From IMG/VR virus record IMGVR_UViG_2703718869_000013, positions 32,001 through 96,000 of that record: a DNA stretch of 64,000 nt; one strand, written 5' to 3'. Shown here piece by piece: positions 1 through 64,000 of the stretch (positions are counted from its first letter, which is position 1; each line of letters starts with the position of its first letter). The translations under genes were made by a program, and so were the position numbers. The notes under the pieces are model-generated. The model was given only the letters and a program-made list of their open reading frames with translations. It was not told the DNA's origin and ran no database searches. Origin of the DNA: a virus (Duplodnaviria > Heunggongvirae > Uroviricota > Caudoviricetes).

Positions 1-747
1 AAGCATCAGCAATTTTACCCTGCAATAGGTGTTAGACGGGGTACAGGGAAAATTGAAATTTTGGATGGTTCCCGGCGTCGAGCTTCTGCCATCTTAGAGA
101 ACGTAGGGTTGCGGGTTTTAGTCACGGACCAGGAGATCAGCGTTCAGGAAGCGCAAAATTTAGCGAAAGACGTTCAGACAGCATTGCAGCACAGCATTCG
201 AGAAATAGGTCTGCGTTTGATGCGAATGAAAAATGATGGGATGAGTCAGAAGGATATTGCAGCCAAAGAAGGGCTGTCTCAGGCTAAGGTCACGCGTGCT
301 CTCCAGGCAGCGAGTGCTCCGGAAGAATTAGTCGCCCTTTTCCCTGTGCAGTCGGAATTAACCTTTTCGGACTACAAAACGCTTTGTGCTGTTGGCGACG
401 AAATGGGGAACAAGAATTTAGAGTTTGATCAGCTTATTCAAAACATATCCCCGGAAATAAACGACATCTTATCCATTGAAGAAATGGCCGAAGATGAAGT
501 TAAAAATAAAATCCTGCGCTTGATAACAAAGGAAGCCTCACTACTCACGGATAAAGGTTCTAAAGATAAGTCCGTAGTTACTGAATTATGGAAATTTGAG
601 GACAAGGATCGCTTTGCAAGGAAGCGCGTGAAAGGCCGTGCATTTTCTTATGAGTTTAATCGACTTTCAAAAGAGCTACAGGAAGAACTCGACAGGATGA
701 TTGGGCATATCCTTAGAAAGAGCCTCGATAAAAAGCCGAAGCCTTAA
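1..747 (+). CDS. parB: ParB partition protein, C-terminal part (5' end outside window)
   Basis: Open frame runs in from base 1; translation resembles the P1 ParB C-terminal region as recalled; immediately followed by a parS-like site. Confidence 0.85.
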   Translation, partial: KHQQFYPAIGVRRGTGKIEILDGSRRRASAILENVGLRVLVTDQEISVQEAQNLAKDVQTALQHSIREIGLRLMRMKNDGMSQKDIAAKEGLSQAKVTRALQAASAPEELVALFPVQSELTFSDYKTLCAVGDEMGNKNLEFDQLIQNISPEINDILSIEEMAEDEVKNKILRLITKEASLLTDKGSKDKSVVTELWKFEDKDRFARKRVKGRAFSYEFNRLSKELQEELDRMIGHILRKSLDKKPKP

Positions 748-750
748 ACT

Positions 751-838
751 TTCGCCATTCAAATTTCACTATTAACCTACTGTTTTTAAAGTAAATCCAT
801 CTAAAATTTCAAGGTGAAATCGCCACGATTTCACCTTG
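751..838. other. parS: parS-type plasmid partition site
   Basis: ATTTCAC/ATTTCAA heptamers and TCGCCA hexamers in both orientations around an AT-rich core, directly after the parB stop. Confidence 0.8.
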
Positions 839-894
839 GATTTTACCTTCCTCCCCTACTCCCGAAAAAATAAAAAAATTGCTTGTCACGAGAA

Positions 895-920
895 AGTCAA
901 CAAGTGACTTTCAATAAAAT
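895..920 (+). promoter_or_regulatory. Late-promoter-like motif (AGTCAACAAGTGACTTTCAATAAAAT) upstream of the head gene
   Basis: Same ACAAGTGA(C/T)TT..A(T)TA motif recurs upstream of lyz, the holin gene and the portal gene in this window. Confidence 0.4.
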
Positions 921-971
921 CTCTTCCGAAAAGGGATTCACACAAGTGCCTTGTGTTTAAGGAAGAGTAAA

Positions 972-2678
972 TTGAGTAACTTACGCGAATACCAGAATCG
1001 TATTGCAGATATCGCAAAACGCTCTAAAGCTGTGCTTGGCTGGGCAAGCACTGCGCAGTTCGGTACTGATAACCAATTCATTAAAGATGATGCCGCGCGT
1101 GCCGCATCTATCCTTGAAGCTGCACGTAAAGACCCGGTTTTTGCGGGTATCTCTGATAATGCCACCGCTCAAATCGCTACAGCGTGGGCAAGTGCACTGG
1201 CTGACTACGCCGCAGCACATAAATCTATGCCGCGTCCGGAAATTCTGGCCTCCTGCCACCAGACGCTGGAAAACTGCCTGATTGAGTCCACCCGCAATAG
1301 CATGGATGCCACTAATAAAGCGATGCTGGAATCCGTCGCAGCAGAGATGATGAGCGTTTCTGACGGTGTTATGCGTCTGCCTTTATTCCTCGCGATGATC
1401 CTGCCTGTTCAGTTGGGGGCAGCTACCGCTGATGCGTGTACCTTCATTCCGGTTACGCGTGACCAGTCCGACATCTATGAAGTCTTTAACGTGGCAGGTT
1501 CCTCTTTTGGTTCTTATGCTGCTGGTGATGTTCTGGACATGCAATCCGTTGGTGTGTACAGCCAGTTACGTCGCCGCTATGTGCTGGTGGCAAGCTCCGA
1601 TGGCACCAGCAAAACCGCAACCTTCAAGATGGAAGACTTCGAAGGCCAGAATGTACCAATCCGAAAAGGTCGCACTAACATCTACGTTAACCGTATTAAG
1701 TCTGTTGTTGATAACGGTTCCGGCAGCCTACTTCACTCGTTTACTAATGCTGCTGGTGAGCAAATCACTGTTACCTGCTCTCTGAACTACAACATTGGTC
1801 AGATTGCCCTGTCGTTCTCCAAAGCGCCGGATAAAGGCACTGAGATCGCAATTGAGACGGAAATCAATATTGAAGCCGCACCTGAGCTGATCCCGCTGAT
1901 CAACCACGAAATGAAGAAATACACCCTGTTCCCAAGTCAGTTCGTTATCGCGGCTGAGCACACGGTACAGGCGGCGTATGAAGCACAGCGTGAATTTGGT
2001 CTGGACCTGGGTTCCCTACAGTTCCGCACCCTGAAGGAATACCTGTCTCATGAACAGGATATGCTGCGTCTTCGCATCATGATCTGGCGTACTCTTGCGA
2101 CCGACACCTTTGACATCGCTCTGCCGGTTAACCAGTCCTTTAATGTATGGGCAACCATCATTCGTGGCAAATTCCAGACTGTATATCGCGACATTATTGA
2201 GCGCGTTAAATCTTCTGGTGCGATGGGGATGTTTGCTGGTGCTGATGCAGCATCTTTCTTCAAACAGTTGCCGAAGGATTTCTTCCAGCCAGCCGAAGAC
2301 TATATCCAGACTCCGTATGTTCACTACATCGGTACCCTGTTCGGTAACGTGAAAGTGTACGAAGTACCTGCTGGTATTTGTAAGAACTTAACGACAGAGA
2401 ACATTCAGTTCAGCTCGATGGATGTGCTGTGCTACGTCCGTGATGAAAATCCGGGTAAAGCAGGCTTCGTGACTGGTGATGCTGTCCCGGCTATCCCGTT
2501 CCAGCATCCGACCACTCCGGCGCTGGTCAACCGTACCACACTGTGGGGTTCGGCTATCAACGATATGCACCCACGCAACGGCGCTGATTACTTCACTCGT
2601 GTAACGCTGACAATGGCCAAAAAAGGCGGGCTTAACTTCATAAGCGGCGACACGATTGATGCCGGTGACTCTGAGTAA
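972..2678 (+). CDS. Virion structural protein, probably major head protein (P1 gene 23 position)
   Basis: Long ORF right after parS as in P1; TTG at 972 has an AGGAAG Shine-Dalgarno (the track's upstream TTG at 951 does not); function assigned by position and size only. Confidence 0.5.
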   Translation: MSNLREYQNRIADIAKRSKAVLGWASTAQFGTDNQFIKDDAARAASILEAARKDPVFAGISDNATAQIATAWASALADYAAAHKSMPRPEILASCHQTLENCLIESTRNSMDATNKAMLESVAAEMMSVSDGVMRLPLFLAMILPVQLGAATADACTFIPVTRDQSDIYEVFNVAGSSFGSYAAGDVLDMQSVGVYSQLRRRYVLVASSDGTSKTATFKMEDFEGQNVPIRKGRTNIYVNRIKSVVDNGSGSLLHSFTNAAGEQITVTCSLNYNIGQIALSFSKAPDKGTEIAIETEINIEAAPELIPLINHEMKKYTLFPSQFVIAAEHTVQAAYEAQREFGLDLGSLQFRTLKEYLSHEQDMLRLRIMIWRTLATDTFDIALPVNQSFNVWATIIRGKFQTVYRDIIERVKSSGAMGMFAGADAASFFKQLPKDFFQPAEDYIQTPYVHYIGTLFGNVKVYEVPAGICKNLTTENIQFSSMDVLCYVRDENPGKAGFVTGDAVPAIPFQHPTTPALVNRTTLWGSAINDMHPRNGADYFTRVTLTMAKKGGLNFISGDTIDAGDSE

Positions 2679-2738
2679 TCAGGGGAAGTTCTCCGTTTAA
2701 CATAGCGCCCCCGTGCGGGGCGCATAACAGGGAAAGTT

Positions 2739-4328
2739 ATGTCTCAATATTCAATTCAACAGTCATTAGGTAATGCATCCGGCGTCGCGGTTAGCCCGAT
2801 CAATGCCGATGCGACGTTATCTACCGGTGTTGCATTAAATAGCAGCTTGTGGGCTGGTATTGGCGTATTTGCGCGTGGCAAGCCGTTTACTGTTCTTGCG
2901 GTTACTGAGTCCAATTACAAAGATGTTCTCGGCGAACCGCTGAAGCCGTCTTCCGGCTCACAGTTCGAACCAATTCGCCATGTATACGAAGCTATTCAGC
3001 AAACGTCAGGTTATGTTGTTCGTGCTGTTCCGGATGATGCGAAGTTCCCGATTATTATGTTCGATGAATCAGGCGAACCGGCTTACAGTGCGTTGCCATA
3101 CGGTTCTGAAATTGAACTTGATAGTGGCGAAGCCTTTGCTATCTACGTTGATGATGGTGATCCGTGTATTTCACCTACCCGTGAGTTAACCATCGAAACG
3201 GCAACAGCGGACAGCGCGGGTAATGAACGCTTCCTCTTAAAACTGACCCAGACGACTTCGCTCGGCGTGGTAACGACCCTGGAGACACACACTGTGTCTT
3301 TGGCGGAAGAAGCGAAAGATGACATGGGCCGCTTGTGTTATCTGCCTACGGCTCTGGAAGCCCGTTCTAAATATCTGCGCGCGGTTGTTAATGAAGAGCT
3401 GATTTCGACGGCGAAAGTAACAAATAAAAAATCGCTGGCGTTCACTGGTGGTACCAACGGTGATCAGTCGAAAATCTCAACCGCTGCGTACCTGCGTGCG
3501 GTTAAGGTGCTGAACAATGCGCCGTACATGTACACCGCTGTTCTCGGCCTGGGTTGCTATGACAATGCGGCGATCACCGCGTTAGGTAATATCTGTTCTG
3601 ATCGCCTGATTGATGGCTTCTTTGATGTCAAACCGACATTGACGTATACGGAAGCGCTCTCTGCTGTTGAAGATACCGGTTTACTTGGTACCGATTATGT
3701 AAGCTGTGCTGTCTATCACTACCCGTTCTCCTGCAAAGACAAATGGACCCAATCCCGTGTGGTCTTTGGTCTGTCTGGCGTGGCGTATGCGGCGAAAGCT
3801 CGTGGCGTCAAGAAAAACTCTGATGTCGGCGGTTGGCATTACTCACCGGCTGGTGAAGAACGTGCCGTCATTGCTCGTGCGTCAATTCAACCGCTGTATC
3901 CGGAAGATACCCCGGACGAAGAAGCAATGGTCAAGGGCCGTCTCAATAAAGTATCTGTTGGCACCTCTGGCCAGATGATCATCGACGATGCTTTAACTTG
4001 CTGCACGCAGGATAACTATCTGCACTTCCAGCACGTCCCATCCCTGATGAATGCAATCAGCCGTTTCTTTGTCCAGTTAGCCCGACAGATGAAGCATAGC
4101 CCGGACGGTATTACTGCGGCTGGCCTGACTAAAGGGATGACCAAACTTTTAGATCGCTTTGTCGCCTCCGGCGCTCTGGTGGCTCCTCGTGATCCTGATG
4201 CTGACGGTACAGAACCGTATGTGCTGAAAGTTACGCAGGCGGAATTCGATAAATGGGAAGTAGTCTGGGCCTGCTGCCCGACTGGCGTAGCCCGTCGTAT
4301 CCAGGGCGTACCGCTGCTTATTAAGTAA
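2739..4328 (+). CDS. Putative tail sheath protein (P1 gene 22 position)
   Basis: 529-aa ORF following the head gene; assigned by synteny and size. Confidence 0.45.
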   Translation: MSQYSIQQSLGNASGVAVSPINADATLSTGVALNSSLWAGIGVFARGKPFTVLAVTESNYKDVLGEPLKPSSGSQFEPIRHVYEAIQQTSGYVVRAVPDDAKFPIIMFDESGEPAYSALPYGSEIELDSGEAFAIYVDDGDPCISPTRELTIETATADSAGNERFLLKLTQTTSLGVVTTLETHTVSLAEEAKDDMGRLCYLPTALEARSKYLRAVVNEELISTAKVTNKKSLAFTGGTNGDQSKISTAAYLRAVKVLNNAPYMYTAVLGLGCYDNAAITALGNICSDRLIDGFFDVKPTLTYTEALSAVEDTGLLGTDYVSCAVYHYPFSCKDKWTQSRVVFGLSGVAYAAKARGVKKNSDVGGWHYSPAGEERAVIARASIQPLYPEDTPDEEAMVKGRLNKVSVGTSGQMIIDDALTCCTQDNYLHFQHVPSLMNAISRFFVQLARQMKHSPDGITAAGLTKGMTKLLDRFVASGALVAPRDPDADGTEPYVLKVTQAEFDKWEVVWACCPTGVARRIQGVPLLIK

Positions 4329-4337
4329 GGGAATACA

Positions 4338-5153
4338 ATGAGCAAAAACTTTTTTCAATCCGGGGCATTTTTGGGGAATGGACTGTCTCGTTTCGCTTTG
4401 AACTCTGATCCTGTGCAGCTGATGGAGTCCGCCCGAGCAAGCGCCGAACAGCCAACAGATCCGGTTATTAATAATAATCCGGAACCGGCGGCACAGACTA
4501 ACGATAACGTTCCATCTGATCCGGCTCCTGAGCAAATCCTGGAAGGGAAAGACGGTAAAGAATGGACCGTCGAACAGGCGCACCAGATGATTCTGGAAGC
4601 TGCAAATAGAAGTGCTATGCAGAATGCGTTGAGTGATGCGGCCGACGCCGTTTTCGCCTGGGCTGATAGCGGTGATCTGACTTTCGACTCCCTTGATGGT
4701 TTCGTTCAGGCTATCGCTGGTATCTCTGATGACGACGACTCCGAAGTTACAGAAGAACAGGACGATGCCTATAACGAAGCATGGGCAAATGTTGCTGACT
4801 TCCTCGCAGCATGCGGTGTAGATGATGACCTGATCGAAGCACTGGCTGACGATGAAGACGACGACGCAGCTGCTGATGTTGGTGCCTCTATCGCTGGTTT
4901 AGATAGCGACGACCGCGACGAACTGGAAGCGGCGTTTGTTGTTGCTGGCACTTCTGATGAAATGCTGACTGAAGCATTTAAGAAGGTTGTTCGTAATGGT
5001 GAGATCAAACTCATCCGTAAACGCCTGCGTAAAAAACGTCTGACTGCGGCTCAAAAATCGGCGCTGAAAAAAGCACGCCGTAAAGCCCAGACCGGCGCGG
5101 CAAAACTGGCCCGCAAAAAGTCAATGAAACTGCGCCGTAAGCGCCTTGGCTAA
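4338..5153 (+). CDS. Hypothetical virion-associated protein, acidic body with strongly basic K/R-rich C-terminal tail
   Basis: ORF with biased composition (D/E-rich middle, KRLRKKR-type tail); followed by hairpin terminator. Confidence 0.55.
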   Translation: MSKNFFQSGAFLGNGLSRFALNSDPVQLMESARASAEQPTDPVINNNPEPAAQTNDNVPSDPAPEQILEGKDGKEWTVEQAHQMILEAANRSAMQNALSDAADAVFAWADSGDLTFDSLDGFVQAIAGISDDDDSEVTEEQDDAYNEAWANVADFLAACGVDDDLIEALADDEDDDAAADVGASIAGLDSDDRDELEAAFVVAGTSDEMLTEAFKKVVRNGEIKLIRKRLRKKRLTAAQKSALKKARRKAQTGAAKLARKKSMKLRRKRLG

Positions 5154-5158
5154 AGGAG

Positions 5159-5182
5159 GAGGCCGGAGAACTCCGGCCTTTA
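5159..5182 (+). terminator. Hairpin GGCCGGAG-aa-CTCCGGCC followed by TTT
   Basis: Perfect 8-bp stem directly after stop at 5153. Confidence 0.5.
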
Positions 5183-5188
5183 ACTTGA

Positions 5189-5770
5189 ATGGCACCTATA
5201 CCTTATGGGGTTTACAGCCAGGCTGACGGTGTATCACCATTTCTGAAAGTTACTTTAACGAACTCTCAGTACCAGGTTACCGGATATATCAGCCAGGGAG
5301 CGGCAATGAACATGGCCCAGAATTGGGAAGCGCCGTTTACCGGTATGTCCATGGGATCTGTTTCTGGTGCTCTGGGTGGTTTTGTGCAAGTAGGTACTGA
5401 AACAACGTCGGTTGCCCGTTGGAATAGCTTAATGGTTTGGGAAGGGGGGACTCCGCCGACGTTCACGCTGCCTGTAACTTTCATTGCTTTGAACAATCCA
5501 TTCATTGAAGTTTCAGGCGCTATCGCCGCGTTGACAGCCATGATTAGCCCGGAACTAAAAGCGGCCAATGTTGGTGGTCGAATCCCGGAGCGCGTGACGC
5601 TAAACATTGGTCGCCGGATCAACATCACCGATGTCGCCATCCAGGACTTAAGTTTTGATCTCGATGCGCCAAGGGATAGTAATGGATATTTCCTGAAAAA
5701 CACCGTCAACCTCCAGTTGACCGGTTCTTCGATATATAACAGCTCCGATATTGTTCGGGCGTTCCAGTAA
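5189..5770 (+). CDS. Hypothetical structural-block protein
   Basis: 193-aa ORF in same orientation as flanking late genes; overlapping minus-strand ORF judged spurious. Confidence 0.55.
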   Translation: MAPIPYGVYSQADGVSPFLKVTLTNSQYQVTGYISQGAAMNMAQNWEAPFTGMSMGSVSGALGGFVQVGTETTSVARWNSLMVWEGGTPPTFTLPVTFIALNNPFIEVSGAIAALTAMISPELKAANVGGRIPERVTLNIGRRINITDVAIQDLSFDLDAPRDSNGYFLKNTVNLQLTGSSIYNSSDIVRAFQ

Positions 5771-5781
5771 AAGGATTTTAT

Positions 5782-6291
5782 ATGGGACACAATAACACTA
5801 AGGGAAACCGTAAATTTATTAAGGGCCGCTATACTGCCAACGCGGCCAAAGGCGAACGACTGGTATCTTCTGAATTCCAGCTCACTTTTGCAGGCCGTGA
5901 AGATATCAGCGTACTGGTTCGTACGTCGCAAATTCCTGAAATGACCCGCGAGGATGTGGAGGACTATGGTCCGAATGGTGTGAAGTTCAACCAGCACGGA
6001 CCAATTCGAAACTCTGGGGAAATCCAGGTCCAGTGCGTGGAGACTATCGAAGGCGATATTCTTCAGTTCATCAAGGATCGCATTGCGGCGAAGGACTATG
6101 TTGATATCACGATGGCTGCTACCCCTGAATCCAAATCTTCCGGGGTTAACGCTGTGACAAAAGCTGCTACAACAATTGAAATGTTGGACTGCAAAATCTA
6201 CAGTGATGCAATCGACTTTAGTACCGAAGATGTGACTGCCGCTGTGCGCCCGTCACTTCGTATCGTTTACAACTGGATTGAGTGGGATTAA
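5782..6291 (+). CDS. Hypothetical structural protein (baseplate or tube-like, by position)
   Basis: 169-aa ORF, tight spacing to previous gene, terminator downstream. Confidence 0.55.
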   Translation: MGHNNTKGNRKFIKGRYTANAAKGERLVSSEFQLTFAGREDISVLVRTSQIPEMTREDVEDYGPNGVKFNQHGPIRNSGEIQVQCVETIEGDILQFIKDRIAAKDYVDITMAATPESKSSGVNAVTKAATTIEMLDCKIYSDAIDFSTEDVTAAVRPSLRIVYNWIEWD

Positions 6292-6310
6292 GAGTCACCC
6301 CTTGTATTTT

Positions 6311-6334
6311 AAAGCTCCTACGGGAGCTTTTTTG
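6311..6334 (+). terminator. Rho-independent terminator (AAAGCTCC-tac-GGGAGCTTTTTT)
   Basis: GC stem plus T-run after stop at 6291. Confidence 0.7.
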
Positions 6335-6374
6335 TGCTTAAATTATGCCGGTATAGCGAAATTTTGAGCATATT

Positions 6375-6671
6375 ATGGAAATTGATTTTTCATACTCTCC
6401 TGAAACGATAGAACGAAGATTCGAAATAATTGGATGCAAAACTATTTCAGAGGAGCATTATTGGATTCTCTATGATGCCAATACATGGTTATGTGCCTTA
6501 GCAGAATGTCGGCCATCGTTATGTGCAGGGGAGGGAGGACTTCGACATAAGGTGCTGGCTACACTTGAAGTGAACACGTTACGATATTGGTGTGTCGAAA
6601 TACTTAGGGATAACAAAGAATTACATTTATTATTGCTGAATAAGTGTGCGCCTCTGCGCAGGAAAGCATAA
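6375..6671 (+). CDS. Hypothetical small protein
   Basis: 98-aa ORF in AT-rich segment, no clear Shine-Dalgarno; strong hairpin plus T-run downstream. Confidence 0.4.
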   Translation: MEIDFSYSPETIERRFEIIGCKTISEEHYWILYDANTWLCALAECRPSLCAGEGGLRHKVLATLEVNTLRYWCVEILRDNKELHLLLLNKCAPLRRKA

Positions 6672-6797
6672 GAAAACCCAACCGCCATACTGGAATTATC
6701 AGAAGAATATGTGCGGAAAGTTATAGCTAGCTATTGAAAAGCTAAAGTAGATCGGTTAGATTTACTTTACTCATCTACCATGCGTAGAAAGAGCGAT

Positions 6798-6838
6798 CGA
6801 ACCCGATACATAGCAATATGTGTCGGGTTCAGCTTTTT
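6798..6838 (+). terminator. Long imperfect hairpin followed by TTTTTT
   Basis: GAACCCGA..TCGGGTTC stem with inner ACATA/TATGT pairing then T6. Confidence 0.55.
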
Positions 6839-7317
6839 TATGTCCCAAGTGCTCTTTTTCTGCTTTGTTTGAGTGTTCTGATTTTACTGTCATAGGTTAC
6901 AACATAGGCTGTTTTGAGAAGCCAATAGTCTCTACGTGCGGATAGCACAACAACGTAGTTTTCACACTCGTTCCAGATTACCCACTCTTCAGTTGGTCCT
7001 CGTCTTTCAGACCAACATGATATATCGCAATGGTCATAATTCCTTATCATATGCGCGATCCAGCGGATCCGCTTACACCGTTCAAGATCTGGTATTCGTT
7101 CTTCTTCTATTTTTCCCTCTGATACTAAATGCCAAAATCCGAACTCTTTCCCATCATATTCCGGTGAATAACGTAATCGAACAGGGAGACCCTTAAACGT
7201 TATATTAGAGATTAAAATATCTTCTCTAACAACATCATATACATCGTCTATATACTCTTGCCAACTTCCATTGAAGTACAATAAATCTGGCATTTGAAGC
7301 ATCAGCGAGCCTCCCAC
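6838..7317 (-). CDS. Hypothetical protein, second gene of a two-gene operon next to the lytic replicon
   Basis: 159-aa ORF overlapping the upstream gene by 16 bp (7302-7317); no recognisable motifs. Confidence 0.55.
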   Translation of the reverse strand: MGGSLMLQMPDLLYFNGSWQEYIDDVYDVVREDILISNITFKGLPVRLRYSPEYDGKEFGFWHLVSEGKIEEERIPDLERCKRIRWIAHMIRNYDHCDISCWSERRGPTEEWVIWNECENYVVVLSARRDYWLLKTAYVVTYDSKIRTLKQSRKRALGT

Positions 7318-8006
7318 ACGAAAATATTAAATTTACTTTCTGTTGGAAGAGTGCTTTTTAGTAACTCCCTGTTTGTATGTGATTTTATCCTGTTTATGAC
7401 TTGGATTTTTCCCGCGTTGCTATTCATTCCTCGATGAACGTAGCCTAACGCACCAATGAAAAGATCCGTTAGCTGCAATTGTTGCACTTCATGAGATCGT
7501 ATATGTTGAATTCTGTTTATCGACTCATGATTGTAATCATAGCGATCATTGTGAAGAACTCCTCTTAATTTCTCAATTTTTTCAATACCTAAAGTATCTT
7601 TTATATCTAGGTAGATATTGTATGTGTTGTTACTTTCTATTATGTTTTTTAAGACATAAAAAAACATCTTATAATAGAAAGTATTATGATCTTGATGGAA
7701 TCGAGCATGGTCCAGTTGCTCTTTATCAGGAACAACAACACCTCTAAAGCGCAATGCTGGGTTGCTGAAGAAGTAATCTACGACCTCTAAGTAAAATTCA
7801 ACTTTGGACGCAGATACTTTAGTCCACTTGATTTCGAAATCAGGTTTTAAATTGTGTTTTAATTTTAATCCCTTGATGTCTCTAGCAATTTTTTTTGTGA
7901 TAGTGCCAGGACACCAAAGCGCACCCAATACCATGACTTTATTATGATCATTTAGTAGGTGACAGGATTCATCGCAGAATACATTAAATGTTCTTCGGTT
8001 CAACAT
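7302..8006 (-). CDS. Hypothetical protein with DUF3800-like features
   Basis: N-terminal FCDES motif and C-terminal QLQLTDLFIGAL motif resemble the DUF3800 signatures as I recall them; AT-rich codon usage. Confidence 0.45.
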   Translation of the reverse strand: MLNRRTFNVFCDESCHLLNDHNKVMVLGALWCPGTITKKIARDIKGLKLKHNLKPDFEIKWTKVSASKVEFYLEVVDYFFSNPALRFRGVVVPDKEQLDHARFHQDHNTFYYKMFFYVLKNIIESNNTYNIYLDIKDTLGIEKIEKLRGVLHNDRYDYNHESINRIQHIRSHEVQQLQLTDLFIGALGYVHRGMNSNAGKIQVINRIKSHTNRELLKSTLPTESKFNIFVWEAR

Positions 8007-8174
8007 GTTAACTCCACTTATTGTTAGGTAGAATTGTCCGTTAGTTGTTTATTAATTGCAATAATTGGACGTTCTGATTTGCTAACTACGTCATCTTACC
8101 AGGACGCCTATGAGTTTTCCTCATGGCAAACTAGAGGTGTTGAAAGTATGCATGGTTATAATTAGAGCAATCTA

Positions 8175-9020
8175 TCACCCTCTGAATCCTACCGGTATAC
8201 CCCATTGTTCGTTATCTTTATTTTTGGCTAATACCGCATTAAGAGCTTCGTTTACCGTCATGCAATGCGGTAGATTATCGAAGTTTGATATCCAGCCAAT
8301 ATCAGGAGAACGCTTGTTCTTCAGGTAAGCATATTTCCGCGCTGCCGCCTCTACTTTCTGCTTGAACTCATGTTTTTGAGCGCGTTTTTTGGATAACCGC
8401 AGATTGTCAGCCTTTGCTTTTGCTTCAGCGATCCATGAAGTCAATTTTTTGAGTCTGGTCGTTCCGGCACCGCCGGAAACTGATCTTTTTGTTTTTTTAA
8501 CTTGTGACTTCTTATTCTTTATTGCCACGTCATCCTGACAGGGGGAGGGGGTATCATTTTGACATGGGGGTGTGGATAAAAAATTAAATAAAGCCAATGT
8601 CTTAGCGAGAACAGCTTTAACCTTGGTTGCCGCTGAAGAGATCTTTAATTTGCTTTCAATCAGCGCATTTTTGGCTTGTTGTGCGAAGGCCAAAAAGGAT
8701 GGTGTAAACCGGTACAGGTTAGCGCGACGTTCACGGTGATCGCCGATAACAATCTCTACAGACAGAATTCCTTTGTTTACAGCTTCACGGAATGCACGAA
8801 CGACGGTTGATTGGCTATAACCAGTTTCTGCCGCGATCAGGCGGTGAGGCTTGTGAATGAAGTATTCACTGGTTGTTGCCGCTAGATTTGCACATTGCGA
8901 CAGGATATGCCCGGCGCTACGAGATAGACCGGAGTGTGTTACAAAGCAGGCCAATTCATAGCCAGAAAAAGTAAAATCGCTCATCGTTATACAGCTCAGG
9001 AAAGTGACTTTAGCCAGCAT
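8175..9020 (-). CDS. repL: Lytic replication protein RepL-like
   Basis: 281-aa ORF immediately downstream of kilA-like gene, same strand; size and position match the P1 kilA-repL lytic replicon. Confidence 0.6.
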   Translation of the reverse strand: MLAKVTFLSCITMSDFTFSGYELACFVTHSGLSRSAGHILSQCANLAATTSEYFIHKPHRLIAAETGYSQSTVVRAFREAVNKGILSVEIVIGDHRERRANLYRFTPSFLAFAQQAKNALIESKLKISSAATKVKAVLAKTLALFNFLSTPPCQNDTPSPCQDDVAIKNKKSQVKKTKRSVSGGAGTTRLKKLTSWIAEAKAKADNLRLSKKRAQKHEFKQKVEAAARKYAYLKNKRSPDIGWISNFDNLPHCMTVNEALNAVLAKNKDNEQWGIPVGFRG

Positions 9021-9049
9021 TACAATGCTGGTGGTTCTTACTACGTCTG

Positions 9050-9850
9050 TTAGCGCGTTGCCGCGACAGGTACCAGCACACCAGCATCAAGCAATCGCTT
9101 CATCAGCCACTGCTGACCTTTGCCGGTTATACGAGTCGTGAAAGAAATCCTGCTTCCATTGCTTGTATCGATCACGGTTTCTTTAAGGGTGAAATACCCA
9201 CGGGATATGTATTCTTGTTTGGGGACGTTCCTGCGTTCACCGGTTGCGATCAGAATTCCGTTATCACGCAACCAGGTGAAGAGATAGTTTTGGCCCAGGC
9301 CGAGCACTTTGGCATAGTTGCCGATTAGAACCCCGCTGGCGGTAGCAACGCGTTCGGCGAATTCGACTTTAGGCGCATCCATAAGCATTTTTTGCTCCAG
9401 CCGTTGCTTTTGCTCTGCCAGGTCGGCAGCCAAACGGAGAGCTTCAGGGAGACTCTGCGGAATAGCAGGTTGTAATCTTCCGGCTCGATAGTCGATAAAT
9501 GTCTGGTTTACCTTCAGCCGAAACGCGGGAGAAATCCAGCCTGCGTACTCCACAGCGAGCAATTCATGGGCAAACGTACCGCCGCCACGGCCTTCGAACG
9601 AAACTATGCAATTCTGCATAGTTTCTTTTTCAAGCTCTTCGATGAGCTGTTTAGCTGACAGCGTTCTTAGCCATTGAGCTGGCGCTTTATGGGCACCGAG
9701 TCCGCTCGCTCTGTGTAGAGCATTAAGGTTGTAACGGCCAGCGCGGTCGGTCGTAATTTCAACACCACAAATAACGGGCAGAGTGGTTGAAGGATCGACA
9801 TTTTGATGAAGGTTTGATATATTCATATCCGCATTGAATGTTTGTTGCAT
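9050..9850 (-). CDS. kilA: KilA-like protein (KilA-N domain plus KilAC/ANT C-terminal domain)
   Basis: N-terminal VICGVEITTDRAGRYNLNALHRASG block is KilA-N-like; C-terminal LPEALRLAADLAEQK..PKVEFAERV..GNYAKVLGL block shared with the four Ant proteins; C1-operator-like site upstream. Confidence 0.7.
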   Translation of the reverse strand: MQQTFNADMNISNLHQNVDPSTTLPVICGVEITTDRAGRYNLNALHRASGLGAHKAPAQWLRTLSAKQLIEELEKETMQNCIVSFEGRGGGTFAHELLAVEYAGWISPAFRLKVNQTFIDYRAGRLQPAIPQSLPEALRLAADLAEQKQRLEQKMLMDAPKVEFAERVATASGVLIGNYAKVLGLGQNYLFTWLRDNGILIATGERRNVPKQEYISRGYFTLKETVIDTSNGSRISFTTRITGKGQQWLMKRLLDAGVLVPVAATR

Positions 9851-9919
9851 TTTTTCTCCAAATTTGCATCAACCTTCAATCACCAGCTCGAAATGGTGAT
9901 TCTTTGCACTTAGAAAACG

Positions 9920-9936
9920 AAATTTATTAGAGCAAA
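9920..9936 (-). promoter_or_regulatory. C1-operator-like site upstream of kilA (Op53-like)
   Basis: 16/17 match to ATTGCTCTAATAAATTT on the minus strand. Confidence 0.65.
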
Positions 9937-9968
9937 TTTTTCTGACTCGATCCAGATCGGGTTGGACG

Positions 9969-9998
9969 ATCTGCTCAGAAACCTGCCAGTTTGCTGGC
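9969..9998 (+). terminator. Hairpin AACCTGCCAG-tttg-CTGGCAGGTT followed by T7 (plus-strand orientation)
   Basis: Perfect 10-bp stem; T-run only on plus strand, so orientation is opposite to flanking genes. Confidence 0.4.
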
Positions 9999-10014
9999 AG
10001 GTTTTTTTCTTTTG

Positions 10015-11058
10015 TTAACCTATTGCTACTGGTTTTAACAAACCAGCATCAAGTAGCTTGCGAGTTAACCACTGCTGGCCTTTACCCGTTAATTGGGGCG
10101 TCAGCCGTATCTGGTAGCCATTTTCATCATCCAGCACCACTTCTTTCACCGTGAAATACCCGGCGTTAATGTACTGCTGGCGCGGTACGTTTTTGCGCGC
10201 ACCAAAAGCCATGAGAATGCCGTTCTGGCGCAACCATGAGAAAAGGGCGTTTTGCTTAAGTCCAACGACCTTTGCAAAGTTCCCGATCAGGATTCCATTA
10301 GCCGCTGATACCCGGTCGGCAAAATCGACTTTAGGGGCTGCGGCCACCAGCTGTTGTTCCAACTGCATTTTCTGTTCTGCCAACTCGGCAGCCAGGCGTA
10401 GAGCTTCTGGTAATGTTTGGGGGATCGATGGGGTAGGGGAGTTTGCCTGCTGCAATTCTTCCAGTTTGTCGATCAGCGAACGGCGGACCGCTTTTGACTC
10501 GCGCGCGGCGACTCGCAAGGCTTGTTTGTAGGTCATGGTGATGACCTCAAAAGAGCGCCCAGCCCTTGTGCCATGGGATTTTGCACTTTTTGTGTAAAAT
10601 TCACCTTCAAGTTCATCGAGTATTTTTTCGATGAATTTATTGTTTCTAACCTCTGGTTCTCCACATAACTTGCGTGCCTCATTGACCATCTTCAACAATG
10701 TTTGGCTGTCGATTGTGTCTCCGGTGTTGGGGATGACATTCACGGCTGGTGTTGGCGTAGCTGACGTAACAGGTGCTGGTTTCTCAACATTCAAATTTTT
10801 ACCGGTCACTCTATGTGCCTCCTTTCTCATTTCTGCTGCCACCGTTGCGTAACGTAGACGTCCTTGTTCAATCAAATAATCCCTGATCTCGGCTATCAGT
10901 AGCCTGTTGATCACAGCCTTATCTGTTCGGGTATAAAAACGCCTGGTTATCATGAAATAGTTGGCAATTGCGCCGGGGATCTCCCGTGTCGGCATACAGG
11001 CAGTATGCAGGGCGATTGCTTCGGCTATGTCATTACGGGTGACGAGAGGTTTTTTCAT
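10015..11058 (-). CDS. ant: Antirepressor Ant (module A), KilAC/ANT C-terminal domain
   Basis: 347 aa; start overlaps icd stop; about 93% identical to Ant of module B by eye; C-terminal ANT domain shared with KilA. Confidence 0.8.
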   Translation of the reverse strand: MKKPLVTRNDIAEAIALHTACMPTREIPGAIANYFMITRRFYTRTDKAVINRLLIAEIRDYLIEQGRLRYATVAAEMRKEAHRVTGKNLNVEKPAPVTSATPTPAVNVIPNTGDTIDSQTLLKMVNEARKLCGEPEVRNNKFIEKILDELEGEFYTKSAKSHGTRAGRSFEVITMTYKQALRVAARESKAVRRSLIDKLEELQQANSPTPSIPQTLPEALRLAAELAEQKMQLEQQLVAAAPKVDFADRVSAANGILIGNFAKVVGLKQNALFSWLRQNGILMAFGARKNVPRQQYINAGYFTVKEVVLDDENGYQIRLTPQLTGKGQQWLTRKLLDAGLLKPVAIG

Positions 11059-11276
11059 AAAACCCCCTGAACGTCGGCAGAGAAGGGGAGGTTCCAGTAA
11101 CTAAGTGAATTGCGCGAGTTAGTTGAAAAACGGGCAGTAAAAATGCAGGGGCCATCAGGCAATTGAGAGCGTGCTTCGTCTTCTGTTGCTGCGATAACGA
11201 AGTGATAGTGGTGTTTTTTACAGGAATAGAAACGCCAGATGAATTCTTGGCGTGCGCAAGGATTGGCATTAACCAT
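11055..11276 (-). CDS. icd: Icd-like small protein (module A), translationally coupled to ant
   Basis: 73 codons, stop overlaps ant ATG; paralogous to 39144-39365, 46770-46991 and 53290-53511. Confidence 0.7.
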   Translation of the reverse strand: MVNANPCARQEFIWRFYSCKKHHYHFVIAATEDEARSQLPDGPCIFTARFSTNSRNSLSYWNLPFSADVQGVL

Positions 11277-11289
11277 AGTTACGGCCTCA

Positions 11290-11480
11290 CTAACAGGTTT
11301 AACAACCTGCTACCCGCTGTCAAACAGGTGGCAGGACGTGACAGGGTTGACAGACTGGCGTTAGTGAAACCAGCAGGCCGAAGCCTCCCCATCACGCCCC
11401 ACCATAATTCGGGCGTAACGCGGTTTACGGACACAAAAATACCGCAATATCGGAAATCTGCGGTTGTCCGCACTAACATT
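11290..11480 (-). ncRNA. c4: c4-like antisense RNA region (module A) with flanking target repeats
   Basis: Conserved structured block with GGCTTCGGCC tetraloop hairpin; motif triples TTTGACAG/CTGTCAA and GTTAGTG/CACTAAC; exact RNA ends not determinable. Confidence 0.55.
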
Positions 11481-11589
11481 CAGGCTGTCAAACCTGGTCG
11501 CAGAATTTGCTACGACGGCAGAACTATAAGCCTGAACGATTAAAAGGTCAATATGATGCGAAAAGATAGCATTCGCGACTTAAAAATAC

Positions 11590-11606
11590 AAATTTATTAG
11601 AGCATT
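11590..11606. promoter_or_regulatory. C1-operator-like site upstream of module A (Op51-like)
   Basis: 16/17 match to the operator 17-mer; adjacent TTGTGCA-ATAAA-TGCACAA palindrome. Confidence 0.6.
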
Positions 11607-11701
11607 ATTTGTGCAATAAATGCACAAATGGATCTAATAACCTCTTTTTTTTAAAGGCGAAAATATGTACCCTAAATGGGTTATAAGGCAGGTGAGATTA
11701 T

Positions 11702-11833
11702 AATGAGAAGACTATTACTACCGTTATTATTTATGGCCGGGACTGTTAATGCAGCATCAAGCGTAAAGGAGATTTGTACCGATTATACGAAATACCTTGG
11801 GCACGTTTACGCCTTTGCGATCAATGACTATTA
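11702..11833 (+). CDS. Small secreted peptide (signal peptide then 26-aa mature part)
   Basis: ATG with AGGTGAG Shine-Dalgarno; MRRLLLPLLFMAGTVNA signal-like N-terminus; below the ORF-track size cutoff. Confidence 0.4.
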
Positions 11834-11855
11834 ATCCATGCGTAGGAGTGGATTT

Positions 11856-12173
11856 ATGCTGATTCGTTTGTTTTTAGTGCTTTCCTTTTTAACATTTAAT
11901 GTTTTTGCTGATGAAGTTGACTTTTCGAAGGTAGATTGCAATTCAGTGGAAACAAGAAAAGCTCTTATTGAAGAATATAACGAAATATTATCGTCATATG
12001 GAATAACAGTGGTTGATTCTTATAATCAAAAAACTATTCAGAAAGGAATAAATAAACTGGTTTGTTATGGGGTTTACCAATATTCAGATGGCTCTTCGGA
12101 GTATGTTATTTATAAAGCATACCCAAATAGTCTTGGTGAATTGATTAGTGAGTTTAAACCGATTAATGAGTGA
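11856..12173 (+). CDS. Secreted hypothetical protein
   Basis: ATG at 11856 preceded by AGGAG; MLIRLFLVLSFLTFNVFA signal peptide; track ORF starts at upstream in-frame ATG 11838. Confidence 0.5.
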   Translation: MLIRLFLVLSFLTFNVFADEVDFSKVDCNSVETRKALIEEYNEILSSYGITVVDSYNQKTIQKGINKLVCYGVYQYSDGSSEYVIYKAYPNSLGELISEFKPINE

Positions 12174-12180
12174 ATGGAAA

Positions 12181-12960
12181 ATGAAATTATTTAATGTAAT
12201 AACATTTTGTTGTGCTATTTTTGCTGGAAGCGCGATAGCTGATAATAAATTGCCAGATTGGCTTTCTACTTCAAAAAAAGATTATGATTTAGTAAGGGTG
12301 TTCTATTTGTCTGGATTTGCCTCGAAAGCAATGAATAATCAATTTGGTTATCATTTTCCATCTGAGTTGGTTAATGATTTTAAAGATAATGAATTTGCCG
12401 CTCAGGAAAAATGGAATACAATTTCAATTGTATATGGTGAAATAAAATCCATAAGAATGGTGAATAATGAACCAATTGTAGAGTTATTTACTCCAGGGGA
12501 AAATGCAACGCCACTAAATTATATCAAATTGAAAGTGTTGGATTCAAAACAAAACTCTCTGTTAAAACTAAAAAAAGGGGATGATATATATGCAGTGTGC
12601 TCCGGTGCTAATTTTAGGTTAGTGCCAATTCTGAGCAACTGCACTCCAGCAACTGACGTCATTGATGCTGCACTCTCTTTTTCTGGTGAATATATGTTCC
12701 CTGCTTTTGATTCTTTTTCACCTACTAAGCAAAACGTCAAATATATATTCACAAATCAAGATCCTGTTCAGATGATGAATTTTATAGGGTACCTATCCTT
12801 AGTCGATACAACGAAGGATAAGAATAAAATGGATATGGTTCGTAAGTGTACGCCTTGGAAGCCGGAATGTTCACAACAATTCGTTGATGTAATGGAAGGA
12901 TTTGATAACATCATGTATAAATATGAGAGGGAATTTAAAAATTACATAGAATTAAAATAG
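12181..12960 (+). CDS. Secreted hypothetical protein (possible Sim-like superinfection exclusion, by position only)
   Basis: MKLFNVITFCCAIFAGSAIA signal peptide; AT-rich; divergent from the c4-icd-ant module; track ORF starts at 12148. Confidence 0.5.
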   Translation: MKLFNVITFCCAIFAGSAIADNKLPDWLSTSKKDYDLVRVFYLSGFASKAMNNQFGYHFPSELVNDFKDNEFAAQEKWNTISIVYGEIKSIRMVNNEPIVELFTPGENATPLNYIKLKVLDSKQNSLLKLKKGDDIYAVCSGANFRLVPILSNCTPATDVIDAALSFSGEYMFPAFDSFSPTKQNVKYIFTNQDPVQMMNFIGYLSLVDTTKDKNKMDMVRKCTPWKPECSQQFVDVMEGFDNIMYKYEREFKNYIELK

Positions 12961-12992
12961 TATTTGAAATGATAGTCAATTTAAGTTTTAAC

Positions 12993-13020
12993 AAAACGCC
13001 CATTAAAGGGCGTTTTATTG
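12993..13020 (+). terminator. Rho-independent terminator (AAAACGCCC-attaaa-GGGCGTTTT)
   Basis: Stem-loop with T-run after stop at 12960. Confidence 0.65.
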
Positions 13021-13183
13021 TTTTACTCAAAACAACCTGACTCAAAACAACCTGATTGTGTGATAACCATATGATACTCCTCATTCCATCTACACTACCT
13101 ACTCTAACTTAATGATACCATATTACTCCCGGACGGCAATATTCCCACTCAATGGACAAATGACTACTCGTAGAATCGGGTAA

Positions 13184-13774
<591 letters not shown>

Positions 13775-13784
13775 GGGGGCTGAT

Positions 13785-14396
13785 ATGGGGCTTAATGTTG
13801 CTTCAGTAAAGTCTTATGTATCTTCGGCATTAACGACGACATTATTTGGCTCCGGCGTTGGTGAGCGGGAAGTTGGTAAGCTGACGTCAATCATCATGAA
13901 CAAAATGCTGTTCGCGCAAGGATGGCAGTTCTCTGTCGAAGTTGATGGTCTGGAGGGGGCAGACTTCTTTGCTAAAGACATTACCTACCACGATTACAGC
14001 ATCGAATATGAAACGATTAAAATCGGCGGAGGGAATATCCTTCAGCCAACGGAGCGTTCGCCTGGGCAGATAACAATGATGGTCAGGGACACTGTTGATG
14101 GCCTCGTTTTGGACTGGTTTAAGACGGCAAAAAGTCGGGTGATCAATCCTGACGGTACCGGGAACATACCATCTAAATATTTGCTCAATGTGCGTATTTA
14201 TCGGTTGCTGTCTTCCGGCTTAACCAAACTGGAAAATGAGATGACGGTATTCCCGGTCACTACCGGCGATGTCACCTATGCGCGGGATCAGGTTACGGAA
14301 TTTAAGTCATTCCCAATGACCTTCGCATTGCACAGCACGTTTAACCAATCCTCAAGTTCTTTGGCTTCCCTTCTGGGCTTTAGTTTTTCTCTTTGA
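13785..14396 (+). CDS. Hypothetical tail protein (tube-like position)
   Basis: 203-aa ORF, tight spacing in operon. Confidence 0.55.
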   Translation: MGLNVASVKSYVSSALTTTLFGSGVGEREVGKLTSIIMNKMLFAQGWQFSVEVDGLEGADFFAKDITYHDYSIEYETIKIGGGNILQPTERSPGQITMMVRDTVDGLVLDWFKTAKSRVINPDGTGNIPSKYLLNVRIYRLLSSGLTKLENEMTVFPVTTGDVTYARDQVTEFKSFPMTFALHSTFNQSSSSLASLLGFSFSL

Positions 14397-14410
14397 ATTA
14401 AGGAGCAAGG

Positions 14411-15292
14411 ATGCTTTTACCCCTTTTCCCGCTACCATCGCGGCCAACTGAATTGATCCAGTTCCGTCAGCCAAATATTGCTGATGCGATGCGTTTCAAC
14501 TCGATAACACCGGAGGAACAAGAACAACAGACAACGGCATATTTAAAAGCCTTGCTGGCTGAACCCGTGAAACATGATCCCCTGACATGGACGGCGCAGG
14601 ACCGGATTACCGCGTTATGGTGGATATTTACTGGCTCCCGTGAAACACCGGTCGAGACATTCACCTACACCTGTAAACATTGCGGTAAAGAGCATTATTA
14701 CGATTGTGATATGAATGCTCTGGCTGAAGATATCCAGGTCCTGGAAGTGGAACCTTTCATTGACGATATTGAGGTGTCTGTAGAGGGAGTACCTTATCAA
14801 TGGCGTATCGTGCCGCTTGATGGTTGGGCAATGGAAATGCTGGAGATGCGCCGTGCAGCATTGCCACCTGAAGACGACGCGGAATTCAAAGAAGCGATCG
14901 TTGATTTGCGTTTTTGGGAATTCGCTTATCAGTGTGAGCTTTATAACGATGTTAGTGGTACTCGTGAAGATCAGGCTGAGCGTCGTTATGAAACGATCAA
15001 ACGGATGGCCATTGATACTGAATTTATGAAGCTGGCGGCACACATCCGGCTGGCTCATGAAAAGCTCGAACATGGTTTACCGTGCTACATCGATAAAGGC
15101 GAAATGCGTCTTCGTCTCCCGCCGCACAAATGCCCAAACCAGGATACAAAGGAGTCCACAGAGGGTGCGTACACCCGTCTGTGGGTGCCCTTTCGGGCTA
15201 CCGACTTCATTCCACAGGTGGGGATTGAAAAGCTATCAGACCTTAGTGTCCAACCTGGTTTTGTATGGGGGTATACCGATTCAGGACGCTGA
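14411..15292 (+). CDS. Hypothetical tail-region protein with Cys-rich segment
   Basis: 293-aa ORF; CKHCGKEHYYDCD motif; upstream of sit. Confidence 0.55.
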   Translation: MLLPLFPLPSRPTELIQFRQPNIADAMRFNSITPEEQEQQTTAYLKALLAEPVKHDPLTWTAQDRITALWWIFTGSRETPVETFTYTCKHCGKEHYYDCDMNALAEDIQVLEVEPFIDDIEVSVEGVPYQWRIVPLDGWAMEMLEMRRAALPPEDDAEFKEAIVDLRFWEFAYQCELYNDVSGTREDQAERRYETIKRMAIDTEFMKLAAHIRLAHEKLEHGLPCYIDKGEMRLRLPPHKCPNQDTKESTEGAYTRLWVPFRATDFIPQVGIEKLSDLSVQPGFVWGYTDSGR

Positions 15293-15373
15293 AAGGCTTA
15301 CTGAATCCTATGCGTTTTTCCTGTTGGAGAAACTGGAAGAAAAACTTAAACCGAAACGGTAGGCGATAAGATC

Positions 15374-18300
15374 ATGGAAAGAAAAAACGCCAATATTGAC
15401 GATGTTATAAGGACAGTTGAAACCGCCAGCGCGAAAGAGCTGGAAGAGCTTGCAGGTATTCGGGAAGCTGTTGAAGATTTGAAAGGGGAACGAGTTGCAA
15501 CTGTTGATCCTGTCTCTCGCAGTGTGTCGGCATTAAATCGCACAATCGAAAATTCCCGGCCAGACTTTGTGGCCAATGCGCCATCCGTGGACCCTATTGT
15601 TGAGGCAATGAAACGGCTTAATTTAGGGGACGTTTCTCGTGTAGTTCAGGAGGATGTTGCTCTAGAGGAACCGCAGGCCAAATCAACTACGCGAAAGGGT
15701 AAAAAACGACGCAAGAAGGCTATAACAGAAGATGTAAAGGCGCAACGGACCGAAGCAGCCGAACACGCTCGCGAAATGTTCGGTCAAAAAGGCGGTGCGC
15801 AAAAAAGCCAAAACCAACGCGATGCGCGTGGTCGTTTTATTGGAAAGTCAGGGAGTAAGGCCGCAGCGGAAGATGCCCGTGCTGAACGTGCTGAAAAGGC
15901 CAGGCGCAAAGAGGATGATGAGCGTCTAAATGCTGAATCAGGTTTATTAAAAAAACTGTCAAAAGTAGCTGAAGGCATAGGTAACCCTTCAGAGACTCGT
16001 GCCGTCGATGCGTTAGGTTATGCCGTTGCTGGTCCATTGTGGGCAGCAGGGAAGGAGCTTGGCGGGATATCAAAAGAAGTTGGTGGATCGCTTAATGGTG
16101 CCAGAAAGTCTATTGCCGATGTGATTCGTGGCAATGACGATAACAGCCGTAGAAAAGGTTTTTTTAGGCGTAAATCGCAAAATAGTGCCGATGTCGTTCA
16201 GATTAACACCCAAAAACGGACGGTTCAGGAACTTCAGGATCAGACCAGCGAAATTAAAGAGGGCAATGACAAGATTCTCAGCGCCCTTGATCAGATAGCC
16301 AAAAACACCGGGAAAAAGAAGGGCGGCTTGCTGTCCAAATTATTTAGCCTGTTAGGGAAGGGGGCCGGTGGTATTGCCTCCCTTATTTTTGGCCGTGGGG
16401 CACTAAAGAAAGTTGGCTCGATGGCACTCGGCGCTTTAGGTATTAAGGGGGTAGGGAAACTAGGGATTAAGGCGGTCGCAAAAGGCGCTTTACGTGCAAT
16501 TCCGCTAGTCGGCACGGTGGCTGGAGGTATCTATGATGCGGTAACCGGTTGGAATGATATAGAAGCGCAACGCCGAGCGTTTGGGCTTAAATCAGGACAA
16601 GATCCATCATTCCAGCAAAAAGCCGCTTATACGTTAGCTAATGTTCTTGATATGGGGGGACTGGTATCTGGTATTAGCAGCGCCATTGGTGAGGTTCTCA
16701 AATCACTTGGATTTGAGGATATCGGCAATATGTTGCAATCATTTTCGACGGAAAGTATTGCCCAGGCCATTGATAGCGGGGTTACCAACTTAGAAACATA
16801 TATTTCTAATCTTGGCGACACCATTTCTACCAAGTTCGATGATTATACAGCAAAGATTGGTGATGCTATTTCTGCATGGTTCAGTGACACCACAAAGAAT
16901 CTGAACGAAAAATTAGACGCCATCAAAAACTTCTTTACTGTCGATAACCTGAAACAGGTTTTCAGTGATGCAATTGATAGTGCAATTGATTTCATTAAGA
17001 ATCCTGGGAAATACATTAAAGAGGCTGGCAGTAATCTATGGAGTGCCGCAAAAGAGCTTTCAGGTGAGGTTGCAGATGCCGCTGTTCAGAGCACCCCTGT
17101 GGCCTGGGTTGCATCAAAGCTAGTCAACAAAGCGGATGCGAAAGAGGTTACACCTGAATTAAAAACACCAGCTAAAGAAAGTCAGGAGGACAATGCTCCT
17201 AAGACTGAATATACCCCTAAAAAGGCTAATATTGTCACTCGTGTTGTAAATGCATCCCTAGATACGGCGAAAGATAGCAATAAAACAGTTAAAGAAACTG
17301 CCAATCAGATTATCAATGCAAATGCCGTAGAAACGGGCAATCGCGCGTTGCAGAAAATTGATAATGCTATTGGTCAAAATAGCTCATCATCATCGTCGCT
17401 TAATACTACTGGCACCAGGAATGACATTCAGAAAGCTGCGGATACCTACAACAATGGCAACTTAGATGTAAAAGTCGGAAGCCTTGGCGCTGAAGGTAAG
17501 GCAAATCTCGATAAGTTGGCTCCGTATTTTGCTGAACTAGAGAATAAATATGGCCTTCCTGAAGGTACTCTTTACGCGATCGCTGCAACTGAATCTGGTG
17601 GTGATCCTAACGCAAAATCTACGCTTACAAGATCACCAAATGGAAAGCTAAGTGGTGGCGCTCTCGGAATGTTCCAGTTTACGAGCGTTGCTCGTGAGGA
17701 AACTGGATTATCCCGGGAAGATTCTTTTAATCCGGAAAAATCGGCAGAAGCTGCGGCTCTTCTCATGAGCAAGTATCTGAAGCAAGCCAATGGAGACTTA
17801 AACGAGGCCATCACTGCATATAACGCTGGGTTTGGCACTATCAATAAGTGGAAAAAAGGCACAGGTGACTTATCGAAAGAAAACCGTGAGTACGCGATCA
17901 AGGTCAATACTCATCGTGCTCGCTATTTGGGTGGTGAAATCTATACACCTGGAGCAGGAGCACAGGGTGGGGCGCAATATGGAGTGAGGGGACCACTGCC
18001 TGATAACGCCGTTATCGATCAGTCTACTGGCCTGGCGTTTACCCCTGGTGATAGCCCGTTTGAGAAAGGCGGTCTGGTAGACAAAATCGGCAATGCTGTT
18101 GGCGTTAACGATCTGGTCAACAAATTCATGAATGGCCGGGGGATGCGTCGGGAAGTCGTTCAGGGAACCCTCGAAGAACGTGCACGAGGAAGGGGAACCG
18201 CAACGGCAGCTGGCAATGTGTATGTTGATACACCTATGCCAGTTGAAGAGGCACGTCCGGTAGCAAACAACTCAAGTTACTTTGACCAACTCGGTGCACA

Positions 18301-18706
18301 AATGGGGATTGATGGGCTGTATGACAAACTCATTAATGCCCGGGGAATGCGCTCAAATAATTCTCCTCAACCAGCCTCCACGTCCCAGGTGACGACTGCC
18401 GCCAACGATTTGCAGCAACCAACCGGTCGTATGCAGATAGACGGACAGGTTATTAGTGACCTTGGCGGCTCCGGTGCCAAGCCGACAATGCAGTTGGCTG
18501 ATAATACCGTTTCACTTGATGGTGAAACGAAGCGGCTGTTTGCGCAGATGACCTCATTGCTTGCCAGGATTGAAGAGCACACTAAAGACTCGGCGAAAGG
18601 CCAGGGAACTGTCGTAAAGGTCAGCACGCCTCAACCGGGCGTTATGCGCACGGTGCCACTGTCAATTGATGATCCGTTGATGAATGACTACGCGAGAGTT
18701 GATTGA
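15374..18706 (+). CDS. sit: Sit-like tape-measure / injection transglycosylase
   Basis: 1110 aa; lytic transglycosylase signature AIAATESGGDPNAKS ... GALGMFQF; Gly-rich membrane-like segment; size matches P1 Sit. Confidence 0.85.
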   Translation: MERKNANIDDVIRTVETASAKELEELAGIREAVEDLKGERVATVDPVSRSVSALNRTIENSRPDFVANAPSVDPIVEAMKRLNLGDVSRVVQEDVALEEPQAKSTTRKGKKRRKKAITEDVKAQRTEAAEHAREMFGQKGGAQKSQNQRDARGRFIGKSGSKAAAEDARAERAEKARRKEDDERLNAESGLLKKLSKVAEGIGNPSETRAVDALGYAVAGPLWAAGKELGGISKEVGGSLNGARKSIADVIRGNDDNSRRKGFFRRKSQNSADVVQINTQKRTVQELQDQTSEIKEGNDKILSALDQIAKNTGKKKGGLLSKLFSLLGKGAGGIASLIFGRGALKKVGSMALGALGIKGVGKLGIKAVAKGALRAIPLVGTVAGGIYDAVTGWNDIEAQRRAFGLKSGQDPSFQQKAAYTLANVLDMGGLVSGISSAIGEVLKSLGFEDIGNMLQSFSTESIAQAIDSGVTNLETYISNLGDTISTKFDDYTAKIGDAISAWFSDTTKNLNEKLDAIKNFFTVDNLKQVFSDAIDSAIDFIKNPGKYIKEAGSNLWSAAKELSGEVADAAVQSTPVAWVASKLVNKADAKEVTPELKTPAKESQEDNAPKTEYTPKKANIVTRVVNASLDTAKDSNKTVKETANQIINANAVETGNRALQKIDNAIGQNSSSSSSLNTTGTRNDIQKAADTYNNGNLDVKVGSLGAEGKANLDKLAPYFAELENKYGLPEGTLYAIAATESGGDPNAKSTLTRSPNGKLSGGALGMFQFTSVAREETGLSREDSFNPEKSAEAAALLMSKYLKQANGDLNEAITAYNAGFGTINKWKKGTGDLSKENREYAIKVNTHRARYLGGEIYTPGAGAQGGAQYGVRGPLPDNAVIDQSTGLAFTPGDSPFEKGGLVDKIGNAVGVNDLVNKFMNGRGMRREVVQGTLEERARGRGTATAAGNVYVDTPMPVEEARPVANNSSYFDQLGAQMGIDGLYDKLINARGMRSNNSPQPASTSQVTTAANDLQQPTGRMQIDGQVISDLGGSGAKPTMQLADNTVSLDGETKRLFAQMTSLLARIEEHTKDSAKGQGTVVKVSTPQPGVMRTVPLSIDDPLMNDYARVD

Positions 18707-19062
18707 TGGCCAACAATAACGAAATTGATCCTTTACTGACGCTGGAGTTATCCGGCGTAAAAACGTATGAGTCCCAGGAGGAGGCCTGGGGCGCTCGTTT
18801 ATATGAGTGGCTGAACACTTATCAGGGTGAGGTATACGGGGATCCGTCATGGGGCAATGTTTTACCGCAGTTTAAACACGAACCGACCAACTTGTCGCAT
18901 GTTCAAATTGCGGTTGAGGCAATGCTGTTGCAAAAACTGACGGTAGATTTACCTGACATACCGATTTCTGGCTTGTCAGTAGCCGAGGGAGATGCTTTTG
19001 ATAAGTTGAAAATATCCATTCGTATCAGGGATATAACTATCACACAGGACGTGGTGCTATGA
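18703..19062 (+). CDS. Hypothetical baseplate-region protein
   Basis: 119-aa ORF, 4-bp overlap with sit stop and with the next gene. Confidence 0.55.
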   Translation: MMANNNEIDPLLTLELSGVKTYESQEEAWGARLYEWLNTYQGEVYGDPSWGNVLPQFKHEPTNLSHVQIAVEAMLLQKLTVDLPDIPISGLSVAEGDAFDKLKISIRIRDITITQDVVL

Positions 19063-20492
19063 GTAAAACAACACCGACTAAAGACAGTATTCGTGCAGAG
19101 TTTGAAGAGCTTGTCGAGAAAGATTCATTCTGGTCGAAGTTTGTCGGCTCTCAATTTGTCTCGATGCTGACATTGTTTATTACCCAGATTGTCTACAGGT
19201 GCTTTCAGTATGCCGATGCGGCGCTGGCTGAAGGCTTTATATCGACCGCGACGCGGCGTTCCTCTATCCTGGCAGCGGCAGAAACGAATAGTTACGTTGG
19301 TACCAAGCCAACACCGTCATCGGGGATGATTGAGATCACCGCCACAAGTGAAGATGCCCCAGCGGTAATCCCCAAAAACATGCCTTTAATATCTGACGAC
19401 CAGTACCCTTACATGACTATGGATGTATGCAGGTTGGTTGACGGCACCGGTACGGTAGAAGTGGCACAGTTGGAAATCCAGGAGGTGACATATACCGTTA
19501 CGGCAGCCAAAGAATTTCTGGAAGTCGTGTTATCAAAGGCTCTCACTGCTGTCTGCTATAAGCTGGAAGTATTCGTGACGACCGATGGTAAGACCACGCA
19601 GTGGTCTTCCAGCACTATGTTCCGGTTAGCCGGTAGTAAAAGCCAGGTCTACGTTGAGTTTTATAAGCCATCCGAGCAGTTGGGGGTTCGATTCGGTGAT
19701 GGGCTAATTGGGCAAATACCGCCAGAAGGCTCGACCATTACACTTAAGGTATGGTGCACCAACGGAGATATAACCCTGGTTGCTGGCCAAAATCTGACGC
19801 CTGTCGATTCTGCGGCTAATTTAGCTAATTTGATTTCAGTTAAGACAACGACACCCATAACCGCAGGTACCGATGCCGAAACAACGGAGATCACACGTAA
19901 TCGTGCACAATATTACCTTGCCTATGATGATCAGGTCGTATGGGGCGGGGACTATACGTATTTTCTGGTGCGTAACATCCCGGGACTGTCCTGGGTAAAG
20001 GCATGGGGCGAAGGCCAGCAAGAGAAATTAGATGGTGCTTATAATGTTCGGAATATCAATAAGATATTTATTTCAGGATGGCATCCAAACAAAAGCCAGT
20101 CAGAGCTTGAAGAAATGATCCTGGCTGCCTTTAAGAAGGTGCCGAATGAGTTGAACAAGAAATTCTCGTATAAAGAGGTCAGAAAACTCCCCTTTAAGAT
20201 CACCATCACTGGGCGGATATCGGCAAGCCTGACCATTGAGAATGTGACCGATGAGCTGAAGTCGGCACTGGAAACAAAATTTGGGCGCGACTCAACTTTC
20301 TTTGATCCGAACCGCGTCGGGAAGTACATCCTGATTAAGAAAAAAGACGTTTGGGCGTTTATCGAAACGCTGGGTTATTTCCGCGACTTTTATCTGGAAT
20401 TTGTCGAGTGGAATGAGTCCAACGGCTTTTACGATTTCGTTTATCTGGATACAGAAAACTCCACCTTTAATATTTCGTATGAGGAGGAGTGA
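19059..20492 (+). CDS. Putative baseplate protein
   Basis: 477-aa ORF between tape-measure and tail-fiber genes; by position. Confidence 0.5.
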   Translation: MSKTTPTKDSIRAEFEELVEKDSFWSKFVGSQFVSMLTLFITQIVYRCFQYADAALAEGFISTATRRSSILAAAETNSYVGTKPTPSSGMIEITATSEDAPAVIPKNMPLISDDQYPYMTMDVCRLVDGTGTVEVAQLEIQEVTYTVTAAKEFLEVVLSKALTAVCYKLEVFVTTDGKTTQWSSSTMFRLAGSKSQVYVEFYKPSEQLGVRFGDGLIGQIPPEGSTITLKVWCTNGDITLVAGQNLTPVDSAANLANLISVKTTTPITAGTDAETTEITRNRAQYYLAYDDQVVWGGDYTYFLVRNIPGLSWVKAWGEGQQEKLDGAYNVRNINKIFISGWHPNKSQSELEEMILAAFKKVPNELNKKFSYKEVRKLPFKITITGRISASLTIENVTDELKSALETKFGRDSTFFDPNRVGKYILIKKKDVWAFIETLGYFRDFYLEFVEWNESNGFYDFVYLDTENSTFNISYEEE

Positions 20493-21328
20493 TGCAGCGT
20501 TCCTGGTTTAATAACCGGCTTACATCAGCTAAGCAAAAGTCATTGCTCTATAAATCATTGGCTGATTTGGTTCAGTCAATGATGGACACCTTTGTTGACC
20601 CATGGTTGGAGCGAATTACCAACCGGAAGTCTATTTTCTCCATGAGCAAGGAGGATCTGGAGACCAGGACAAATGAACTTGGCCAGTTCTTTACTATCAG
20701 AACCTCGGACTCATCTTCCGTTCCGATGTTGTTACAACAGCGGCTTGATGAGATCCACTTTAAGGGAACTGAACGTCCTATAAACCAGACAATTTACCGC
20801 GAATTTAACGGTATTTCTGTTTTATGGGATCCGATATATGCACCGGTGGACCTTGAGCGTCATCCCTATGGCACAGTTCTAATACCAGAAAGCACATTGG
20901 AGACTACCGGCGGCACATTCGGCGAGATGTTTCTGACTTCCAGAGGGATGATCAGTATTCCCATAAACGACCTGGCCCGGACAATGGGTATTACTGGCAC
21001 GATAGATCAGTCCGCAATTACAGAAGAAATTCTCAGAAAGTTTAATCAGTTCGTAAAGCCTCTACTGCCACTGCATATAGTGTTTGATGGGCTTACGCTC
21101 TATTTGTCGGTTGTTGTAAATGAACAGGCCGACATGATCACTTTGAACGAGATTTCTGATACCGAAAAAGCATTCTGCTGGTTTGAAACTTCGGATACAA
21201 CTTCGCTTACTGGAGTTACGTCGATTAGCGCCCCGATCACCGCAACGCCTGGTGGCACTATTGTGAAAGCGACACCTACGTTTGATCGCACCCGCGCAGA
21301 TGATTTGTTGCTGGATAGCGACGCCTGA
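20489..21328 (+). CDS. Hypothetical baseplate / tail protein
   Basis: 279-aa ORF, overlapping start; by position. Confidence 0.5.
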   Translation: MMQRSWFNNRLTSAKQKSLLYKSLADLVQSMMDTFVDPWLERITNRKSIFSMSKEDLETRTNELGQFFTIRTSDSSSVPMLLQQRLDEIHFKGTERPINQTIYREFNGISVLWDPIYAPVDLERHPYGTVLIPESTLETTGGTFGEMFLTSRGMISIPINDLARTMGITGTIDQSAITEEILRKFNQFVKPLLPLHIVFDGLTLYLSVVVNEQADMITLNEISDTEKAFCWFETSDTTSLTGVTSISAPITATPGGTIVKATPTFDRTRADDLLLDSDA

Positions 21329-21406
21329 CAATCACCCCGTCCGCAGGGCGGGGTGACAAGTTACTTCTCTTACAATGAGGCTTCACAACAGTGATTAGGG
21401 AAAATC

Positions 21407-21841
21407 ATGTCTGACGTCTCAACAAACCTCTATAAGAGTCAGTTGTTGGACTATTACTATCAGCGGCGCGCTGAATCGTCCATTAACAAAGGCTCTCGAT
21501 TTTTAATCAGCAAGGCCGTTTTCGGTACCAGTTCTCTGGTTACTAAGAAAGGAGATGGCACTTATGAGATTGGAGAACTGCCAAAGGCTTTCGATCTGGC
21601 AGAACTGACCAGCCAATTTTGTACCATCAACCTCGTGCCAACCTACTCAGGTGGGATAATTACTGTCCGAATGGACCTTGATCAAAGCCAGTTGCAGGAA
21701 GGGAAAAACTACCCATTCAACACTCTGGTTGTTCTGGATAACGAGAACAAGCCAATCGCCATTATTTGTGTCCAGGAAGACTCGCTGTATGTGGGCAAAA
21801 CATATACCGCAGTTATGGCCATAAACACGACTACAGCATAA
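21407..21841 (+). CDS. Hypothetical tail protein preceding the tail fiber gene
   Basis: 144-aa ORF; stop immediately before the tail fiber start. Confidence 0.5.
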
Positions 21842-21852
21842 GGATATGCTTG

Positions 21853-24702
21853 ATGAATGACGTTACAGTTGTTACATCGGTTACTTACCCATCACCCGAG
21901 TCGTTGGCTCTGGTTGCTGATGTGCAATACCACGAACCATATCTGTCAGCCGCGCTAAACCGAAAATTCAGGGGGATTGTTGACCCGGGATTTTATGCCG
22001 GTTTCTTACCTAAGCCTGGCGGTGGGATGAACCTGTTAATCACCTCAGTGGATGGAGATAAAACCGCAGGCGCGGCGTCGGTGGATATTGGTGAATTCTA
22101 CCAGGTAACTATTCAGCAATGTACGGATATTCCTCTTGCACTTAGTGCAGGCAAGAAATATGCAATTGTGCTGAAGGGAAGATACCTCCTTGGAGAGGAT
22201 ACCTATCAGGTTAATACCGCGTCACATATTCATGCGGCTGAATTTGTTACCAGAACCTATACCGATTCATATCAGTTAGGAGATGGGGAGCTGCTTGTTT
22301 GTACGGTGAATATCCCTGCTGGAGTATCAGCCATTACCCAGGAGATGATTGATACATCCGAGCGTATTAACCGCACGATCGGCATTGATATCTCAGACTC
22401 TGTAACCAGTAGCAGAAGTGATGTTGCTGCAAGTTCGCTGGCAGTTAAAAAAGCCTACGATCTGGCGAACAGTAAGTATACGGCGCAGGATGCAAGCACA
22501 ACGCAAAAGGGATTAGTTCAGCTCAGTAGCGAAACTAACAGCGACAGCGAAACAATGGCGGCTACCCCTAAAGCCGTTAAGTCTGTAAAAGATCTTGCTG
22601 ATACCAAAGCGCCAATAGAAAGCCCGAGTCTGACAGGAACGCCAACCGCGCCGACGGCAGCGCAAGGTACAAATAGCACGCAGATCGCAAATACAGCCTT
22701 TGTTAAGGCAGCTATAACGGCACTTATCAACGGTGCACCTGGCACACTGGATACGCTTAAAGAAATAGCTGCTGCGATCAATAACGACCCGAATTTCAGC
22801 ACAACTATCAACAATGCTCTGGCTCTTAAAGCTCCTTTAGCAAGTCCTGCATTAACGGGAATACCTACTGCGCCTACCGCTGCACAGGGTACGAATAACA
22901 CGCAGATTGCTACGACCGCTTATGTAAGAGCTGCCATATCCGCATTGGTTGGTTCATCACCAGAAGCTCTTGATACCCTGAATGAGCTTGCCGCAGCACT
23001 TGGTAATGACCCGAACTTTGCGACAACAATGACAAATGCGCTGGCAGGCAAACAGCCTCTGGATGCAACTTTAACCGCGCTTGCTGGTCTTGCTACAGGC
23101 GCAAATAAATTGCCGTACTTTACCGGTACAGACACTATTTCTCAGACTGACTTAACGTCAGTCGGTCGCGATATTCTGGCCAAAACAAGCGTCCTTGCTG
23201 TTATCCAATACCTTGATTTAAGAGAACTTGGCACAAGCGGTGAAAAGATCCCCCTGTTGAGCACGGCTAACAAATGGGGTGCACGCCAGACTTTCAACGG
23301 TGGGATCACCGGGGCGCTGACAGGGAACGCCGACACCGCGACGAAATTAAAAACAGCCATAAACATTAATGGCGTCAGATTCGATGGTTCGGCTGACATT
23401 AATATCAATACTCTGGTATCTCGCGGTCGCGTAACGGCCCTAGAGGCGAATGCACAGGGAACATCCGGGATTCAGCTGTATGAGGCATACAACAATGGCT
23501 ACCCTTCCCCCTATGGCAATGTGCTTCACCTTAAAGGTGCCACCGCTGCTGGCGAAGGTGAGTTATTCATTGGCTGGAGTGGCACGAGCGGTGACCATGC
23601 GCCCGTACATATCCGTTCGCGGCGTGATACTGATTCTGCCAACTGGTCTGAATGGGCGCAGGTCTATACGTCAAAAGATTCAATTCCCGGCGTCAATGCC
23701 AAAGGGGATCAGGACACCTCTGGTAATGCGGCTACAGCGACCAAGTTGCAGACAGCATGTACTATCAATGGCGTCTCGTTTGATGGTTCTACTGATATCA
23801 CTTTAACCGCTGCGCATGTTGCTGCTTTTGCCAGAAGAGCAACGGATACGTATGCCGATGCGGATGGGGGCGTTCCCTGGAATGCCGAATCAGGCGCTTA
23901 CAATGTCATTCGCTCTGCCGACAGCTATATTCTGGTTAACTTCTATACCGGAGTCGGAAGTTGCCCGACCTTGCAGATGAAGGCGCATTACAGAAATGGT
24001 GGTCTGTTCTACCGTTCTTCAAGAGACGGTTATGGTTTTGAGGAAGACTGGGCAGAAGTTTATACCTCGAAAAATCTTCCACCAGAAAGCTACCCAGTCG
24101 GCGCACCAATCCCGTGGCCATCAGATACCGTTCCGTCTGGTTATGCCCTGATGCAGGGGCAGACTTTTGACAAATCTGCATACCCGAAACTTGCAGCGGC
24201 TTATCCGTCAGGCGTTATTCCTGATATGCGTGGCTGGACGATTAAGGGCAAGCCCGGCAGTGGTCGTGCCGTATTGTCTCAGGAACAGGACGGCATTAAA
24301 TCGCACACCCACAGCGCCAGCGCATCCAGTACGGATTTGGGGACGAAAACCACATCGTCGTTTGATTACGGTACTAAAACGACCAGTTCATTTGATTACG
24401 GCACAAAAACTACGAATAGCGCTGGAAATCATTCACACAATATACCTGTTGGTCACACTGGCGCGGGGAATGGTGTATCAGCCGGTTTTAACGCTGCGTT
24501 AGGTACTGGTACCACGTCGAGCGCAGGCGAGCATGCTCACAATGTATATATCGGTGCCCATAACCACACTATCGGCATTGGTGCTCATGCCCATTCTGTC
24601 ATTATTGGTCCCCACGGACACACCATCACCGTTAACGCTACGGGTAACGAAGAAAACACCGTAAAAAACATCGCATTTAACTATATTGTGAGGCTTGCAT
24701 AA
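21853..24702 (+). CDS. Tail fiber protein
   Basis: Repeated SP(S/A)LTG(T/I)[11 protein letters not shown](S/N)TQIA..A(F/Y)V(K/R)AAI collar-type repeats; C-terminal His-rich HxH repeats; ATG at 21853 has an AGGA Shine-Dalgarno (track ORF begins at 21766). Confidence 0.85.
24338..24414 (+). repeat. Three tandem imperfect 30-bp repeats encoding [10 protein letters not shown] inside the tail fiber gene
   Basis: Direct reading of DNA and translation. Confidence 0.7.
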
Positions 24703-25280
24703 TGACATTCAGAATGAGTGAACAATCACGGACCATAAAAATTTATAATCTACTGGCTGGAACCAATGAGTTTATTGGTGAAGGTGATGCATACATTCCA
24801 CCTCATACAGGTCTGCCTGCAAACAGTACCGATATTGCCCCGCCAGATATTCCGGCTGGCTTCGTGGCCGTTTTCAACAGTGATGAGGCATCGTGGAATC
24901 TCGTTGAAGACCATCGGGGAAAAACCGTCTATGACGTGGCTTCCGGCGACGCGTTATTTATTTCTGAACTTGGCCCATTACCGGAAAATGTCACCTGGTT
25001 ATCCCCGGAAGGGGAGTTTCAGAAGTGGAACGGCACAGCCTGGGTGAAAGATGCAGAAGCAGAAAAACTGTTCCGGATCCGGAAGGCGGAAGAAACAAAA
25101 AACAGCCTGATGCAGATGGCCAGTGAGCATATTGCGCCACTTCAGGATGCCGTAGATTTGGATATTGCGACGGAGGAAGAGGCATCGTTACTGACTGCAT
25201 GGAAGACATATCGGGTATTGTTGAATCGTGTTGATACAACAGTAGCATCGGATGTTGAGTGGCCAGTCGCCCCGCAATAA
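24702..25280 (+). CDS. Tail fiber assembly chaperone (U/Tfa family)
   Basis: 192 aa; start overlaps tail fiber stop; U/Tfa-type sequence as recalled. Confidence 0.8.
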
Positions 25281-25323
25281 AAGGATAAAGCCATCGATAG
25301 AAATATTGATGGCTTCATGTACT

Positions 25324-25896
25324 CTATTTATACAATACAACACCGCTCTTTTTTGTTATATATGTGCAGTTCGATGGTATATCTTTATTTATAAAAGACA
25401 TTGCACCTATTTTTACATTATCCCCAATTTTACGTGATAATCCAATGATGCAACAATTAGCTCCGATATCAACGTTATTACCAATTTTTACTCTTGAACC
25501 AGGCATGTCACCATCTACCTGTCCAATGGTAGTATTCTGTCGCAAAACCAGATTTTCACCAGCATCAACAGCAAAATGAACAACAATTCCAGTATGATGG
25601 GGAATTGTTAAACCTTTTCCAATATTTGCGCCCAATCCAATTTCGCAACCAAATCTGTTAATTATATTATTGTTTAACTTTCTGGCTGCTTTCTTATGTA
25701 ATTTATTGCCATTAATATACATTTCATTAGCCAGTCTCCACCAGAAAAGGAAATTCCGATTGCGCTGCTTCTTCTCTCTTAATAGTCGCCAAACATCCAT
25801 TTTTTCACGCCTGATGATTTCAGCCATCCAGTAGCTCAATAGAGCTTTTGAATTCCCGAAGATGACAAAGTGAATAGCTATTAAGTAACATAACAT
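25324..25896 (-). CDS. Hexapeptide-repeat O-acetyltransferase (serine/sugar acetyltransferase-like)
   Basis: Left-handed beta-helix hexapeptide repeats (IGLGANIGKGLTIPHHTGIVV, IGNNVDIGANCCIIG, IGDNVKIGAMS); AT-rich gene; start codon choice uncertain. Confidence 0.75.
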   Translation of the reverse strand: MLCYLIAIHFVIFGNSKALLSYWMAEIIRREKMDVWRLLREKKQRNRNFLFWWRLANEMYINGNKLHKKAARKLNNNIINRFGCEIGLGANIGKGLTIPHHTGIVVHFAVDAGENLVLRQNTTIGQVDGDMPGSRVKIGNNVDIGANCCIIGLSRKIGDNVKIGAMSFINKDIPSNCTYITKKSGVVLYK

Positions 25897-26363
25897 ATTG
25901 CAACTGCCTATATTTTTTGGTTTCTATGTTTATATATTGACATTATAATTAAAACAATAATCATCAGTGTGTTACTGCGTTCCTGCTAAACTAAATCAAC
26001 GCACAATGTAAACACAAATGTTAATTTTAAACTGAGCGCTAAAGGGATGTCAATATTGTATTGATAATGAGTTGCAAGATTGCCAACACTTTCTATATTT
26101 TTGGATGTAATAATTTATATTTTATCTATTTAGTGTTTCTTTAGACTTATTAAGGATGTCATTATTAATTTATGGCTTGCCATTTCTATACATATCTGTT
26201 AAAAATTTTGACTTGTTTGTTGAAAATAGATTTAATTGATTGGTTTATTTTTTACATGACGCTCTTTAATATAGCTTCAGGTATATATAAGCACAATGCA
26301 TTATTTCCAGAGGAAATTAACAAAATTGTTAGCTCTTATTTGTTGAGCTTATAGATATTAATT

Positions 26364-26384
26364 AAGGCCCGATTCCGGGCCTTT
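26364..26384. terminator. Hairpin GGCCCG-attc-CGGGCC with flanking A/T runs
   Basis: Stem-loop between AT-rich island and lysis genes. Confidence 0.45.
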
Positions 26385-26601
26385 CCTCATTCCGGCTTTT
26401 CGGGAAACGTTACTGGAAGGATGGAGGTATCCGTGGATTCGACTTTCTGCGCATAGAGAATCCACTCGGTTAATTTTTGTTTACCCTGAACGGAAATAAT
26501 GCCTAGCCGTAACTGTGAGTCCCAGAGCTGAGTTTTATCCCTGACGAGCTGTAGCAGGCTTTGCTTTTCTTTTTCCGCTTGTTGTCTTTGCATGACCGGT
26601 T

Positions 26602-26623
26602 GAGAAGTTACTTTGCATACCAT
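26602..26623 (+). promoter_or_regulatory. Late-promoter-like motif upstream of holin gene (GAGAAGTTACTTTGCATACCAT)
   Basis: Shares AAGT.A.TTTGCAT.. pattern with motifs upstream of lyz and head gene. Confidence 0.4.
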
Positions 26624-26651
26624 TACCTCCTGACAACGTAGGAGGGAACTT

Positions 26652-26981
26652 GTGCTTGACACACAGGAATTAGCTCCAGTTGCTATTGCGCTCCTGCTTT
26701 CAGTAATTGGTGGGATAGGCACGTTCCTGATGGATGTCCGAGACGGTCGCCAGTCTGGCAATTTGTTGGGATTGGTTACGGAGATCTTTGTTGCAGTGAC
26801 AGCTGGCGCGGTGGCGTACCTATTGGGGCAACACGAGGGCTGGGAGTTATCAATTACGTACTTAATGGTAACGATAGCCAGCAATAACGGTCATGAGGTG
26901 ATTTCAGGGATGAAACGAGTGAATATCGATAGCATTCTGAATGTTCTTACAAGTTTGGTGAAAAAGGGAGGTGGGAAATGA
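26652..26981 (+). CDS. Holin (LydA-like)
   Basis: 109 aa with two to three hydrophobic helices and charged C-terminus; GTG start with GGAGGG Shine-Dalgarno; followed by overlapping antiholin-sized ORF. Confidence 0.6.
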   Translation: MLDTQELAPVAIALLLSVIGGIGTFLMDVRDGRQSGNLLGLVTEIFVAVTAGAVAYLLGQHEGWELSITYLMVTIASNNGHEVISGMKRVNIDSILNVLTSLVKKGGGK

Positions 26982-27421
26982 TTGGCTGGGGTGTATGCGC
27001 TCTTGCGTTAGCCTTAGCCGATCGCTATTTGCTAAAACGCAAGGACATCACGCATTTAGAACTTGGTGATGTGGAAATTAAACCGGGTTTCATCCGGGTG
27101 CCGTTCAAATACCGGTCTAAATTCCCGTTTTTGCGCGGCGCAACGGTCAGATATTGGATCCGCGATGTTCAGAAGCCAACGACAGTGATTGAAGGCGAAC
27201 AACGTTGTCTGACGTCGGCTGAACAGGGCGAAAACAGTGAATGGTTGTACATACCCACTGAATATATGGGTAAAGGAGAACGGCTGTGGCATTTCAACGT
27301 CATGGTTACGCATGGCGACTCGTTCATTAACCCGTTGTATCGGATTTTCCCTGTTACTCAGCAAATCCGCAGAAGTTACGTAATAAATCTCGCACAGGAT
27401 GTGTCAGATGACGAAAAATAA
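26978..27421 (+). CDS. Antiholin-like protein (LydB position)
   Basis: 147-aa ORF overlapping holin stop; by position. Confidence 0.45.
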   Translation: MIGWGVCALALALADRYLLKRKDITHLELGDVEIKPGFIRVPFKYRSKFPFLRGATVRYWIRDVQKPTTVIEGEQRCLTSAEQGENSEWLYIPTEYMGKGERLWHFNVMVTHGDSFINPLYRIFPVTQQIRRSYVINLAQDVSDDEK

Positions 27422-28010
27422 GTATGCAACGGTCGATTTTGACCAGGTTAATGAAAAGGGGCTGAAATCCCTTATCGCGGCGATCAATAAAACCGGTGTT
27501 ACGGTAATTGAGGTTGACTCCAGCAACCGCGCAACAACGAAAGATGGCGTTAAAGTTAAAACCGCAAAGCTGGTTCTTAACGACGGACAAATTCTTGCCA
27601 TACAGGTAAACGATACTGGCGATATATCGTCTGTGAGGCTGAATGGAAAAGCTATTCCTAACGCTCAGTCGCCGGATATCAAGACGCTTGGTACCGTCAT
27701 GGGGCAAGCGGCCCGCAAAAACTCCGCAAAATTCCAGAAATCACTGATCGCCAAAGCGAAACGTGTTGCCAATCCGGTAGACAAGAAACCGGCAGTAAAA
27801 TCCAACTTTCAGCGCCTGCAAGAGGCAAAACAGCGGAATGCTCAGGTGGTTGCCGCTTATAAATCAGCGCAGAACTCGGTGTCTTTCAATCAACAGCAGA
27901 TCACTGATTTGCGGGCGAAGCTGGATAAGGAGACAGGCCGACTCAATAACGAAAAGGCCCGAAATGGCGAACTCAAACGCCGTCTTAAGCAACTGAAAGC
28001 AGGAAATTAA
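27399..28010 (+). CDS. Hdf-like protein (shares NSAKFQ-containing segment with the next, DarA-sized gene)
   Basis: 203 aa; internal similarity to 28012-29931 product (..NSAKFQ(K/R)..); coiled-coil C-terminus. Confidence 0.5.
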   Translation: MCQMTKNKYATVDFDQVNEKGLKSLIAAINKTGVTVIEVDSSNRATTKDGVKVKTAKLVLNDGQILAIQVNDTGDISSVRLNGKAIPNAQSPDIKTLGTVMGQAARKNSAKFQKSLIAKAKRVANPVDKKPAVKSNFQRLQEAKQRNAQVVAAYKSAQNSVSFNQQQITDLRAKLDKETGRLNNEKARNGELKRRLKQLKAGN

Positions 28011-28011
28011 C

Positions 28012-29931
28012 ATGGAACAGTTCAATATCAATAAAGGGGTGGCGATCAAGCCTGGGCTTGACGTGCTTCCCCCGCCAGTGACTGATGATGAATATCGCGC
28101 ATTAATGGCCGGTGAGGACCGCTATCTGATGACGGAATCCAACACCCTGGAGGAAATCGAGGCTACGTTCTTCTATGACACGCCGATCCACTGGTGTGCT
28201 ACGGATTTACTGGAGGCGATTAGTTCTACTCGTTTGCAGCTACACCGGACCATGCAGGCATTTGTCCGGGCATTGAACCAGAAGCTGAATGGTACCGGAA
28301 TCTCTGCGGGGAGTGATAAAACGGGGGACGTGGCCCAGAACGGTGCACGCGCGATCGGCGGGGCTGAAATTGGCCGGGCGCGTAACGTTAACGGGCTGCC
28401 GGTTCTGCCAGCCATTATTCCGCTCAGTGATGGTCAGACTATCAGCATTCTGTTTCATAGCCCGACAGCGGAAAACCGGATCACCAATAGCGATACGCTG
28501 ATTGCTTTCCAGTTCTTACTGAATAAAAAAGACGTTACTCATACCGTTGCTCCGATGAGTGGACGTGATATGACGCTGGCGCAGGTCACCATGAAACTTG
28601 CCAACCTTGCAGAGAAAAACTCGGCAAAATTCCAGCGTGCGCAGAAGAAGAAAAAAGCCCTGGTTGATGAAATAACCCAACTACAGGCTGACAGTGACCA
28701 GAAAGAGGATGCCATGAGCGACCTCGCGGATCAGGTGGCAGCGGTAGAAGGCCAGAAGGCAGATCTGGAGCAGAAAATTAACGTGGTTGCTTCGGAAGCG
28801 GATTCTCTTTATCAAGAAAATGAGCGTTTGCAGGCGGAGATTGATCAGCTCAATCGCACTGGTGGGCGCGATACCATTGCTCCTGCGGGGATGACTGGTG
28901 GGCACTCTCGCGTGCTGACGGATCGCCTTGCCAGTATCAAAAATCGTATGCATATGGACGGGGAAGCGACGCTCAGTAATGGTGCATCAATGAAGCAATT
29001 CATTGGGGATGGCGAAGGGTATATCCAGTTAACCGATCCGGATGGCAGCGTATACATGATCAAGGCTAAATCCATACAGGGTGTGGACATGGCAGATGCG
29101 ATCGGCAAGCTGTTTAAAGCCTATAAAGCGGGTAATGTATCGGAATACCTGGTCCAACCAGAAGAACATAAACCGGAAAACGTCGAACCTGAACCAGCGG
29201 AGGATACCGGTAGCTCTTCGCCTGAACCAGAAGTCTCTGTAGGTGCATATCGATATGCCCTGCAAATGCGTCCGGCGGCCCCTGGCGCAATACCTGAAGG
29301 TAACAAAGCAATTCTGCCGCGCCCTGATGAAGGTGACCCGTATTATGAATATGCACGCTACGGCATTGCTACTTACGATACCCCGCTTTCTGATCAGCAA
29401 ATGAGTGAGTACGACCTGAAGTTATTGCCTCGCGAGGATTCTTTCGACTTCCTGGCGAAGACACTTACTAATGGTCCGTTTGGCAAATATGCACAAAAAG
29501 CTCTGGATCTGGCCACCAGCTCACCAGACGAGTTCCGCGTAATGCTGAAAACTCAGTTTCAAAAAACTTTCCCCAATATTGCGTTTCCGGGGGGCGCTGG
29601 CACCGAGAAAATGGTGCAGAGCATGATCAATGCATTGCAGGCCGAAGTCGGTGAGATTACTCAGCCAGAACCTGCCCCGGCACAGCCTGATGAAACGGTT
29701 AGCGAAGCAGATGCAGAGGCTAATAAAGCCATTGAATATCTCAATAACGTGATGGATATGCAAAGCACTGACATGGCGGAGATCCGTAACGCCCGGGGTA
29801 ATGTCCGGGAAGCGATTGCAGCCCTTCAGGCTGCCGGGCGTTTTGAGGAAAACGAAGAGCTGGTTAATGGCGCTGCTCGCCACCTGGCTGATCTGCTGGT
29901 AGCAATCCAGAAAGCGGGGGTAGCGGCATGA
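28012..29931 (+). CDS. DarA-like antirestriction/head-internal protein
   Basis: 639-aa ORF in the position and size expected for P1 DarA; no catalytic motif recognised. Confidence 0.5.
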   Translation: MEQFNINKGVAIKPGLDVLPPPVTDDEYRALMAGEDRYLMTESNTLEEIEATFFYDTPIHWCATDLLEAISSTRLQLHRTMQAFVRALNQKLNGTGISAGSDKTGDVAQNGARAIGGAEIGRARNVNGLPVLPAIIPLSDGQTISILFHSPTAENRITNSDTLIAFQFLLNKKDVTHTVAPMSGRDMTLAQVTMKLANLAEKNSAKFQRAQKKKKALVDEITQLQADSDQKEDAMSDLADQVAAVEGQKADLEQKINVVASEADSLYQENERLQAEIDQLNRTGGRDTIAPAGMTGGHSRVLTDRLASIKNRMHMDGEATLSNGASMKQFIGDGEGYIQLTDPDGSVYMIKAKSIQGVDMADAIGKLFKAYKAGNVSEYLVQPEEHKPENVEPEPAEDTGSSSPEPEVSVGAYRYALQMRPAAPGAIPEGNKAILPRPDEGDPYYEYARYGIATYDTPLSDQQMSEYDLKLLPREDSFDFLAKTLTNGPFGKYAQKALDLATSSPDEFRVMLKTQFQKTFPNIAFPGGAGTEKMVQSMINALQAEVGEITQPEPAPAQPDETVSEADAEANKAIEYLNNVMDMQSTDMAEIRNARGNVREAIAALQAAGRFEENEELVNGAARHLADLLVAIQKAGVAA

Positions 29932-30293
29932 CACTATCAGCTATTGAGTTAATGGACCTCAGCGATAAGTTGGATGCTCTGATGTCCAAAGCGGCTACCG
30001 CGAGTGGCATGGAGTTGCTGGATATCAGCGATGAAATTGACCAGATCATGCAACAGATGGGGTACGGCGCGTCTGGCGACGGTAGTGGCGAGGAGAAACA
30101 ACCTTCGGAACATGATGGTGTGCCAAAACTGGTTGCTGATTTCCTGGCTGATAAATTCGTCGATCAGAGCACCGATGCATTTATCGGTACGTTGCAGGAC
30201 TTGAGTCAATATGTTGGCACATACATCGATCTGGACCAGGTTAAACAGCACACGGCGGCATGGATAGCCGCCAACATTAAAGAGGCAGCGTGA
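29928..30293 (+). CDS. Hypothetical acidic protein (DdrA position)
   Basis: 121-aa ORF overlapping previous stop; by position. Confidence 0.45.
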   Translation: MTLSAIELMDLSDKLDALMSKAATASGMELLDISDEIDQIMQQMGYGASGDGSGEEKQPSEHDGVPKLVADFLADKFVDQSTDAFIGTLQDLSQYVGTYIDLDQVKQHTAAWIAANIKEAA

Positions 30294-31625
30294 CATCCTC
30301 CACGCCCCGAAGGGCGTGGATTCCTGCTACGTTCAGGCTGTCGCCTGAATCATTTCGGTGGGTTCCTGCTTCAACGGGCGGCCTGACTGCACCATCCCTC
30401 CACAGGCAAGTACGGCGTGTCCCGCCGCTAAAATGTTACGAGCGCCGTTTACATCGGCGTTCGCTGTATATCCACATACCTGGCATCTGAATTTACTTTG
30501 TGACAGGCGATTTTCTTTCGCTGTATGACCACAGCACGCGCAACGCTGGCTTGTGTACGCTGGCGGAACAGCAAGCACCTGACCGCCACGCCAGAGCTGC
30601 TTGTACTCAAGCTGGCGGCGCATTTCATACCAGCCCTGATCCAGTATCGAACGGTTTAAACCTGATTTTGCCCGGACATTGCGACCCGGATGACTTATCG
30701 TTCCCGCCGCTGACTTTGACATGTATTTAACCTTCAAATCCTCAATGACAATCATTGCGTGGTTTTTGCTGATGATCGTTGTGACTTTATGAAGGTAGTC
30801 TCTGCGGATATTTGCGATACGAAAATGCAGTCGCTGTATTTTGCGTTTCTGCTTCTGCCAGTTGTTGCTGAATTTGACCTTGCGGCTTAACTGTCGCTGA
30901 AGTCTCGCCAGCTTCTTCTGGTTTTTCTGAAAACTGTTTACAGGCTCAAAGACTGTGCCATCTGACAGCGTGGCGAGTTTAGCCACGCCAGCATCCAGCC
31001 CGATCATTGATGCTGAAGGGTGAACCGGAGTGGATATTTCACTTTCTGTCTGAATACTGATGTACCACTTACCGCAGGACTGGCTGACAGTGACATTTTT
31101 CACAACTCCCGTGACCTGACGGCTATTCCGGTAGCGCATCCAGCCCAGTTTCGGCAGAAAAATACGGCTGTTTTCCTGATCGAGCTTAACGCCCTGCGGG
31201 TAGCGAAATGCATCATTCTGTCCCCGCTTTTTGAATCGGGGAAAAGCAGCCCGATTCTGGAAGAAGTTTTTGTAAGCCCGCTCAAGGTCTTTCAGTGACT
31301 GTTGCAATGGCTGTGAGGGAGAATCTATAAGCCATTCGGTTTCAGTGTCTTTTTTCCACTCAACCAACCAGGAAGCCATTTTCGTGTAAGGGATGTATTT
31401 TTTACCGGCCTCATGATTCTCATTCTGAAGCGCCAGAGCACGGTTGAAAACGAAACGACAAGCTCCGGCAAAGTGCCTCATTTGACACTCCTGTTGACCA
31501 TCTGGTTTTAACCGGAATTTGAATGACACCTGTTGTTTCATGTCACTATTTTAAGCAAAAATAGCCGGGAGGAAAACTGTGCCTTATATCCCCACTATGA
31601 GGAGCGTAGGGGGCGGCACATTGGA
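30294..31625 (-). mobile_element. TnpB-only IS200/IS605-family element (approximate ends)
   Basis: Single tnpB gene, no tnpA; perfect hairpin CCACGCCC-cgaa-GGGCGTGG at about 30300-30319 next to the tnpB 3' end; imperfect hairpin near the other end; element ends are inferred. Confidence 0.6.
30333..31541 (-). CDS. tnpB: TnpB (RuvC-like, zinc-ribbon) transposon-associated nuclease
   Basis: 402 aa; C-terminal CACCGH..C..CGY zinc-ribbon and RuvC-like segments typical of OrfB/TnpB. Confidence 0.85.
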
Positions 31626-31640
31626 TAAGGCGTAACAGGG

Positions 31641-34628
31641 ATGAGCTTAAGCGATCAGGTGGTAATGGCCACCAGCATAGAAACGCTGATCGAGCTGCTA
31701 AAGAACCTGCCCGATTATGGGCGGGTTTCGTATGTGGTGACAGCGAAGGGAGACGAGGTAAAAACAGCGTTTGATATCGTCGATGCCTCAGTTCTTTTGG
31801 TATCCAATACTCTGGATGGGAAAATTAATCCAGACTATCCCCAGGAACTTCAGCCGCGCGACCGGACCCGCGCATCCAGCCTTCTTCAGGTTAACCAGAT
31901 ATCCAAAGATTTGCGGCCTGCTCAGCTTACCGATTCCGGTTTATCCAGCCATGGCGCGCCGATAATTGGTGAGGACAATGCCGTTGAGTCAGGTAATGGA
32001 CGGACCATGGGGATCATCAAAGCCTATCAGGACGGCAATGCGGATCGGTATCGTGAGTACCTGATTGATCATGCGACCGAATTCGGCATACGACCTGAAA
32101 AGGTTGAATCAATGACGGCTCCGGTACTGGTGCGCCGCCGGTTAACTAAGGTTGACCGCGTTCAGTTTGCCAAGGACTCAAATATTTCTGATCTTCAGGA
32201 AATGGCAGCCAGTGAAAAGGCTTTTGTTGATGCCGACAGCATAACACCGGCGATGATGGCGCTTTTTAACCCGTCAGAAAGCGGAGATCTGCTTAGCCGC
32301 AGTAATGACGCGTTTATTCGCGGATTTATGACGCAAGTTGGTGCCACACAGGCGGCTGGCCTTGTAACTGAAGATGGGCGACCAACACGGCAACTTGTTG
32401 ACCGTATACAAAACGCGATCTTTGCCAAGGCATATAAGGATGCGCGCCTGGTAAGGATGGTTGCAGAAGAACCTGATCCGGATATGCGTAATGTTCTGAC
32501 GGCGCTTAATGCGGCAGCCAATGATTTTGTCCAGATGCAGGCTTTATCAGGAGAAGCGCACAAGCAGGCTGTGACAACTATTGTTGATGGCATTGAGACA
32601 GCGGATAGCCTCGATAAAAAGGCGCTGGCGGCATTGAAAGATGCGGTAGACCTGGTAAGGCAATCGAAGGAGTCAGGCCAGCATATTACCGATGTTATTG
32701 CTCAGGGGGATATGTTCAGCGAAACGGCCCCGGAAGTGAAAGCACTCGCGTTGTTCATCGTCGCGAATAACCGTAGCGCGAAGCGTATGGCCACCGCCTT
32801 TAAGTTGATGGCGCAACGTATCAATGATGAGTTACAGCACCAGGGCCAGGCGCTCGGGGATATGTTTGGCGGCGGCGATGTGTCGTTACAGGATATCCTT
32901 CGCCAAGTATCTCAGGAACTGGAAAACGAAGGTATGCAAGGGATATCTGGCGGTCTTTTCGAGTCAGCTTCTGGCGGTAGTTACAACGGTGTTGCTCCAT
33001 ATACCAGCTTGCTATTACATCGGGCATCCGGCATCAAAGACATTATTCATCTGATCAGGCTGCTTTCCCGTACAGATCCCCAGGATGAACAGCTTGTTCA
33101 AGTGCTTGCGCATTTTGTTCGAATGCCTGTTGCCGACGTGAAAAAATGGTGCCGATTATTCGGTATCAGCAATTCGTTACTTCGCGGCTTGTTAAATCAC
33201 GCATCCTCCCTTGGGCGCGATGGCTTTGACGAGATAGCGCAGGCGATAAAAAACGGAGATATGCCACCAGCTATTGACTGGTTTTCCATTCGCCCAACCA
33301 GGGTGAAAGCATTCCTTAGCGCGGCGCATTCGGCATCACCATTGGCAGAAATGGTTCAGAGGTTATCGCTCATATTCACAGACCATACCGCGTTGGGTGA
33401 TCTGACTCTGGACGAGATGAAAGAAGCCTCCATTCAGTGGGCCGATCAACAAAATGAGGTTAACTCAGACTTCTTGCCAGCATTCAGGAAGGCCGTTAGT
33501 AAAGCGGATGATGCCCGTGGAATTCTGAAGGCATTTAAGGCATTGCAAAGTCGGGTTAATAAACATGTCGGTGATATCGATGGGGTAACGGCGGAAGGCA
33601 GGGATATCCTTAAAGAGCACGGCATAACGCCAGAGTTTATTGATGAGATCAGGACGGATATGCAGCGTGAGGTCGTATCGTCCCTGCAAATTGTAGTCAG
33701 AGCGTTGGCGGATGCTAATCCGAAGAGTGCGGCCATTGTTAACCGGGTTATTGGTGATATTGAAGCATCGGAGGGCATGGGGGCGCTGAAACACTTCCTT
33801 TCGCGAGCGTTTAATCCTAACGGCAATATTCTCCCCGGCATTATTGGTGAGGCTAAAAAGTATGTCAGCGAAGAAGAACTTGAGCATCTTGACCAACTAC
33901 TTAAGCGATTCTCATATAACCCGCAGACACGCTGGCAAATGAATCAGCGAAGTATGGGTTCGGTCCACGAGAAAGTGTTATCCGCCATGAACAGTGCGAT
34001 CGCCAACTCATCCGTATCTGAAGAAAAAGCTCTTGAGTGGGCCGACTCTTTTATCACGGAAGAAGTGGAAGAAGCCCGCGCTGGACAGAATGGTGGGATA
34101 GACCTGCGCAAGGAACTTGCTGATATTTATCGCCTGACCGGCGGTAAAATTTCGACCTTATCAAAGGTGGTTCACCACCAGGGAAGGGCATATGCAAATC
34201 TTAATGGTGTTGTTGCTGTCAATTTGAACGATGAAAATGCAAGTGCACTGTGGCACGAGCTGGGTCATCATCTTGAGTACAGTAACCCAGGTTTGTTAGA
34301 GAAAGCCCGGTCATTCCTGAAGGCCAATGTTGAAGGGGATAAGCCATCTTTCGTCAATATCGGTGGGCGTGGCAAGCCTGAATGGTGCTTCAGATCTCGA
34401 TTGAGTAATATTTATATGGCGAAGGTATACCCGCCAGCCTCAGTAAGTAACACCGGGAAAATTCGGCAGAAATCACCGACTATTTCCAAAACGTCAGCAA
34501 CGGAAGTATTCTCTATGGCTCTTCAGTTGTATCATGGCAAAGAGGCCGCTGCCGCATCACTGATGAATGGTGACGGATTGCTGGAACTGTTATTAGGTGT
34601 GGCAAAGGAGCTAAATAATGCAGATTAA
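31641..34628 (+). CDS. Large hypothetical protein (DdrB position in Dar-like operon)
   Basis: 995-aa ORF; by position and size only. Confidence 0.45.
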   Translation: MSLSDQVVMATSIETLIELLKNLPDYGRVSYVVTAKGDEVKTAFDIVDASVLLVSNTLDGKINPDYPQELQPRDRTRASSLLQVNQISKDLRPAQLTDSGLSSHGAPIIGEDNAVESGNGRTMGIIKAYQDGNADRYREYLIDHATEFGIRPEKVESMTAPVLVRRRLTKVDRVQFAKDSNISDLQEMAASEKAFVDADSITPAMMALFNPSESGDLLSRSNDAFIRGFMTQVGATQAAGLVTEDGRPTRQLVDRIQNAIFAKAYKDARLVRMVAEEPDPDMRNVLTALNAAANDFVQMQALSGEAHKQAVTTIVDGIETADSLDKKALAALKDAVDLVRQSKESGQHITDVIAQGDMFSETAPEVKALALFIVANNRSAKRMATAFKLMAQRINDELQHQGQALGDMFGGGDVSLQDILRQVSQELENEGMQGISGGLFESASGGSYNGVAPYTSLLLHRASGIKDIIHLIRLLSRTDPQDEQLVQVLAHFVRMPVADVKKWCRLFGISNSLLRGLLNHASSLGRDGFDEIAQAIKNGDMPPAIDWFSIRPTRVKAFLSAAHSASPLAEMVQRLSLIFTDHTALGDLTLDEMKEASIQWADQQNEVNSDFLPAFRKAVSKADDARGILKAFKALQSRVNKHVGDIDGVTAEGRDILKEHGITPEFIDEIRTDMQREVVSSLQIVVRALADANPKSAAIVNRVIGDIEASEGMGALKHFLSRAFNPNGNILPGIIGEAKKYVSEEELEHLDQLLKRFSYNPQTRWQMNQRSMGSVHEKVLSAMNSAIANSSVSEEKALEWADSFITEEVEEARAGQNGGIDLRKELADIYRLTGGKISTLSKVVHHQGRAYANLNGVVAVNLNDENASALWHELGHHLEYSNPGLLEKARSFLKANVEGDKPSFVNIGGRGKPEWCFRSRLSNIYMAKVYPPASVSNTGKIRQKSPTISKTSATEVFSMALQLYHGKEAAAASLMNGDGLLELLLGVAKELNNAD

Positions 34629-34938
34629 AATCGCAGCGCCATTAGGTGGAGATGCCATTATCGAATTTGATGATAATGAAGAAGTTTCCGGGCGTTTAAG
34701 CATTATCTCCGGTGACATTACCGAGGACATGATCGCTGAAGCCATAGCTGGGGCAAATCCCAATAGCTATATGGGATTCGTTAACACCCTTGATGCTCCC
34801 GCAAGTGATGTTCTCCGAACGCTGCATCTTTACGCTGGCTGGTTTGTTGATTGGCCAGCAGTAGATGGTGGCGATGAGGATGATGATGACGATGAAGAGG
34901 GTTTTAGTGATGAAACAGTCAACCAACTCTTGTATTGA
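34618..34938 (+). CDS. Hypothetical acidic protein (poly-D/E tail)
   Basis: 106-aa ORF overlapping the previous stop; DEDDDDDEEG tail. Confidence 0.5.
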   Translation: MQIKIAAPLGGDAIIEFDDNEEVSGRLSIISGDITEDMIAEAIAGANPNSYMGFVNTLDAPASDVLRTLHLYAGWFVDWPAVDGGDEDDDDDEEGFSDETVNQLLY

Positions 34939-35068
34939 CAGGAATTGGCATAGAATTGATTGTTCAAATTTCATCCATCACATAGACGACTTCATGTTAT
35001 TTGCCTGATAATTATGGCCTTAATAACCCATGTATATCTTTTGGGTTATATTCTTATCTTTAACAAGG

Positions 35069-35112
35069 TTATAAGAGCGACAATGATAAATTTATCACTA
35101 TCGCTCTTATAA
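35069..35112. repeat. 44-bp near-perfect AT-rich palindrome (TTATAAGAGCGA..GATAAATTTATC..TCGCTCTTATAA)
   Basis: Arms differ only at the caat/tagt positions; lies between convergent genes. Confidence 0.6.
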
Positions 35113-35141
35113 CTCTTTGTTAGCTATAGCTTTAAACAAAT

Positions 35142-35429
35142 TTAGTTTTGAGGCAATGCAACAAAAGTCAGCTCTTGATCTTTGATTAATGCTTTTGTTT
35201 GTTTGGATGTAATTCCCACTTTAGTTTTTACATCATTGTGGAGCTTCTTATACGCTTTTATTTCATCTGCTGTATATCGGAAGCCATTTGCACTGTTACT
35301 GGACAGTTGAAGTGCGATTACGTCATCACTGACACCCGCATCGCTTAGCTTAGCTATGCGGGTAATAGTGTGGCCTGCGCGAGTGTTTGTGGTGGATATT
35401 TTGTCTAAGAAATTGTTCAGTTTTTCCAT
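35142..35429 (-). CDS. Hypothetical protein
   Basis: 95-aa ORF with ATG start; no motif recognised. Confidence 0.5.
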   Translation of the reverse strand: MEKLNNFLDKISTTNTRAGHTITRIAKLSDAGVSDDVIALQLSSNSANGFRYTADEIKAYKKLHNDVKTKVGITSKQTKALIKDQELTFVALPQN

Positions 35430-35647
35430 TGTTTACAACCTCTTACTTGAGTTTATTGCCAGTAGAATTGCCACTATTCTTTTGCCTCAACGAATCACAA
35501 TGTACTGGAATAAGAAACTATGAGCAATACTTACGCTTTGCGAATACAGAAGATGAATAATCAACTTATTACTAAAATGTTAATAATATTATTCTGTTAC
35601 ATAGTGTTCGCTATAACAATCGGGAGTTGAATGCTAATTCAATAAAT

Positions 35648-35677
35648 AAAGAACCCGCCAATTGGCGGGTTCTTTTT
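35648..35677. terminator. Bidirectional-type terminator (AAAGAACCCGCC-aatt-GGCGGGTTCTTTTT)
   Basis: Perfect stem flanked by A-run and T-run. Confidence 0.7.
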
Positions 35678-36458
35678 AATCACTTTCCACTTCTTCCGTG
35701 GTGTTTTCTTGCAGTTCTGTTAATGCAGCACGACATAGGTTCCGGGCATTGGCTATAGCCACACTTTTGACTTCATCCGTCATCGTGCAGGTAATGTACT
35801 GATCGAGTTCTTCAGCGCGGATGATGCTTTTGCCAATCAGAAACTGTATTTGCCAGAGCAGATCGGCATCCATAATCAGAATTTCTGCCGGGCCTTCAGG
35901 GCCAGCCGGGAAGGAAACATAAGACTGTTTGCCCAGGCCGACAACTCGACAACTTGCTTCAAGAATTGCGCGCTTGAGGTCTGACTTTATAACGGAAACA
36001 GGTTGATTTTCACCAGTGATTACGCCGTTGACATGGAAAGGCATGTAGCTTGAAATACGCTCCACTTTCCACACACCAGCAAGCGATCCTTCATGCAGCA
36101 CAATGGGGGTAACCGCGAGTTTCATCTCACCATATAGCTGCTGGCAGATAGCTGGATTGCTGAATACATCTAAAGGCTCACATTCAAACAGCGGCGCAAT
36201 CTGCATGAGGTCCATCATGGTCATCCCTGGGGTACGAGCAGTAATGAATCTGCGCATACCAGTATCCATTGCGCTCCAGATTGCTACACCATGCTTTTTG
36301 CTCACTTCTTCAGTAAAGCCAAGGTGGCACATGATGGTTTTTTCGATAGCCAGATCAGAGATCGAAACCTTTTCGCCAGGCACACCATCATTATTGATGG
36401 TCACTTCGACACTCTGACCATTACGCAGGCGGTATTGAATTGCTTTAGTATTTTCCAC
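35676..36458 (-). CDS. Hypothetical protein
   Basis: 260-aa ORF, GTG start, co-oriented with upstream DUF2829-like gene. Confidence 0.55.
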   Translation of the reverse strand: MENTKAIQYRLRNGQSVEVTINNDGVPGEKVSISDLAIEKTIMCHLGFTEEVSKKHGVAIWSAMDTGMRRFITARTPGMTMMDLMQIAPLFECEPLDVFSNPAICQQLYGEMKLAVTPIVLHEGSLAGVWKVERISSYMPFHVNGVITGENQPVSVIKSDLKRAILEASCRVVGLGKQSYVSFPAGPEGPAEILIMDADLLWQIQFLIGKSIIRAEELDQYITCTMTDEVKSVAIANARNLCRAALTELQENTTEEVESD

Positions 36459-36464
36459 GTTAAA

Positions 36465-37142
36465 TCACTCCACTACAAACCAGTCACATGCCAGTAAGTC
36501 GCCTACAGAAGGAACCCACGGAACAACTACACCTTGTGCATTTTTTAAGGCGAAATAAGCACCATACGGAACGAGGTCGCCGGGGAAATATCCCTTAATG
36601 GCTTCCATTCGTGCCGGGTACTGTCCTTCAGGAACCAGCCAGCAGAATTGGTTTTCGCCGTTCCACCCGCGTCGGGCAACTTTCTTGCCATCCTTCAGCC
36701 ACATCAGCGCGTCAGAAAAGTCGGCTGCTTCAAGGTCGATTTCTTCTTGTAGAGTAGCGATACCGCCAGCAGAAATAGTTACGTCCCTGGCTGTAATGAA
36801 TGTCACCCCATTGTGACCTTCAATGCTGAGCGATACCCCATTTTCGAAGAAGTCGTTAGTCCGACTAAAGCCTTCTTCAAATGTTTTTTCTGGCGAATAG
36901 GACAGAGATCCGTCCTCATAAGCGACCAGATATCCGCCAATTTCTGGTCGGTGTTTTTGCAAAAATATTTTATCAACATGGACTTTTACCCCTTCTGGCT
37001 CAACGACTTCGATGTTGCAAAAAAGGACCACATCCATTAGGGCGATAATTTCGATATCTTTGATTTTTGAGGCGCGAACTGTTTTATGGCTTTTGTATTT
37101 TGGAAGTGCCGTCAAAAGCTCTTTCGTTGTCATGTTATTCAT
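36465..37142 (-). CDS. Hypothetical protein with C-terminal DUF2829-like (Tad2-type) domain
   Basis: C-terminal FSDALMWLKDGKKVARRGWNGENQF...DWFVVE matches the DUF2829 pattern as recalled; N-terminal 130 aa unassigned. Confidence 0.5.
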   Translation of the reverse strand: MNNMTTKELLTALPKYKSHKTVRASKIKDIEIIALMDVVLFCNIEVVEPEGVKVHVDKIFLQKHRPEIGGYLVAYEDGSLSYSPEKTFEEGFSRTNDFFENGVSLSIEGHNGVTFITARDVTISAGGIATLQEEIDLEAADFSDALMWLKDGKKVARRGWNGENQFCWLVPEGQYPARMEAIKGYFPGDLVPYGAYFALKNAQGVVVPWVPSVGDLLACDWFVVE

Positions 37143-37339
37143 AGTCTTTCCTCTGCTTAAAACCTGATGTATTGCGCCTTCAGGTGGGTCAGGAATGTTT
37201 TCCCACCAGCGAACGCAATATCTCGGGGTGTTCTATTCGTTAAAAGCGCGTGCCATTGCCAACTTTGGCGTTTTTGAGCGAGTTCGTGCTTTTGTCGGCG
37301 TCTGGACCACCGCTTTTTTTTCAGTCGTTTTTTACACAT

Positions 37340-37828
37340 TCAAAACGGAATATCGTCGTCAAAGTCCATTGGAGGTTCGTTATTAGCGTTGCTCTGAGGT
37401 TTACCGCCACCACTGTATTGCTGGTGGTTTTGAGGTTGGTTTGATTGCCCCCAGCCATTTGTGGACTGTGAATCGTCGCGACGAGCGCCGATCATTTGCA
37501 TGGTGCCGCCCTGGCTGACGATAATTTCCGTCGTGTAACGTTCTACACCGGCGTCATCTGTCCACTTACGGGTTTTAAGTTTCCCTTCGATGTAGACCTG
37601 AGAACCTTTTCGTAAATACTCACTCGCAATTTCAGCAAGTTTTCCGAACAAAACGACTTTATGCCATTCTGTTTGCTCTTTCTGTTGGCCCGTTTGCTTG
37701 TCGCGCCATGATTCATTCGTTGCGATGCTGAGTCTTCCGACCGCTCCGCCATTTGGTATATACCTGATCTCCGGGTCTTGCCCCAGGGTACCAATCAGGA
37801 TGACTTTGTTTACACCGCGTTGTGCCAC
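37340..37828 (-). CDS. ssb: Single-stranded DNA-binding protein
   Basis: OB-fold SSB sequence with Gly/Gln-rich linker and acidic DDDIPF tail. Confidence 0.95.
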
Positions 37829-37846
37829 TTATCTTACCTAATAAAA

Positions 37847-37863
37847 TAAATTAATTAGAGCAA
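37847..37863. promoter_or_regulatory. C1-operator-like site between ssb and lyz
   Basis: 16/17 match to the operator 17-mer. Confidence 0.55.
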
Positions 37864-37886
37864 TAATGTATATCTTTGAAACGTAG

Positions 37887-37910
37887 CTAACAAGTGATTT
37901 GCATTATCCT
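37887..37910 (+). promoter_or_regulatory. Late-promoter-like motif upstream of lyz (CTAACAAGTGATTTGCATTATCCT)
   Basis: Shares ACAAGTGA(C/T)TT core with the motif upstream of the head gene. Confidence 0.45.
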
Positions 37911-37997
37911 GTGCCTTCTAAAGGGATCGAGTCAGTCGGTATTGGCTGTGAATGGGTGTTTGTCCTGGAGCGTAAAAAATTCGCTTATGAGGTCTTT

Positions 37998-38555
37998 ATG
38001 AAGGGAAAAACAGCCGCAGGAGGCGGTGCAATTTGCGCTATCGCGATGATGATTACCATCGTGATGGATAATGGCAATGTGCGAACCAACCAGGCGGGGC
38101 TTGAGCTTATCGGAAACGCTGAAGGTTGCCGACGTGATCCATACAAGTGCCCGGCGGGTGTATGGACCGACGGGATCGGTAATACACACGGGGTAACGCC
38201 TGGCGTGCGAAAAACCGACCAGCAAATCGCCGCTGATTGGGAAAAGAATATCCTGATCGCTGAACGCTGTATTAACCAGCACTTCCGGGGCAAAGACATG
38301 CCCGATAATGCCTTCAGCGCAATGACAAGCGCGGCATTCAATATGGGATGCAATAGTTTACGGACCTACTACAGCAAAGCGCGAGGCATGCGAGTCGAAA
38401 CGTCCATCCACAAGTGGGCGCAGAAAGGGGAATGGGTGAATATGTGTAACCATCTCCCTGATTTTGTGAACAGTAACGGCGTCCCCCTGCCCGGGTTAAA
38501 GATTCGCCGTGAAGAAGAACGCCAGCTTTGCCTGACGGGGCTTGTCAATGAATAA
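37998..38555 (+). CDS. lyz: SAR endolysin (T4-lysozyme-like, signal-anchor-release type)
   Basis: N-terminal Gly/Ala-rich weakly hydrophobic segment followed by lysozyme catalytic region, as in P1 Lyz; internal ATG at 37998 gives the 185-aa product, track start 37899 rejected. Confidence 0.9.
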   Translation: MKGKTAAGGGAICAIAMMITIVMDNGNVRTNQAGLELIGNAEGCRRDPYKCPAGVWTDGIGNTHGVTPGVRKTDQQIAADWEKNILIAERCINQHFRGKDMPDNAFSAMTSAAFNMGCNSLRTYYSKARGMRVETSIHKWAQKGEWVNMCNHLPDFVNSNGVPLPGLKIRREEERQLCLTGLVNE

Positions 38556-38799
38556 ACTCCGGCAGCTCCGCCGACTTTCGACAATGAAGTTATCGCTGGC
38601 GGCGATAGTTTTTGACTCGATTTTCATGGCGGTATATGTGCTCAATGAGACGTGGCCACTGGAACCACTATTATATGCCGGGCTTCGGCTGTGCCTGACA
38701 TTTTTGAGCATGGCTGCAAGATTGATGCAGCAGAAAGAAACCGCTTCAGATTGCCCACGTCGCGCGGTGCGCAAATATATGGCACGCAGGCGAAGATGA
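38542..38799 (+). CDS. Small membrane protein with basic C-terminus (holin/antiholin-like topology)
   Basis: 85-aa ORF overlapping lyz stop; two hydrophobic segments and RKYMARRRR tail; may be spurious. Confidence 0.35.
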   Translation: MSMNKLRQLRRLSTMKLSLAAIVFDSIFMAVYVLNETWPLEPLLYAGLRLCLTFLSMAARLMQQKETASDCPRRAVRKYMARRRR

Positions 38800-38809
38800 T
38801 TTAACCATT

Positions 38810-38843
38810 ATTGCTCTAATAAATTTGATTTATTAGAGCAAAT
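38810..38843. promoter_or_regulatory. Tandem inverted C1 operators (ATTGCTCTAATAAATTT / GATTTATTAGAGCAAAT) upstream of module B
   Basis: First half is a 17/17 match to the operator 17-mer, second half 15/17 in inverted orientation. Confidence 0.75.
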
Positions 38844-38924
38844 AACCTACCATCGAACACGGCTCTATTGATCTCATCGTCGTTCAGGCTTATAGTTCCA
38901 CCGTCGTAGCAAATTCTGCGACCA

Positions 38925-39125
38925 GGTTTGACAGCCTGAATACTTGTGCGGACAACCGCAGATTTCCGATATTGCGGTATTTTTGTGTCCGTAAAACCGC
39001 GTTACGCCCGAATTATGGTGGGGCGTGATGGGGAGGCTTCGGCCTGCTGGTTTCACAAGTGCCAGTCTGTCAACCCTGTCACGTCCTGCCACCTGTTTGA
39101 CAGCGGGTAGCAGGTTGTTAATTCA
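38925..39125 (+). ncRNA. c4: c4-like antisense RNA region (module B) with flanking target repeats
   Basis: Triples GTTTGACAG / CTGTCAACC / GTTTGACAG and ACTTGTG / CACAAGT / ACTTGTGAGG; GGCTTCGGCC hairpin; downstream target overlaps the icd Shine-Dalgarno. Confidence 0.6.
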
Positions 39126-39143
39126 ACTTGTGAGGCCGTAACT

Positions 39144-39365
39144 ATGGTTAATGCCAATCCTTGCGCACGCCAAGAATTCATCTGGCGTTTCTATTCCTGT
39201 AAAAAACACCACTATCACTTCGTTATCGCAGCAACTGAAGACGAAGCACGCTCTCAATTGCCTGATGGCCCCTGCATTTTTACTGCCCGTTTTTCAACTA
39301 ACTCGCGCAATTCACTTAGTTACTGGAGCCTCCCCTTCTCTGCCGACGTTCAGGGGGGTTTATGA
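39144..39365 (+). CDS. icd: Icd-like small protein (module B)
   Basis: 73 codons; stop overlaps ant ATG (ATGA). Confidence 0.75.
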   Translation: MVNANPCARQEFIWRFYSCKKHHYHFVIAATEDEARSQLPDGPCIFTARFSTNSRNSLSYWSLPFSADVQGGL

Positions 39366-40405
39366 AAAAACCTCTCGTCACCCGTAATGACATAGCCGAA
39401 GCGATCGCCCTGCATACTGCCTGTATGCCGACACGGGAGATCCCCGGCGCAATTGCCAACTATTTCATGATAACCAGGCGTTTTTATACCCGAACAGATA
39501 AGGCTGTGATCAACAGGCTACTGATAGCCGAGATCAGGGATTATTTGATTGAACAAGGACGTCTACGTTACGCAACGGTGGCAGCAGAAATGAGAAAGGA
39601 GGCACATAGAATGACCAGTAATAATTTGAATGTTAAAAAACCAGCATCTGTTGCTTCAGCTACGCCATCACCAGCTGTGAATGTTATCTCCAACACTGGA
39701 GATACAATCGACAGCCAGACGCTGTTAAAGATGGTTAATGAGGCGCGCAAGCTATGTGGGGAAAATGAGATCCGCAATAACGATTTTCTCAATAGAATTA
39801 AGGATGAACTTGATGGGGAATTTTACGAAACTTTCGTAAAATCCCATGGCACAAGGGCCGGGCGCTCTTTTGAGGTCATAACCATGACCTACAAACAAGC
39901 CCTGCGAGTCGCCGCGCGCGAGTCAAAAGCGGTCCGCCGTTCGCTGATCGACAAACTGGAAGAATTGCAGCAGGCAAACTCCCCTACCCCATCGATCCCC
40001 CAAACATTACCAGAAGCCCTACGTCTGGCTGCCGAGTTAGCAGAACAGAAAATGCAGTTGGAACAACAGCTGGTGGCCGCAGCCCCTAAAGTCGATTTTG
40101 CTGACCGGGTATCAGCGGCTAATGGAATCCTGATCGGGAACTTTGCAAAGGTCGTTGGACTTAAGCAAAACGCCCTTTTCTCATGGTTGCGCCAGAACGG
40201 CATTCTCATGGCTTTTGGTGCGCGCAAAAACGTACCGCGCCAGCAATACATCAACGCCGGGTATTTCACGGTGAAAGAAGTGGTGCTGGATGATGAAGAT
40301 GGTTACCAGATACGGCTGACGCCCCAATTAACGGGTAAAGGCCAGCAGTGGTTGACGCGTAAACTGCTCGATGCAGGTTTATTAAAGCCTGTAGCGGCTG
40401 AGTGA
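39362..40405 (+). CDS. ant: Antirepressor Ant (module B)
   Basis: 347 aa; ANT/KilAC C-terminal domain; translational coupling to icd. Confidence 0.8.
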   Translation: MKKPLVTRNDIAEAIALHTACMPTREIPGAIANYFMITRRFYTRTDKAVINRLLIAEIRDYLIEQGRLRYATVAAEMRKEAHRMTSNNLNVKKPASVASATPSPAVNVISNTGDTIDSQTLLKMVNEARKLCGENEIRNNDFLNRIKDELDGEFYETFVKSHGTRAGRSFEVITMTYKQALRVAARESKAVRRSLIDKLEELQQANSPTPSIPQTLPEALRLAAELAEQKMQLEQQLVAAAPKVDFADRVSAANGILIGNFAKVVGLKQNALFSWLRQNGILMAFGARKNVPRQQYINAGYFTVKEVVLDDEDGYQIRLTPQLTGKGQQWLTRKLLDAGLLKPVAAE

Positions 40406-40417
40406 TTAAATTAAAAA

Positions 40418-40436
40418 GGCGGCCTTTCGGCCGCCA
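40418..40436 (-). terminator. Hairpin GGCGGCC-tttc-GGCCGCC with T-run on the minus strand
   Basis: Lies between convergent ant (plus) and the head-protein gene (minus); same hairpin recurs after module C ant near 48108. Confidence 0.55.
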
Positions 40437-40480
40437 GTGATTTCAGATACCCCGGCAGCCGCCGGGGTTATTTTTGGTGG

Positions 40481-43211
<2,731 letters not shown>

Positions 43212-43246
43212 TTAATTAGAACAATTCACATCATGTTTGAACGGAA

Positions 43247-43268
43247 TTTAACACTAGTCACTTGTTAA
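43247..43268 (-). promoter_or_regulatory. Late-promoter-like motif on the minus strand (TTAACAAGTGACTAGTGTTAAA) upstream of the portal gene
   Basis: ACAAGTGAC core as upstream of the head gene and lyz. Confidence 0.4.
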
Positions 43269-43513
43269 GGATTACCAATGAACAAGCTATCTATGTGGTG
43301 TTTCGCTGTTCAAGTGTCAGCGAAATATTGAAATATATTAGTGCAATAACATTTCATCGGGCGCCGATTAGATACGGCGTGGAAAAGGTGGAAGGCAAAA
43401 GCTATGACCGACTACGCCGGACGTGAAATAATATGTCCACACTATCTGATACAATAAAACCGAATAGGACATAACTTCGACGTCAAAGCCTTGGCACAGG
43501 CTGGAGAGAAAAC

Positions 43514-43762
43514 TTGAAAAAGCGATACTACACAGTAAAGCATGGGACGCTACGAGCATTACAAGAGTTTGCTGACAAGCATAACGTTGAGGTGCGCAGG
43601 GAAGGGGGAAGTAAAGCTCTGCGCATGTACCGTCCGGACGGGAAATGGCGTACGGTCGTCGATTTCAAAACTAACAGTGTTCCCCAGGGCGTCCGCGATC
43701 GGGCATTCGAAGAATGGGAGCAGATCATCATAGATAATGCTCTGCTACTAAATGCTGACTGA
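43514..43762 (+). CDS. Hypothetical small protein (weak HicA-like pattern)
   Basis: 82 aa, TTG start with GGAGAG Shine-Dalgarno; GGSKALRMYRPDGK resembles a HicA GSxH region but with Lys in place of His. Confidence 0.35.
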   Translation: MKKRYYTVKHGTLRALQEFADKHNVEVRREGGSKALRMYRPDGKWRTVVDFKTNSVPQGVRDRAFEEWEQIIIDNALLLNAD

Positions 43763-43800
43763 GTTTAATATTACAATATTATCTGGGAGATAAATGCATA

Positions 43801-44535
43801 TTATTTTCCAGATAATAACTGATGTTTTGCATATTCACGTGGCGTGCAATTATAATATTGCCTGAACAGGCACACAAAGTACGATGTACTACTAAAGCCA
43901 CAGCTTTCTGATACTTGTTTGACTGAATGATTTTGCTTTAGTAATTTAATAGCGAAAGCCATCCGTGTATCAAGTAATAACTTACTGAAGGAGGTGTTTT
44001 CCAATAATAGTTTTTTCTTTATTAAGCTTTCACTCATGTAGAGATAATCGGTTAGGTCTCTTAGTTTCCAGTGTTTAGATACATCTGAAAGAAATATGCT
44101 GCGCACTTTCCCTGAGAAAGTGGGCATACCAGACGTAAGAAATGCTCTAAAGTTATCAACATCATTAAAAATTGAGAGTAATGAAAAAGTTACTGCCTCC
44201 CTAAAATCAGAATGGATATGATTTTGGTCGCTTATATTATCGATCATCCTGATTAATAAATCAGGATAGGCAAAAGACTTTTTTAGCAAATGTGGACACT
44301 TATCCAGCGATTGGTTTCCAAGGTTGTTGCTGCATAATAAATAGTTTCTTACGGTATTATCATTGAGTTCGAATTCTATATATTTGTCTGAATACATTTT
44401 TAAGCATTCATGCTCAGAATGCTTAAGCAACAACACATCACCGTAATTTAATATCAAGAAATCCTTAAGAAATTGAAAGCTTATAGGTTTCTTTATGAGT
44501 ATGAAGTAACAAACTGCTGACATGGCCACCACCAT
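43801..44535 (-). CDS. AraC/XylS-family transcriptional regulator
   Basis: C-terminal HTH signature VKQVSESCGFSSTSYFVCLFRQYYNCTPREY; very AT-rich gene. Confidence 0.85.
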   Translation of the reverse strand: MVVAMSAVCYFILIKKPISFQFLKDFLILNYGDVLLLKHSEHECLKMYSDKYIEFELNDNTVRNYLLCSNNLGNQSLDKCPHLLKKSFAYPDLLIRMIDNISDQNHIHSDFREAVTFSLLSIFNDVDNFRAFLTSGMPTFSGKVRSIFLSDVSKHWKLRDLTDYLYMSESLIKKKLLLENTSFSKLLLDTRMAFAIKLLKQNHSVKQVSESCGFSSTSYFVCLFRQYYNCTPREYAKHQLLSGK

Positions 44536-44661
44536 TCTAAAGAGGCTTTGAATAAGAATAGAGATAGCCAGGCTCAGAAATCAAGAAGTTGTGTAAAAAT
44601 AAAATTATTGATTTATGTCACATTTTTTGATTGTTTTAATTGATGTTTTTCAATATTATCA

Positions 44662-44685
44662 CAAACAAACAAACAAACAAACAAA
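44662..44685. repeat. (CAAA)6 tetranucleotide repeat next to a TTGACA hexamer
   Basis: Direct reading; about 100 bp upstream of the EAL gene start, in the divergent intergenic region. Confidence 0.9.
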
Positions 44686-44787
44686 TAAATTGACATTTAA
44701 TCTACAAAAGTAGAGTGTAACTCTTGTAAATATAGGGGGCTCGTTATCTGAGCAAAATCAAGCAATTTAAAACTTGAGGGTGGGGAT

Positions 44788-45477
44788 ATGGAAGTTATCT
44801 ACATTGCAGAACCAATCATTTCTACGAGCACGAACAAGTTGATTGCAGTAGAAGTGTTAAGCAGATTTCGCTCCAAAGATGGTGTCGCTCTTCCTACTCA
44901 AAGAGTATTGGGTATGTTTACCAATAAGATGAAGATTAATTTACTTAAATCACAACTTAACACAATAATGAAATACAAGTGTTTTTTTGAACGCCATAAT
45001 ATACTATGTTCTATTAATGTAGATTATGATACATGTATATATATATACAGTAATAAACAAACTCAAGAGTTAATTAAAAACAATAAATTTATAGCTCTTG
45101 AGATATCAGAAAACTACCCTGATTTAAGCGATGAGGATTACGTTATACCCTTTCTCCTGACTTTGACAGACTATGTTTGGCTTGATGATTTTGGAAGTGG
45201 CAACACCACCATGAAAACATTAATTAAAAATAAATACCATGCAATAAAACTTGATAAGGCCTTTTTCCAAGAATATGGGACTAATCCTCATTTTGATGTC
45301 ATTATTAGTAATTTAAAAAAATTATGCCCGAATATCATCGCTGAAGGTGTTGAAAACATTGAGTGTCATAAGCTATCAAAAGGGATAGGGCTATGGGGTG
45401 CCCAGGGATATTTTTTTCCATCAATTCCTCTGGTGGAGATTGAGTCCATAGATAGTAAGTGGCTATCAGATTTATGA
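44788..45477 (+). CDS. Stand-alone EAL-domain protein, predicted cyclic-di-GMP phosphodiesterase
   Basis: EVL(SRF) motif, E..E.NY, DDFGSG, KLDKAF, AEGVE and GAQGYFF motifs all present. Confidence 0.8.
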   Translation: MEVIYIAEPIISTSTNKLIAVEVLSRFRSKDGVALPTQRVLGMFTNKMKINLLKSQLNTIMKYKCFFERHNILCSINVDYDTCIYIYSNKQTQELIKNNKFIALEISENYPDLSDEDYVIPFLLTLTDYVWLDDFGSGNTTMKTLIKNKYHAIKLDKAFFQEYGTNPHFDVIISNLKKLCPNIIAEGVENIECHKLSKGIGLWGAQGYFFPSIPLVEIESIDSKWLSDL

Positions 45478-45530
45478 GATGCAGAGAGTTAGGATATTGA
45501 TATGAACGTCTAAGCACCTCATTACCATGC

Positions 45531-46175
45531 TTAAAAGATGTTATCCTTACCTGTTAATTTACCTTGAGGAACTTTAGCGAGCTCCATCCGATAAAATGCT
45601 CTTATCATATTTACAAATGGTTCATATGGTGAATATCTGTTGTCTTGTTCAGTAATGGTGTTTGTCATTGTCCTGATGAAGTCTGCGCTTGCCACGTTGT
45701 TGTATTCCGTTGCGAAGCAGCATAACAACGTCAGAACGTGCTCTGTCGTTATTTCGCTCCAGTTGATGTTGAAAAACTCATCGCCTTTTTTATCGTGTTC
45801 GGAATCGAAGATGCTTTGGTGGAGGATGTATTTGCCGGATTCCTTGCGCGGTAACTTGATTGCTTTCTGGCGTTCCAGCTCCTTATAAATCTGCATTGCC
45901 TCAATTAGTACCGGCCTGCCGTTCATGAAGGGATCGCGCAACCTTACACGCTGGCCAACTCGACCAGTAATAAAGCTGTTTTCCTCTTCCACCAGCACGA
46001 TAAAACCCTTCTCCTCTTTTTCTCGCAATTCGCGCAGCAGCTGGAGTTCCATATCGCGGCGGCGTTCAGGGTAGCTGGTCCGCTCAGCCATTATCAGCTC
46101 GTTATTGATCCATGCAGCAGTCATTGACGCCGGTTTGCCGACGCTCATCGAAACAACGCATATTTTCTTATCCAT
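45531..46175 (-). CDS. Hypothetical protein
   Basis: Start moved to internal ATG at 46175 (AGGGGGAG Shine-Dalgarno); track ORF extends to 46322 without a ribosome-binding site. Confidence 0.5.
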   Translation of the reverse strand: MDKKICVVSMSVGKPASMTAAWINNELIMAERTSYPERRRDMELQLLRELREKEEKGFIVLVEEENSFITGRVGQRVRLRDPFMNGRPVLIEAMQIYKELERQKAIKLPRKESGKYILHQSIFDSEHDKKGDEFFNINWSEITTEHVLTLLCCFATEYNNVASADFIRTMTNTITEQDNRYSPYEPFVNMIRAFYRMELAKVPQGKLTGKDNIF

Positions 46176-46435
46176 AGCTCCCCCTACAAAAAAGAAAAGC
46201 CACCAGCGGCGGCTTAGCAATACAACTGAAGGTAGCGCCCGGTACTCAGACTGTGCCGTCCATGGAATATTTGAAAAGGGATCCATCCGTACCGGGCGTG
46301 TGATGATTTTGACTGAAGTCACTTGTCAGTTGTCAATTATTTATTATTAAAAATAATATATTTATTAGTGCATACAAATAATACACTAAGTGTGCACATT
46401 GCAACCTCAGAGAGGAAACATTCAACCAGATTGTT

Positions 46436-46469
46436 ATTGCTCTAATAAATTTGATTTATTGGGGCAAAT
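46436..46469. promoter_or_regulatory. Tandem inverted C1 operators upstream of module C
   Basis: ATTGCTCTAATAAATTT exact, followed by inverted degenerate copy. Confidence 0.7.
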
Positions 46470-46549
46470 AAACTACTATTGGACGCCAGACTATTGATCT
46501 TCCTGTTGTTCAGGCTTATAGTTCCTACGCCGTAGCAAATTCTGCGACC

Positions 46550-46752
46550 GGGTTTAGCAGCCTGAATGTACATGCGGACAACCGCAGATTTCCGATATTG
46601 CGGTATTTTTATGTCCGTAAAACCGCGTTACGCCCGAATTATGGTGGGGCGTGATGGGGAGGCTTCGGCCTGCTGGTTTCATGTACGCCAGTCTGCTAAC
46701 CCCGTCACGTCCTGCCACCCGTTTAGCAGCGGGTAGCAGGTTGTTAAACCTG
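46550..46752 (+). ncRNA. c4: c4-like antisense RNA region (module C), different specificity
   Basis: Same scaffold as module B but triples are TTTAGCAG / CTGCTAA and GTACATG / CATGTAC, changed in a compensatory way. Confidence 0.6.
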
Positions 46753-46769
46753 TACATGAGGCCGTAACT

Positions 46770-46991
46770 ATGGTTAATGCCAATCCTTGCGCACGCCCTG
46801 AATTTATCTGGCGCTTTTACTCCTGCCAGAAACGCCACTATCACTTCGTTATTGCACCGACAGAAGATGAGGCACGTTCTCAGCTTCCGGATGCTCCCTG
46901 CATTTTCTCCGCACGCTTTTCTACTGACTCGCGCAATTCTCTCAGTTACTGGTGCCTCCCTGTTAACGCTTCTGTTCAGGAGGGGCTATGA
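46770..46991 (+). CDS. icd: Icd-like small protein (module C)
   Basis: 73 codons; stop overlaps ant ATG. Confidence 0.75.
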   Translation: MVNANPCARPEFIWRFYSCQKRHYHFVIAPTEDEARSQLPDAPCIFSARFSTDSRNSLSYWCLPVNASVQEGL

Positions 46992-48100
46992 GAACGTCAT
47001 TAGTCACCCGTGAAGAGATGATCGAGGCAATTGAACAGCACACAATCTGTATCAGCACCAGGGATATACCAGGCGTTATTGCCAACTACTTCATGATCAC
47101 CAAACAACTTTACCGGAGAAAGGACAAGAACGCGGTTCACCGTATCCTGTTGTCTGATATCCGCGAATACCTGCTCGAACAGGGTCATCTGAATTACGCA
47201 ACCGTCGCAGCCGAAGCACGCAAGGAGGCACACAGAATGAAAGCAACTAACGTTAAATCAGAAAAAATTTATGCACCTTCAGTTCAGGAATCGGAACTGG
47301 TGGTTGTTCAGAATCAGCCGGATGAAATTCCCGTTCTGGAATGGCAGGGAGTACGTGTCGTAACAACCGAAACTCTTGCTAGAGGGTATGGGGTCGATGA
47401 AGCCAATATTCGCAACAATTTGTCTCGCAACCTTGACCGCTTTGAAGAAGGTAAGCATTACTTTCTTCTAACTGGTTTAAAATTAAGAGAATTTAAGAAC
47501 AGAGTAACCGGAAGTTACTCTGTTGGTAAGAACGCCAGAAGCCTTACACTCTGGACAGAGCGCGGCGCTGCACGCATGTCTAAGATCGTGGACACAAATG
47601 AAGCATGGGCATTCTTTGAAAAACTGGAAGACAGCTACTTCCGGCAAAAAGAACAGCAACCGGTCGCAATCCCTCAGACGCTTCCCGAAGCTCTGCGCCT
47701 GGCTGCCGAGCTGGCTGAACAAAAGCAACTTCTGGAACAGAAAGCCCACCAGCTAAATCAGCAGCTGGTGGCCGCCGCCCCTAAAGTCGATTTTGCCGAC
47801 CGGGTATCAGGGGCCAAGGGGATCCTGATTGGAAATTTTGCAAAGGTTGTTGGGCTTAAGCAAAACGCGTTGTTTGCCTGGTTACGGGGGAACGGCATCC
47901 TGATAGCGTCCGGTGGACGTAAAAATGTGCCGTTCCAGCAATACATCAACGCCGGGTATTTCACGGTGAAAGAAGTGGTGCTGGATGATGAAGATGGTTA
48001 CCAGATACGGCTGACGCCCCAATTAACGGGTAAAGGCCAGCAGTGGTTGACGCGTAAACTGCTCGAAGCTGGCTTGTTAAAACCGGTGGCGGCTGAATGA
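46988..48100 (+). CDS. ant: Antirepressor Ant (module C), with extra Bro-N/AntA-like central domain
   Basis: 370 aa; C-terminal ANT/KilAC domain; central WQGVRVVTTETLARGYG..LTLWTERGAARM block. Confidence 0.8.
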   Translation: MRTSLVTREEMIEAIEQHTICISTRDIPGVIANYFMITKQLYRRKDKNAVHRILLSDIREYLLEQGHLNYATVAAEARKEAHRMKATNVKSEKIYAPSVQESELVVVQNQPDEIPVLEWQGVRVVTTETLARGYGVDEANIRNNLSRNLDRFEEGKHYFLLTGLKLREFKNRVTGSYSVGKNARSLTLWTERGAARMSKIVDTNEAWAFFEKLEDSYFRQKEQQPVAIPQTLPEALRLAAELAEQKQLLEQKAHQLNQQLVAAAPKVDFADRVSGAKGILIGNFAKVVGLKQNALFAWLRGNGILIASGGRKNVPFQQYINAGYFTVKEVVLDDEDGYQIRLTPQLTGKGQQWLTRKLLEAGLLKPVAAE

Positions 48101-48339
48101 TTAAAAAAGGCGGCCTTTCGGCCGCCAATGATGTCACGGAGTCTATAATGGCAATGTCTTCGTAGTTGACTAAAGCCACAACTCAATTATAACAATTAAT
48201 TATAGCAATAGTGGCTATTTTATTTATCGCGAATCACATTTTTTCTCTTCAGTACATGTGTGCTATACTCCTTCTTGATTGATTGGATGCGGAATACAAA
48301 CCCGCTCTTTTGTGCAGCCTGGCTCCTTGCCAGGCTTTT

Positions 48340-48651
48340 TTATTTCATCATGGAAGCTGTTAACGCTTTGGACCTTGCTGAACTGATTGAGAGGGCTTTG
48401 TCAACGTGCCCCAAAAATTCGCCAAACTCAGACATCACTTTAGCAAAACCGCGCCGTGCTTCTTCCTCGGTGGCGTTCATCACGAAATGTTCAGCACCAC
48501 GCATACTTTTGACAGGGAACGCAACGGATATTGAGTCAATATCAGGCATTCTATCGCTCAGCTTTACAGTGACAATGACGGCTGGCGACTGAATATTAGT
48601 GCTTACAGACAGCACTACATATTTTCCGTCGATGTTGAAATCCTTTCTCAT
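48340..48651 (-). CDS. Hypothetical protein (cre-adjacent)
   Basis: 103-aa ORF downstream of cre, same strand; weak C1-operator-like site upstream. Confidence 0.5.
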   Translation of the reverse strand: MRKDFNIDGKYVVLSVSTNIQSPAVIVTVKLSDRMPDIDSISVAFPVKSMRGAEHFVMNATEEEARRGFAKVMSEFGEFLGHVDKALSISSARSKALTASMMK

Positions 48652-48667
48652 ATGTCACCATAAATAT

Positions 48668-48684
48668 CAAAGAATTAGAGCAAT
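48668..48684. promoter_or_regulatory. Weak C1-operator-like site
   Basis: 13/17 match including the TTAGAGCAAT core. Confidence 0.35.
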
Positions 48685-48701
48685 CATTTACGCGTTGATG
48701 G

Positions 48702-49733
48702 CTAATCGCCATCTTCCAGCAGGCGCACCATTGCCCCTGTTTCACTATCCAGGTTACGAATGTAGTTCATGACAATATTTACGTTGGTCCAGCCACCAGC
48801 TTGCATGATCTCCGGTATTGAAACTCCGGCGCGGGCCATATCTCGCGCGGCACCGACACGGGCACTATGTCCAGACCAGGCCAGGTATCGCTGACCAGAG
48901 TCATCTTTTGCCCCGTAAATCAATCGGTGAGTTGCTTCAAAAATCCCTTCCAGGGCGCGAGTTGATAGCTGGCTGGTGGATGATGGCGCGGCAACACCAT
49001 TTTTTCTGACGCGGCAAAACAGGTAGTTATTCGGATCATCAGCTACACCAGAGACAGAAATCCATCGCTCAACCAGTTTAGTTACCCCCAGGCTAAGTGC
49101 CTTCTCTACACCAGCGGTGCTAACCAGCGTTTTCGTTCTGCCAATATGGATTAACATTCTCCCACCGTCAGTACGTGAGATATCTTTAACCCTGATCCTA
49201 GAAATTTCGGCTATACGTAACAGGGTGTTATAAGCAATCCCCAGAAATGCCAGATTACGTATATCCTGGCAGCGATCGCTATTTTCCATGAGTGAACGAA
49301 CCTGGTCGAAATCAGTGCGTTCGAACGCCAGCGCCTGTTTTGCACGCTCACCGGCATCAACGTTTTCTTTTCGGATCCGTCGCATGACCAGTGAAACAGC
49401 ATTGCTGTCACTTGGTCGTGGCAGCCCGGACCGACGATGAAGCATGTTTAGCTGGCCCAAATGTTGCTGGATAGTTTTTACTGCCAGACCACGCGCCTGA
49501 AGATATAGAAGGTAATCGCGAACATCTTCAGGTTCTGCGGGAAACCATTTCCGGTTATTCAACATGCACCATGCCGCCCACGACCGGCAAACGGACAGAA
49601 GCATTTTCCAGGTATGATCAGAAAACGCCTGGCGATCCCTGAACATGTCCATCAGGTTCTTGCGAACCTCATCACTCGTTGCATCGACCGGCAATGCAGG
49701 CAAATTTTGGTGAACGGTTAACGAATTAGTCAT
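48702..49733 (-). CDS. cre: Cre site-specific tyrosine recombinase
   Basis: 343 aa, near-identical to P1 Cre as recalled (differences at residues 2-5 and a few internal positions); loxP about 820 bp upstream. Confidence 0.97.
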   Translation of the reverse strand: MTNSLTVHQNLPALPVDATSDEVRKNLMDMFRDRQAFSDHTWKMLLSVCRSWAAWCMLNNRKWFPAEPEDVRDYLLYLQARGLAVKTIQQHLGQLNMLHRRSGLPRPSDSNAVSLVMRRIRKENVDAGERAKQALAFERTDFDQVRSLMENSDRCQDIRNLAFLGIAYNTLLRIAEISRIRVKDISRTDGGRMLIHIGRTKTLVSTAGVEKALSLGVTKLVERWISVSGVADDPNNYLFCRVRKNGVAAPSSTSQLSTRALEGIFEATHRLIYGAKDDSGQRYLAWSGHSARVGAARDMARAGVSIPEIMQAGGWTNVNIVMNYIRNLDSETGAMVRLLEDGD

Positions 49734-50125
49734 TTATTATGCGTGATTTTAACAGTTAAGCCTTGTTCATGAAGTATCTCATCAATAATTCGAATCACAT
49801 CCCCTGGTAGATCATCGTTCTCGAAATATCTGTGATCGGGGATTTCTACAGTGATTGGGGTTGCTGCTTTATGCAAAATCCGAACAATCTTTTTTTCTTT
49901 TTTGCATGTTGCATATTCAGCCTCTTCGATATCTATCCAGCTCGCACCATCAAATTGCTGGTAAACCCGAGTGTATAGTAAGCGGTTTCGCTTTACTTCT
50001 TCTGCTAACTCCCAAATTGCAACAGCCATAGCACGTTCATTTTCATTCGTTCCAGGGTTAGCAGCTTTTTGTTTTGCGTCGTTCAGTAAGGCGTTTACCT
50101 TGGCATCTGTCAGGCCATTAAACAT
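49730..50125 (-). CDS. Hypothetical protein, stop overlaps cre start (ATGA)
   Basis: 131-aa ORF with ATG start; TGA overlaps the cre ATG. Confidence 0.55.
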   Translation of the reverse strand: MFNGLTDAKVNALLNDAKQKAANPGTNENERAMAVAIWELAEEVKRNRLLYTRVYQQFDGASWIDIEEAEYATCKKEKKIVRILHKAATPITVEIPDHRYFENDDLPGDVIRIIDEILHEQGLTVKITHNK

Positions 50126-50144
50126 TCATCACCTCATGATCAAG

Positions 50145-50366
50145 TTAAATTATTGTTTTCAGCAGAGTGTACAGGATTGGCTCTGCCTTTACCTGGTTAT
50201 GGTTCTCGTCATAGAAACGCCAGCGACCGCGCGTGCGTTCTATTTTCTCTTCACCGCGAGATAATGACTGTTGGTAACTATCACGCTCAAACCATTTTGC
50301 CCGCCAGTAACCACGGTTTTTCTCAAGCTCAAGATGAGTGGACACTTTAGCAGCTGAATATCCCAT
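50145..50366 (-). CDS. Hypothetical small basic protein
   Basis: 73-aa ORF upstream of the 131-aa ORF, same strand. Confidence 0.4.
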   Translation of the reverse strand: MGYSAAKVSTHLELEKNRGYWRAKWFERDSYQQSLSRGEEKIERTRGRWRFYDENHNQVKAEPILYTLLKTII

Positions 50367-50398
50367 TTTTCACCTCTGATTGATTGGTGGTGCTAAGT

Positions 50399-50484
50399 GC
50401 GCTACGCGAAATCTGGAGCACTAACACTGCCAACATTTCGCAGATTTTACGTAGCGCAACCTTGATCAAATGATCAAGTGATCA
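50399..50484. promoter_or_regulatory. 17-bp inverted repeat pair plus three TGATCA hexamers (GATC cluster) between loxP and the small ORFs
   Basis: GCGCTACGCGAAATCTG ... CAGATTTTACGTAGCGC; TGATCAAATGATCAAGTGATCA. Confidence 0.4.
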
Positions 50485-50555
50485 CTATTTGACCTGATAA
50501 GGTATTGAACTGTATGGATTTACAGGTAAATTAATCATGTTCAATAACCCTTAAG

Positions 50556-50589
50556 ATAACTTCGTATAATGTATGCTATACGAAGTTAT
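50556..50589. other. loxP: loxP site (13-bp inverted repeats around 8-bp spacer)
   Basis: ATAACTTCGTATA-ATGTATGC-TATACGAAGTTAT read directly. Confidence 0.97.
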
Positions 50590-50632
50590 TAGGTCCGAAG
50601 AGGAGTTTACGTCCAGCTACGCATAAAAATCA

Positions 50633-50649
50633 AGAATTATTAGAGCAAT
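50633..50649. promoter_or_regulatory. C1-operator-like site in the coi-c1 control region
   Basis: 15/17 match to the operator 17-mer. Confidence 0.55.
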
Positions 50650-50709
50650 AAATTTTGAGAGAAAAATCCCACTCCACCAGCCAAAAACTGGATTGTTTTT
50701 CATAGTTGT

Positions 50710-50732
50710 TTGACAATTGCTCTAATAAATTA
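50710..50732 (+). promoter_or_regulatory. TTGACA -35 hexamer abutting a C1 operator (ATTGCTCTAATAAATTA)
   Basis: 16/17 operator match overlapping the promoter spacer; upstream of coi and c1. Confidence 0.65.
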
Positions 50733-50970
50733 TAGTTTTGCCGCCGTTACGTAATACGACTTTGGATTCACTATTTAATGTGTCTTCAGCGTTGTAGAGC
50801 GGCTCAGAAGGAAATGAGCAAACAGGGAAACCTTATACAACGGCATTACAGCTATGCATTGCTCATCTTACACACAGCGCAATGTTGTTAGATTACCCCA
50901 GCATGGATCATGGGTGAAACAGTAGGTCAGAGCTTCAGGCTCTGTGTTGTCAATACAGTGAGGCATAATT

Positions 50971-51180
50971 ATGGCTTTCATTCAACCAACCATCGACGAC
51001 GTTAGACATTGCTCTAACGCTTTATCTGTAGACCCTGCCGAAACCGACGCTGCCCGCGCCATTGCTGAACACTACTCAAAGATATCCAATCAGGAGTACC
51101 GCATCACCCAAGACGACCTGGATGATCTCACTGACACAATCGAATATCTCATGGCCACTAACCAGCCAGACTCACAATAA
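50971..51180 (+). CDS. coi: Coi-like C1 inactivator
   Basis: 69-aa acidic protein immediately upstream of c1, downstream of operator-controlled promoter. Confidence 0.75.
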   Translation: MAFIQPTIDDVRHCSNALSVDPAETDAARAIAEHYSKISNQEYRITQDDLDDLTDTIEYLMATNQPDSQ

Positions 51181-51290
51181 ATGCACTAATAAATCTATTA
51201 TTTTCGTTGGATCCTTCTATAATGGTGGCCAACAACTCCCAGTGTAATCCGCTGTGAGTTGTTGGCCATGTCAATTCTGGAGGAGGATCA

Positions 51291-52142
51291 ATGATAAATT
51301 ATGTCTACGGCGAACAACTGTACCAGGAGTTCGTCAGCTTCAGGGATCTCTTTCTAAAAAAAGCTGTTGCACGCGCCCAACACGTTGATGCCGCCAGCGA
51401 CGGTCGTCCTGTACGCCCGGTTGTCGTTCTGCCGTTCAAAGAAACGGACAGCATTCAGGCTGAAATTGATAAATGGACTTTAATGGCGCGGGAACTGGAA
51501 CAGTACCCAGACCTCAATATCCCAAAGACTATTTTATATCCAGTGCCTAACATCCTTCGCGGTGTGCGTAAGGTTACAACTTATCAGACAGAAGCTGTGA
51601 ACAGCGTCAACATGACCGCTGGCCGCATTATTCATCTGATTGATAAGGACATTCGCATCCAGAAAAGCGCGGGGATCAATGAGCACAGTGCGAAATACAT
51701 AGAGAACCTGGAAGCAACAAAAGAGCTAATGAAGCAGTACCCGGAGGATGAAAAATTCCGTATGCGTGTACACGGCTTTAGCGAAACAATGCTGCGCGTC
51801 CATTACATTTCCAGTAGCCCTAACTACAATGATGGTAAATCAGTTAGTTACCATGTGCCGCTGTGTGGTGTGTTTATCTGCGATGAAACTCTCCGTGATG
51901 GAATCATCATCAACGGTGAATTCGAGAAAGCAAAATTTAGCCTTTATGACTCTATAGAACCGATCATCTGCGACCGCTGGCCGCAGGCAAAAATATATCG
52001 CCTGGCAGATATTGAAAATGTAAAAAAACAAATTGCCATCACTCGCGAAGAGAAAAAGGTTAAGTCAGCCGCATCAGTTGCGCGCAGCCGTAAAACCAAG
52101 AAGGGGCAGCCAGTAAACGACAACCCCGAAAGCGCGCAATAA
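51291..52142 (+). CDS. c1: C1 master repressor of lysis
   Basis: 283 aa beginning MINYVYGEQLYQEF as recalled for P1 C1; operator sites throughout the window. Confidence 0.9.
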   Translation: MINYVYGEQLYQEFVSFRDLFLKKAVARAQHVDAASDGRPVRPVVVLPFKETDSIQAEIDKWTLMARELEQYPDLNIPKTILYPVPNILRGVRKVTTYQTEAVNSVNMTAGRIIHLIDKDIRIQKSAGINEHSAKYIENLEATKELMKQYPEDEKFRMRVHGFSETMLRVHYISSSPNYNDGKSVSYHVPLCGVFICDETLRDGIIINGEFEKAKFSLYDSIEPIICDRWPQAKIYRLADIENVKKQIAITREEKKVKSAASVARSRKTKKGQPVNDNPESAQ

Positions 52143-52145
52143 ATT

Positions 52146-52168
52146 ATGCCCGGCATCAACCGGGCATT
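52146..52168. terminator. Hairpin ATGCCCGG-catcaa-CCGGGCAT between convergent c1 and ant
   Basis: 8-bp stem directly after c1 stop. Confidence 0.5.
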
Positions 52169-52174
52169 CTTCCA

Positions 52175-53293
52175 TTATTCAGCCGCCACCGGTTTTAACA
52201 AGCCAGCATCGAGCAGTTTACGCGTCAACCACTGCTGGCCTTTACCCGTTAATTGAGGCGTCAACCGTATCTGGTAGCCATCTTCATCATCCAGCACCAC
52301 TTCTTTCACCGTGAAATACCCGGCGTTGATGTACTGCTGGAACGGCACATTTTTACGTCCACCGGACGCTATCAGGATGCCGTTCTCCCGTAACCAGACA
52401 AACAGCGCGTTTTGCTTAAGTCCAACAACCTTTGCAAAATTCCCAATCAGGATCCCTTTAGCTACTGATACCCGGTCGGCAAAATCGACTTTAGGAGCGG
52501 CGGCCACCAGCTGCTGATTTAGCTGGTGGGCTTTCTGTTCCAGAAGTTGCTTTTGTTCAGCCAGTTCGGCAGCCAGGCGTAGGACTTCAGGAAGCGTCTG
52601 GGGGATTGCGATCGGTTGCTGTTCTTTTTGTCGGAAGTAGCTGTCTTCCAGTTTTTCAAAGAATGCCCATGCCTGATCGGTTTCGAGCATTTTAGCGTGG
52701 CGGGCTGCGCCGCGTTCTGTCCAGAGGGTGAGTGAGCGAACATTGCGAGCAATTTTTACAGAGTAGTTTAAAGCTACTCTGTGCTTCAACTCGCGCAATG
52801 ATTCTCCTTCAACTTTGAAAAAGTGCTTCCCTTCAACAAAGCGTACTTTGTTCTCATGATGATTTTGGCGAATACGGATTGTTTCTGTCCCATACCCTCT
52901 CGCAAGAGTCTCGGTTGTCACTACACGCACTCCCTGCCATTCCAGAACGGGAATTTCATCAGACTGATTCTGAACAACCACCAGCTCCGATTCCTGAACT
53001 GAAGGTGCATGAATTTTTTCTAATTTAACGTTATTTGCTTTCATTCTGTGTGCCTCCTTGCGTGCTTCGGCTGCGACGGTTGCGTAATTCAGATGACCCT
53101 GTTCGAGCAGGTATTCGCGGATATCAGACAACAGGATACGGTGAACCGCGTTCTTGTCCTTTCTCCGGTAAAGTTGTTTGGTGATCATGAAGTAGTTGGC
53201 AATAACGCCAGGTATATCCCTGGTGCTGATACAGATTGTGTGCTGTTCAATTGCCTCGATCATCTCTTCACGGGTGACTAATGACGTTCTCAT
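52175..53293 (-). CDS. ant: Antirepressor Ant (module D), with Bro-N/AntA-like central domain
   Basis: 372 aa; paralogous to module C Ant; ANT/KilAC C-terminus. Confidence 0.8.
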   Translation of the reverse strand: MRTSLVTREEMIEAIEQHTICISTRDIPGVIANYFMITKQLYRRKDKNAVHRILLSDIREYLLEQGHLNYATVAAEARKEAHRMKANNVKLEKIHAPSVQESELVVVQNQSDEIPVLEWQGVRVVTTETLARGYGTETIRIRQNHHENKVRFVEGKHFFKVEGESLRELKHRVALNYSVKIARNVRSLTLWTERGAARHAKMLETDQAWAFFEKLEDSYFRQKEQQPIAIPQTLPEVLRLAAELAEQKQLLEQKAHQLNQQLVAAAPKVDFADRVSVAKGILIGNFAKVVGLKQNALFVWLRENGILIASGGRKNVPFQQYINAGYFTVKEVVLDDEDGYQIRLTPQLTGKGQQWLTRKLLDAGLLKPVAAE

Positions 53294-53511
53294 AGTCCCT
53301 CCTGAGCAGAAGCGTTAACAGGGAGGCACCAGTAACTGAGAGAATTGCGTGAATCAGTGGAAAAACGGGCAGAGAAAATACATGGGGCGTCAGGAAGCTG
53401 AGAGCGAGCCTCATCTTCTGTTGGTGCAATAACGAAGTGATAGTGACGTTTTTGGCAGGAGTAAAAGCGCCAGATAAATTCAGGATGAGTTGGGGTAGGG
53501 ATAGTAGCCAT
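53290..53511 (-). CDS. icd: Icd-like small protein (module D)
   Basis: 73 codons from ATG at 53511 with GGAGG Shine-Dalgarno; track ORF continues upstream without a start signal. Confidence 0.7.
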   Translation of the reverse strand: MATIPTPTHPEFIWRFYSCQKRHYHFVIAPTEDEARSQLPDAPCIFSARFSTDSRNSLSYWCLPVNASAQEGL

Positions 53512-53519
53512 ATTGGCAG

Positions 53520-53700
53520 CCTCCTTAGACGTTGGTATGTAACCACCGCAGAAGAGACCAATCTTGCTGGCGGTGGACTGTACGGAGTTGGCCTTACTGG
53601 CGTCCAAGGTAACCAGCCTACCCGAAGGTAGCCCCATACAGCCCACCATTGTAGAGGTGTGCGTGTACGCCGATACAAAAAAAGACGCGAGCGGCGTCTG
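53520..53700 (-). ncRNA. c4: Divergent c4-like antisense RNA region (module D)
   Basis: Homologous hairpin with same TTCG loop but different stem (CTACC/GGTAG versus AGGC/GCCT); candidate triple GTCTAAGG (upstream, downstream at SD) with CCTTGGAC in the core; terminator hairpin upstream. Confidence 0.5.
53676..53699 (-). terminator. Hairpin AGACGC-cgctc-GCGTCT followed by T7 on the minus strand
   Basis: Direct reading of the reverse complement. Confidence 0.55.
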
Positions 53701-53829
53701 TATCGCCTTAGACTTAAGCGGGAGGCCAATCCCGGCACCCGTTTTAATGAGGTGCCTGATAAGCATAAACCGAAAATGCCTCAAGGCGCAAGAGGTCAGG
53801 CTCAATGTAACATCGGTAGTTAAAAAACA

Positions 53830-53846
53830 CAATTTATTAGAGCAAA
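53830..53846. promoter_or_regulatory. C1-operator-like site upstream of module D
   Basis: 15/17 match; between pacB stop and the module D control region. Confidence 0.6.
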
Positions 53847-53849
53847 TAT

Positions 53850-55334
53850 TCATTCATTAAGCCATGCCAGAGCTTCATCAACCTGCGCTTCGTCTTCGAC
53901 GCTAAGCACTTCATCCTGGGGAACATAATCCGCCAGCATAGCGAAACAATATGTATCCCAATGGTCTGGTGAGTGCAGGTTGAGTTTTTTCTTCATATCC
54001 TCCTTACTCATCACTTTCCATTGACCTGCGGAGTTAATCCCTACAGGGATTTTCGACGCTTCCTCAATAGTTTCATTACCCTTATCCAGTCTCATACGAC
54101 CAGATTTTACGGCCTCTGCGGCTTGAACGTTGGCATAAGCACGTTTATCAAAGTACAGGCTCTTATCTTCACGGCTATGCATCTTTTTACCCCAGCGTAT
54201 ACGCTGTACGGTAATACCATAATACTCGTACATCAGATCCGCCGTTGCTTTACCCAGGCCATCGCCGTCTATCGCTATGGTGATATTTGGGAATCGCTCA
54301 GGATTACATTCTGCGAAAATTTTGGCGGCAAGCTGCGTTTCTGTAACGTCTGTGTATTCCAGCATTCGATAGTTGATTACACGGCGTTTATTTCGCTGGC
54401 CGGACACCATCATGATATTAATAACGGACTTATCTCGTCCTGTGCCACCAGCAACGTCAACACATGCAACCCAGCCCCATCCTTTGGCAATCTTGACTTT
54501 CCGCCGCGTTGCACGTTCAACCTCATCACGTCCAAGAAGGAAGCCATCCTGTGATTTAGGAAATAGGCCGCGTACCTTAATCATGTACATAGGGTTATCA
54601 CGCCCGCCGTACTCCGCCAGCTTCATTTTGATAAATGCTGGCGTTACCAGCGGTGATTCCTCACTGTTAAGCGTGATCGCCGTATAAACGCCATCAGGGT
54701 TACCAGGCCGCTTGGCCAGTTTATGGTGAGTATCGTAGAAATAGCCGCTTGGGCGTGTAGGCTGTGACAGCAATAAGATGCGGTTATCCTGTCCGGTAAG
54801 AGCACCGGTGATGATACCGAAAGCTCTATCACTGACACCGGAGGCTTCATCGATAATATACAGAAGATGATCTGCGTGTTCACCTGCGAGAGCTTCTTCA
54901 CTTCCCAGACGAAAGCCCTTCGGTACTACAGTCCATACACCTTTACCAGTAACTTCATAAAAAGCGGTTTCTGTCAGAACAAAATAATCCGCAAGCCATG
55001 GAAAACGGCTGGTGGCCGTAGCCCAGTTTATCTTGATGTACTTGAATATACCGGTCATTACCTGCTGAATTTTGTTCGCAACGATAATGGCACGGGCACC
55101 GGGATACATGATTATGAACAACATGATCATGATAGAAGTCATGTCTGATTTCCCGGTACCGTGACCAGACGAAACAGATGTCTTGCTACCCTGTTCCTGC
55201 ACAGACTCAATAATCAGATCCTGCTGCCAGGTAGGTGTTTTGCCGAACAAAACATCAGCGGCCGCAATCCAGTCATAACGATATAGCGCCACCAGCTCGC
55301 GCCAACGTGGATCCGTTACGCAACTTCTGGCCAT
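53850..55334 (-). CDS. pacB: Terminase large subunit PacB
   Basis: 494 aa; Walker A-like GHGTGKS; follows pacA with overlapping stop/start. Confidence 0.8.
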
Positions 55335-56527
55335 TAATCATCATCCCCGTATAGCTTGCGGGTAACTTCTTCGTCTTCCTCCTCGTCTTCGTCCAGGTCT
55401 TGTTCCAGCCATGGTTCGTTTGATACACCTTCAGTATCAACATCTCCATAACCGCCTGTATCAACGATATCGGCGATTTCTTCCCTACGTTGCTCAATCC
55501 ACAATGCAGCATCGGCGCGGCGGTTGGCGGCCCGTTCTCGCGCAACTTTGTCCAGATCTTCAAGAGAAGGGCCACCGACGGCAGTTTGCCTTTCCTCATC
55601 ATCGGTATTTGTCTTAGGAGCACGCAGATCGGCTTTGATTTGTTCCAGCATCAGGGGCGGCACTTTCCCTCCATGCGCCTCGATGAATTCAGCCGCTTCC
55701 AGCACTGACCAGTTATTTTCACGCTTTCGTTCGTATGCCAGCTTAACAATGCCAGCTTGCCCCATAGATAAAGCGTGCTTTTCCGCCTCCCGGCTTTCTT
55801 TTCGATAGTTATTCCGGATGCTGTAAATGGTGTTGATCAGGCTGCTTATCTGCGCGGAACAGCTGTTTAGCATGCTCGCGATACGGTATTCAGGCGGAGT
55901 ACCTTCATCATCGGCTTTTTGCTGATCGCGCATTTCCTGCACCAAGCGAATACACGTATCCCTGGCGTTCTCCAGCATAAGGAGATGAGAAAGAGACTTT
56001 TCAAGAAGAGTGGTTTCCAGAACATCGGCCCCGGACCGACGCAACATAGCGCGCGCGGCCTTCCGCGCTTCAACGTTATCTATCAGGTAATCGCCAGCTT
56101 CAAATTCAAAGCGTTCACCATCATCATCCAGGGTGTCGCGTTCCAGGCGATCACGTAAGGTCCGGTGGGCGCGGGTGATCACGTCATGATCATCTGAACG
56201 ATCATTTATGCGCTTATTTTGGCGCTTCGCATTCTCTACTGCGGCACTGACAACGGCATTAACTCTTTGTTTTTCCGCTATTTCCGCCGCAATGTGATCA
56301 CCTGAATGTTGATCATTAGAGTGATCAATGATCATGCTTTTTAGTGGCTTCCTGACTGGCTTATTTGGCTTGCGGCTGTCCGCAGTCCTGGTGTCTTCTT
56401 TGAAGGCACGGAGATAACGACGTGCGGTATTAGGGTTAAGATTAAACTCGGCGGCATACTGTGCGATGGTGTAACCACCATCTCGCGCCAGGCGAGCAAA
56501 ATTCTTTTTGTGATCGTCCCAGGTCAC
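55334..56527 (-). CDS. pacA: Terminase small subunit PacA (contains pac site)
   Basis: 397 aa; pac hexamer clusters inside its 5' part; acidic C-terminus. Confidence 0.8.
56176..56334. other. pac: pac packaging site: two clusters of TGATCA hexamers (3 + 4) with GATC Dam sites
   Basis: TGATCACGTCATGATCATCTGAACGATCA and TGATCACCTGAATGTTGATCATTAGAGTGATCAATGATCA, about 100 bp apart, inside pacA. Confidence 0.85.
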
Positions 56528-56564
56528 TTATGCTTCCTTTCGTAAAAACTCTTTTTGACGCGAG

Positions 56565-56585
56565 GGTAACGAAAGTCACATGTCA
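56565..56585 (-). promoter_or_regulatory. Late-promoter-like motif upstream of pacA (minus strand GACATGTGACTTTCGTTAC)
   Basis: GTGACTTTC core similar to the other late motifs. Confidence 0.3.
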
Positions 56586-56612
56586 AAAGGCCCGGAACGG
56601 GCAAGCAATCAA

Positions 56613-57065
56613 TCAGATACGTGCAGATGTGGCATTACCGTAATGACGGTGCTGACGGGCCACCTTATTGAAAAGTTGACGCGCCATTACCCAAGGCTGG
56701 TGCTCCCGGCGTTCCTTTTCGTCCTGCGTCATATAGAGTTCGTTCTGGAGTTTTTCATCAAACCGGCGCGGAGCGCGGCTACGGCGAAAGAATTCAGGAT
56801 TCAGAGAGTGGATCTGAAATCTACGTGGGCGTGTACTGTCATCAATCAAAACAGACGAATACTTAGACACAGCGATAGCCTTTAAGCGCAGATAAACATC
56901 GCGCTTATCGACATCCAGATGCGGGTATTCCTTTTCAAGAATTGCTGCGAGTTCTTTCGCTGATAGAAGAGATTTAGTGCGGATCATGTAATCCGCAATC
57001 TCGTACGATGTTATTCGTGAGTGATTTATTTCCATGAAGTGGCGTCCCTGCCAGTTAAGTAACAT
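56613..57065 (-). CDS. lpa: Late promoter activator Lpa-like
   Basis: 150-aa ORF at the position of P1 lpa, preceded by operator-like site. Confidence 0.55.
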   Translation of the reverse strand: MLLNWQGRHFMEINHSRITSYEIADYMIRTKSLLSAKELAAILEKEYPHLDVDKRDVYLRLKAIAVSKYSSVLIDDSTRPRRFQIHSLNPEFFRRSRAPRRFDEKLQNELYMTQDEKERREHQPWVMARQLFNKVARQHRHYGNATSARI

Positions 57066-57135
57066 CCTGTCACCTACTGATTAGCCCATGTCAACTAATC
57101 AACGTCGAATATAATACCCTCGATTAAAGAAATAG

Positions 57136-57152
57136 CAATACATTAGAGCAAT
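57136..57152. promoter_or_regulatory. C1-operator-like site upstream of lpa
   Basis: 13/17 match including the TTAGAGCAAT core. Confidence 0.45.
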
Positions 57153-57153
57153 T

Positions 57154-58197
57154 TTATCTAACGCTCGACGAGTGACTTGTGATAGCGCCAACTCCAAGCG
57201 CGTAATCAAAGAACAATCGTTGATGCATCGCCAGCCTACCGTGCGTCTTCTCCCAATTATCGCGGTCACGCTCAATATCACGCTGGCATGACTGGCACAG
57301 AGGAATAGCATAAATGTCATGCGCGCATAATCGACTATGACGAACGATATAAGGCGTAATGTGAGCGACAGCTCCCGCAGCTCCACAGCCACAGCATGGA
57401 CGGGAAGCCACAAAGTCCATGTACTCGGGCAATTTTAGCGATTGAAGTTTTGGTATTTTGAAATGCGCCATGCCAGGGTCGGAGTCAACATCCACAGGGC
57501 ATACTTTTGCACGCATCGGCGCGGCGCGTTCTTCCATCATCTGAACATATGCTGTAGCGCGATCGTCATACGGGCGAATATCCGCCTCTTTCAGAGGTCC
57601 GCTATCCTGCGTTGCGGCTTTCATCTTATTTATTGATATACGGCAAACTTCTTCCGGCATCAGGTGCATCATGTTGCGCATGAAAGCCCACCAGCACAGT
57701 TCCTGAATACTTAAATCATGGCCATCTGAAAGCCCCATTTCCTGACGGGCGACATCCAGTATCCAGTTAACGCGATTATTATGCAGCGTTTCTTTCAGCT
57801 CATTAAAACCACGCATCCGGTAATGGTTATCGTGATGCCAGCACAACAACACCGCGCTATTGTCTCGTTCTGCGTGGACAATATGGTTGTCACACCAGCT
57901 ACGATCTGCGGCCTGGCATTGTCCCTCTTTCCTGCGCAACCACGCCACCAGCGCGTCAATTCCACCAATACGGCGAAACAGTTCATCGCTGTTAAAAAAC
58001 GGCTGCAACGCCTCATTTGTTGCCATGGTTTGCTCGGTAACAACGAGGCCGTCTTCCATGTGCTCGATTAACTCACGCGGCACCGGCTCCATAATAAATT
58101 TACGGCCAGCCTCCACCAGCTTTCTGACCTCCTGATCCACTTTGAACGTGGCGAGGCCAAGCTCTTTCTGTACAAAGGGAGTAATTACGGCTTTCAC
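57154..58197 (-). CDS. Hypothetical Cys/His-rich protein (PdcB position)
   Basis: 347-aa ORF with CWHHDNHY and PCCGCG..C..C motifs. Confidence 0.5.
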
Positions 58198-58224
58198 ATC
58201 ACACCTTTCATCACTGATTGGGCT

Positions 58225-58425
58225 TTATCTGCTGCCCGGCATTCTCTGTTTAAGCACAACCATTTCCTGACGGCATAACACAGCAATAGCGGTCCTGGCA
58301 CCAATTTGCTTACCAACCAGGTATTGCTTTACCTTGCGGCGACTCACGCCATCAAGAAGCATCTTTAACGCTTCACGGGACAATTTGTTGTATTTGCGTG
58401 CCATTAATCTACTCCGCAGAGCCAT
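58225..58425 (-). CDS. Hypothetical small basic protein (PdcA position)
   Basis: 66-aa ORF downstream of doc. Confidence 0.4.
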
Positions 58426-58789
58426 ACAATCTACGTAACGTGTCGGCGACAGAAGATACAGATATCTCGCCAGTCGCAGCGCCTACAGTAAGGTCTGCCA
58501 GTTCAGGTGAATCAAATACCTGCACCCCGTTACGGCGTAGAAATAGCAGCGCACTGTTTAGCGCGGTACGCTTATTGGCATCATTGAATATATGCCCTCT
58601 CGCTGTAGCCACAAGGTAGGTGGCGGAGACTTCGAAAAGGTCGGTGATCTCTTCGTAGGCAACTCTGGCCTGAACTCTCCCGATAATGGCCTCTGCCCTA
58701 CCCGGATCTGACATTCCCGGCAGGCCGCCGTAGCGGCTTATATTCGCATCATGAAGCGCAATAAGTTCTTCCGGTGATATATGCCTCAT
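58409..58789 (-). CDS. doc: Doc toxin (Fic-fold kinase)
   Basis: 126 aa matching P1 Doc as recalled, including [11 protein letters not shown]ic-like motif; overlaps phd stop. Confidence 0.95.
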
Positions 58790-59010
58790 TATCGGTTAAC
58801 CAGTTCCTTGTTGGTGGAGTCCAGGGTGTCAAACAGGGATGCAAATTCAGCATCCAGCGCCGCTTTTTTGTAGGCTTCGAAAGTAGCCTTGCTGACAATT
58901 ACTGCTGGCTCACGGCCTCTGCGGGTGATTTCAACCTCTTCCCCGGCTTCAACATTGTTGAGCACTTCAGAAAGGTTGCCGCGCGCGGTACGGAAGTTAA
59001 TGGATTGCAT
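58789..59010 (-). CDS. phd: Phd antitoxin
   Basis: 73 aa [39 protein letters not shown]... as recalled for P1 Phd; track ORF has 2 extra N-terminal codons. Confidence 0.95.
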
Positions 59011-59082
59011 AAACACCTCGTGTACTCGTTATGTGTACACAATTATAAACTTCACAGGCATAAAGCACCAGCACTTTGCAGC

Positions 59083-59472
59083 TTAAATCACCGGACAATC
59101 ATCAAATTCCCCACTTCGGGCATCATTGATGACATGAGTGATCACACCAAAAACAGCATTACTGCACGTGTATCCATCGTCATCTACTGGTAATGCCTCT
59201 TTCTTCCCGGTGCTTAAATCCTCCAGGTGCTGGCGCGGATACTTCCTGTATCTCTTTATGCGATATTCACCCTCCATAGCGCACACAAGCAGAGAACCAT
59301 CAACCGGAGTAAGCGAGGAATCAACCACCAGCAAAGCACCCCGCAATATTCCCTCACGGTGATGGCTATCAGCTGCCCGCATGAAGTAGGTTGCTGATGG
59401 ATGCCTGATTAGTTGCTGATCAAGAGAAATTCGGCTTTCAACATAATCCGCCGCAGGAGAAGGGAAGCCCAT
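59083..59472 (-). CDS. humD: HumD (UmuD homologue, LexA-like S24 peptidase fold)
   Basis: 129 aa with UmuD-like C-terminal domain; position next to phd-doc as in P1. Confidence 0.85.
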   Translation of the reverse strand: MGFPSPAADYVESRISLDQQLIRHPSATYFMRAADSHHREGILRGALLVVDSSLTPVDGSLLVCAMEGEYRIKRYRKYPRQHLEDLSTGKKEALPVDDDGYTCSNAVFGVITHVINDARSGEFDDCPVI

Positions 59473-59646
59473 AGCGTTTTCACCTCAATAATACTGTTCA
59501 TTTATACAGTATACATTAAAGAGACACCTTTGGTGCAAACGCGTTACGTACATCAACCACCGCTGATGATTTTGTGCTCTTTGCTACTATTCATCACCAA
59601 CGGATCAGCGTAACCTCGTTGCCAATCAGTTAATAAGGAATTAGCT

Positions 59647-60057
59647 ATGCCTAATCGCATTCCTCTCGATCCTGTATTGCCCAAAAATTTTGACTGCACT
59701 CCTAACGAGAAACGCTCTAAAGCTCAGCTGGACGCCTGGTGGGACCATCCCTATGGGGTTACAGAACATGACGGGAAAATTGTTGTTTATTGTCTGAATG
59801 GTGGTGCGTGGGACCGTCCATCCGTGCTTGGTTTGGCAAATAACTATGATGAAGCCTGTGAACTTGCCGAAAGACAGCAGGCTAGATGGGTGAAAACACG
59901 GTCACAGCCGACATTCATGTTTTCAAAAGAACCGCCATTTATACTGGCGAGGATGCCGCAGCGACCGGATCATCAACAAGAAATTGTTGCTGAATTTTCC
60001 TCAAGGGATGAGATGAATCTCTTCTCATTAAAGCAGGAAGAAAGGGAGCGCGTCTAA
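59647..60057 (+). CDS. Hypothetical protein
   Basis: 136-aa ORF with ATG start; no motif recognised. Confidence 0.5.
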   Translation: MPNRIPLDPVLPKNFDCTPNEKRSKAQLDAWWDHPYGVTEHDGKIVVYCLNGGAWDRPSVLGLANNYDEACELAERQQARWVKTRSQPTFMFSKEPPFILARMPQRPDHQQEIVAEFSSRDEMNLFSLKQEERERV

Positions 60058-60222
60058 GTGTCTCCAACTCTCGACCACAACCGGATGAACATGGCCCAGC
60101 TCGCCTGGTACAGCAAAGAATTAGATATGTCTATTGCCCGGCTTGAAAACGAAAAAGCCGCTATCCAAGCCCAGCATGAAGGGGTAGTAACCGGGTAGCT
60201 ACGAGAACTGCCAACTATTCGG

Positions 60223-60252
60223 AAAAACGTACGCTAATTAGCGTACGTTTTC
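60223..60252. terminator. Bidirectional terminator (AACGTACGC-taatt-AGCGTACGTT flanked by A5 and T4)
   Basis: Perfect stem with runs on both sides, between convergent genes. Confidence 0.7.
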
Positions 60253-60293
60253 ATTCCATTGGGCTTCAGACGCCTTCACCGTCTTGTTCTTTG

Positions 60294-61223
60294 CTACGGA
60301 TATTCGTAATGCATGTTTTCATCCGGATAAGGGTTGTCAAACGCATTTGCAGAAACACGGATCGTCAAATTATCCGATAATCCTTCGATCATCTCCAAAA
60401 TCTCAGGCGGACAACTTTTGTCAAAGGTCAACACAAAGTCATAGATCAAACCGTCATCACTACTGTTTTCCTGTGTGTCCCATTCCAGCAATTCAAGATC
60501 TTCGTCTGTTATGCCAAGCTCCGCTGCCAGTCTGCTCTGAGGAGGTTTGCCATACTTTAGCTCCGGGTCAACCCTGTCGTCATTGACGCAGCCTCCAGCT
60601 TCAAGCTCGAAATCGTAAAAACCGCGCTTGCCAGCCATGCGGGGCAATATCACCTTCACAACTATATCAAGGGTGTCACCACAGAACGGCCTATCGTCCA
60701 GTGTCTCGCCCTTGTACTGGATTTTGGCAATAGCCACCAATTTGTCACCACGATCCTCGATTTGCACATCGTCATAATAAGCATCGAAAAATTCCGCATT
60801 GGTTTCAGCCATCAAACCGGAAAGCTGGTCATCTATAAGAGATTGGCAATCGGGTAGTAAGACTTCGACAATATAGTTTTCCAGTGTGTCATGGATCCAG
60901 ACATTTCCACCACATAGCCCTTCACTGGTAAGCATGTCTGATAGAAGCCTGGCGAGGTCAATTGACTGGGTAAGGTCATTTGGCAAACCGTTGAGTTTCG
61001 AGCGTCTGTCATTCATCAACGGTATATCAGGAATGAAGATATATGCCTCTTCGAGCTGAACCAGCGGGTAGGTCTTCTCGGCCATGAGTGCCGCATGGCT
61101 CTTGTAACCGAAAAATGCTGCAACCAGCTCTCTTGCATGTGAAGCTTTTAGTTTTTCAGTGGATTGGGAAACATGATTTTGACGTAGGAAATCTGCGCAA
61201 AGTTTTGAGAGATCGGTACTCAT
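60294..61223 (-). CDS. Hypothetical acidic protein
   Basis: 309-aa ORF, no motif recognised. Confidence 0.55.
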   Translation of the reverse strand: MSTDLSKLCADFLRQNHVSQSTEKLKASHARELVAAFFGYKSHAALMAEKTYPLVQLEEAYIFIPDIPLMNDRRSKLNGLPNDLTQSIDLARLLSDMLTSEGLCGGNVWIHDTLENYIVEVLLPDCQSLIDDQLSGLMAETNAEFFDAYYDDVQIEDRGDKLVAIAKIQYKGETLDDRPFCGDTLDIVVKVILPRMAGKRGFYDFELEAGGCVNDDRVDPELKYGKPPQSRLAAELGITDEDLELLEWDTQENSSDDGLIYDFVLTFDKSCPPEILEMIEGLSDNLTIRVSANAFDNPYPDENMHYEYP

Positions 61224-61717
61224 AGTAGTGATCCTGTCTTAACAATGCTGGACTTTAAAAGTAGTGGTAAGTGTTTAAGTCACTACGCTTGCCAGCATGG
61301 TTAATAAAGATCAACTGTCATTGGCAGGTAGTTCGATTTGCTGTCTTTTAGGTCACTTACAGCCTTGGCAATCAGCTCCGATACCTAAGATACCAGAATG
61401 GCCGATTTTAGCAAGACGAATAAATGATGCTTTCAGCTAGCCATGTCCTAGCATGGCCAGATTTTGGGTGTTCGTATTTATTTCATTGACCAGCAATATA
61501 ATCGTTAATCTGGTTACTCGGAGACGGGCTGCAACATCGAGCGCAGCGCGTGAAGGTGGAAGGATAAAAGTTGGCAGTTATCTCAGCTACCCGGTCACTC
61601 TCCCATGAAGTAGTTCTGAACCGGATTAGAGAAATGCAAAACGATAACAGAGGCTAAATCGAGGTAGAAAACACATTATTTAAGGCCACTAATTGTGGCC
61701 TTAAAGGGGAGAGATGC

Positions 61718-62272
61718 TTATTGGCTATGGCTAAAAATCAAATGAGACACTTCATTTGGTTGTAGCTCGTCAAGATCCGGGGCCACAAAACCTTTTCCGA
61801 AAGACTTCACAAGAGATTCACCAGCCGCATCATTGTCACCTATTACACGAAAGTCATACGGCAGCATCGCAAGTTGACGGCGTAATCCTGCGGAGAAAGT
61901 CGAACCTAACAGCGCCCACGAATTGCCGCCCGCATTGTGTACAGCTGCGCTCTTAAAAATAGACTCAGTTATCCATATTGGGCCATCTTTTAAAGGAAGA
62001 TAGGTTCCCCAAAGTAACTGTCTGCCGTGTGATCGCGTGAAATACCGGGCCATCTTCGGATTGCTATGCTGCTTAGGAGCACCTGGTCTATATGTCTGAT
62101 ACCCAGCCAACATCCCATCAAACCTGTATAGAGGGAATGTAACTACTCCTTCGCTTTCATCGATCCACTGTCTATATGGGTGTATATCATGGCGGTAGTT
62201 ACGAGTTAGCAAATGAGCTTCCAGCTTTCCAAATTTTGTCATAATTCCGTTCTTCCTGGCTTTTAGCTGCAA
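61718..62272 (-). CDS. Hypothetical protein with Toprim-like motifs
   Basis: ITESIFKSAAVHNAG ... WALLGS ... VIGDNDAAG resembles Toprim motifs (E..., DxDxxG). Confidence 0.45.
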   Translation of the reverse strand: MQLKARKNGIMTKFGKLEAHLLTRNYRHDIHPYRQWIDESEGVVTFPLYRFDGMLAGYQTYRPGAPKQHSNPKMARYFTRSHGRQLLWGTYLPLKDGPIWITESIFKSAAVHNAGGNSWALLGSTFSAGLRRQLAMLPYDFRVIGDNDAAGESLVKSFGKGFVAPDLDELQPNEVSHLIFSHSQ

Positions 62273-62290
62273 TATTGCAGTTGCTCATGT

Positions 62291-62563
62291 TTAAAGCTCA
62301 CATTTCCAGATGGTATTCTGAACACCCGAACCGGGAGCGAGATGGGGATTAGCATTCGCGCTATGCTGATATACAGCTTTAGACTTCCCATATTGCTGAC
62401 AGGCTTTATCTGCGGTTTTTTGCAGGCTATCCAGGCCATACCAACCATCTGACTGTATGCTTACCTTTTCACCGTCGTTGTATTGCACCATTGCGCACCC
62501 AGATATAGCCAGTATCGCGCCGACAATAACGCTTTTCCATAAAACTCTATGCAACATATACAA
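62291..62563 (-). CDS. Small lipoprotein
   Basis: Signal peptide ending in lipobox AISGC, mature part with four Cys. Confidence 0.55.
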   Translation of the reverse strand: MYMLHRVLWKSVIVGAILAISGCAMVQYNDGEKVSIQSDGWYGLDSLQKTADKACQQYGKSKAVYQHSANANPHLAPGSGVQNTIWKCEL

Positions 62564-62602
62564 AAATCCCCTCTGTGAATTGAGGGGATTTTAGCATGGT
62601 GA

Positions 62603-62863
62603 TCAGACATCAGCTTTATGCAGAATTTTATCCACCAGCGATGTGATTTTTTCTGCCAGGTCATCATTACTTACCCAATCCTGGCGGGCAGCCAGAACGG
62701 GCGACAAGGCTAATATTAACTCTCGTCGTAATGATACGTTCCTTGCTACAGGCGGAATACGTGGTGCTGGTGGTGGTTTAAGCCCCTCACTCCCTTGTAT
62801 TTCTGGAGTATTCGGCTGATAGCCATTAGTTATTTTCGGCGGTATTGGACGAGGACGAAACAT
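62603..62863 (-). CDS. Hypothetical proline-rich protein
   Basis: Start moved to ATG at 62863 (TAGGAGGT Shine-Dalgarno); track ORF extends to 62983. Confidence 0.45.
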   Translation of the reverse strand: MFRPRPIPPKITNGYQPNTPEIQGSEGLKPPPAPRIPPVARNVSLRRELILALSPVLAARQDWVSNDDLAEKITSLVDKILHKADV

Positions 62864-62867
62864 CGCG

Positions 62868-63152
62868 CTACCTCCTACACTCAGGGCAAGTGTTCCCTTC
62901 CGCAAAGTAGGGGAAACTGCTATCAAGTTCATCACACCATCTGCGATGCTCGTAGCACCAAAAAGCCTCCCACGGTAAACCAAAAGACTTCATCCACCGG
63001 GACACTCGATCTGGTATATCTGCTGGTGGCAGTTCTTCTGGCAATAATTTGCCTGATAATTCCCTTTCCGCCCGCGCCAGCATTCCTTTTAGACTCGCAT
63101 TCTCTTTTTCAAGAATCTCTATGCGCGCCTGTAACTCAGCTTTCGTTGGCAT
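62868..63152 (-). CDS. Hypothetical coiled-coil protein with C-terminal Cys pairs
   Basis: Internal ATG chosen; track ORF extends to 63233; start uncertain. Confidence 0.4.
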   Translation of the reverse strand: MPTKAELQARIEILEKENASLKGMLARAERELSGKLLPEELPPADIPDRVSRWMKSFGLPWEAFWCYEHRRWCDELDSSFPYFAEGNTCPECRR

Positions 63153-63786
63153 GGTCCGCCTCATGCTTTTCAGCCGCCAGCGGCAATAAAGCCCTGGCCA
63201 TCTTATGAACCAATAGTGCATCAATAATGCCAAGCGTATGCCCTGGCTTAATGTTTAATGCCGCCTCGAGGTGACATCTTTCCAGGCCACTTTTCTCGAC
63301 TTGTTTATGATGATCTGGCGTAATAACGTCGCCCAAAACACGGCTAATTCTTTCTCGTAATTGCTGGGTGCCAGCACACTTGATCGCTGTATCGTGGAGA
63401 CGGTTAACCAGTTCGCGATAAACATGCGGCTTAATGCGGATACGTTCACCGGTGACGCCCTTTCCTGGCGCTGGCACCGAACTATCCGGAATATCCGGAT
63501 AGTTGCCAGCCTCGTAAGCTACCCGCAGCCAGTGCATGAATGTTTCAGTGGACACACAACCACAGTCCACATCGATTTTTCCGCGTTGCTGTTCCAGCCA
63601 CTGCTCAAAATTCAATCTACACGTATTACTTTCATGTTGCTCTTTTTGTCTCAAGGCCAGCATCTGCTGGGCTATTTCCAATACTTCATCTGCCGTATAT
63701 CCAGCACCGTGACCATACATTTCGATACGGGAAATAATCTCTGATATACGCTCTTCAGTGATTCTGGTCATTTCTTTTTGCGCCAT
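63136..63786 (-). CDS. Hypothetical protein
   Basis: 216-aa ORF with ATG start. Confidence 0.5.
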   Translation of the reverse strand: MAQKEMTRITEERISEIISRIEMYGHGAGYTADEVLEIAQQMLALRQKEQHESNTCRLNFEQWLEQQRGKIDVDCGCVSTETFMHWLRVAYEAGNYPDIPDSSVPAPGKGVTGERIRIKPHVYRELVNRLHDTAIKCAGTQQLRERISRVLGDVITPDHHKQVEKSGLERCHLEAALNIKPGHTLGIIDALLVHKMARALLPLAAEKHEADHANES

Positions 63787-63962
63787 TTCTTTTCACATTC
63801 CTTAGTCCATTTTTCAATGTTCATTTTGGCAATATCAGTCATTCCATCACCTAAGAAATACTTTTTCCGGTATGTCTTACACTTAAACCACACTACAACA
63901 GCCACCAGCCAGAAAATAAAAGGCCATACAGCAATACCAACGACAGCCGCGATAAAGCCCAA
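63768..63962 (-). CDS. Small membrane protein
   Basis: 64 aa with one long hydrophobic helix and K-rich tail. Confidence 0.4.
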   Translation of the reverse strand: MGFIAAVVGIAVWPFIFWLVAVVVWFKCKTYRKKYFLGDGMTDIAKMNIEKWTKECEKKWRKKK

Positions 63963-64000
63963 TATCCATAAATGAAGCTCTCCAACTTCTGTTTCCGGCA

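What the first reader, a model, noticed from the sequence alone, without database searches (positions are those of the whole stretch)
46436..48100. Module C carries a re-specified c4: compensatory changes in the antisense loops and in both flanking target copies
Against module B the scaffold is near-identical, but every copy of the a-type element changes from TTTGACAG/CTGTCAA to TTTAGCAG/CTGCTAA (GAC to AGC in the targets, GTC to GCT in the antisense) and every copy of the b-type element from ACTTGTG/CACAAGT to GTACATG/CATGTAC. Module A (11290-11480) keeps the B-type a element but has a third b element, GTTAGTG/CACTAAC. Coordinated change of three sequence copies while preserving complementarity is covariation, and strong evidence for functional RNA-RNA pairing with divergent immunity specificities, as in the classical P1 versus P7 heteroimmunity. 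One genome holding several heteroimmune antirepressor modules, all behind C1 operators, looks like an array built to defeat or discriminate several c4 immunities.
Basis: seen in the sequence. Interest (0 to 1): 0.85.

Follow-up and report, generated by a model that had tools for sequence, protein, structure and literature searches.

The report
Extra P1-type c4 antisense immunity module
This stretch of a P1-like phage-plasmid is a complete extra copy of the classical c4 antisense-RNA/antirepressor immunity cassette whose recognition sequences have changed in step in the RNA and in both of its target sites. It is one of four differently keyed copies in the same genome, a known mechanism in an arrangement I found mentioned only in passing in the papers I could search.

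Summary
Window 46436-48100 is a full c4-icd-ant module: C1 operator, promoter-like site, a1/b1 leader, 77-nt c4 RNA (Rfam C4, 71.7 bits), a2/b2 sites over the icd ribosome-binding site, icd, then an overlapping ant gene.

Compared with module B, 21 of 28 leader differences fall in the 42 columns of the six recognition elements, and every change is complementary.

- **Module identities.** Module A is the canonical P1 immI type. Module C combines the P7 a element (TTAGCAG) with a b element (GTACATG) found in neither P1 nor P7. Module D uses a diverged IsrK-type scaffold with its own matched elements.
- **Wider survey.** In 115 fully parsed modules, 114 have all three copies matched. Two a alleles and six b alleles occur in 11 of 12 combinations. 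On 38 distinct leaders, 100% of cells pair and 8 pairs show two-sided changes.
- **Arrays.** Related plasmids carry up to five modules at five conserved slots, almost always with different specificities.

The mechanism is that of P1/P7 heteroimmunity. The allele repertoire and the multi-slot arrays are what looks new. That the modules do not cross-react, and that the array serves to break or broaden immunity, is inferred and not tested.

The parts
46436..46452 (+). C1 repressor operator of module C (ATTGCTCTAATAAATTT)
   Evidence: Exact match to the operator 14-mer at 46438-46451. It aligns with the annotated P1 operator Oc4/Op51.
46494..46522 (+). Sigma-70 promoter-like site TTGATC-17-TATAGT, at the position of the P1 promoter P1c4 (former P51b)
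   Evidence: Promoter scan. It aligns with the annotated P1 promoter. Transcription was not tested.
46516..46610 (+). Leader carrying a1 (46554-46560 TTAGCAG) and b1 (46568-46574 GTACATG), then a terminator-like hairpin with a U run (46582-46610)
   Evidence: Rfam c4-a1b1 43.0 bits (gathering score 46.7) and isrK 42.5 bits (gathering score 50). Alignments A1 and A4. a1/b1 pair with c4 in 100% of 38 distinct leaders.
46643..46719 (+). c4 antisense RNA of module C (77 nt by homology with P1 c4); b' CATGTAC 46680-46686, a' CTGCTAA 46693-46699
   Evidence: Rfam C4 71.7 bits against a gathering score of 45, at 46637-46722. Fold of -44.9 kcal/mol, z = -4.9, with b' in the hairpin-2 loop and a' unpaired.
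46723..46761 (+). Downstream targets a2 (46723-46729 TTAGCAG) and b2 (46752-46759 GTACATGA), the latter overlapping the icd Shine-Dalgarno GAGG (46758-46761)
   Evidence: Sequence. Homologous to the annotated P1 a2/b2 sites, described there as 'repression of icd ant translation'. Pairing is 100% with 8 two-sided covarying pairs.
46770..46991 (+). icd (73 aa), host cell-division inhibitor homologue
   Evidence: ORF list. 82% identical to the module A Icd; module A Icd is 96% identical to P1 Icd. Annotated as Icd-like in related plasmids.
46988..48100 (+). ant (370 aa), whose ATG overlaps the icd stop. It has an N-terminal region shared with P1 Ant1, an ORF6N middle domain and a KilAC C-terminal domain. 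An internal Ant2-like start lies at 47237 behind AAGGAGG.
   Evidence: ORF list, protein alignment, Pfam ANT 3.4e-31 and ORF6N 2.6e-18. The internal start is read from the sequence by analogy with the P1 ant2 annotation.
48109..48126 (.). GC-rich hairpin just after the ant stop (GGCGGCC-loop-GGCCGCC)
   Evidence: The scan calls it a terminator-like site on the minus strand, because the T run lies on that side. Its role for the plus-strand operon is not established.
10015..11604 (-). Module A: canonical P1-type immI (operator 11604..11591, c4 11409..11324, icd 11276..11055, ant 11058..10015); specificity a TTGACAG / b GTTAGTG
   Evidence: Rfam C4 68.8 bits and c4-a1b1 55.5 bits. Elements identical to P1. 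Flanked by sim-like and kilA/repL-like DNA as in P1.
38812..40405 (+). Module B, downstream of lyz (operator 38812-38825 plus an inverted half-site, c4 39011-39096, icd 39144-39365, ant 39362-40405); specificity a TTGACAG / b ACTTGTG
   Evidence: Rfam C4 68.6 bits and c4-a1b1 57.1 bits, sequence, operator, gene context in a related plasmid.
52175..53844 (-). Module D, between pacB and c1 (operator 53844..53831, IsrK-like leader 53755..53678, c4 53653..53566, icd 53511..53290, ant 53293..52175). Own elements: a' AGGCCAA with TTGGCCT/TTGGTCT, b' CCUUGGACG with GUCUAAGG over the Shine-Dalgarno.
   Evidence: Rfam C4 75.9 bits and isrK 60.8 bits, sequence. Allele comparisons within this scaffold show the same three-copy covariation.

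Best explanation
Window 46436-48100 is a functional-looking extra copy of the P1/P7 immI cassette. It lies between the mat/ref side and cra-cre of a P1-family phage-plasmid.

Inferred mechanism, by homology with P1:
1. The operon is transcribed from a promoter next to a C1 operator.
2. The 77-nt c4 RNA is cut out of the leader.
3. Its two exposed elements (b' in a hairpin loop, a' in a single-stranded joint) pair with a2 and b2 on the same kind of transcript.
4. This covers the icd ribosome-binding site. Icd translation is blocked, and with it expression of the translationally coupled antirepressor Ant.
5. The upstream copies a1/b1 also pair with c4. Their role is open; autoregulation, or an IsrK-like decoy RNA, are possibilities.

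What sets module C apart is its key: the a element of P7 (TTAGCAG) combined with a b element (GTACATG) that neither P1 nor P7 has. Its c4 should therefore silence its own ant and not the ant genes of modules A (P1 key), B or D, and the reverse should also hold.

The genome thus carries four self-silenced antirepressor cassettes with four different RNA keys. The keys come from a family-wide pool of 2 a alleles, at least 6 b alleles and alternative scaffolds.

Shown here: anatomy, homology, complementarity, covariation, predicted fold, and distribution in other genomes.
Inferred: transcription, RNA processing, repression in trans, lack of cross-reaction between modules, and any benefit of holding several modules.
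For: - **RNA family and fold.** Rfam C4 hit at 71.7 bits; the fold exposes a' and b'.
- **Homology.** Column-by-column alignment with the annotated P1 and P7 immI regions, including operator, promoters, a1, b1, c4, a2, b2 and icd.
- **Gene layout.** icd-ant start/stop overlap; Ant has a KilAC domain.
- **Concentrated change.** 21 of 28 B-versus-C leader differences lie in the six elements, and all are complementary.
- **Covariation.** 38 distinct leaders give 100% pairing with 8 two-sided covarying pairs and no one-sided change. No shuffle reaches the observed covariation score, and slid controls pair at no more than 48%.
- **Survey.** 114 of 115 fully parsed modules have all three copies matched.
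- **Diversity.** Elements show 0.289 differences per site against 0.034 in the rest of the leader.
- **Other scaffold.** The same three-copy logic holds in the diverged D scaffold, with three allele sets.
- **Pairing energies.** Cognate c4-target duplexes come to -26.7 to -30.4 kcal/mol. Cross-pairs within the window come to -11.9 to -24.5. That is no stronger than the P1-P7 cross-pairs (-20.2 and -24.5), and P1 and P7 are known to be heteroimmune.
- **Co-residence.** Co-resident modules differ in specificity in 22 of 23 multi-module genomes or contigs and in two complete plasmids with 4 and 5 modules.
Against: - No expression or repression data exist for this module.
- Modules A and B share the a element. 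pE2865-1 has two modules that differ only in a. Some cross-repression between co-resident modules is therefore possible.
- The duplex energies are crude. The program can choose off-register pairings, for example with the conserved GTAGCAG just 3' of a2.
- The c4-a1b1 model scores just under its gathering threshold for module C (43.0 against 46.7).
- One surveyed module (L035) has a b2 that does not match its c4. This is either an assembly chimera or a natural mismatch.
- The middle domain of Ant-C (ORF6N) differs from P1 Ant1, so its target may not be C1.
Confidence: 0.8

Rival explanations
1. Passive mosaicism. The extra modules are cassettes picked up by recombination at variable hot spots of P1-like plasmids. 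Each c4 only keeps its own ant silent so that lysogeny is not destroyed. Holding several keys has no function at the level of the array.
For: The modules sit in known variable regions. The literature notes icd-ant homologues in RD-1 and between pacB and c1 only as insertions. The same alleles appear at different slots and with different Ant middle domains. Remnants and tandem duplicates exist (L089, L145). Most PLSDB P1-like plasmids have a single P1-scaffold module: 685 places in 575 records.
Against: Slots are conserved across plasmids and each has its own C1 operator. Co-resident specificities are almost never repeated: 1 of 23 genomes against 5.2 expected under a naive shuffle, P about 0.01. 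Diversity is about 8.6 times higher in the elements than in the scaffold, which points to selection on specificity itself.
Confidence: 0.3
2. Different targets. Ant-C and Ant-D (ORF6N middle domain) do not act on P1 C1. They inactivate repressors of other resident prophages, or have another role, so the array is a cross-talk device between prophages and not a set of keys against one immunity.
For: The middle third of Ant falls into two classes, P1-like in A and B and ORF6N in C and D. Trans-acting antirepressors that coordinate several prophages are documented in Salmonella (title and abstract of PMC3121763). The D-type leader is an IsrK homologue from a Gifsy-1-type antirepressor locus.
Against: The N-terminal ~85 residues and the C-terminal ~135 residues are almost invariant among all four Ants and P1/P7 Ant1. 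All four operons sit behind C1 operators, which ties them to the C1 circuit.
Confidence: 0.15
3. Chance or alignment artefact. The short motifs recur by chance and the complementarity comes from how the loci were lined up.
For: A given 7-mer is expected several times in 64 kb on two strands (own arithmetic, not a tool result).
Against: The copies occupy homologous columns of a 92%-identical alignment. Pairing drops from 100% to 26-48% when partners are slid by 1-3 columns. 114 of 115 independent modules are matched.
Confidence: 0.01

Closest known systems
immI region of phages P1 and P7 (c4 antisense RNA, icd, ant1/ant2; Rfam C4 RF01695 and c4-a1b1 RF03163)
   Same: The order of parts is the same: C1 operator, promoter, a1/b1, c4, a2/b2 over the icd ribosome-binding site, icd, then an overlapping ant. 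The scaffold is 90-95% identical. The c4 fold is the same. The a element is identical to that of P7. The logic of compensatory changes matches what separates P1 from P7.
   Different: The b element (GTACATG) is in neither P1 nor P7. The module sits next to cra-cre and not between sim and kilA. Ant has an ORF6N middle domain in place of the P1 Ant1 middle region. It is one of four such modules in one replicon.
IsrK-orf45-anrP locus of Salmonella prophage Gifsy-1 (Rfam isrK RF01394)
   Same: A short leader RNA with a terminator comes first, followed by a processed c4-like RNA (STnc1160), a small ORF and an antirepressor. Module D matches the isrK model at 60.8 bits. The module C leader matches it at 42.5 bits.
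   Different: In Gifsy-1 the short IsrK RNA is reported to activate translation in trans, and the authors compare the locus with P4, not with P1 c4. No such activity is known for P1-type leaders. Module C falls below the isrK gathering score.
CI RNA immunity of satellite phage P4 (seqA/seqB/seqC)
   Same: A small RNA is processed from the leader of the operon it controls. It pairs with complementary copies upstream and downstream of itself (as summarised in PMC4825925).
   Different: P4 CI acts by transcription termination on replication genes. There is no sequence or gene-content similarity to this locus, and I ran no test of one.

Membership tests
P1/P7 immI c4-icd-ant module | c4 RNA with the C4 family sequence and structure | tested here: met
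   Rfam RF01695 at 71.7 bits (gathering score 45), full length 1-87, at 46637-46722. Predicted fold matches modules A and B, which share the P1 scaffold.
P1/P7 immI c4-icd-ant module | Two single-stranded c4 elements (a', b') complementary to a2 and b2 just upstream of icd, with b2 reaching the ribosome-binding site | tested here: met
   CTGCTAA/TTAGCAG and CATGTAC/GTACATG; b2 at 46752-46759 abuts GAGG and the ATG at 46770. 100% pairing with covariation on 38 leaders. Homologous to the annotated P1 sites.
P1/P7 immI c4-icd-ant module | Upstream duplicate targets a1/b1 (c4-a1b1 motif) | tested here: met
   Present and complementary at 46554-46560 and 46568-46574, with 100% pairing on 38 leaders. 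The Rfam RF03163 score is 43.0, just under its gathering score of 46.7, so membership rests on alignment and not on the curated threshold.
P1/P7 immI c4-icd-ant module | Operon placed under a C1-controlled operator with a nearby promoter | tested here: met
   Exact operator 14-mer at 46438-46451. Promoter-like TTGATC-17-TATAGT at 46494-46522. This shows the sequences are present; C1 binding and transcription were not tested.
P1/P7 immI c4-icd-ant module | icd followed by a translationally coupled ant encoding a KilAC antirepressor with nested Ant1/Ant2 starts | tested here: met
   The icd stop overlaps the ant ATG at 46988-46991. KilAC domain at 3.4e-31. Conserved internal Met with AAGGAGG at 47222-47239. 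The middle domain differs (ORF6N).
P1/P7 immI c4-icd-ant module | c4 released from the primary transcript by processing (RNase P in P1, from my memory of the literature) and acting in trans | not testable with these tools
   Needs RNA mapping and trans-repression assays.
P1/P7 immI c4-icd-ant module | Specificity: cognate c4 represses, heterologous c4 does not (heteroimmunity) | not testable with these tools
   Only duplex energies are available. Cognate pairs give -26.7 to -30.4 kcal/mol and cross-pairs in the window give -11.9 to -24.5, similar to or weaker than P1 x P7.
IsrK-type leader RNA (Rfam RF01394) | Match to the isrK covariance model at or above its gathering score | tested here: not met
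   Module C leader 46529-46610 scores 42.5 bits against a gathering score of 50. Module D's leader does meet it, at 60.8 bits.

The most novel reading that the evidence does not exclude
P1-family phage-plasmids hold arrays of up to five antirepressor cassettes at fixed genomic slots. Each is locked by its own c4 RNA key, drawn from a combinatorial pool: 2 a alleles, at least 6 b alleles, and at least three alleles of a second scaffold. On this reading, frequency-dependent selection in phage-against-phage conflict drives both diversification and accumulation of keys. Each extra ant key lets an infecting phage break the immunity of residents that lack the matching c4. Each extra c4 lets a resident silence more incoming phages. 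The a1/b1 leader may add an IsrK-like anti-antisense layer. This would be an RNA-based immunity-specificity arms race, and also a natural library of antisense/target pairs that do not cross-react.
Probability: 0.35. Interest if true: 0.65.

Novelty: new variant of a known kind. Interest (0 to 1): 0.45.

Why it matters
The c4 system is the textbook case of heteroimmunity encoded by an antisense RNA, but it is known from only two alleles, P1 and P7.

The data here show a much larger natural repertoire. At least 11 a/b combinations occur on one scaffold, plus three matched allele sets on a second scaffold. They also show that single plasmids stack four or five differently keyed antirepressor cassettes.

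If the keys really do not cross-react, three things follow:
- Immunity relations among the hundreds of P1-like phage-plasmids of E. coli, E. albertii and Salmonella, many of which carry resistance genes, would become predictable from sequence.
- It would give a testable model of how these elements invade or exclude each other.
- It would supply ready-made antisense/target pairs for synthetic regulation.

If the keys do cross-react, this is simply paralogous cargo with an elegant but already understood mechanism.

Tried and rejected
1. **Chance or misalignment.** Rejected by the alignment, the slid-partner controls and the survey.
2. **Module C arose in this genome by mutation of module B.** Rejected. 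The same allele at the same slot is in 6 IMG/VR loci, and 11 PLSDB plasmids have a near-identical leader. Its a element is the P7 allele.
3. **Literature.** Four searches on multi-c4 arrays or on a c4 specificity code found nothing on either; one further search only located Rfam and IsrK background. Three papers touch the subject: two mention extra icd-ant or c4-icd copies in passing, and one review describes c4 and P1/P7 heteroimmunity. Gilcrease & Casjens 2018, Lobocka 2004 and Riedel 1993 are not held in the library. I therefore cannot exclude that the D6 paper discusses this.
4. **Duplex-energy matrix as a test of cross-reaction.** It is only indicative. duplexfold finds off-register pairings, so the a-element energies are uninformative.
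5. **Terminator scan for the leader hairpin.** The isrK model match and the fold (whole leader z = -1.8, weak) are the only support.
6. **First parsing patterns.** The first pattern failed on the ACTTACG allele and on the D scaffold. Both were corrected.
7. **Co-residence null.** The shuffle ignores the fact that slots have their own allele pools. I did not run a slot-aware null because many flanks could not be classified.
Full report
**What the window is.** BLAST of 46300-48200 against phage and plasmid collections puts the window in the P1 family of phage-plasmids. The closest relatives are roughly 82-133 kb non-mobilizable plasmids of E. coli and E. albertii, and many of them match the query at 3-4 places per record, with one at 6. 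Rfam finds four C4 antisense RNAs in the window: 11409..11324 (-), 39011..39096 (+), 46637..46722 (+) and 53653..53566 (-). It also finds two c4-a1b1 leader motifs and one isrK match directly upstream of the fourth C4. Each C4 is followed by a 73-aa icd ORF and an overlapping ant ORF of 347-372 aa. Each is preceded by an exact C1 operator 14-mer; the window has 14 operator-like matches against 0.74 expected.

| Module | a element | b element | Note |
|---|---|---|---|
| A | TTGACAG | GTTAGTG | Identical to P1; sits between sim-like genes and kilA/repL, so it is the canonical immI |
| B | TTGACAG | ACTTGTG | Downstream of lyz |
| C | TTAGCAG | GTACATG | a element is exactly that of P7 |
| P7 (reference) | TTAGCAG | GATTGTG | |

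In module C the copies lie at 46554-46560 (a1), 46568-46574 (b1), 46680-46686 (b'), 46693-46699 (a'), 46723-46729 (a2) and 46752-46759 (b2). B and C differ at 21 of the 42 element columns and at 7 of the 205 other leader columns.

**Anatomy of module C.**
- Operator at 46436-46452.
- Promoter-like site TTGATC-17-TATAGT at 46494-46522, aligned with the P1 promoter P1c4.
- Leader with a1 and b1. It scores 43.0 bits on the c4-a1b1 model, just under the gathering score, and 42.5 bits on the isrK model.
- c4 RNA at 46643-46719. Its fold matches that of modules A, B and D. b' lies in the loop of the second hairpin and a' in the unpaired joint (-44.9 kcal/mol, z = -4.9).
- a2, then b2 running into the GAGG Shine-Dalgarno of icd.
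- icd at 46770-46991.
- ant at 46988-48100, its ATG overlapping the icd stop.

Ant-C shares the first ~85 and last ~135 residues with P1 Ant1 almost exactly. It has an ORF6N domain in the middle, as does Ant-D. Ant-A and Ant-B have the P1-type middle region.

**Evidence from related sequences.**
- An exact-pattern scan of IMG/VR with the conserved c4 hairpin returned 114 loci. A scan with the module D hairpin returned 31.
- Parsing gave 115 complete P1-scaffold modules, counting the window, P1 and P7. In 114 of them a1 = a2 = the complement of a', and b1 = b2 = the complement of b'.
- The one exception, L035, starts inside the leader at the same base as a sister contig of the same genome. It may be an assembly chimera.
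- There are two a alleles (the P1 and P7 forms) and six b alleles: GTTAGTG, GATTGTG, GTACATG, ACGAATG, ACTTGTG and ACTTACG. They occur in 11 of the 12 possible combinations.
- On an alignment of 38 distinct leaders, both proposed pairings are 100% standard pairs. Eight pairs change on both sides and none changes on one side only. No shuffle reaches the observed covariation score. Partners slid by 1-3 columns pair at only 26-48%.
- Diversity is 0.289 per site in the elements and 0.034 elsewhere in the leader.
- The diverged D scaffold shows the same three-copy logic in three allele sets: TTGGCCT/GTCTAAGG, TTAGGAC/AATCAAGG and TTGAGAC/GCAAAAGG.

**Mechanism.** The P1 record annotates a2 and b2 as C4 binding sites that repress icd-ant translation, and a1 and b1 as putative C4 targets. 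A recent review states that c4 blocks ant translation by pairing around the ribosome-binding site, and that this underlies P1/P7 heteroimmunity. From my memory of the primary work (Citron & Schuster 1990 and 1992; Biere et al. 1992; Riedel et al. 1993; Hartmann et al. 1995; none could be opened here), c4 is processed from the operon's own leader, and blocking icd translation also stops transcription from reaching ant.

Module C has every sequence feature this mechanism needs. The most likely account is therefore that c4-C silences icd-C and ant-C, and only those. Crude duplex energies agree. Cognate pairs give -26.7 to -30.4 kcal/mol. Cross-pairs within the window give -11.9 to -24.5, which is no stronger than P1 against P7. 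None of this is a functional test.

**The array.**
- Grouping the IMG/VR loci by contig or isolate genome gives 23 cases with two to five modules. Only one repeats a specificity, and that one is a tandem duplication. A naive shuffle expects 5.2 (P about 0.01).
- Of 26 co-resident pairs on the P1 scaffold, 8 share a and 1 shares b.
- Two complete plasmids were read in full. pE2865-1 has four modules, including one of the module C type at the same cre-side slot and one at a fifth slot after dnaB. p06-3542 has five modules at five slots, all with different specificities.
- In PLSDB, 575 records hold a P1-scaffold leader at 685 places. About 104 hold a full-length D-type leader. Multi-module arrays are therefore a sizeable minority, and this window, with four, is near the top.
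But slots have their own allele pools, and I did not run a null that respects slot and phylogeny. That part stays an inference.

**What is known.** Two papers mention extra copies only in passing. One notes icd-ant homologues in RD-1 of pSvP1, and an ant between pacB and c1 in pTZ20_1P and RCS47 (PMC6906374). The other notes a second c4/icd region in a D6-like plasmid (PMC6799933). I found no description of the allele repertoire, of the a/b combinations, or of arrays with distinct keys. The most relevant comparative paper (Gilcrease & Casjens 2018) could not be opened.

**Verdict.** The mechanism is the known P1/P7 one. Module C is a new specificity allele of it, and not something re-specified within this genome. 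The multi-slot arrays with different keys are a variant architecture that I found mentioned only in passing. Interest is moderate, at 0.45. It would rise if lack of cross-reaction and an advantage in phage-against-phage conflict were shown.

Noticed in passing
window 46529-46610; window 53755-53678: The P1-type a1/b1 leader of module C matches the Rfam isrK model (42.5 bits, E = 5e-8), including a terminator-like hairpin and U run. Module D's leader is a full isrK hit (60.8 bits). P1-type leaders and Gifsy-1 IsrK therefore look homologous. This raises the possibility that a short a1/b1 RNA acts in trans on c4, as IsrK is reported to act in Salmonella.
   Followed up: partly
L147+L148 (NZ_AP018809.1) 69,480-71,153; L149+L150 (NZ_CP034163.1) around 1-430 and 94,644-95,683: A fifth conserved slot for a c4-icd-ant module lies just after the dnaB(ban)-like gene. 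p06-3542 fills all five slots with five different specificities.
   Followed up: partly
L035 (IMGVR_UViG_2565956613_000015) 1-260 of the reverse strand: This is the only module of 115 whose b2 (GTTAGTG) does not match its own c4 and b1 (ACGAATG). The contig begins inside the leader at the same base as sister contig L034. It is either an assembly chimera or a natural recombinant that would escape b-site repression.
   Followed up: partly
L145 (two D-type cores about 1.5 kb apart); L089 (D-type core at 11785, P1-scaffold core at 12791): L145 has tandemly duplicated D-type modules. L089 has a truncated D-type icd followed about 1 kb later by a P1-scaffold c4 of type AG/GTTAGTG. Both are signs of module turnover by recombination within the conserved icd and leader sequences.
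   Followed up: partly
alignment A4, columns 27-28, 168-169 and 198-199: The two a alleles differ by two adjacent transitions. A path through G-U wobble intermediates would never break pairing. By contrast, reassorting a and b by recombination needs three crossovers, because the order on the DNA is a1 b1 b' a' a2 b2. Yet 11 of 12 combinations exist. How they arise is unexplained.
   Followed up: no
window 46734-46740 (GTAGCAG), and the same position in most modules: A conserved GTAGCAG just 3' of a2 is complementary at 6 of 7 positions to the P7-type a' element. It distorted the duplex-energy calculation. Some alleles have TCGCAG or GCGCAG there instead.
   Followed up: no
window 25045-25243: Full-length Rfam IS009 RNA match (192.4 bits) on the plus strand, unrelated to the immunity modules.
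   Followed up: no
window 38827-38840 against 46453-46475: Module B has a second, inverted operator half-site (1 mismatch) next to the first, making a bivalent operator. In module C the corresponding half is degenerate (TGCCCCAATAAATC), so C1 control may differ between the two modules.
   Followed up: no

What the first reader, a model, noticed from the sequence alone, without database searches (positions are those of the whole stretch)
49730..50484. Two extra ORFs between loxP and cre; the second stop overlaps the cre start codon
loxP-to-cre spacing here is about 820 bp, whereas I recall about 430 bp of promoter-only DNA in P1. The extra DNA holds a 73-aa and a 131-aa ORF on the cre strand, the latter ending in TGA overlapping the cre ATG, and the first four Cre residues differ from P1 (MTNSL versus MSNLL as recalled), so the junction sits at the cre start. 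Upstream is a 17-bp inverted repeat pair and three TGATCA hexamers. Cre may therefore be expressed as the third gene of a small operon.
Basis: partly seen in the sequence, partly recalled or inferred. Interest (0 to 1): 0.6.

Follow-up and report, generated by a model that had tools for sequence, protein, structure and literature searches.

The report
Orphan gene wedged between cra and cre
In this P1-like phage-plasmid, only one of the two reported ORFs is extra: a 131-residue orphan gene swapped in between the known genes cra and cre, which probably makes Cre translation depend on it but is otherwise ordinary accessory cargo.

Summary
The sequence features are real. loxP is at 50556-50589. 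A 73-aa ORF (50145-50366) and a 131-aa ORF (49730-50125) lie on the cre strand. The second stop overlaps the cre ATG (ATGA, 49730-49733).

The 73-aa ORF is cra, annotated in P1 since 1986. The inverted repeat, LexA box and GATC hexamers are the known P1/P7 cre regulatory region.

Only orf131 is extra: a net +404 bp replacing P1's 7-nt cra-cre spacer.

- **It is a real gene.** dN/dS is 0.11-0.18 (p<1e-6), and it has a perfect Shine-Dalgarno sequence.
- **It is an orphan.** Only one 50%-identity cluster was found among 1.84 billion representatives. No Pfam, NCBIfam, PADLOC or PDB match was found, and AlphaFold confidence was poor.
- **It is a mosaic patch.** Window 49715-50180 is 85-97% identical to a Salmonella P1-like lineage whose flanks are only 55-75% identical.
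- **It is rare.** It occurs in 32 of 695 cre-positive complete E. coli genomes, mostly O111 STEC, and in 14 of 704 P1-like plasmids.

The lox-to-cre interval is a cargo slot. Other elements carry orf356+cra, orf356+cra+orf131, or higBA there.

Best reading: accessory cargo co-transcribed with cra-cre and translationally coupled to cre. Its function is unknown.

The parts
50556..50589 (-). loxP, the 34-bp Cre recombination site (13-bp inverted arms and 8-bp spacer)
   Evidence: Exact match to the canonical loxP. An identical site is present in the Salmonella lineage L006.
50510..50525 (.). LexA box core, CTGTAAATCCATACAG. P1 annotates a LexA site at 46-65, overlapping P2coi.
   Evidence: Identical to P1 in alignment A1 and annotated in P1 and P7. 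It sits at the same distance from loxP (+31) in the divergent Salmonella lineage.
50463..50484 (.). Three TGATCA (Dam GATC) hexamers overlapping the -35 of the pR1/P3cre promoter
   Evidence: Located. P7 annotates the same three as Dam sites 2-4 of the cre regulatory region. P1 has two of them.
50444..50469 (-). Equivalent of promoter pR1 (P3cre), mapped from P1 104-129
   Evidence: Gap-free alignment to P1 with the P1 annotation. The mapping is inferred and no transcript data exist.
50398..50458 (.). Imperfect inverted repeat, 18-nt arms 25 nt apart. The loxP-proximal arm (50441-50458, upstream on the cre strand) contains the pR1 -10.
   Evidence: Found. Both arms are conserved in P1 and in the Salmonella lineage despite roughly 40% divergence around them. 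Its function is unknown. In pLH50-c-C the homology with the window ends exactly at its distal arm.
50145..50366 (-). cra (Cre-associated, 73 aa, pI 9.6), a known P1 gene. It also carries the equivalents of pR2 (about 50261-50290) and pR3 (about 50149-50173).
   Evidence: dN to P1 Cra is 0.036 (six nonsynonymous differences), at the same position. It matches PHROG 804 at E=6e-33. Homologues occur only in P1-like elements.
50128..50135 (-). Shine-Dalgarno GAGGTGAT of orf131, with its GAGG core 6 nt before the ATG. A fourth TGATCA lies just upstream at 50137-50142.
   Evidence: Direct reading. This is 8-nt complementarity to the 16S rRNA 3' end, which is established knowledge.
49730..50125 (-). 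orf131, the only truly extra gene: 131 aa, 15 kDa, pI 5.6, GC 40%, an orphan
   Evidence: Absent from P1. dN/dS is 0.11-0.18 against the Salmonella copies, p<1e-6. It matches PHROG 20152, function unknown. Its only relatives are 89% or more identical across the full length, plus truncated copies.
49730..49733 (-). ATGA overlap of the orf131 stop and the cre start. cre has no SD here.
   Evidence: P1's putative cre RBS (X03453 475-482) is lost.
48702..49733 (-). cre, 343 aa, six substitutions relative to P1 Cre, catalytic residues R173/K201/H289/R292/W315/Y324 intact
49715..50180 (.). Mosaic patch: the last ~35 nt of cra, orf131, and the first ~20 nt of cre, shared with a divergent Salmonella P1-like lineage
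   Evidence: Sliding-window identity: 85-97% to L006/L009 inside the patch and 55-75% outside it. Identity to P1 is 95% or more outside the patch.

Best explanation
The window is a P1-like phage-plasmid. Its lox-cre interval is the known P1/P7 cre regulatory region plus cra, with one extra gene, orf131, in place of P1's 7-nt cra-cre spacer.

orf131 is a genuine but orphan protein-coding cassette. It has been exchanged between divergent P1-like lineages by recombination within the conserved cra 3' end and cre 5' end.

Inferred steps:
- orf131 is transcribed from the existing cre promoters as the middle cistron of cra-orf131-cre. These are pR1 upstream of cra, and pR2 and pR3 inside cra, all of which now lie upstream of orf131.
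- Because the insertion removed cre's own putative ribosome-binding site and created an ATGA stop/start overlap, Cre synthesis is now coupled to translation of orf131.

Most likely role (inferred, weakest step): passenger cargo using an operon that is on during lysogeny. A lysogen-benefit or phage/host-conflict function is more likely than a part in the Cre-lox reaction. The same slot carries unrelated cargo in other P1-like elements (orf356, or higBA).
For: Shown:
- Only orf131 is extra relative to P1, and cra and the regulatory sites are shared.
- orf131 is under purifying selection: dN/dS 0.11-0.18, p=4.5e-7 to 1e-10. It is intact in all five loci compared and matched full-length in all 14 plasmid records.
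- It has a strong SD, cre has none, and the stop and start overlap by 4 nt.
- No terminator-like site lies on the cre strand.
- The patch is mosaic. orf131 dS to the Salmonella copies is 0.39-0.49, against 1.4-1.6 for cra and saturation for cre.
- GC is 40% (GC3 34%), against 50% for cre and 47% for the window.
- Distribution is patchy: 14 of 704 plasmids, 32 of 695 cre-positive E. coli genomes, and none in the phage collection.
- Other contents of the same slot: orf356-cra-cre in pCVMN1543, orf356-cra-orf131-cre in Salmonella contigs, and higB-higA-cre in pLH50-c-C, with the junction again at cre codons 1-5.
- orf131 works beside Cre proteins only 81% identical to each other. This argues against a tightly co-adapted partner.
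Against: - There are no transcript or protein data. The promoter scan found nothing in the region, not even the documented pR1-pR3, so it cannot exclude a promoter inside orf131.
- The function of orf131 is entirely unassigned. Pfam, NCBIfam, PADLOC and PDB gave nothing. AlphaFold pLDDT was 53 and Foldseek found nothing.
- orf131 is always found immediately upstream of, and overlapping, cre, which would also fit a Cre-related role. However, exchange through flanking homology would produce the same positional constancy.
- Between close E. coli variants dN/dS is about 0.5 and not significantly below 1.
Confidence: 0.6

Rival explanations
1. orf131 is a Cre accessory or regulatory protein that binds Cre or lox DNA. 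It might bias resolution against integration or inversion, limit Cre activity, or block recombination with a superinfecting P1. Under this view its coupling to cre sets their stoichiometry.
For: It is strictly adjacent to cre with an ATGA overlap in every carrier, across two lineages whose Cre proteins are 81% identical. Small genes overlapping a tyrosine-recombinase gene are typical of directionality factors (established knowledge, for example lambda xis-int).
Against: - About 95% of P1-type cre genes lack it. Cre-loxP needs no accessory protein (established knowledge).
- The protein is acidic (pI 5.6), with no HTH, Xis or other DNA-binding domain hit.
- loxP is identical with and without it.
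- No Cre changes accompany the cassette beyond codons 2 and 4, and those also occur without orf131 (L011).
- The slot holds unrelated cargo elsewhere.
- Constant position is explained by exchange through flanking homology.
Confidence: 0.1
2. orf131 acts mainly as a translated leader that sets Cre dosage, and its protein product is irrelevant.
For: cre lost its own putative RBS and overlaps the orf131 stop.
Against: The amino-acid sequence is under clear purifying selection over 131 codons. A leader would not need 131 conserved codons.
Confidence: 0.05
3. cra and orf131 form a two-gene toxin-antitoxin or defence pair, by analogy with the higBA module that occupies the slot in pLH50-c-C.
For: The pair is a small basic protein (Cra, pI 9.6) followed by a small acidic protein (pI 5.6) in one operon. 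A TA module sits in the same slot in another element.
Against: cra occurs alone in about 95% of elements. orf131 moved without the body of cra. Neither protein gave a significant PADLOC or Pfam hit.
Confidence: 0.05
4. The 131-codon ORF is a chance open frame in non-coding inserted DNA.
For: It has no homologue of known function and the structure prediction is poor.
Against: dN/dS is 0.11-0.18 with p<1e-6. The frame is intact across copies 11% divergent in protein. It has a perfect SD at optimal spacing and an exact stop/start overlap conserved in all lineages. The frameshifted copies break at an A6-G-A7 run in low-quality assemblies in which cre is also broken.
Confidence: 0.02

Closest known systems
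The P1/P7 cra-cre transcription unit and cre regulatory region (Sternberg et al. 1986, GenBank X03453; P1 genome NC_005856; P7 AF503408)
   Same: It shares loxP, the LexA box, the Dam GATC cluster over pR1, the inverted repeat, the 73-aa cra with its SD, the sequence equivalents of pR2 and pR3 inside cra, and a 343-aa Cre. Identity to P1 is 95% or more outside the patch.
   Different: A 396-bp ORF with a 19-nt spacer replaces the 7-nt cra-cre spacer. cre's putative RBS is lost and replaced by an ATGA overlap. Cre carries S2T and L4S.
Phage morons and accessory cargo genes of phage-plasmids
   Same: The gene is present in a minority of otherwise collinear relatives. Its GC is lower than its surroundings. 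It is an orphan that evolves faster than its neighbours (dN 0.045-0.05 against 0.005 for cre). It lies in a unit expected to be expressed in the lysogen.
   Different: Classical morons bring their own promoter and terminator. This one has neither detectable element and is embedded, with translational coupling, inside an existing operon.
Recombination directionality factors (Xis-like) encoded upstream of and overlapping a tyrosine-recombinase gene
   Same: It is a small gene immediately upstream of, and overlapping, the recombinase gene.
   Different: It is acidic rather than basic, has no Xis or HTH domain, and is absent from most cre loci. Cre needs no such factor.
pO111_2 of E. coli O111:H- 11128 (NC_013370.1) and related STEC P1-like plasmids
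   Same: They carry the same cra-orf131-cre arrangement at 99.6-100% identity. The window is 100% identical to NZ_CP027443.1 across the 1,021-bp lox-cre query.
   Different: Nothing differs. In these records orf131 is annotated only as a hypothetical protein, and I found no paper that discusses it.

Membership tests
P1-type cre regulatory region and cra-cre unit | Canonical 34-bp loxP next to the unit | tested here: met
   Exact loxP at 50556-50589.
P1-type cre regulatory region and cra-cre unit | LexA box and Dam GATC cluster over pR1 at fixed distances from loxP | tested here: met
   The LexA box is at +31 and the GATC sites at +73, +81 and +89 from loxP. They are identical to P7 and nearly identical to P1.
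P1-type cre regulatory region and cra-cre unit | 73-aa cra with its own SD directly upstream of cre (7-nt spacer) | tested here: not met
   cra and its SD are present, with six nonsynonymous differences from P1 (dN 0.036). It is separated from cre by orf131, so the 7-nt spacer is replaced.
P1-type cre regulatory region and cra-cre unit | Promoters pR1-pR3 active, with pR1 Dam-sensitive | not testable with these tools
   The sequence equivalents are conserved. The consensus scan detects none of them, in line with their known weakness.
Cre recombinase (tyrosine recombinase, PF00589) | Phage_integrase domain and catalytic R173, K201, H289, R292, W315, Y324 | tested here: met
   PF00589 at E=3e-32. 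All six residues are intact and there are six substitutions relative to P1 Cre.
Moron (Hendrix-type accessory gene) | Present in some but absent from closely related genomes at a precise junction | tested here: met
   32 of 695 cre-positive E. coli genomes and 14 of 704 plasmids carry it, with precise replacement of the 7-nt spacer.
Moron (Hendrix-type accessory gene) | Base composition different from the surrounding genome | tested here: met
   GC is 40.4% and GC3 34%, against 50% for cre and 46.8% for the window.
Moron (Hendrix-type accessory gene) | Own promoter and terminator forming an autonomous transcription unit | tested here: not met
   No promoter-like or terminator-like site flanks it on the cre strand. 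It overlaps cre by 4 nt. The scan is insensitive to weak promoters.
Recombination directionality factor (Xis-like) | Small basic DNA-binding protein with a winged-helix or HTH fold | tested here: not met
   pI is 5.6 and there is no Pfam or NCBIfam hit. The fold prediction is unreliable.
Recombination directionality factor (Xis-like) | Changes the direction or outcome of recombination by the adjacent recombinase | not testable with these tools
   This needs in vivo or in vitro recombination assays.
Type II toxin-antitoxin or known defence system | Match to a known toxin, antitoxin or defence protein family | tested here: not met
   PADLOC gave only a sub-threshold JetC hit (E=0.01, 11.7 bits). 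Pfam and NCBIfam gave nothing above their cut-offs.

The most novel reading that the evidence does not exclude
orf131 is a previously unrecognised partner of Cre: a small acidic protein made in fixed ratio with Cre through translational coupling, which modulates Cre-lox recombination. It might favour dimer resolution, prevent chromosomal integration, or exclude recombination with incoming P1 genomes. That would give the supposedly accessory-free Cre system a natural regulator.
Probability: 0.07. Interest if true: 0.65.

Novelty: new variant of a known kind. Interest (0 to 1): 0.25.

Why it matters
Cre-loxP is among the most widely used recombination tools, and its native regulation in P1 is only partly understood. 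The function of cra itself is unknown.

This variant shows that the lox-to-cre leader is a recurrent cargo slot in P1-like phage-plasmids. It is found holding cra alone, cra+orf131, orf356+cra, orf356+cra+orf131, or higBA. In one lineage, common in O111 Shiga-toxin E. coli, Cre translation has probably become dependent on an upstream orphan gene.

That offers a simple natural system for two questions: how Cre dosage is set, and what lysogeny-expressed cargo P1-like plasmids carry. As it stands this is a modest comparative-genomics observation. The gene is already annotated as hypothetical in dozens of public records, and no function can be assigned.

Tried and rejected
- **Family searches for orf131.** Pfam, NCBIfam and PADLOC gave only sub-threshold noise: FkbM methyltransferase, AadA and JetC. 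PHROGs matched only its own family of unknown function, phrog_20152.
- **Homologue searches.**
  - The 5.8-billion-protein word search found 6 near-identical clusters.
  - Exhaustive phmmer over 1.84 billion representatives found one full-length cluster.
  - The extra hits P0008-P0010 are a 19-residue YQxxDGxxWxDI motif repeated in cadherin/Ig-repeat giants. I rejected them as chance matches to repeats.
  - tblastn against 50,697 phage records gave nothing.
  - One genome per GTDB species gave nothing.
  - IMG/VR gave only near-identical E. coli copies, one of them frameshifted.
- **Structure.** AlphaFold2 of orf131 gave pLDDT 53 and Foldseek/PDB had no hit with E<1. The PDB profile search returned only a designed coiled coil at E=0.74. 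AlphaFold2 of Cra gave pLDDT 65, all-beta, with no Foldseek hit.
- **Cre-mediated or transposon-like insertion.** There are no lox-like sites (best 14 of 26 positions) and no direct repeats longer than 6 nt at the junctions.
- **Paralogue elsewhere in the element.** None in the window.
- **Known RNA families in 48000-52500.** None relevant.
- **Compensatory changes in the inverted repeat between lineages.** None. The arms are conserved as sequence (by inspection).
- **Literature.** There is no mention of this ORF or of WP_000481733. The P1 genome paper (PMC523184) is not held.
Full report
**1. What is in the sequence**

The window is a P1-like phage-plasmid read in the opposite orientation to the P1 reference. 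The 1,021-bp lox-cre query (49600-50620) is 100% identical to E. coli 2013C-3252 plasmid NZ_CP027443.1.

The features on the minus strand are:
- loxP at 50556-50589
- a 73-aa ORF at 50145-50366
- a 131-aa ORF at 49730-50125
- cre at 48702-49733

The 131-aa ORF ends in a TGA that shares ATGA with the cre start. There are 822 nt between loxP and the cre ATG. The 18-nt inverted repeat (50398-50415 / 50441-50458) and the three TGATCA hexamers (50463-50484) are present as described.

**2. Comparison with P1 corrects the premise**

A megablast search against phages and a direct alignment with NC_005856 show the following:
- The window is collinear with P1 from loxP to the end of the 73-aa ORF.
- It is collinear again from about codon 8 of cre onwards.
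- A single net insertion of 404 bp lies between these.

The 73-aa ORF is cra. P1 carries it at 207-428, with a 7-nt spacer before cre at 436. It was annotated as ORF1 with its own ribosome-binding site in the 1986 cre record X03453, together with promoters pR1, pR2 and pR3 and a putative cre RBS. P7 annotates the same gene as upf0.2, and the same three GATC sites as Dam sites of the cre regulatory region.

The LexA box, the GATC cluster over the pR1 -35, and the inverted repeat (whose loxP-proximal arm carries the pR1 -10) are all shared with P1. P1's lox-cre interval is thus not promoter-only. Only the 131-aa ORF, here called orf131, is extra.

**3. orf131 is a real gene**

Five independent copies were compared: the window, two E. 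coli variants (L008, L010) and two Salmonella contigs (L006, L009). All keep the 131-codon frame.
- Against the Salmonella copies, dS is 0.39-0.49 and dN is 0.055-0.067.
- This gives dN/dS of 0.11-0.18, with far fewer non-synonymous changes than neutrality predicts (p=4.5e-7 and 1e-10).
- Between close E. coli variants dN/dS is about 0.5 and not significant. dN there (0.045-0.05) is about ten times that of cre, so orf131 is the fastest-evolving of the three genes.

orf131 has an 8-nt perfect Shine-Dalgarno sequence (GAGGTGAT, 50128-50135), with its GAGG core 6 nt before the ATG. This is the same style as cra's.

Frameshifted copies break at an A6-G-A7 run. They occur in a low-quality assembly in which cre is also fragmented, so they look like sequencing errors.

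**4. orf131 is an orphan**

- It matches only PHROG 20152, of unknown function.
- Pfam, NCBIfam, PADLOC and PDB sequence searches gave nothing.
- The 5.8-billion-protein search returned six clusters. Five are full-length at 89% identity or more, and one is a truncated copy.
- Exhaustive phmmer over 1.84 billion representatives returned one full-length cluster.
- The remaining weak hits are a short motif repeated in cadherin/Ig-repeat proteins. I regard them as spurious.
- The AlphaFold2 model is unreliable (pLDDT 53), and Foldseek found nothing.

The protein is 15 kDa, acidic (pI 5.6), predicted mostly helical in its N-terminal half, and has no paralogue in the window.

**5. Origin: a laterally exchanged patch**

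Sliding-window identity shows that the window is 95% or more identical to P1 outside about 49715-50180. Inside that patch it is 85-97% identical to a Salmonella P1-like lineage (L006, L009). That lineage's flanking cra and cre are only 55-75% identical to the window.

The substitution rates agree. orf131 dS is 0.39-0.49, against 1.4-1.6 for cra and saturation for cre.

The patch includes the last ~35 nt of cra and the first ~20 nt of cre. This explains the synonymous changes at the cra 3' end and the S2T and L4S changes in Cre.

The MTNSL start is the normal one in the Salmonella lineages, including pCVMN1543, which has no orf131 (L011). It is therefore a marker of the donor lineage, not of the insertion.

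There are no lox-like sites or direct repeats at the junctions. GC is 40%, against 47-50% for the surroundings. The ultimate source of orf131 is unknown.

**6. Distribution**

| Collection | Carriers of orf131 |
|---|---|
| P1-like plasmids in PLSDB | 14 of 704 |
| Complete E. coli genomes | 32 of 5426 (695 of them carry P1-type cre) |
| Phage records | 0 of 50,697 |

Thirty of the 33 E. coli records are 99% or more identical. They are largely O111:H8/H-/H2 STEC plasmids, including pO111_2 (NC_013370.1). The count of cre alleles at least 99% identical to the window's (29 records) is similar, which suggests one mainly clonal plasmid lineage. There is also a small second group at 95% identity.

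**7. The lox-to-cre leader is a cargo slot**

Five architectures were seen.

| Element | Content between the regulatory region and cre |
|---|---|
| P1, P7 and about 95% of relatives | cra |
| This window | cra-orf131 |
| Salmonella Newport pCVMN1543 and relatives | orf356-cra (7-nt spacer) |
| Salmonella contigs L005-L007, L009 | orf356-cra-orf131, with overlapping stops and starts |
| E. coli pLH50-c-C | higB-higA |

In pLH50-c-C, homology with the window ends exactly after the inverted repeat and resumes at the cre start, where the first codons read MSNVL.

Across all of these, loxP, the LexA box and the GATC cluster keep identical spacing. One conserved promoter region therefore drives whatever lies between it and cre. 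orf356 is also of unknown function (PHROG 7674).

**8. Mechanism**

*Shown:*
- cra and orf131 are 19 nt apart, and orf131 overlaps cre by 4 nt.
- orf131 has a strong SD.
- The sequence upstream of the cre ATG (CACGCATAATAAATG) has no SD-like element, whereas P1 has the annotated GAGTG.
- There is no terminator-like hairpin on this strand.
- The sequence equivalents of pR1-pR3 are retained, and all now lie upstream of orf131.

*Inferred:*
- cra-orf131-cre is one transcription unit.
- Cre translation depends on termination-reinitiation after orf131.
- P1 biology (Cre resolves plasmid dimers in the prophage) implies that the unit is weakly on in lysogens. That makes it a suitable host for lysogeny-expressed cargo.

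I therefore favour passenger cargo with a function outside the Cre reaction. The supporting points are the patchy distribution, the foreign composition, the fast evolution, tolerance of Cre partners only 81% identical to each other, and unrelated cargo, including a TA module, in the same slot.

A Cre-modulating role is not excluded, and I rate it at about 0.1.

**9. Novelty and score**

Everything except orf131 is textbook P1/P7. orf131 has sat in public records as a hypothetical protein at least since the pO111_2 record NC_013370.1. I found no paper that discusses it.

The arrangement is a new variant of the known cra-cre unit. A P1 specialist would find it mildly interesting rather than surprising. 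Interest is 0.25.

Noticed in passing
window 46797-48111 and 52164-53484: A ~1.3-kb inverted repeat pair, 92-93% identical. Each copy is an icd-like plus ant/KilAC antirepressor module. Together they bracket the 4-kb block c8-cre-orf131-cra-loxP-coi-c1. In pAVS0578-B, pacB abuts c1 and ref follows c8, so neither module is present there. Recombination between the copies would invert the immC/lox/cre block.
   Followed up: partly
window 56176-56334: A cluster of seven Dam hexamers (four TGATCA/GATC at one end and three at the other, about 100 bp apart) inside the pacA/terminase gene. It matches my recollection of the P1 pac site. TGATCA is also enriched across the window, with 39 found against 21 expected.
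   Followed up: partly
Cra homologues in public records (for example L010 2753-2974; P0013, P0018, P0033): NCBI annotation names the 73-aa Cra protein 'creatininase' in hundreds of records. This is almost certainly a naming artefact for a tiny protein of unknown function.
   Followed up: no
L025 (pLH50-c-C, NZ_CP100503.1) about 1530-3545: This P1-like derivative has higBA in place of cra. Its loxP spacer carries a point change (GCAAACAT instead of GCATACAT). Its Cre C-terminus is altered (350 aa, ending ...LLEVDILPHLRTS) and directly abuts a transposase gene. Its Cre-lox system may therefore be altered or inactive.
   Followed up: partly
L006 1699-2769; L011 1501-2571: Salmonella P1-like lineages carry a 356-aa ORF of unknown function (PHROG 7674; no Pfam or PADLOC hit) as the first gene after the cre promoter region. 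It overlaps the cra start by 4 nt and is 75% identical between the two lineages.
   Followed up: partly
window 49890-49903 (minus strand, orf131 codons for KKEKK): An A6-G-A7 homopolymer run is the point at which truncated or frameshifted orf131 copies break (L021, P0006). These are probably sequencing errors, but the run is a potential slippage site.
   Followed up: no
L006 about 1040-1200 (between coi and loxP): By eye this looks like a tRNA-like stretch on the minus strand of the Salmonella lineage, in a position where the window has none. It was not scanned with ARAGORN.
   Followed up: no

Follow-up and report, generated by a model that had tools for sequence, protein, structure and literature searches.

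Module D of a P1-like phage-plasmid, a probable additional immI-type immunity cassette with an IsrK-C4 RNA core

Background

In the immI region of phages P1 and P7, an operator with two promoters (Oc4-P51a/P51b) is followed by the target sites a1 and b1, the c4 RNA, the target sites a2 and b2, icd, and ant1/ant2. The c4 RNA of P1 is cut out of the transcript by RNase P; blocking of icd translation brings about Rho-dependent polarity on ant, and the Ant1 and Ant2 proteins inactivate the C1 repressor. In the immunity region of phage P4 (seqA-CI-seqC), from which the name of the 'ash' family stems, the CI RNA works through transcription termination and controls replication genes.

The isrK-orf45(STnc1160)-anrP locus of Salmonella Gifsy-1 comprises the isrK RNA, about 25 nt of intervening sequence, a C4 RNA, and an antirepressor gene downstream. 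An RNA of approximately 80 nt (STnc1160) is processed there from read-through transcripts, and translation of the antirepressor is activated by IsrK given in trans (PMC4825925). Binding of IsrK to Hfq and its trans activation of the downstream antirepressor are known for Gifsy-1 only (PMC4825925). Because IsrK toxicity persisted when the orf45/STnc1160 region was expressed constitutively (PMC4825925), a simple titration model is unproven even in Gifsy-1. Units of isrK plus C4 are also found in Stx-converting and other lambdoid phages (F039, P13374, TL-2011c, SfV and phiP27), in early regions directly upstream of Rha/Ant-type antirepressors, and one record of this group (LC710660) already annotates isrK and C4 RNAs.

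Results and discussion

Position, composition and spread of module D

The 64-kb window (the whole stretch of 64,000 nucleotides analysed here, from a P1-like phage-plasmid) contains four c4-icd-ant cassettes, A to D. Module A sits at the canonical P1 map position (sim - c4 - icd - ant - kilA - repL), but module D does not: it occupies the slot between pacB and c1, which in P1 is a gap of 24 bp, the immI region of P1 adjoining sim/kilA/repL instead. The initial annotation had also placed D there, as a fourth specificity. The parts of D follow one another as in P1/P7 immI. Module D is very probably an additional complete immI-type immunity cassette, the C4-type antisense RNA of which is predicted, from its sequence and by analogy, to block the antirepressor operon (Table 1). 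It is a mosaic of a putative C1 operator and putative promoters of P1 type, an RNA core that shares approximately 80% identity with its Stx phage counterpart and belongs to Rfam families shared with Gifsy-1, and icd and ant1/ant2 genes of P1 type.

Table 1. Features of module D, in window coordinates
Feature	Position	Strand	Remarks
C1 operator-like site TTTGCTCTAATAAATTG	53846-53830	-	15/17 match to P1 consensus
Putative C1-controlled promoter (P2c4/P51a counterpart)	53832-53804	-	-35 TTGTGT, 17-nt spacer, -10 TACATT
Putative constitutive promoter (P1c4/P51b and isrK promoter counterpart)	53791-53762	-	-35 TTGCGC, 18-nt spacer, -10 TATGCT
IsrK-like leader RNA	53755-53678	-	Rfam RF01394, 60.8 bits; three hairpins
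a1 TTGGCCT	53729-53723	-	loop of leader hairpin 2
b1 GTCTAAGG	53713-53706	-	single-stranded in leader fold
Intrinsic terminator of leader	53699-53683; T7 run 53683-53677	-	scan and fold
C4-family antisense RNA	53653-53566	-	Rfam RF01695, 75.9 bits
Predicted mature C4-D	about 53647-53568	-	16-bp acceptor-like stem ending in GCCA
b' loop CCTTGGAC	53609-53602	-	within C4-D
a' junction AGGCCAA	53594-53588	-	within C4-D
Downstream target region	53561-53520	-	a2, GCGGTGG, b2 and Shine-Dalgarno (SD) sequence
a2 TTGGTCT	53561-53555	-	pairs with a'
GCGGTGG, complementary to C4 3' strand	53549-53543	-	alternative helix
b2 GTCTAAGG	53530-53523	-	overlaps SD AAGGAGG (53526-53520)
icd homologue, 73 aa	53511-53290	-	80% identical to P1 Icd; NCBIfam NF033153, 49.8 bits
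Ant1 homologue, 372 aa	53293-52175	-	ORF6N and KilAC; Pfam PF10543 and PF03374
Internal Ant2-like start	53044	-	AAGGAGG at 53059-53053 ahead
Terminator-like hairpin between ant and convergent c1	52167-52146	-	consensus scan

The D cassette occupies the same slot in 249 of 5,426 complete E. coli genomes and in 268 PLSDB plasmids. Hundreds of sequenced plasmids already contain it, and its RNA can be recognised as belonging to an Rfam family. RCS47, JL22 and vB_EcoM-673R5 carry it at the same slot, and at least three specificity alleles occur among ten sampled copies. The genes of the pacB-c1 slot had been noted earlier in RCS47; in the open-access literature, neither its RNA parts nor the presence of multiple c4 cassettes in P1-like elements were found to be described. 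That the module is a decaying recombination remnant with no present regulatory role in this genome is most improbable. In favour of decay, it is a mosaic insertion, and other copies show an IS insertion or an ant that is frameshifted or truncated. Against it, the window copy has an intact icd, an intact ant and no damage to any of the six pairing sites, IMG/VR contigs with only 81% identity in pacB share an isrK-C4 unit at 100% identity, and the cassette is present in those 249 E. coli genomes.

The C4-family antisense RNA and its overlapping reading frame

C4-D aligns with model positions 1-87/87 of RF01695 (gathering cut-off, 45 bits), and the P1-type copies A to C score below it, at 68.6-71.7 bits. 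An earlier description of D as a divergent c4-like RNA is therefore not upheld, since D outscores A to C on the C4 model and belongs to the subclass of the Stx phages and Gifsy-1. Unlike P1 immI, D has a leader and a C4 RNA of the IsrK/lambdoid subclass (88 versus 86 nt, with other stem sequences), but the C4 fold is the same. The core hairpin ATGGTGGG-CTGTA-TGGGG-CTACC-TTCG-GGTAG-GCTGG was read as proposed on the minus strand (53649-53613), as was the form ATGGTGGG-GCGTGA-TGGGG-AGGC-TTCG-GCCT-GCTGG of modules A to C, and the proposal that the hairpin shape was kept while the stem was exchanged agrees both with the Rfam score and with compensatory stem changes in homologues.

Folding, suggested as a check, gave a stable structure: the minimum-energy fold of C4-D has -41.6 kcal/mol (z -3.53; none of 200 shuffles folded as well), and both it and the centroid fold have the C4 consensus shape, a long closing stem around two hairpins with the b' loop and the a' junction unpaired. 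Across nine homologues the C4 stems are 100% paired, with 12 of 26 pairs altered on both sides. C4 RNAs were located by Rfam scans, since the RCS47/JL22 allele, with its different stem and tetraloop, escapes a simple regular expression for the core. The sequence prerequisites of RNase P cleavage are present in C4-D, namely a stem of 16 bp followed by GCCA (53571-53568), and this tRNA-like acceptor stem suggests that C4-D is cut out by RNase P, as the c4 RNA of P1 is.

A reading frame overlaps the RNA. It opens at an AUG at 53649, within the beginning of the C4 stem, and continues in frame to the icd ATG, so that the stretch might (also) encode a 119-aa 'Orf45/Ash'-Icd fusion and owe its conservation to the peptide. 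The distance from this AUG to icd is exactly 138 nt in 9/9 D-class modules, with the frame open in 7/9; the RefSeq annotation has an 'ash family protein' at this place, and that of pS13-1 an Icd-like CDS of 120 codons. The ORF of Gifsy-1 begins at the same +107 AUG, and there tagged Orf45 protein was detected and its translation was required for antirepressor expression (PMC4825925). A protein-coding role is nevertheless distinctly improbable: the compensatory substitutions in 12 of the 26 stem pairs are at the RNA level, the a' and b' blocks vary freely while co-varying with non-coding targets, no Pfam or NCBIfam match was obtained outside the Icd part, the window copy has a second open frame as well, and in RCS47 and JL22 a stop precedes the start codon. 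The Gifsy-1 authors likewise report a conserved nucleotide sequence and a variable amino-acid sequence (PMC4825925). Translation of the leader ORF from unprocessed transcripts may accompany the function of the RNA.

The IsrK-like leader

Upstream of C4-D lies a leader that matches the isrK family over positions 1-77/77 of RF01394 (gathering cut-off, 50 bits) and folds into three hairpins, the last of which is the intrinsic terminator. The initial annotation had described a terminator-like hairpin with a T7 run preceding the module; hairpin and T7 run are real, but they lie inside the module, as the terminator of the leader. In P1/P7 immI, too, the leader presents a1 in the loop of a hairpin, with b1 and a hairpin resembling a terminator after it. 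In a local search with RF03163 (c4-a1b1) the D leader scores 20.5 bits (E 0.006), below the gathering score of 46.7, although this sub-threshold alignment still places hairpins 1 and 2 and a1 of the leader correctly; Gifsy-1 passes with this model at 48.1 bits, overlapping isrK.

The tandem of isrK and C4 precedes antirepressor genes in 9/9 other loci scanned (four P1-like and five lambdoid) as well as in Gifsy-1. The lambdoid units are 79-80% identical to D over approximately 260 nt, from the start of the leader into the first codons (MATIPTP...), and have the same pairing logic, with co-varying a and b blocks; unlike D, they have another promoter region and neither a C1 operator nor icd. Gifsy-1 also differs from D in lacking icd and a C1 operator, in its type of antirepressor and in its a and b sequences. 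In a predicted fold of the 252-nt leader of D, a1 and b1 pair with a' and b' in cis, in agreement with 'structure A' of the Gifsy-1 study and with its published helix b-I, a pairing between leader and C4 region (PMC4825925).

Pairing sites and specificity

The b' loop (CCUUGGAC) and the a' junction of C4-D are complementary to b1 and a1 upstream and to b2 and a2 downstream. Exactly two copies of the b target GTCTAAGG exist in the 64-kb window, both on the minus strand and flanking C4-D, and the a target motif GATTGGYCTC likewise has just two copies in the window. This confirms the earlier claim of a candidate target upstream and again over the icd Shine-Dalgarno sequence, the second copy overlapping AAGGAGG as b2 does the icd Shine-Dalgarno sequence of P1. 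The core loop was also correctly said to pair with this target through one G-U; the pairing of a' with TTGGTCT contains another. Pairing had been attributed to b' as a single determinant, which holds for b' itself but overlooked a'; there are two in all.

Over nine related IsrK-C4 modules, the b'-b2/a'-a2 pairs are 99.3% paired and the b1-b'/a1-a' pairs 98.5% paired, as against 47% or less in slid controls. In each set, 11 of the 15 pairs differ between modules on both sides. The alternative helix of GCGGTGG with the C4 3' strand is paired in 9/9 homologues. In all nine modules b2 overlaps the Shine-Dalgarno sequence, of which GGAGG is invariant.

The cognate duplex of D b' is predicted at -13.9 kcal/mol, versus -5.5 kcal/mol for C4-D with the targets of A to C and -3.5 to -4.2 kcal/mol for A to C with the target of D; the matrix rows for RCS47 and JL22 are unreliable, the predicted fold having closed part of the b' loop, and the alignment was used for these instead. 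Thus D should represent a fourth, orthogonal immunity specificity, as was initially proposed, because its a' and b' sequences are unlike those of cassettes A to C; the predicted cross-reactivity matrix and the covariation support this, and the a'/b' specificity differs from that of P1 also. An apparent pairing of D a', through its GGCC core, with the leaders of A to C (approximately -8.8 kcal/mol) was dismissed as not meaningful, the partner likely being the palindromic GGCC of a GAGGCC Shine-Dalgarno sequence. Cross-talk between plasmid and prophage through a lambdoid phage with the exact a' and b' pair of D was also considered and rejected: all 28 IMG/VR matches to the pair have pacB upstream and are therefore P1-like, none being lambdoid.

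Operator, promoters and the icd-ant operon

The site TTTGCTCTAATAAATTG directly follows the pacB stop codon, approximately 85 nt upstream of the start of the leader, and has two mismatches to the P1 C1 consensus. Nine such operator-like sites occur in the window versus 0.04 expected by chance, which substantiates the C1-operator-like site first pointed out at 53830-53846. It aligns with P1 Oc4, is conserved at the corresponding place in other P1-like elements, and may place the D operon under C1 control by analogy with P1. A consensus scan of the minus strand upstream of the leader found no promoter, and the hexamers of both candidates are weak; the two putative promoters are proposed from their position and their alignment with P1 and Stx phage F039. 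The -35 element of the C1-controlled candidate overlaps the end of the operator. The constitutive candidate would start transcription near G53755, its hexamers TTGCGC/TATGCT align with TTGACC/TATAGT of P1 and TTGACT/TATATT of F039, and its -35 element lies 38 nt from the operator, the same spacing as in P1.

Downstream, the icd stop codon overlaps the ant start (ATGA) and ant has an internal Ant2 start, both as in P1. The Icd homologue was recognised by NCBIfam; a Pfam search gave no match for Icd, C1 or PacB. The Ant protein is 56% identical to P1 Ant1, which it resembles in its N- and C-terminal parts (about 130 identities, counted by eye, among the 141 residues aligned between residue 230 and the C-terminus), but an ORF6N domain takes the place of its middle part. 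The cassette can decay, as is seen from the frameshifts or truncations of ant in some copies elsewhere.

Proposed mechanism

By analogy with P1 and Gifsy-1, transcription of module D would start from a weak constitutive promoter and from an upstream promoter under the C1 operator. Many transcripts would end at the leader terminator, giving an IsrK-like small RNA that bears the target copies a1 and b1, and read-through transcripts would contain the C4-type RNA, to be excised by RNase P. Free C4-D would then bind a2 and b2 through its a' junction and b' loop, covering the icd ribosome-binding site; the resulting block of icd translation would also prevent synthesis of Ant1 and Ant2, because icd and ant overlap, and Ant, when made, would act on C1. 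The leader copies a1 and b1 would compete for C4, in cis as long as the transcript is unprocessed and in trans in the form of the short RNA, and hence would set the threshold of Ant expression.

C4-D might instead act mainly as the CI RNA of P4 does: its pairing with leader and downstream sites would end transcription prematurely, either at the IsrK terminator or via Rho, in place of a block to translation initiation. An intrinsic terminator is indeed located between a1/b1 and C4, the RefSeq 'ash family' label covers the C4-D stretch, and D resembles P4 in that a small RNA, predicted to be processed, lies between two target copies, an analogy drawn by the Gifsy-1 authors, who compared IsrK to P4 seqA and STnc1160 to P4 CI (PMC4825925). 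The position of b2 over the Shine-Dalgarno sequence in 9/9 modules, with GGAGG invariant, is the P1 translation-block arrangement, which makes a mainly terminating C4-D unlikely, and termination and translation block are not mutually exclusive.

Conclusions

On a more tentative reading, which is plausible but somewhat doubtful, P1-like phage-plasmids stack several C4 cassettes, four in the present case, that are orthogonal to one another. Independent reassortment of their a and b blocks, and exchange of these with lambdoid prophages, would produce a combinatorial RNA 'immunity barcode'. If so, the barcode would decide which co-resident or superinfecting phages can activate their antirepressors, IsrK would be an a1/b1 decoy of a C4 RNA, and the 'orf45' effect of Gifsy-1 could be read anew as titration that relieves repression by C4 (STnc1160).

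Module D links the literatures on P1 c4 and Salmonella IsrK/STnc1160, which have so far been separate. A single phage-plasmid can thus contain four complete antirepressor cassettes under antisense control, each with its own predicted specificity, and one of the four has an RNA core in common with Stx-converting phages and Gifsy-1. Such C4 cassettes offer natural sets of orthogonal RNA repressor-target pairs. If the specificities are as predicted, the cassettes would determine how superinfection immunity and cross-induction operate between P1-like plasmids, a group with many carriers of resistance or virulence genes.

A c4-icd-ant cassette in the pacB-c1 gap

Whereas pacB and c1 are 24 bp apart in phage P1, about 1.7 kb separates the end of pacB (53850) from that of the convergent c1 (52142; minus-strand view) in the window, which is a P1-like phage-plasmid, and the gap holds an extra cassette, D (52175-53846). 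An Rfam scan of the window gave four matches to the C4 antisense RNA family (RF01695), of which the RNA of D is a clear member (the copies in A, B and C, the three other, P1-type cassettes, scored 68.6-71.7 bits). The icd and ant genes follow c4 in each of A, B and C, making with D four complete cassettes. The start codon of the antirepressor gene of D overlaps the icd stop codon (ATGA), and both ends of its product are conserved in comparison with P1 Ant1.

The C1 operator-like site that the initial annotation recognized at D was borne out by its match to the consensus, and the window contains nine such sites versus 0.04 expected by chance. The terminator-like hairpin with T7, described there as preceding the module, exists, but lies inside the module. 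Behind the C1 operators of B and C, the site is repeated in inverted orientation (ATTGCTCTAATAAATTTGATTTATTAGAGCAAT in B; the repeat of C is degenerate), and thus, judging by sequence, these operators are bivalent-looking; A and D have single sites. The protein genes of the pacB-c1 slot have been noted before in pTZ20_1P and RCS47 (PMC6906374). We found no description in the open-access literature searched of the RNA anatomy of this slot, of several alleles of its cassette, or of four cassettes stacked in one P1-like genome.

Features of cassette D and related elements of the window
Feature	Position	Strand	Details
C4 RNA of D (RF01695)	53653-53566	-	75.9 bits, cut-off 45; top score of the four
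isrK match (RF01394)	53755-53678	-	60.8 bits, cut-off 50; directly 5' of C4 RNA
Icd homologue, 73 aa		-	3' of C4 RNA; 80% identical to P1 Icd; matches NCBIfam NF033153
Antirepressor, 372 aa		-	3' of icd; ORF6N and KilAC domains; 56% identical to P1 Ant1
Internal Ant2-type start	53044	-	inside antirepressor gene; AAGGAGG in front
C1 operator-like site	53846-53830	-	15/17 consensus positions matched
T7 hairpin, terminator of IsrK-like leader	53699-53677	-	terminator scan; between a1/b1 and C4 RNA
C4 acceptor-stem 3' strand, CCACCGC	53576-53570	-	alternative partner GCGGUGG
Downstream GCGGUGG	53549-53543	-	a2 in loop
ORF in frame with icd, 119 aa	53649-53290	-	AUG (53649) opens C4 stem
c4 RNAs of other cassettes	11324-11409; 39011-39096; 46637-46722	-; +; +	icd and ant downstream of each
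C1 operators of B and C	38810-38842; 46436-46468	+; +	inverted second copy behind
Leader of C	46500-46640	+	
Rfam IS009 (RF02111)	25045-25243	+	full-length match, 192 bits; E. coli small-RNA candidate family

Fold and specificity

The core hairpin and other strings quoted in the initial annotation were all recovered where it had placed them, and its reading of a conserved shape agrees with RNA folding, in which the D RNA takes the C4 consensus shape (-41.6 kcal/mol; 0 of 200 shuffled sequences as stable). As proposed, the loop site b' (CCUUGGAC) pairs, one G-U included, with a target (GUCUAAGG) that occurs just twice in the 64 kb, 53 nt 5' of the RNA and over the icd Shine-Dalgarno sequence. 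A second determinant had been overlooked: the junction site a' (AGGCCAA) pairs with UUGGCCU on the 5' side and UUGGUCU on the 3' side, and the 10-mer GATTGGYCTC is found in the 64 kb at these two a-target sites alone.

Cassette A, after which kilA/repL come, has exactly the a' and b' of P1; B has the a' of P1 together with a b' that is new (CACAAGU); and in C, which adjoins cre, the a' of P7 is joined to a different new b' (CAUGUAC). Targets agree with their own c4 RNA in all cassettes. Cognate b' duplexes have predicted energies of -11.6 to -13.9 kcal/mol, versus -5.5 kcal/mol for the D b' against A-C targets and -3.5 to -4.2 kcal/mol for A-C b' against the D target. These predicted energies lend computational support to the earlier proposal of a fourth specificity in the pacB-c1 slot.

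In an alternative pairing, the acceptor stem of C4 can give up its 3' strand to the downstream GCGGUGG, so that a2 comes to lie in the loop. All nine homologues keep this helix paired (three of seven pairs compensatory), and the unprocessed leader is predicted to fold with it; it may act as a conserved switch that determines whether the RNA is processed or its target presented.

Covariation and coding potential

Over approximately 260 nt, the isrK-C4 unit shares 79-80% identity with a unit of many Stx-converting phages that lies upstream of Rha/Ant-type antirepressors; both RNAs are already annotated in at least one GenBank record of an Stx phage. In an alignment of nine isrK-C4 modules, the C4 stems are 100% paired (12 of 26 pairs changed on both sides), the downstream pairings (b'-b2 and a'-a2) 99.3% paired and the upstream pairings (b1-b' and a1-a') 98.5% paired, each of the latter two sets with 11 of 15 pairs compensatory, versus approximately 72% for shuffled and at most 47% for slid controls.

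Translation of this stretch is a rival explanation for its conservation: the ORF that starts at the AUG opening the C4 stem is open in seven of the nine modules, the spacing from AUG to icd is an invariant 138 nt in all nine, and the ORF is named an 'ash family protein' (pseudogene) by RefSeq and a 120-codon Icd in one plasmid record. In RCS47 and JL22, however, there is a stop seven codons ahead of the icd start, and covariation at the level of the RNA, together with a' and b' codons that vary freely, argues that any translation would be secondary to the RNA function.

Among the aligned lambdoid phages the two specificity blocks, a and b, are reassorted independently of each other: ASU11 has an a block of the Stx1_14040 type and a b block of the SfV type, and KH16_043 has the same a block as SfV and a different b block. 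In the SfV, Stx1_14040, phiP27 and ASU11 records (L015-L017 and L019), the entire isrK-C4 stretch is annotated within a long CDS (named 'immunity region', 'antirepressor Ant' or 'transcriptional regulator'), which probably over-extends across two RNA genes.

Mosaic origin and relation to IsrK

By sequence comparison, D has a three-part mosaic structure. Its regulatory region aligns with P1 Oc4-P51a-P51b (operator-to--35 distance 38 nt in both); its RNA core, which begins with the first base of the leader and extends to approximately icd codon 8, belongs to the lambdoid IsrK/C4 type; and its coding part is P1-type in the remainder of icd and at the ends of ant, the middle of which carries an ORF6N insert.

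The c4-a1b1 model (RF03163) aligns to leader hairpins one and two of D with just 20.5 bits, and passes threshold in Gifsy-1 (48.1 bits), overlapping isrK. At matching positions, the leader of P1 contains a first hairpin and another that resembles a terminator and has a U-run. Thus, isrK and c4-a1b1 appear to be models of one element. By eye, CAGG/CCUG of the P1 leader could hold a1 in a loop, but the predicted fold pairs this stretch otherwise. In the Rfam scan, the leaders of A and B reach the c4-a1b1 gathering score, and that of C falls below it.

This locus of Gifsy-1 (NC_010392, 34131-34329, minus strand) also has a C4 match (69 bits), located 25 nt 3' of isrK within the published 'orf45'/STnc1160. 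From the orf45 region, conserved in nucleotide but not amino-acid sequence, a processed RNA of approximately 80 nt (STnc1160) has been detected; IsrK pairs with approximately 30 nt of this region, and in trans activates antirepressor translation (PMC4825925). The comparison made by those authors was with P4 seqA/CI, and in a text search of their paper both 'phage P1' and 'RNase P' were absent. Because of the position of the C4 match and the overlap of c4-a1b1 with isrK, Gifsy-1 IsrK seems to be a C4 RNA's a1/b1 leader. The 252-nt leader of D is predicted to fold with a1/b1 paired in cis with a'/b', corresponding to 'structure A' of Gifsy-1.

Beyond the demonstrated parts, family membership and co-varying complementarity of D, homology suggests that C4-D would be processed by RNase P and would block translation, with coupling to ant, that the leader would serve as a decoy, that C1 would control the cassette, and that Ant would act on C1. 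A P4-like termination mechanism is an alternative that may coexist with the translation block.

Distribution and alleles

Phages vB_EcoM-673R5, RCS47 and JL22 also carry the cassette in this slot, and it is present in 268 PLSDB plasmids and in 249 of the 5,426 complete genomes of E. coli. Ten compared copies, including that of the window, represent three specificity alleles: D1 (the window copy and four others; b' CCUUGGAC, a' AGGCCAA), D2 (RCS47; b' CCUUUGAC, a' GUCUCAA) and D3 (JL22 and three others; b' CCUUUUGC, a' GUCUCAA). In every allele, a1, b1, a2 and b2 are altered to match a' and b'. The exact D1 pattern of a' and b' was found in 28 IMG/VR viral contigs (L021-L048), all with pacB upstream; one of them (L028) has two copies, 1,566 nt apart.

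Decay of the cassette in the window copy is unlikely: every part of D is intact, and the IMG/VR contigs show 100% identity in the isrK-C4 unit, including those backbones with pacB just 81% identical to that of the window. This disparity between the RNA unit and its surroundings suggests that the cassette has been exchanged between diverged P1-like backbones.
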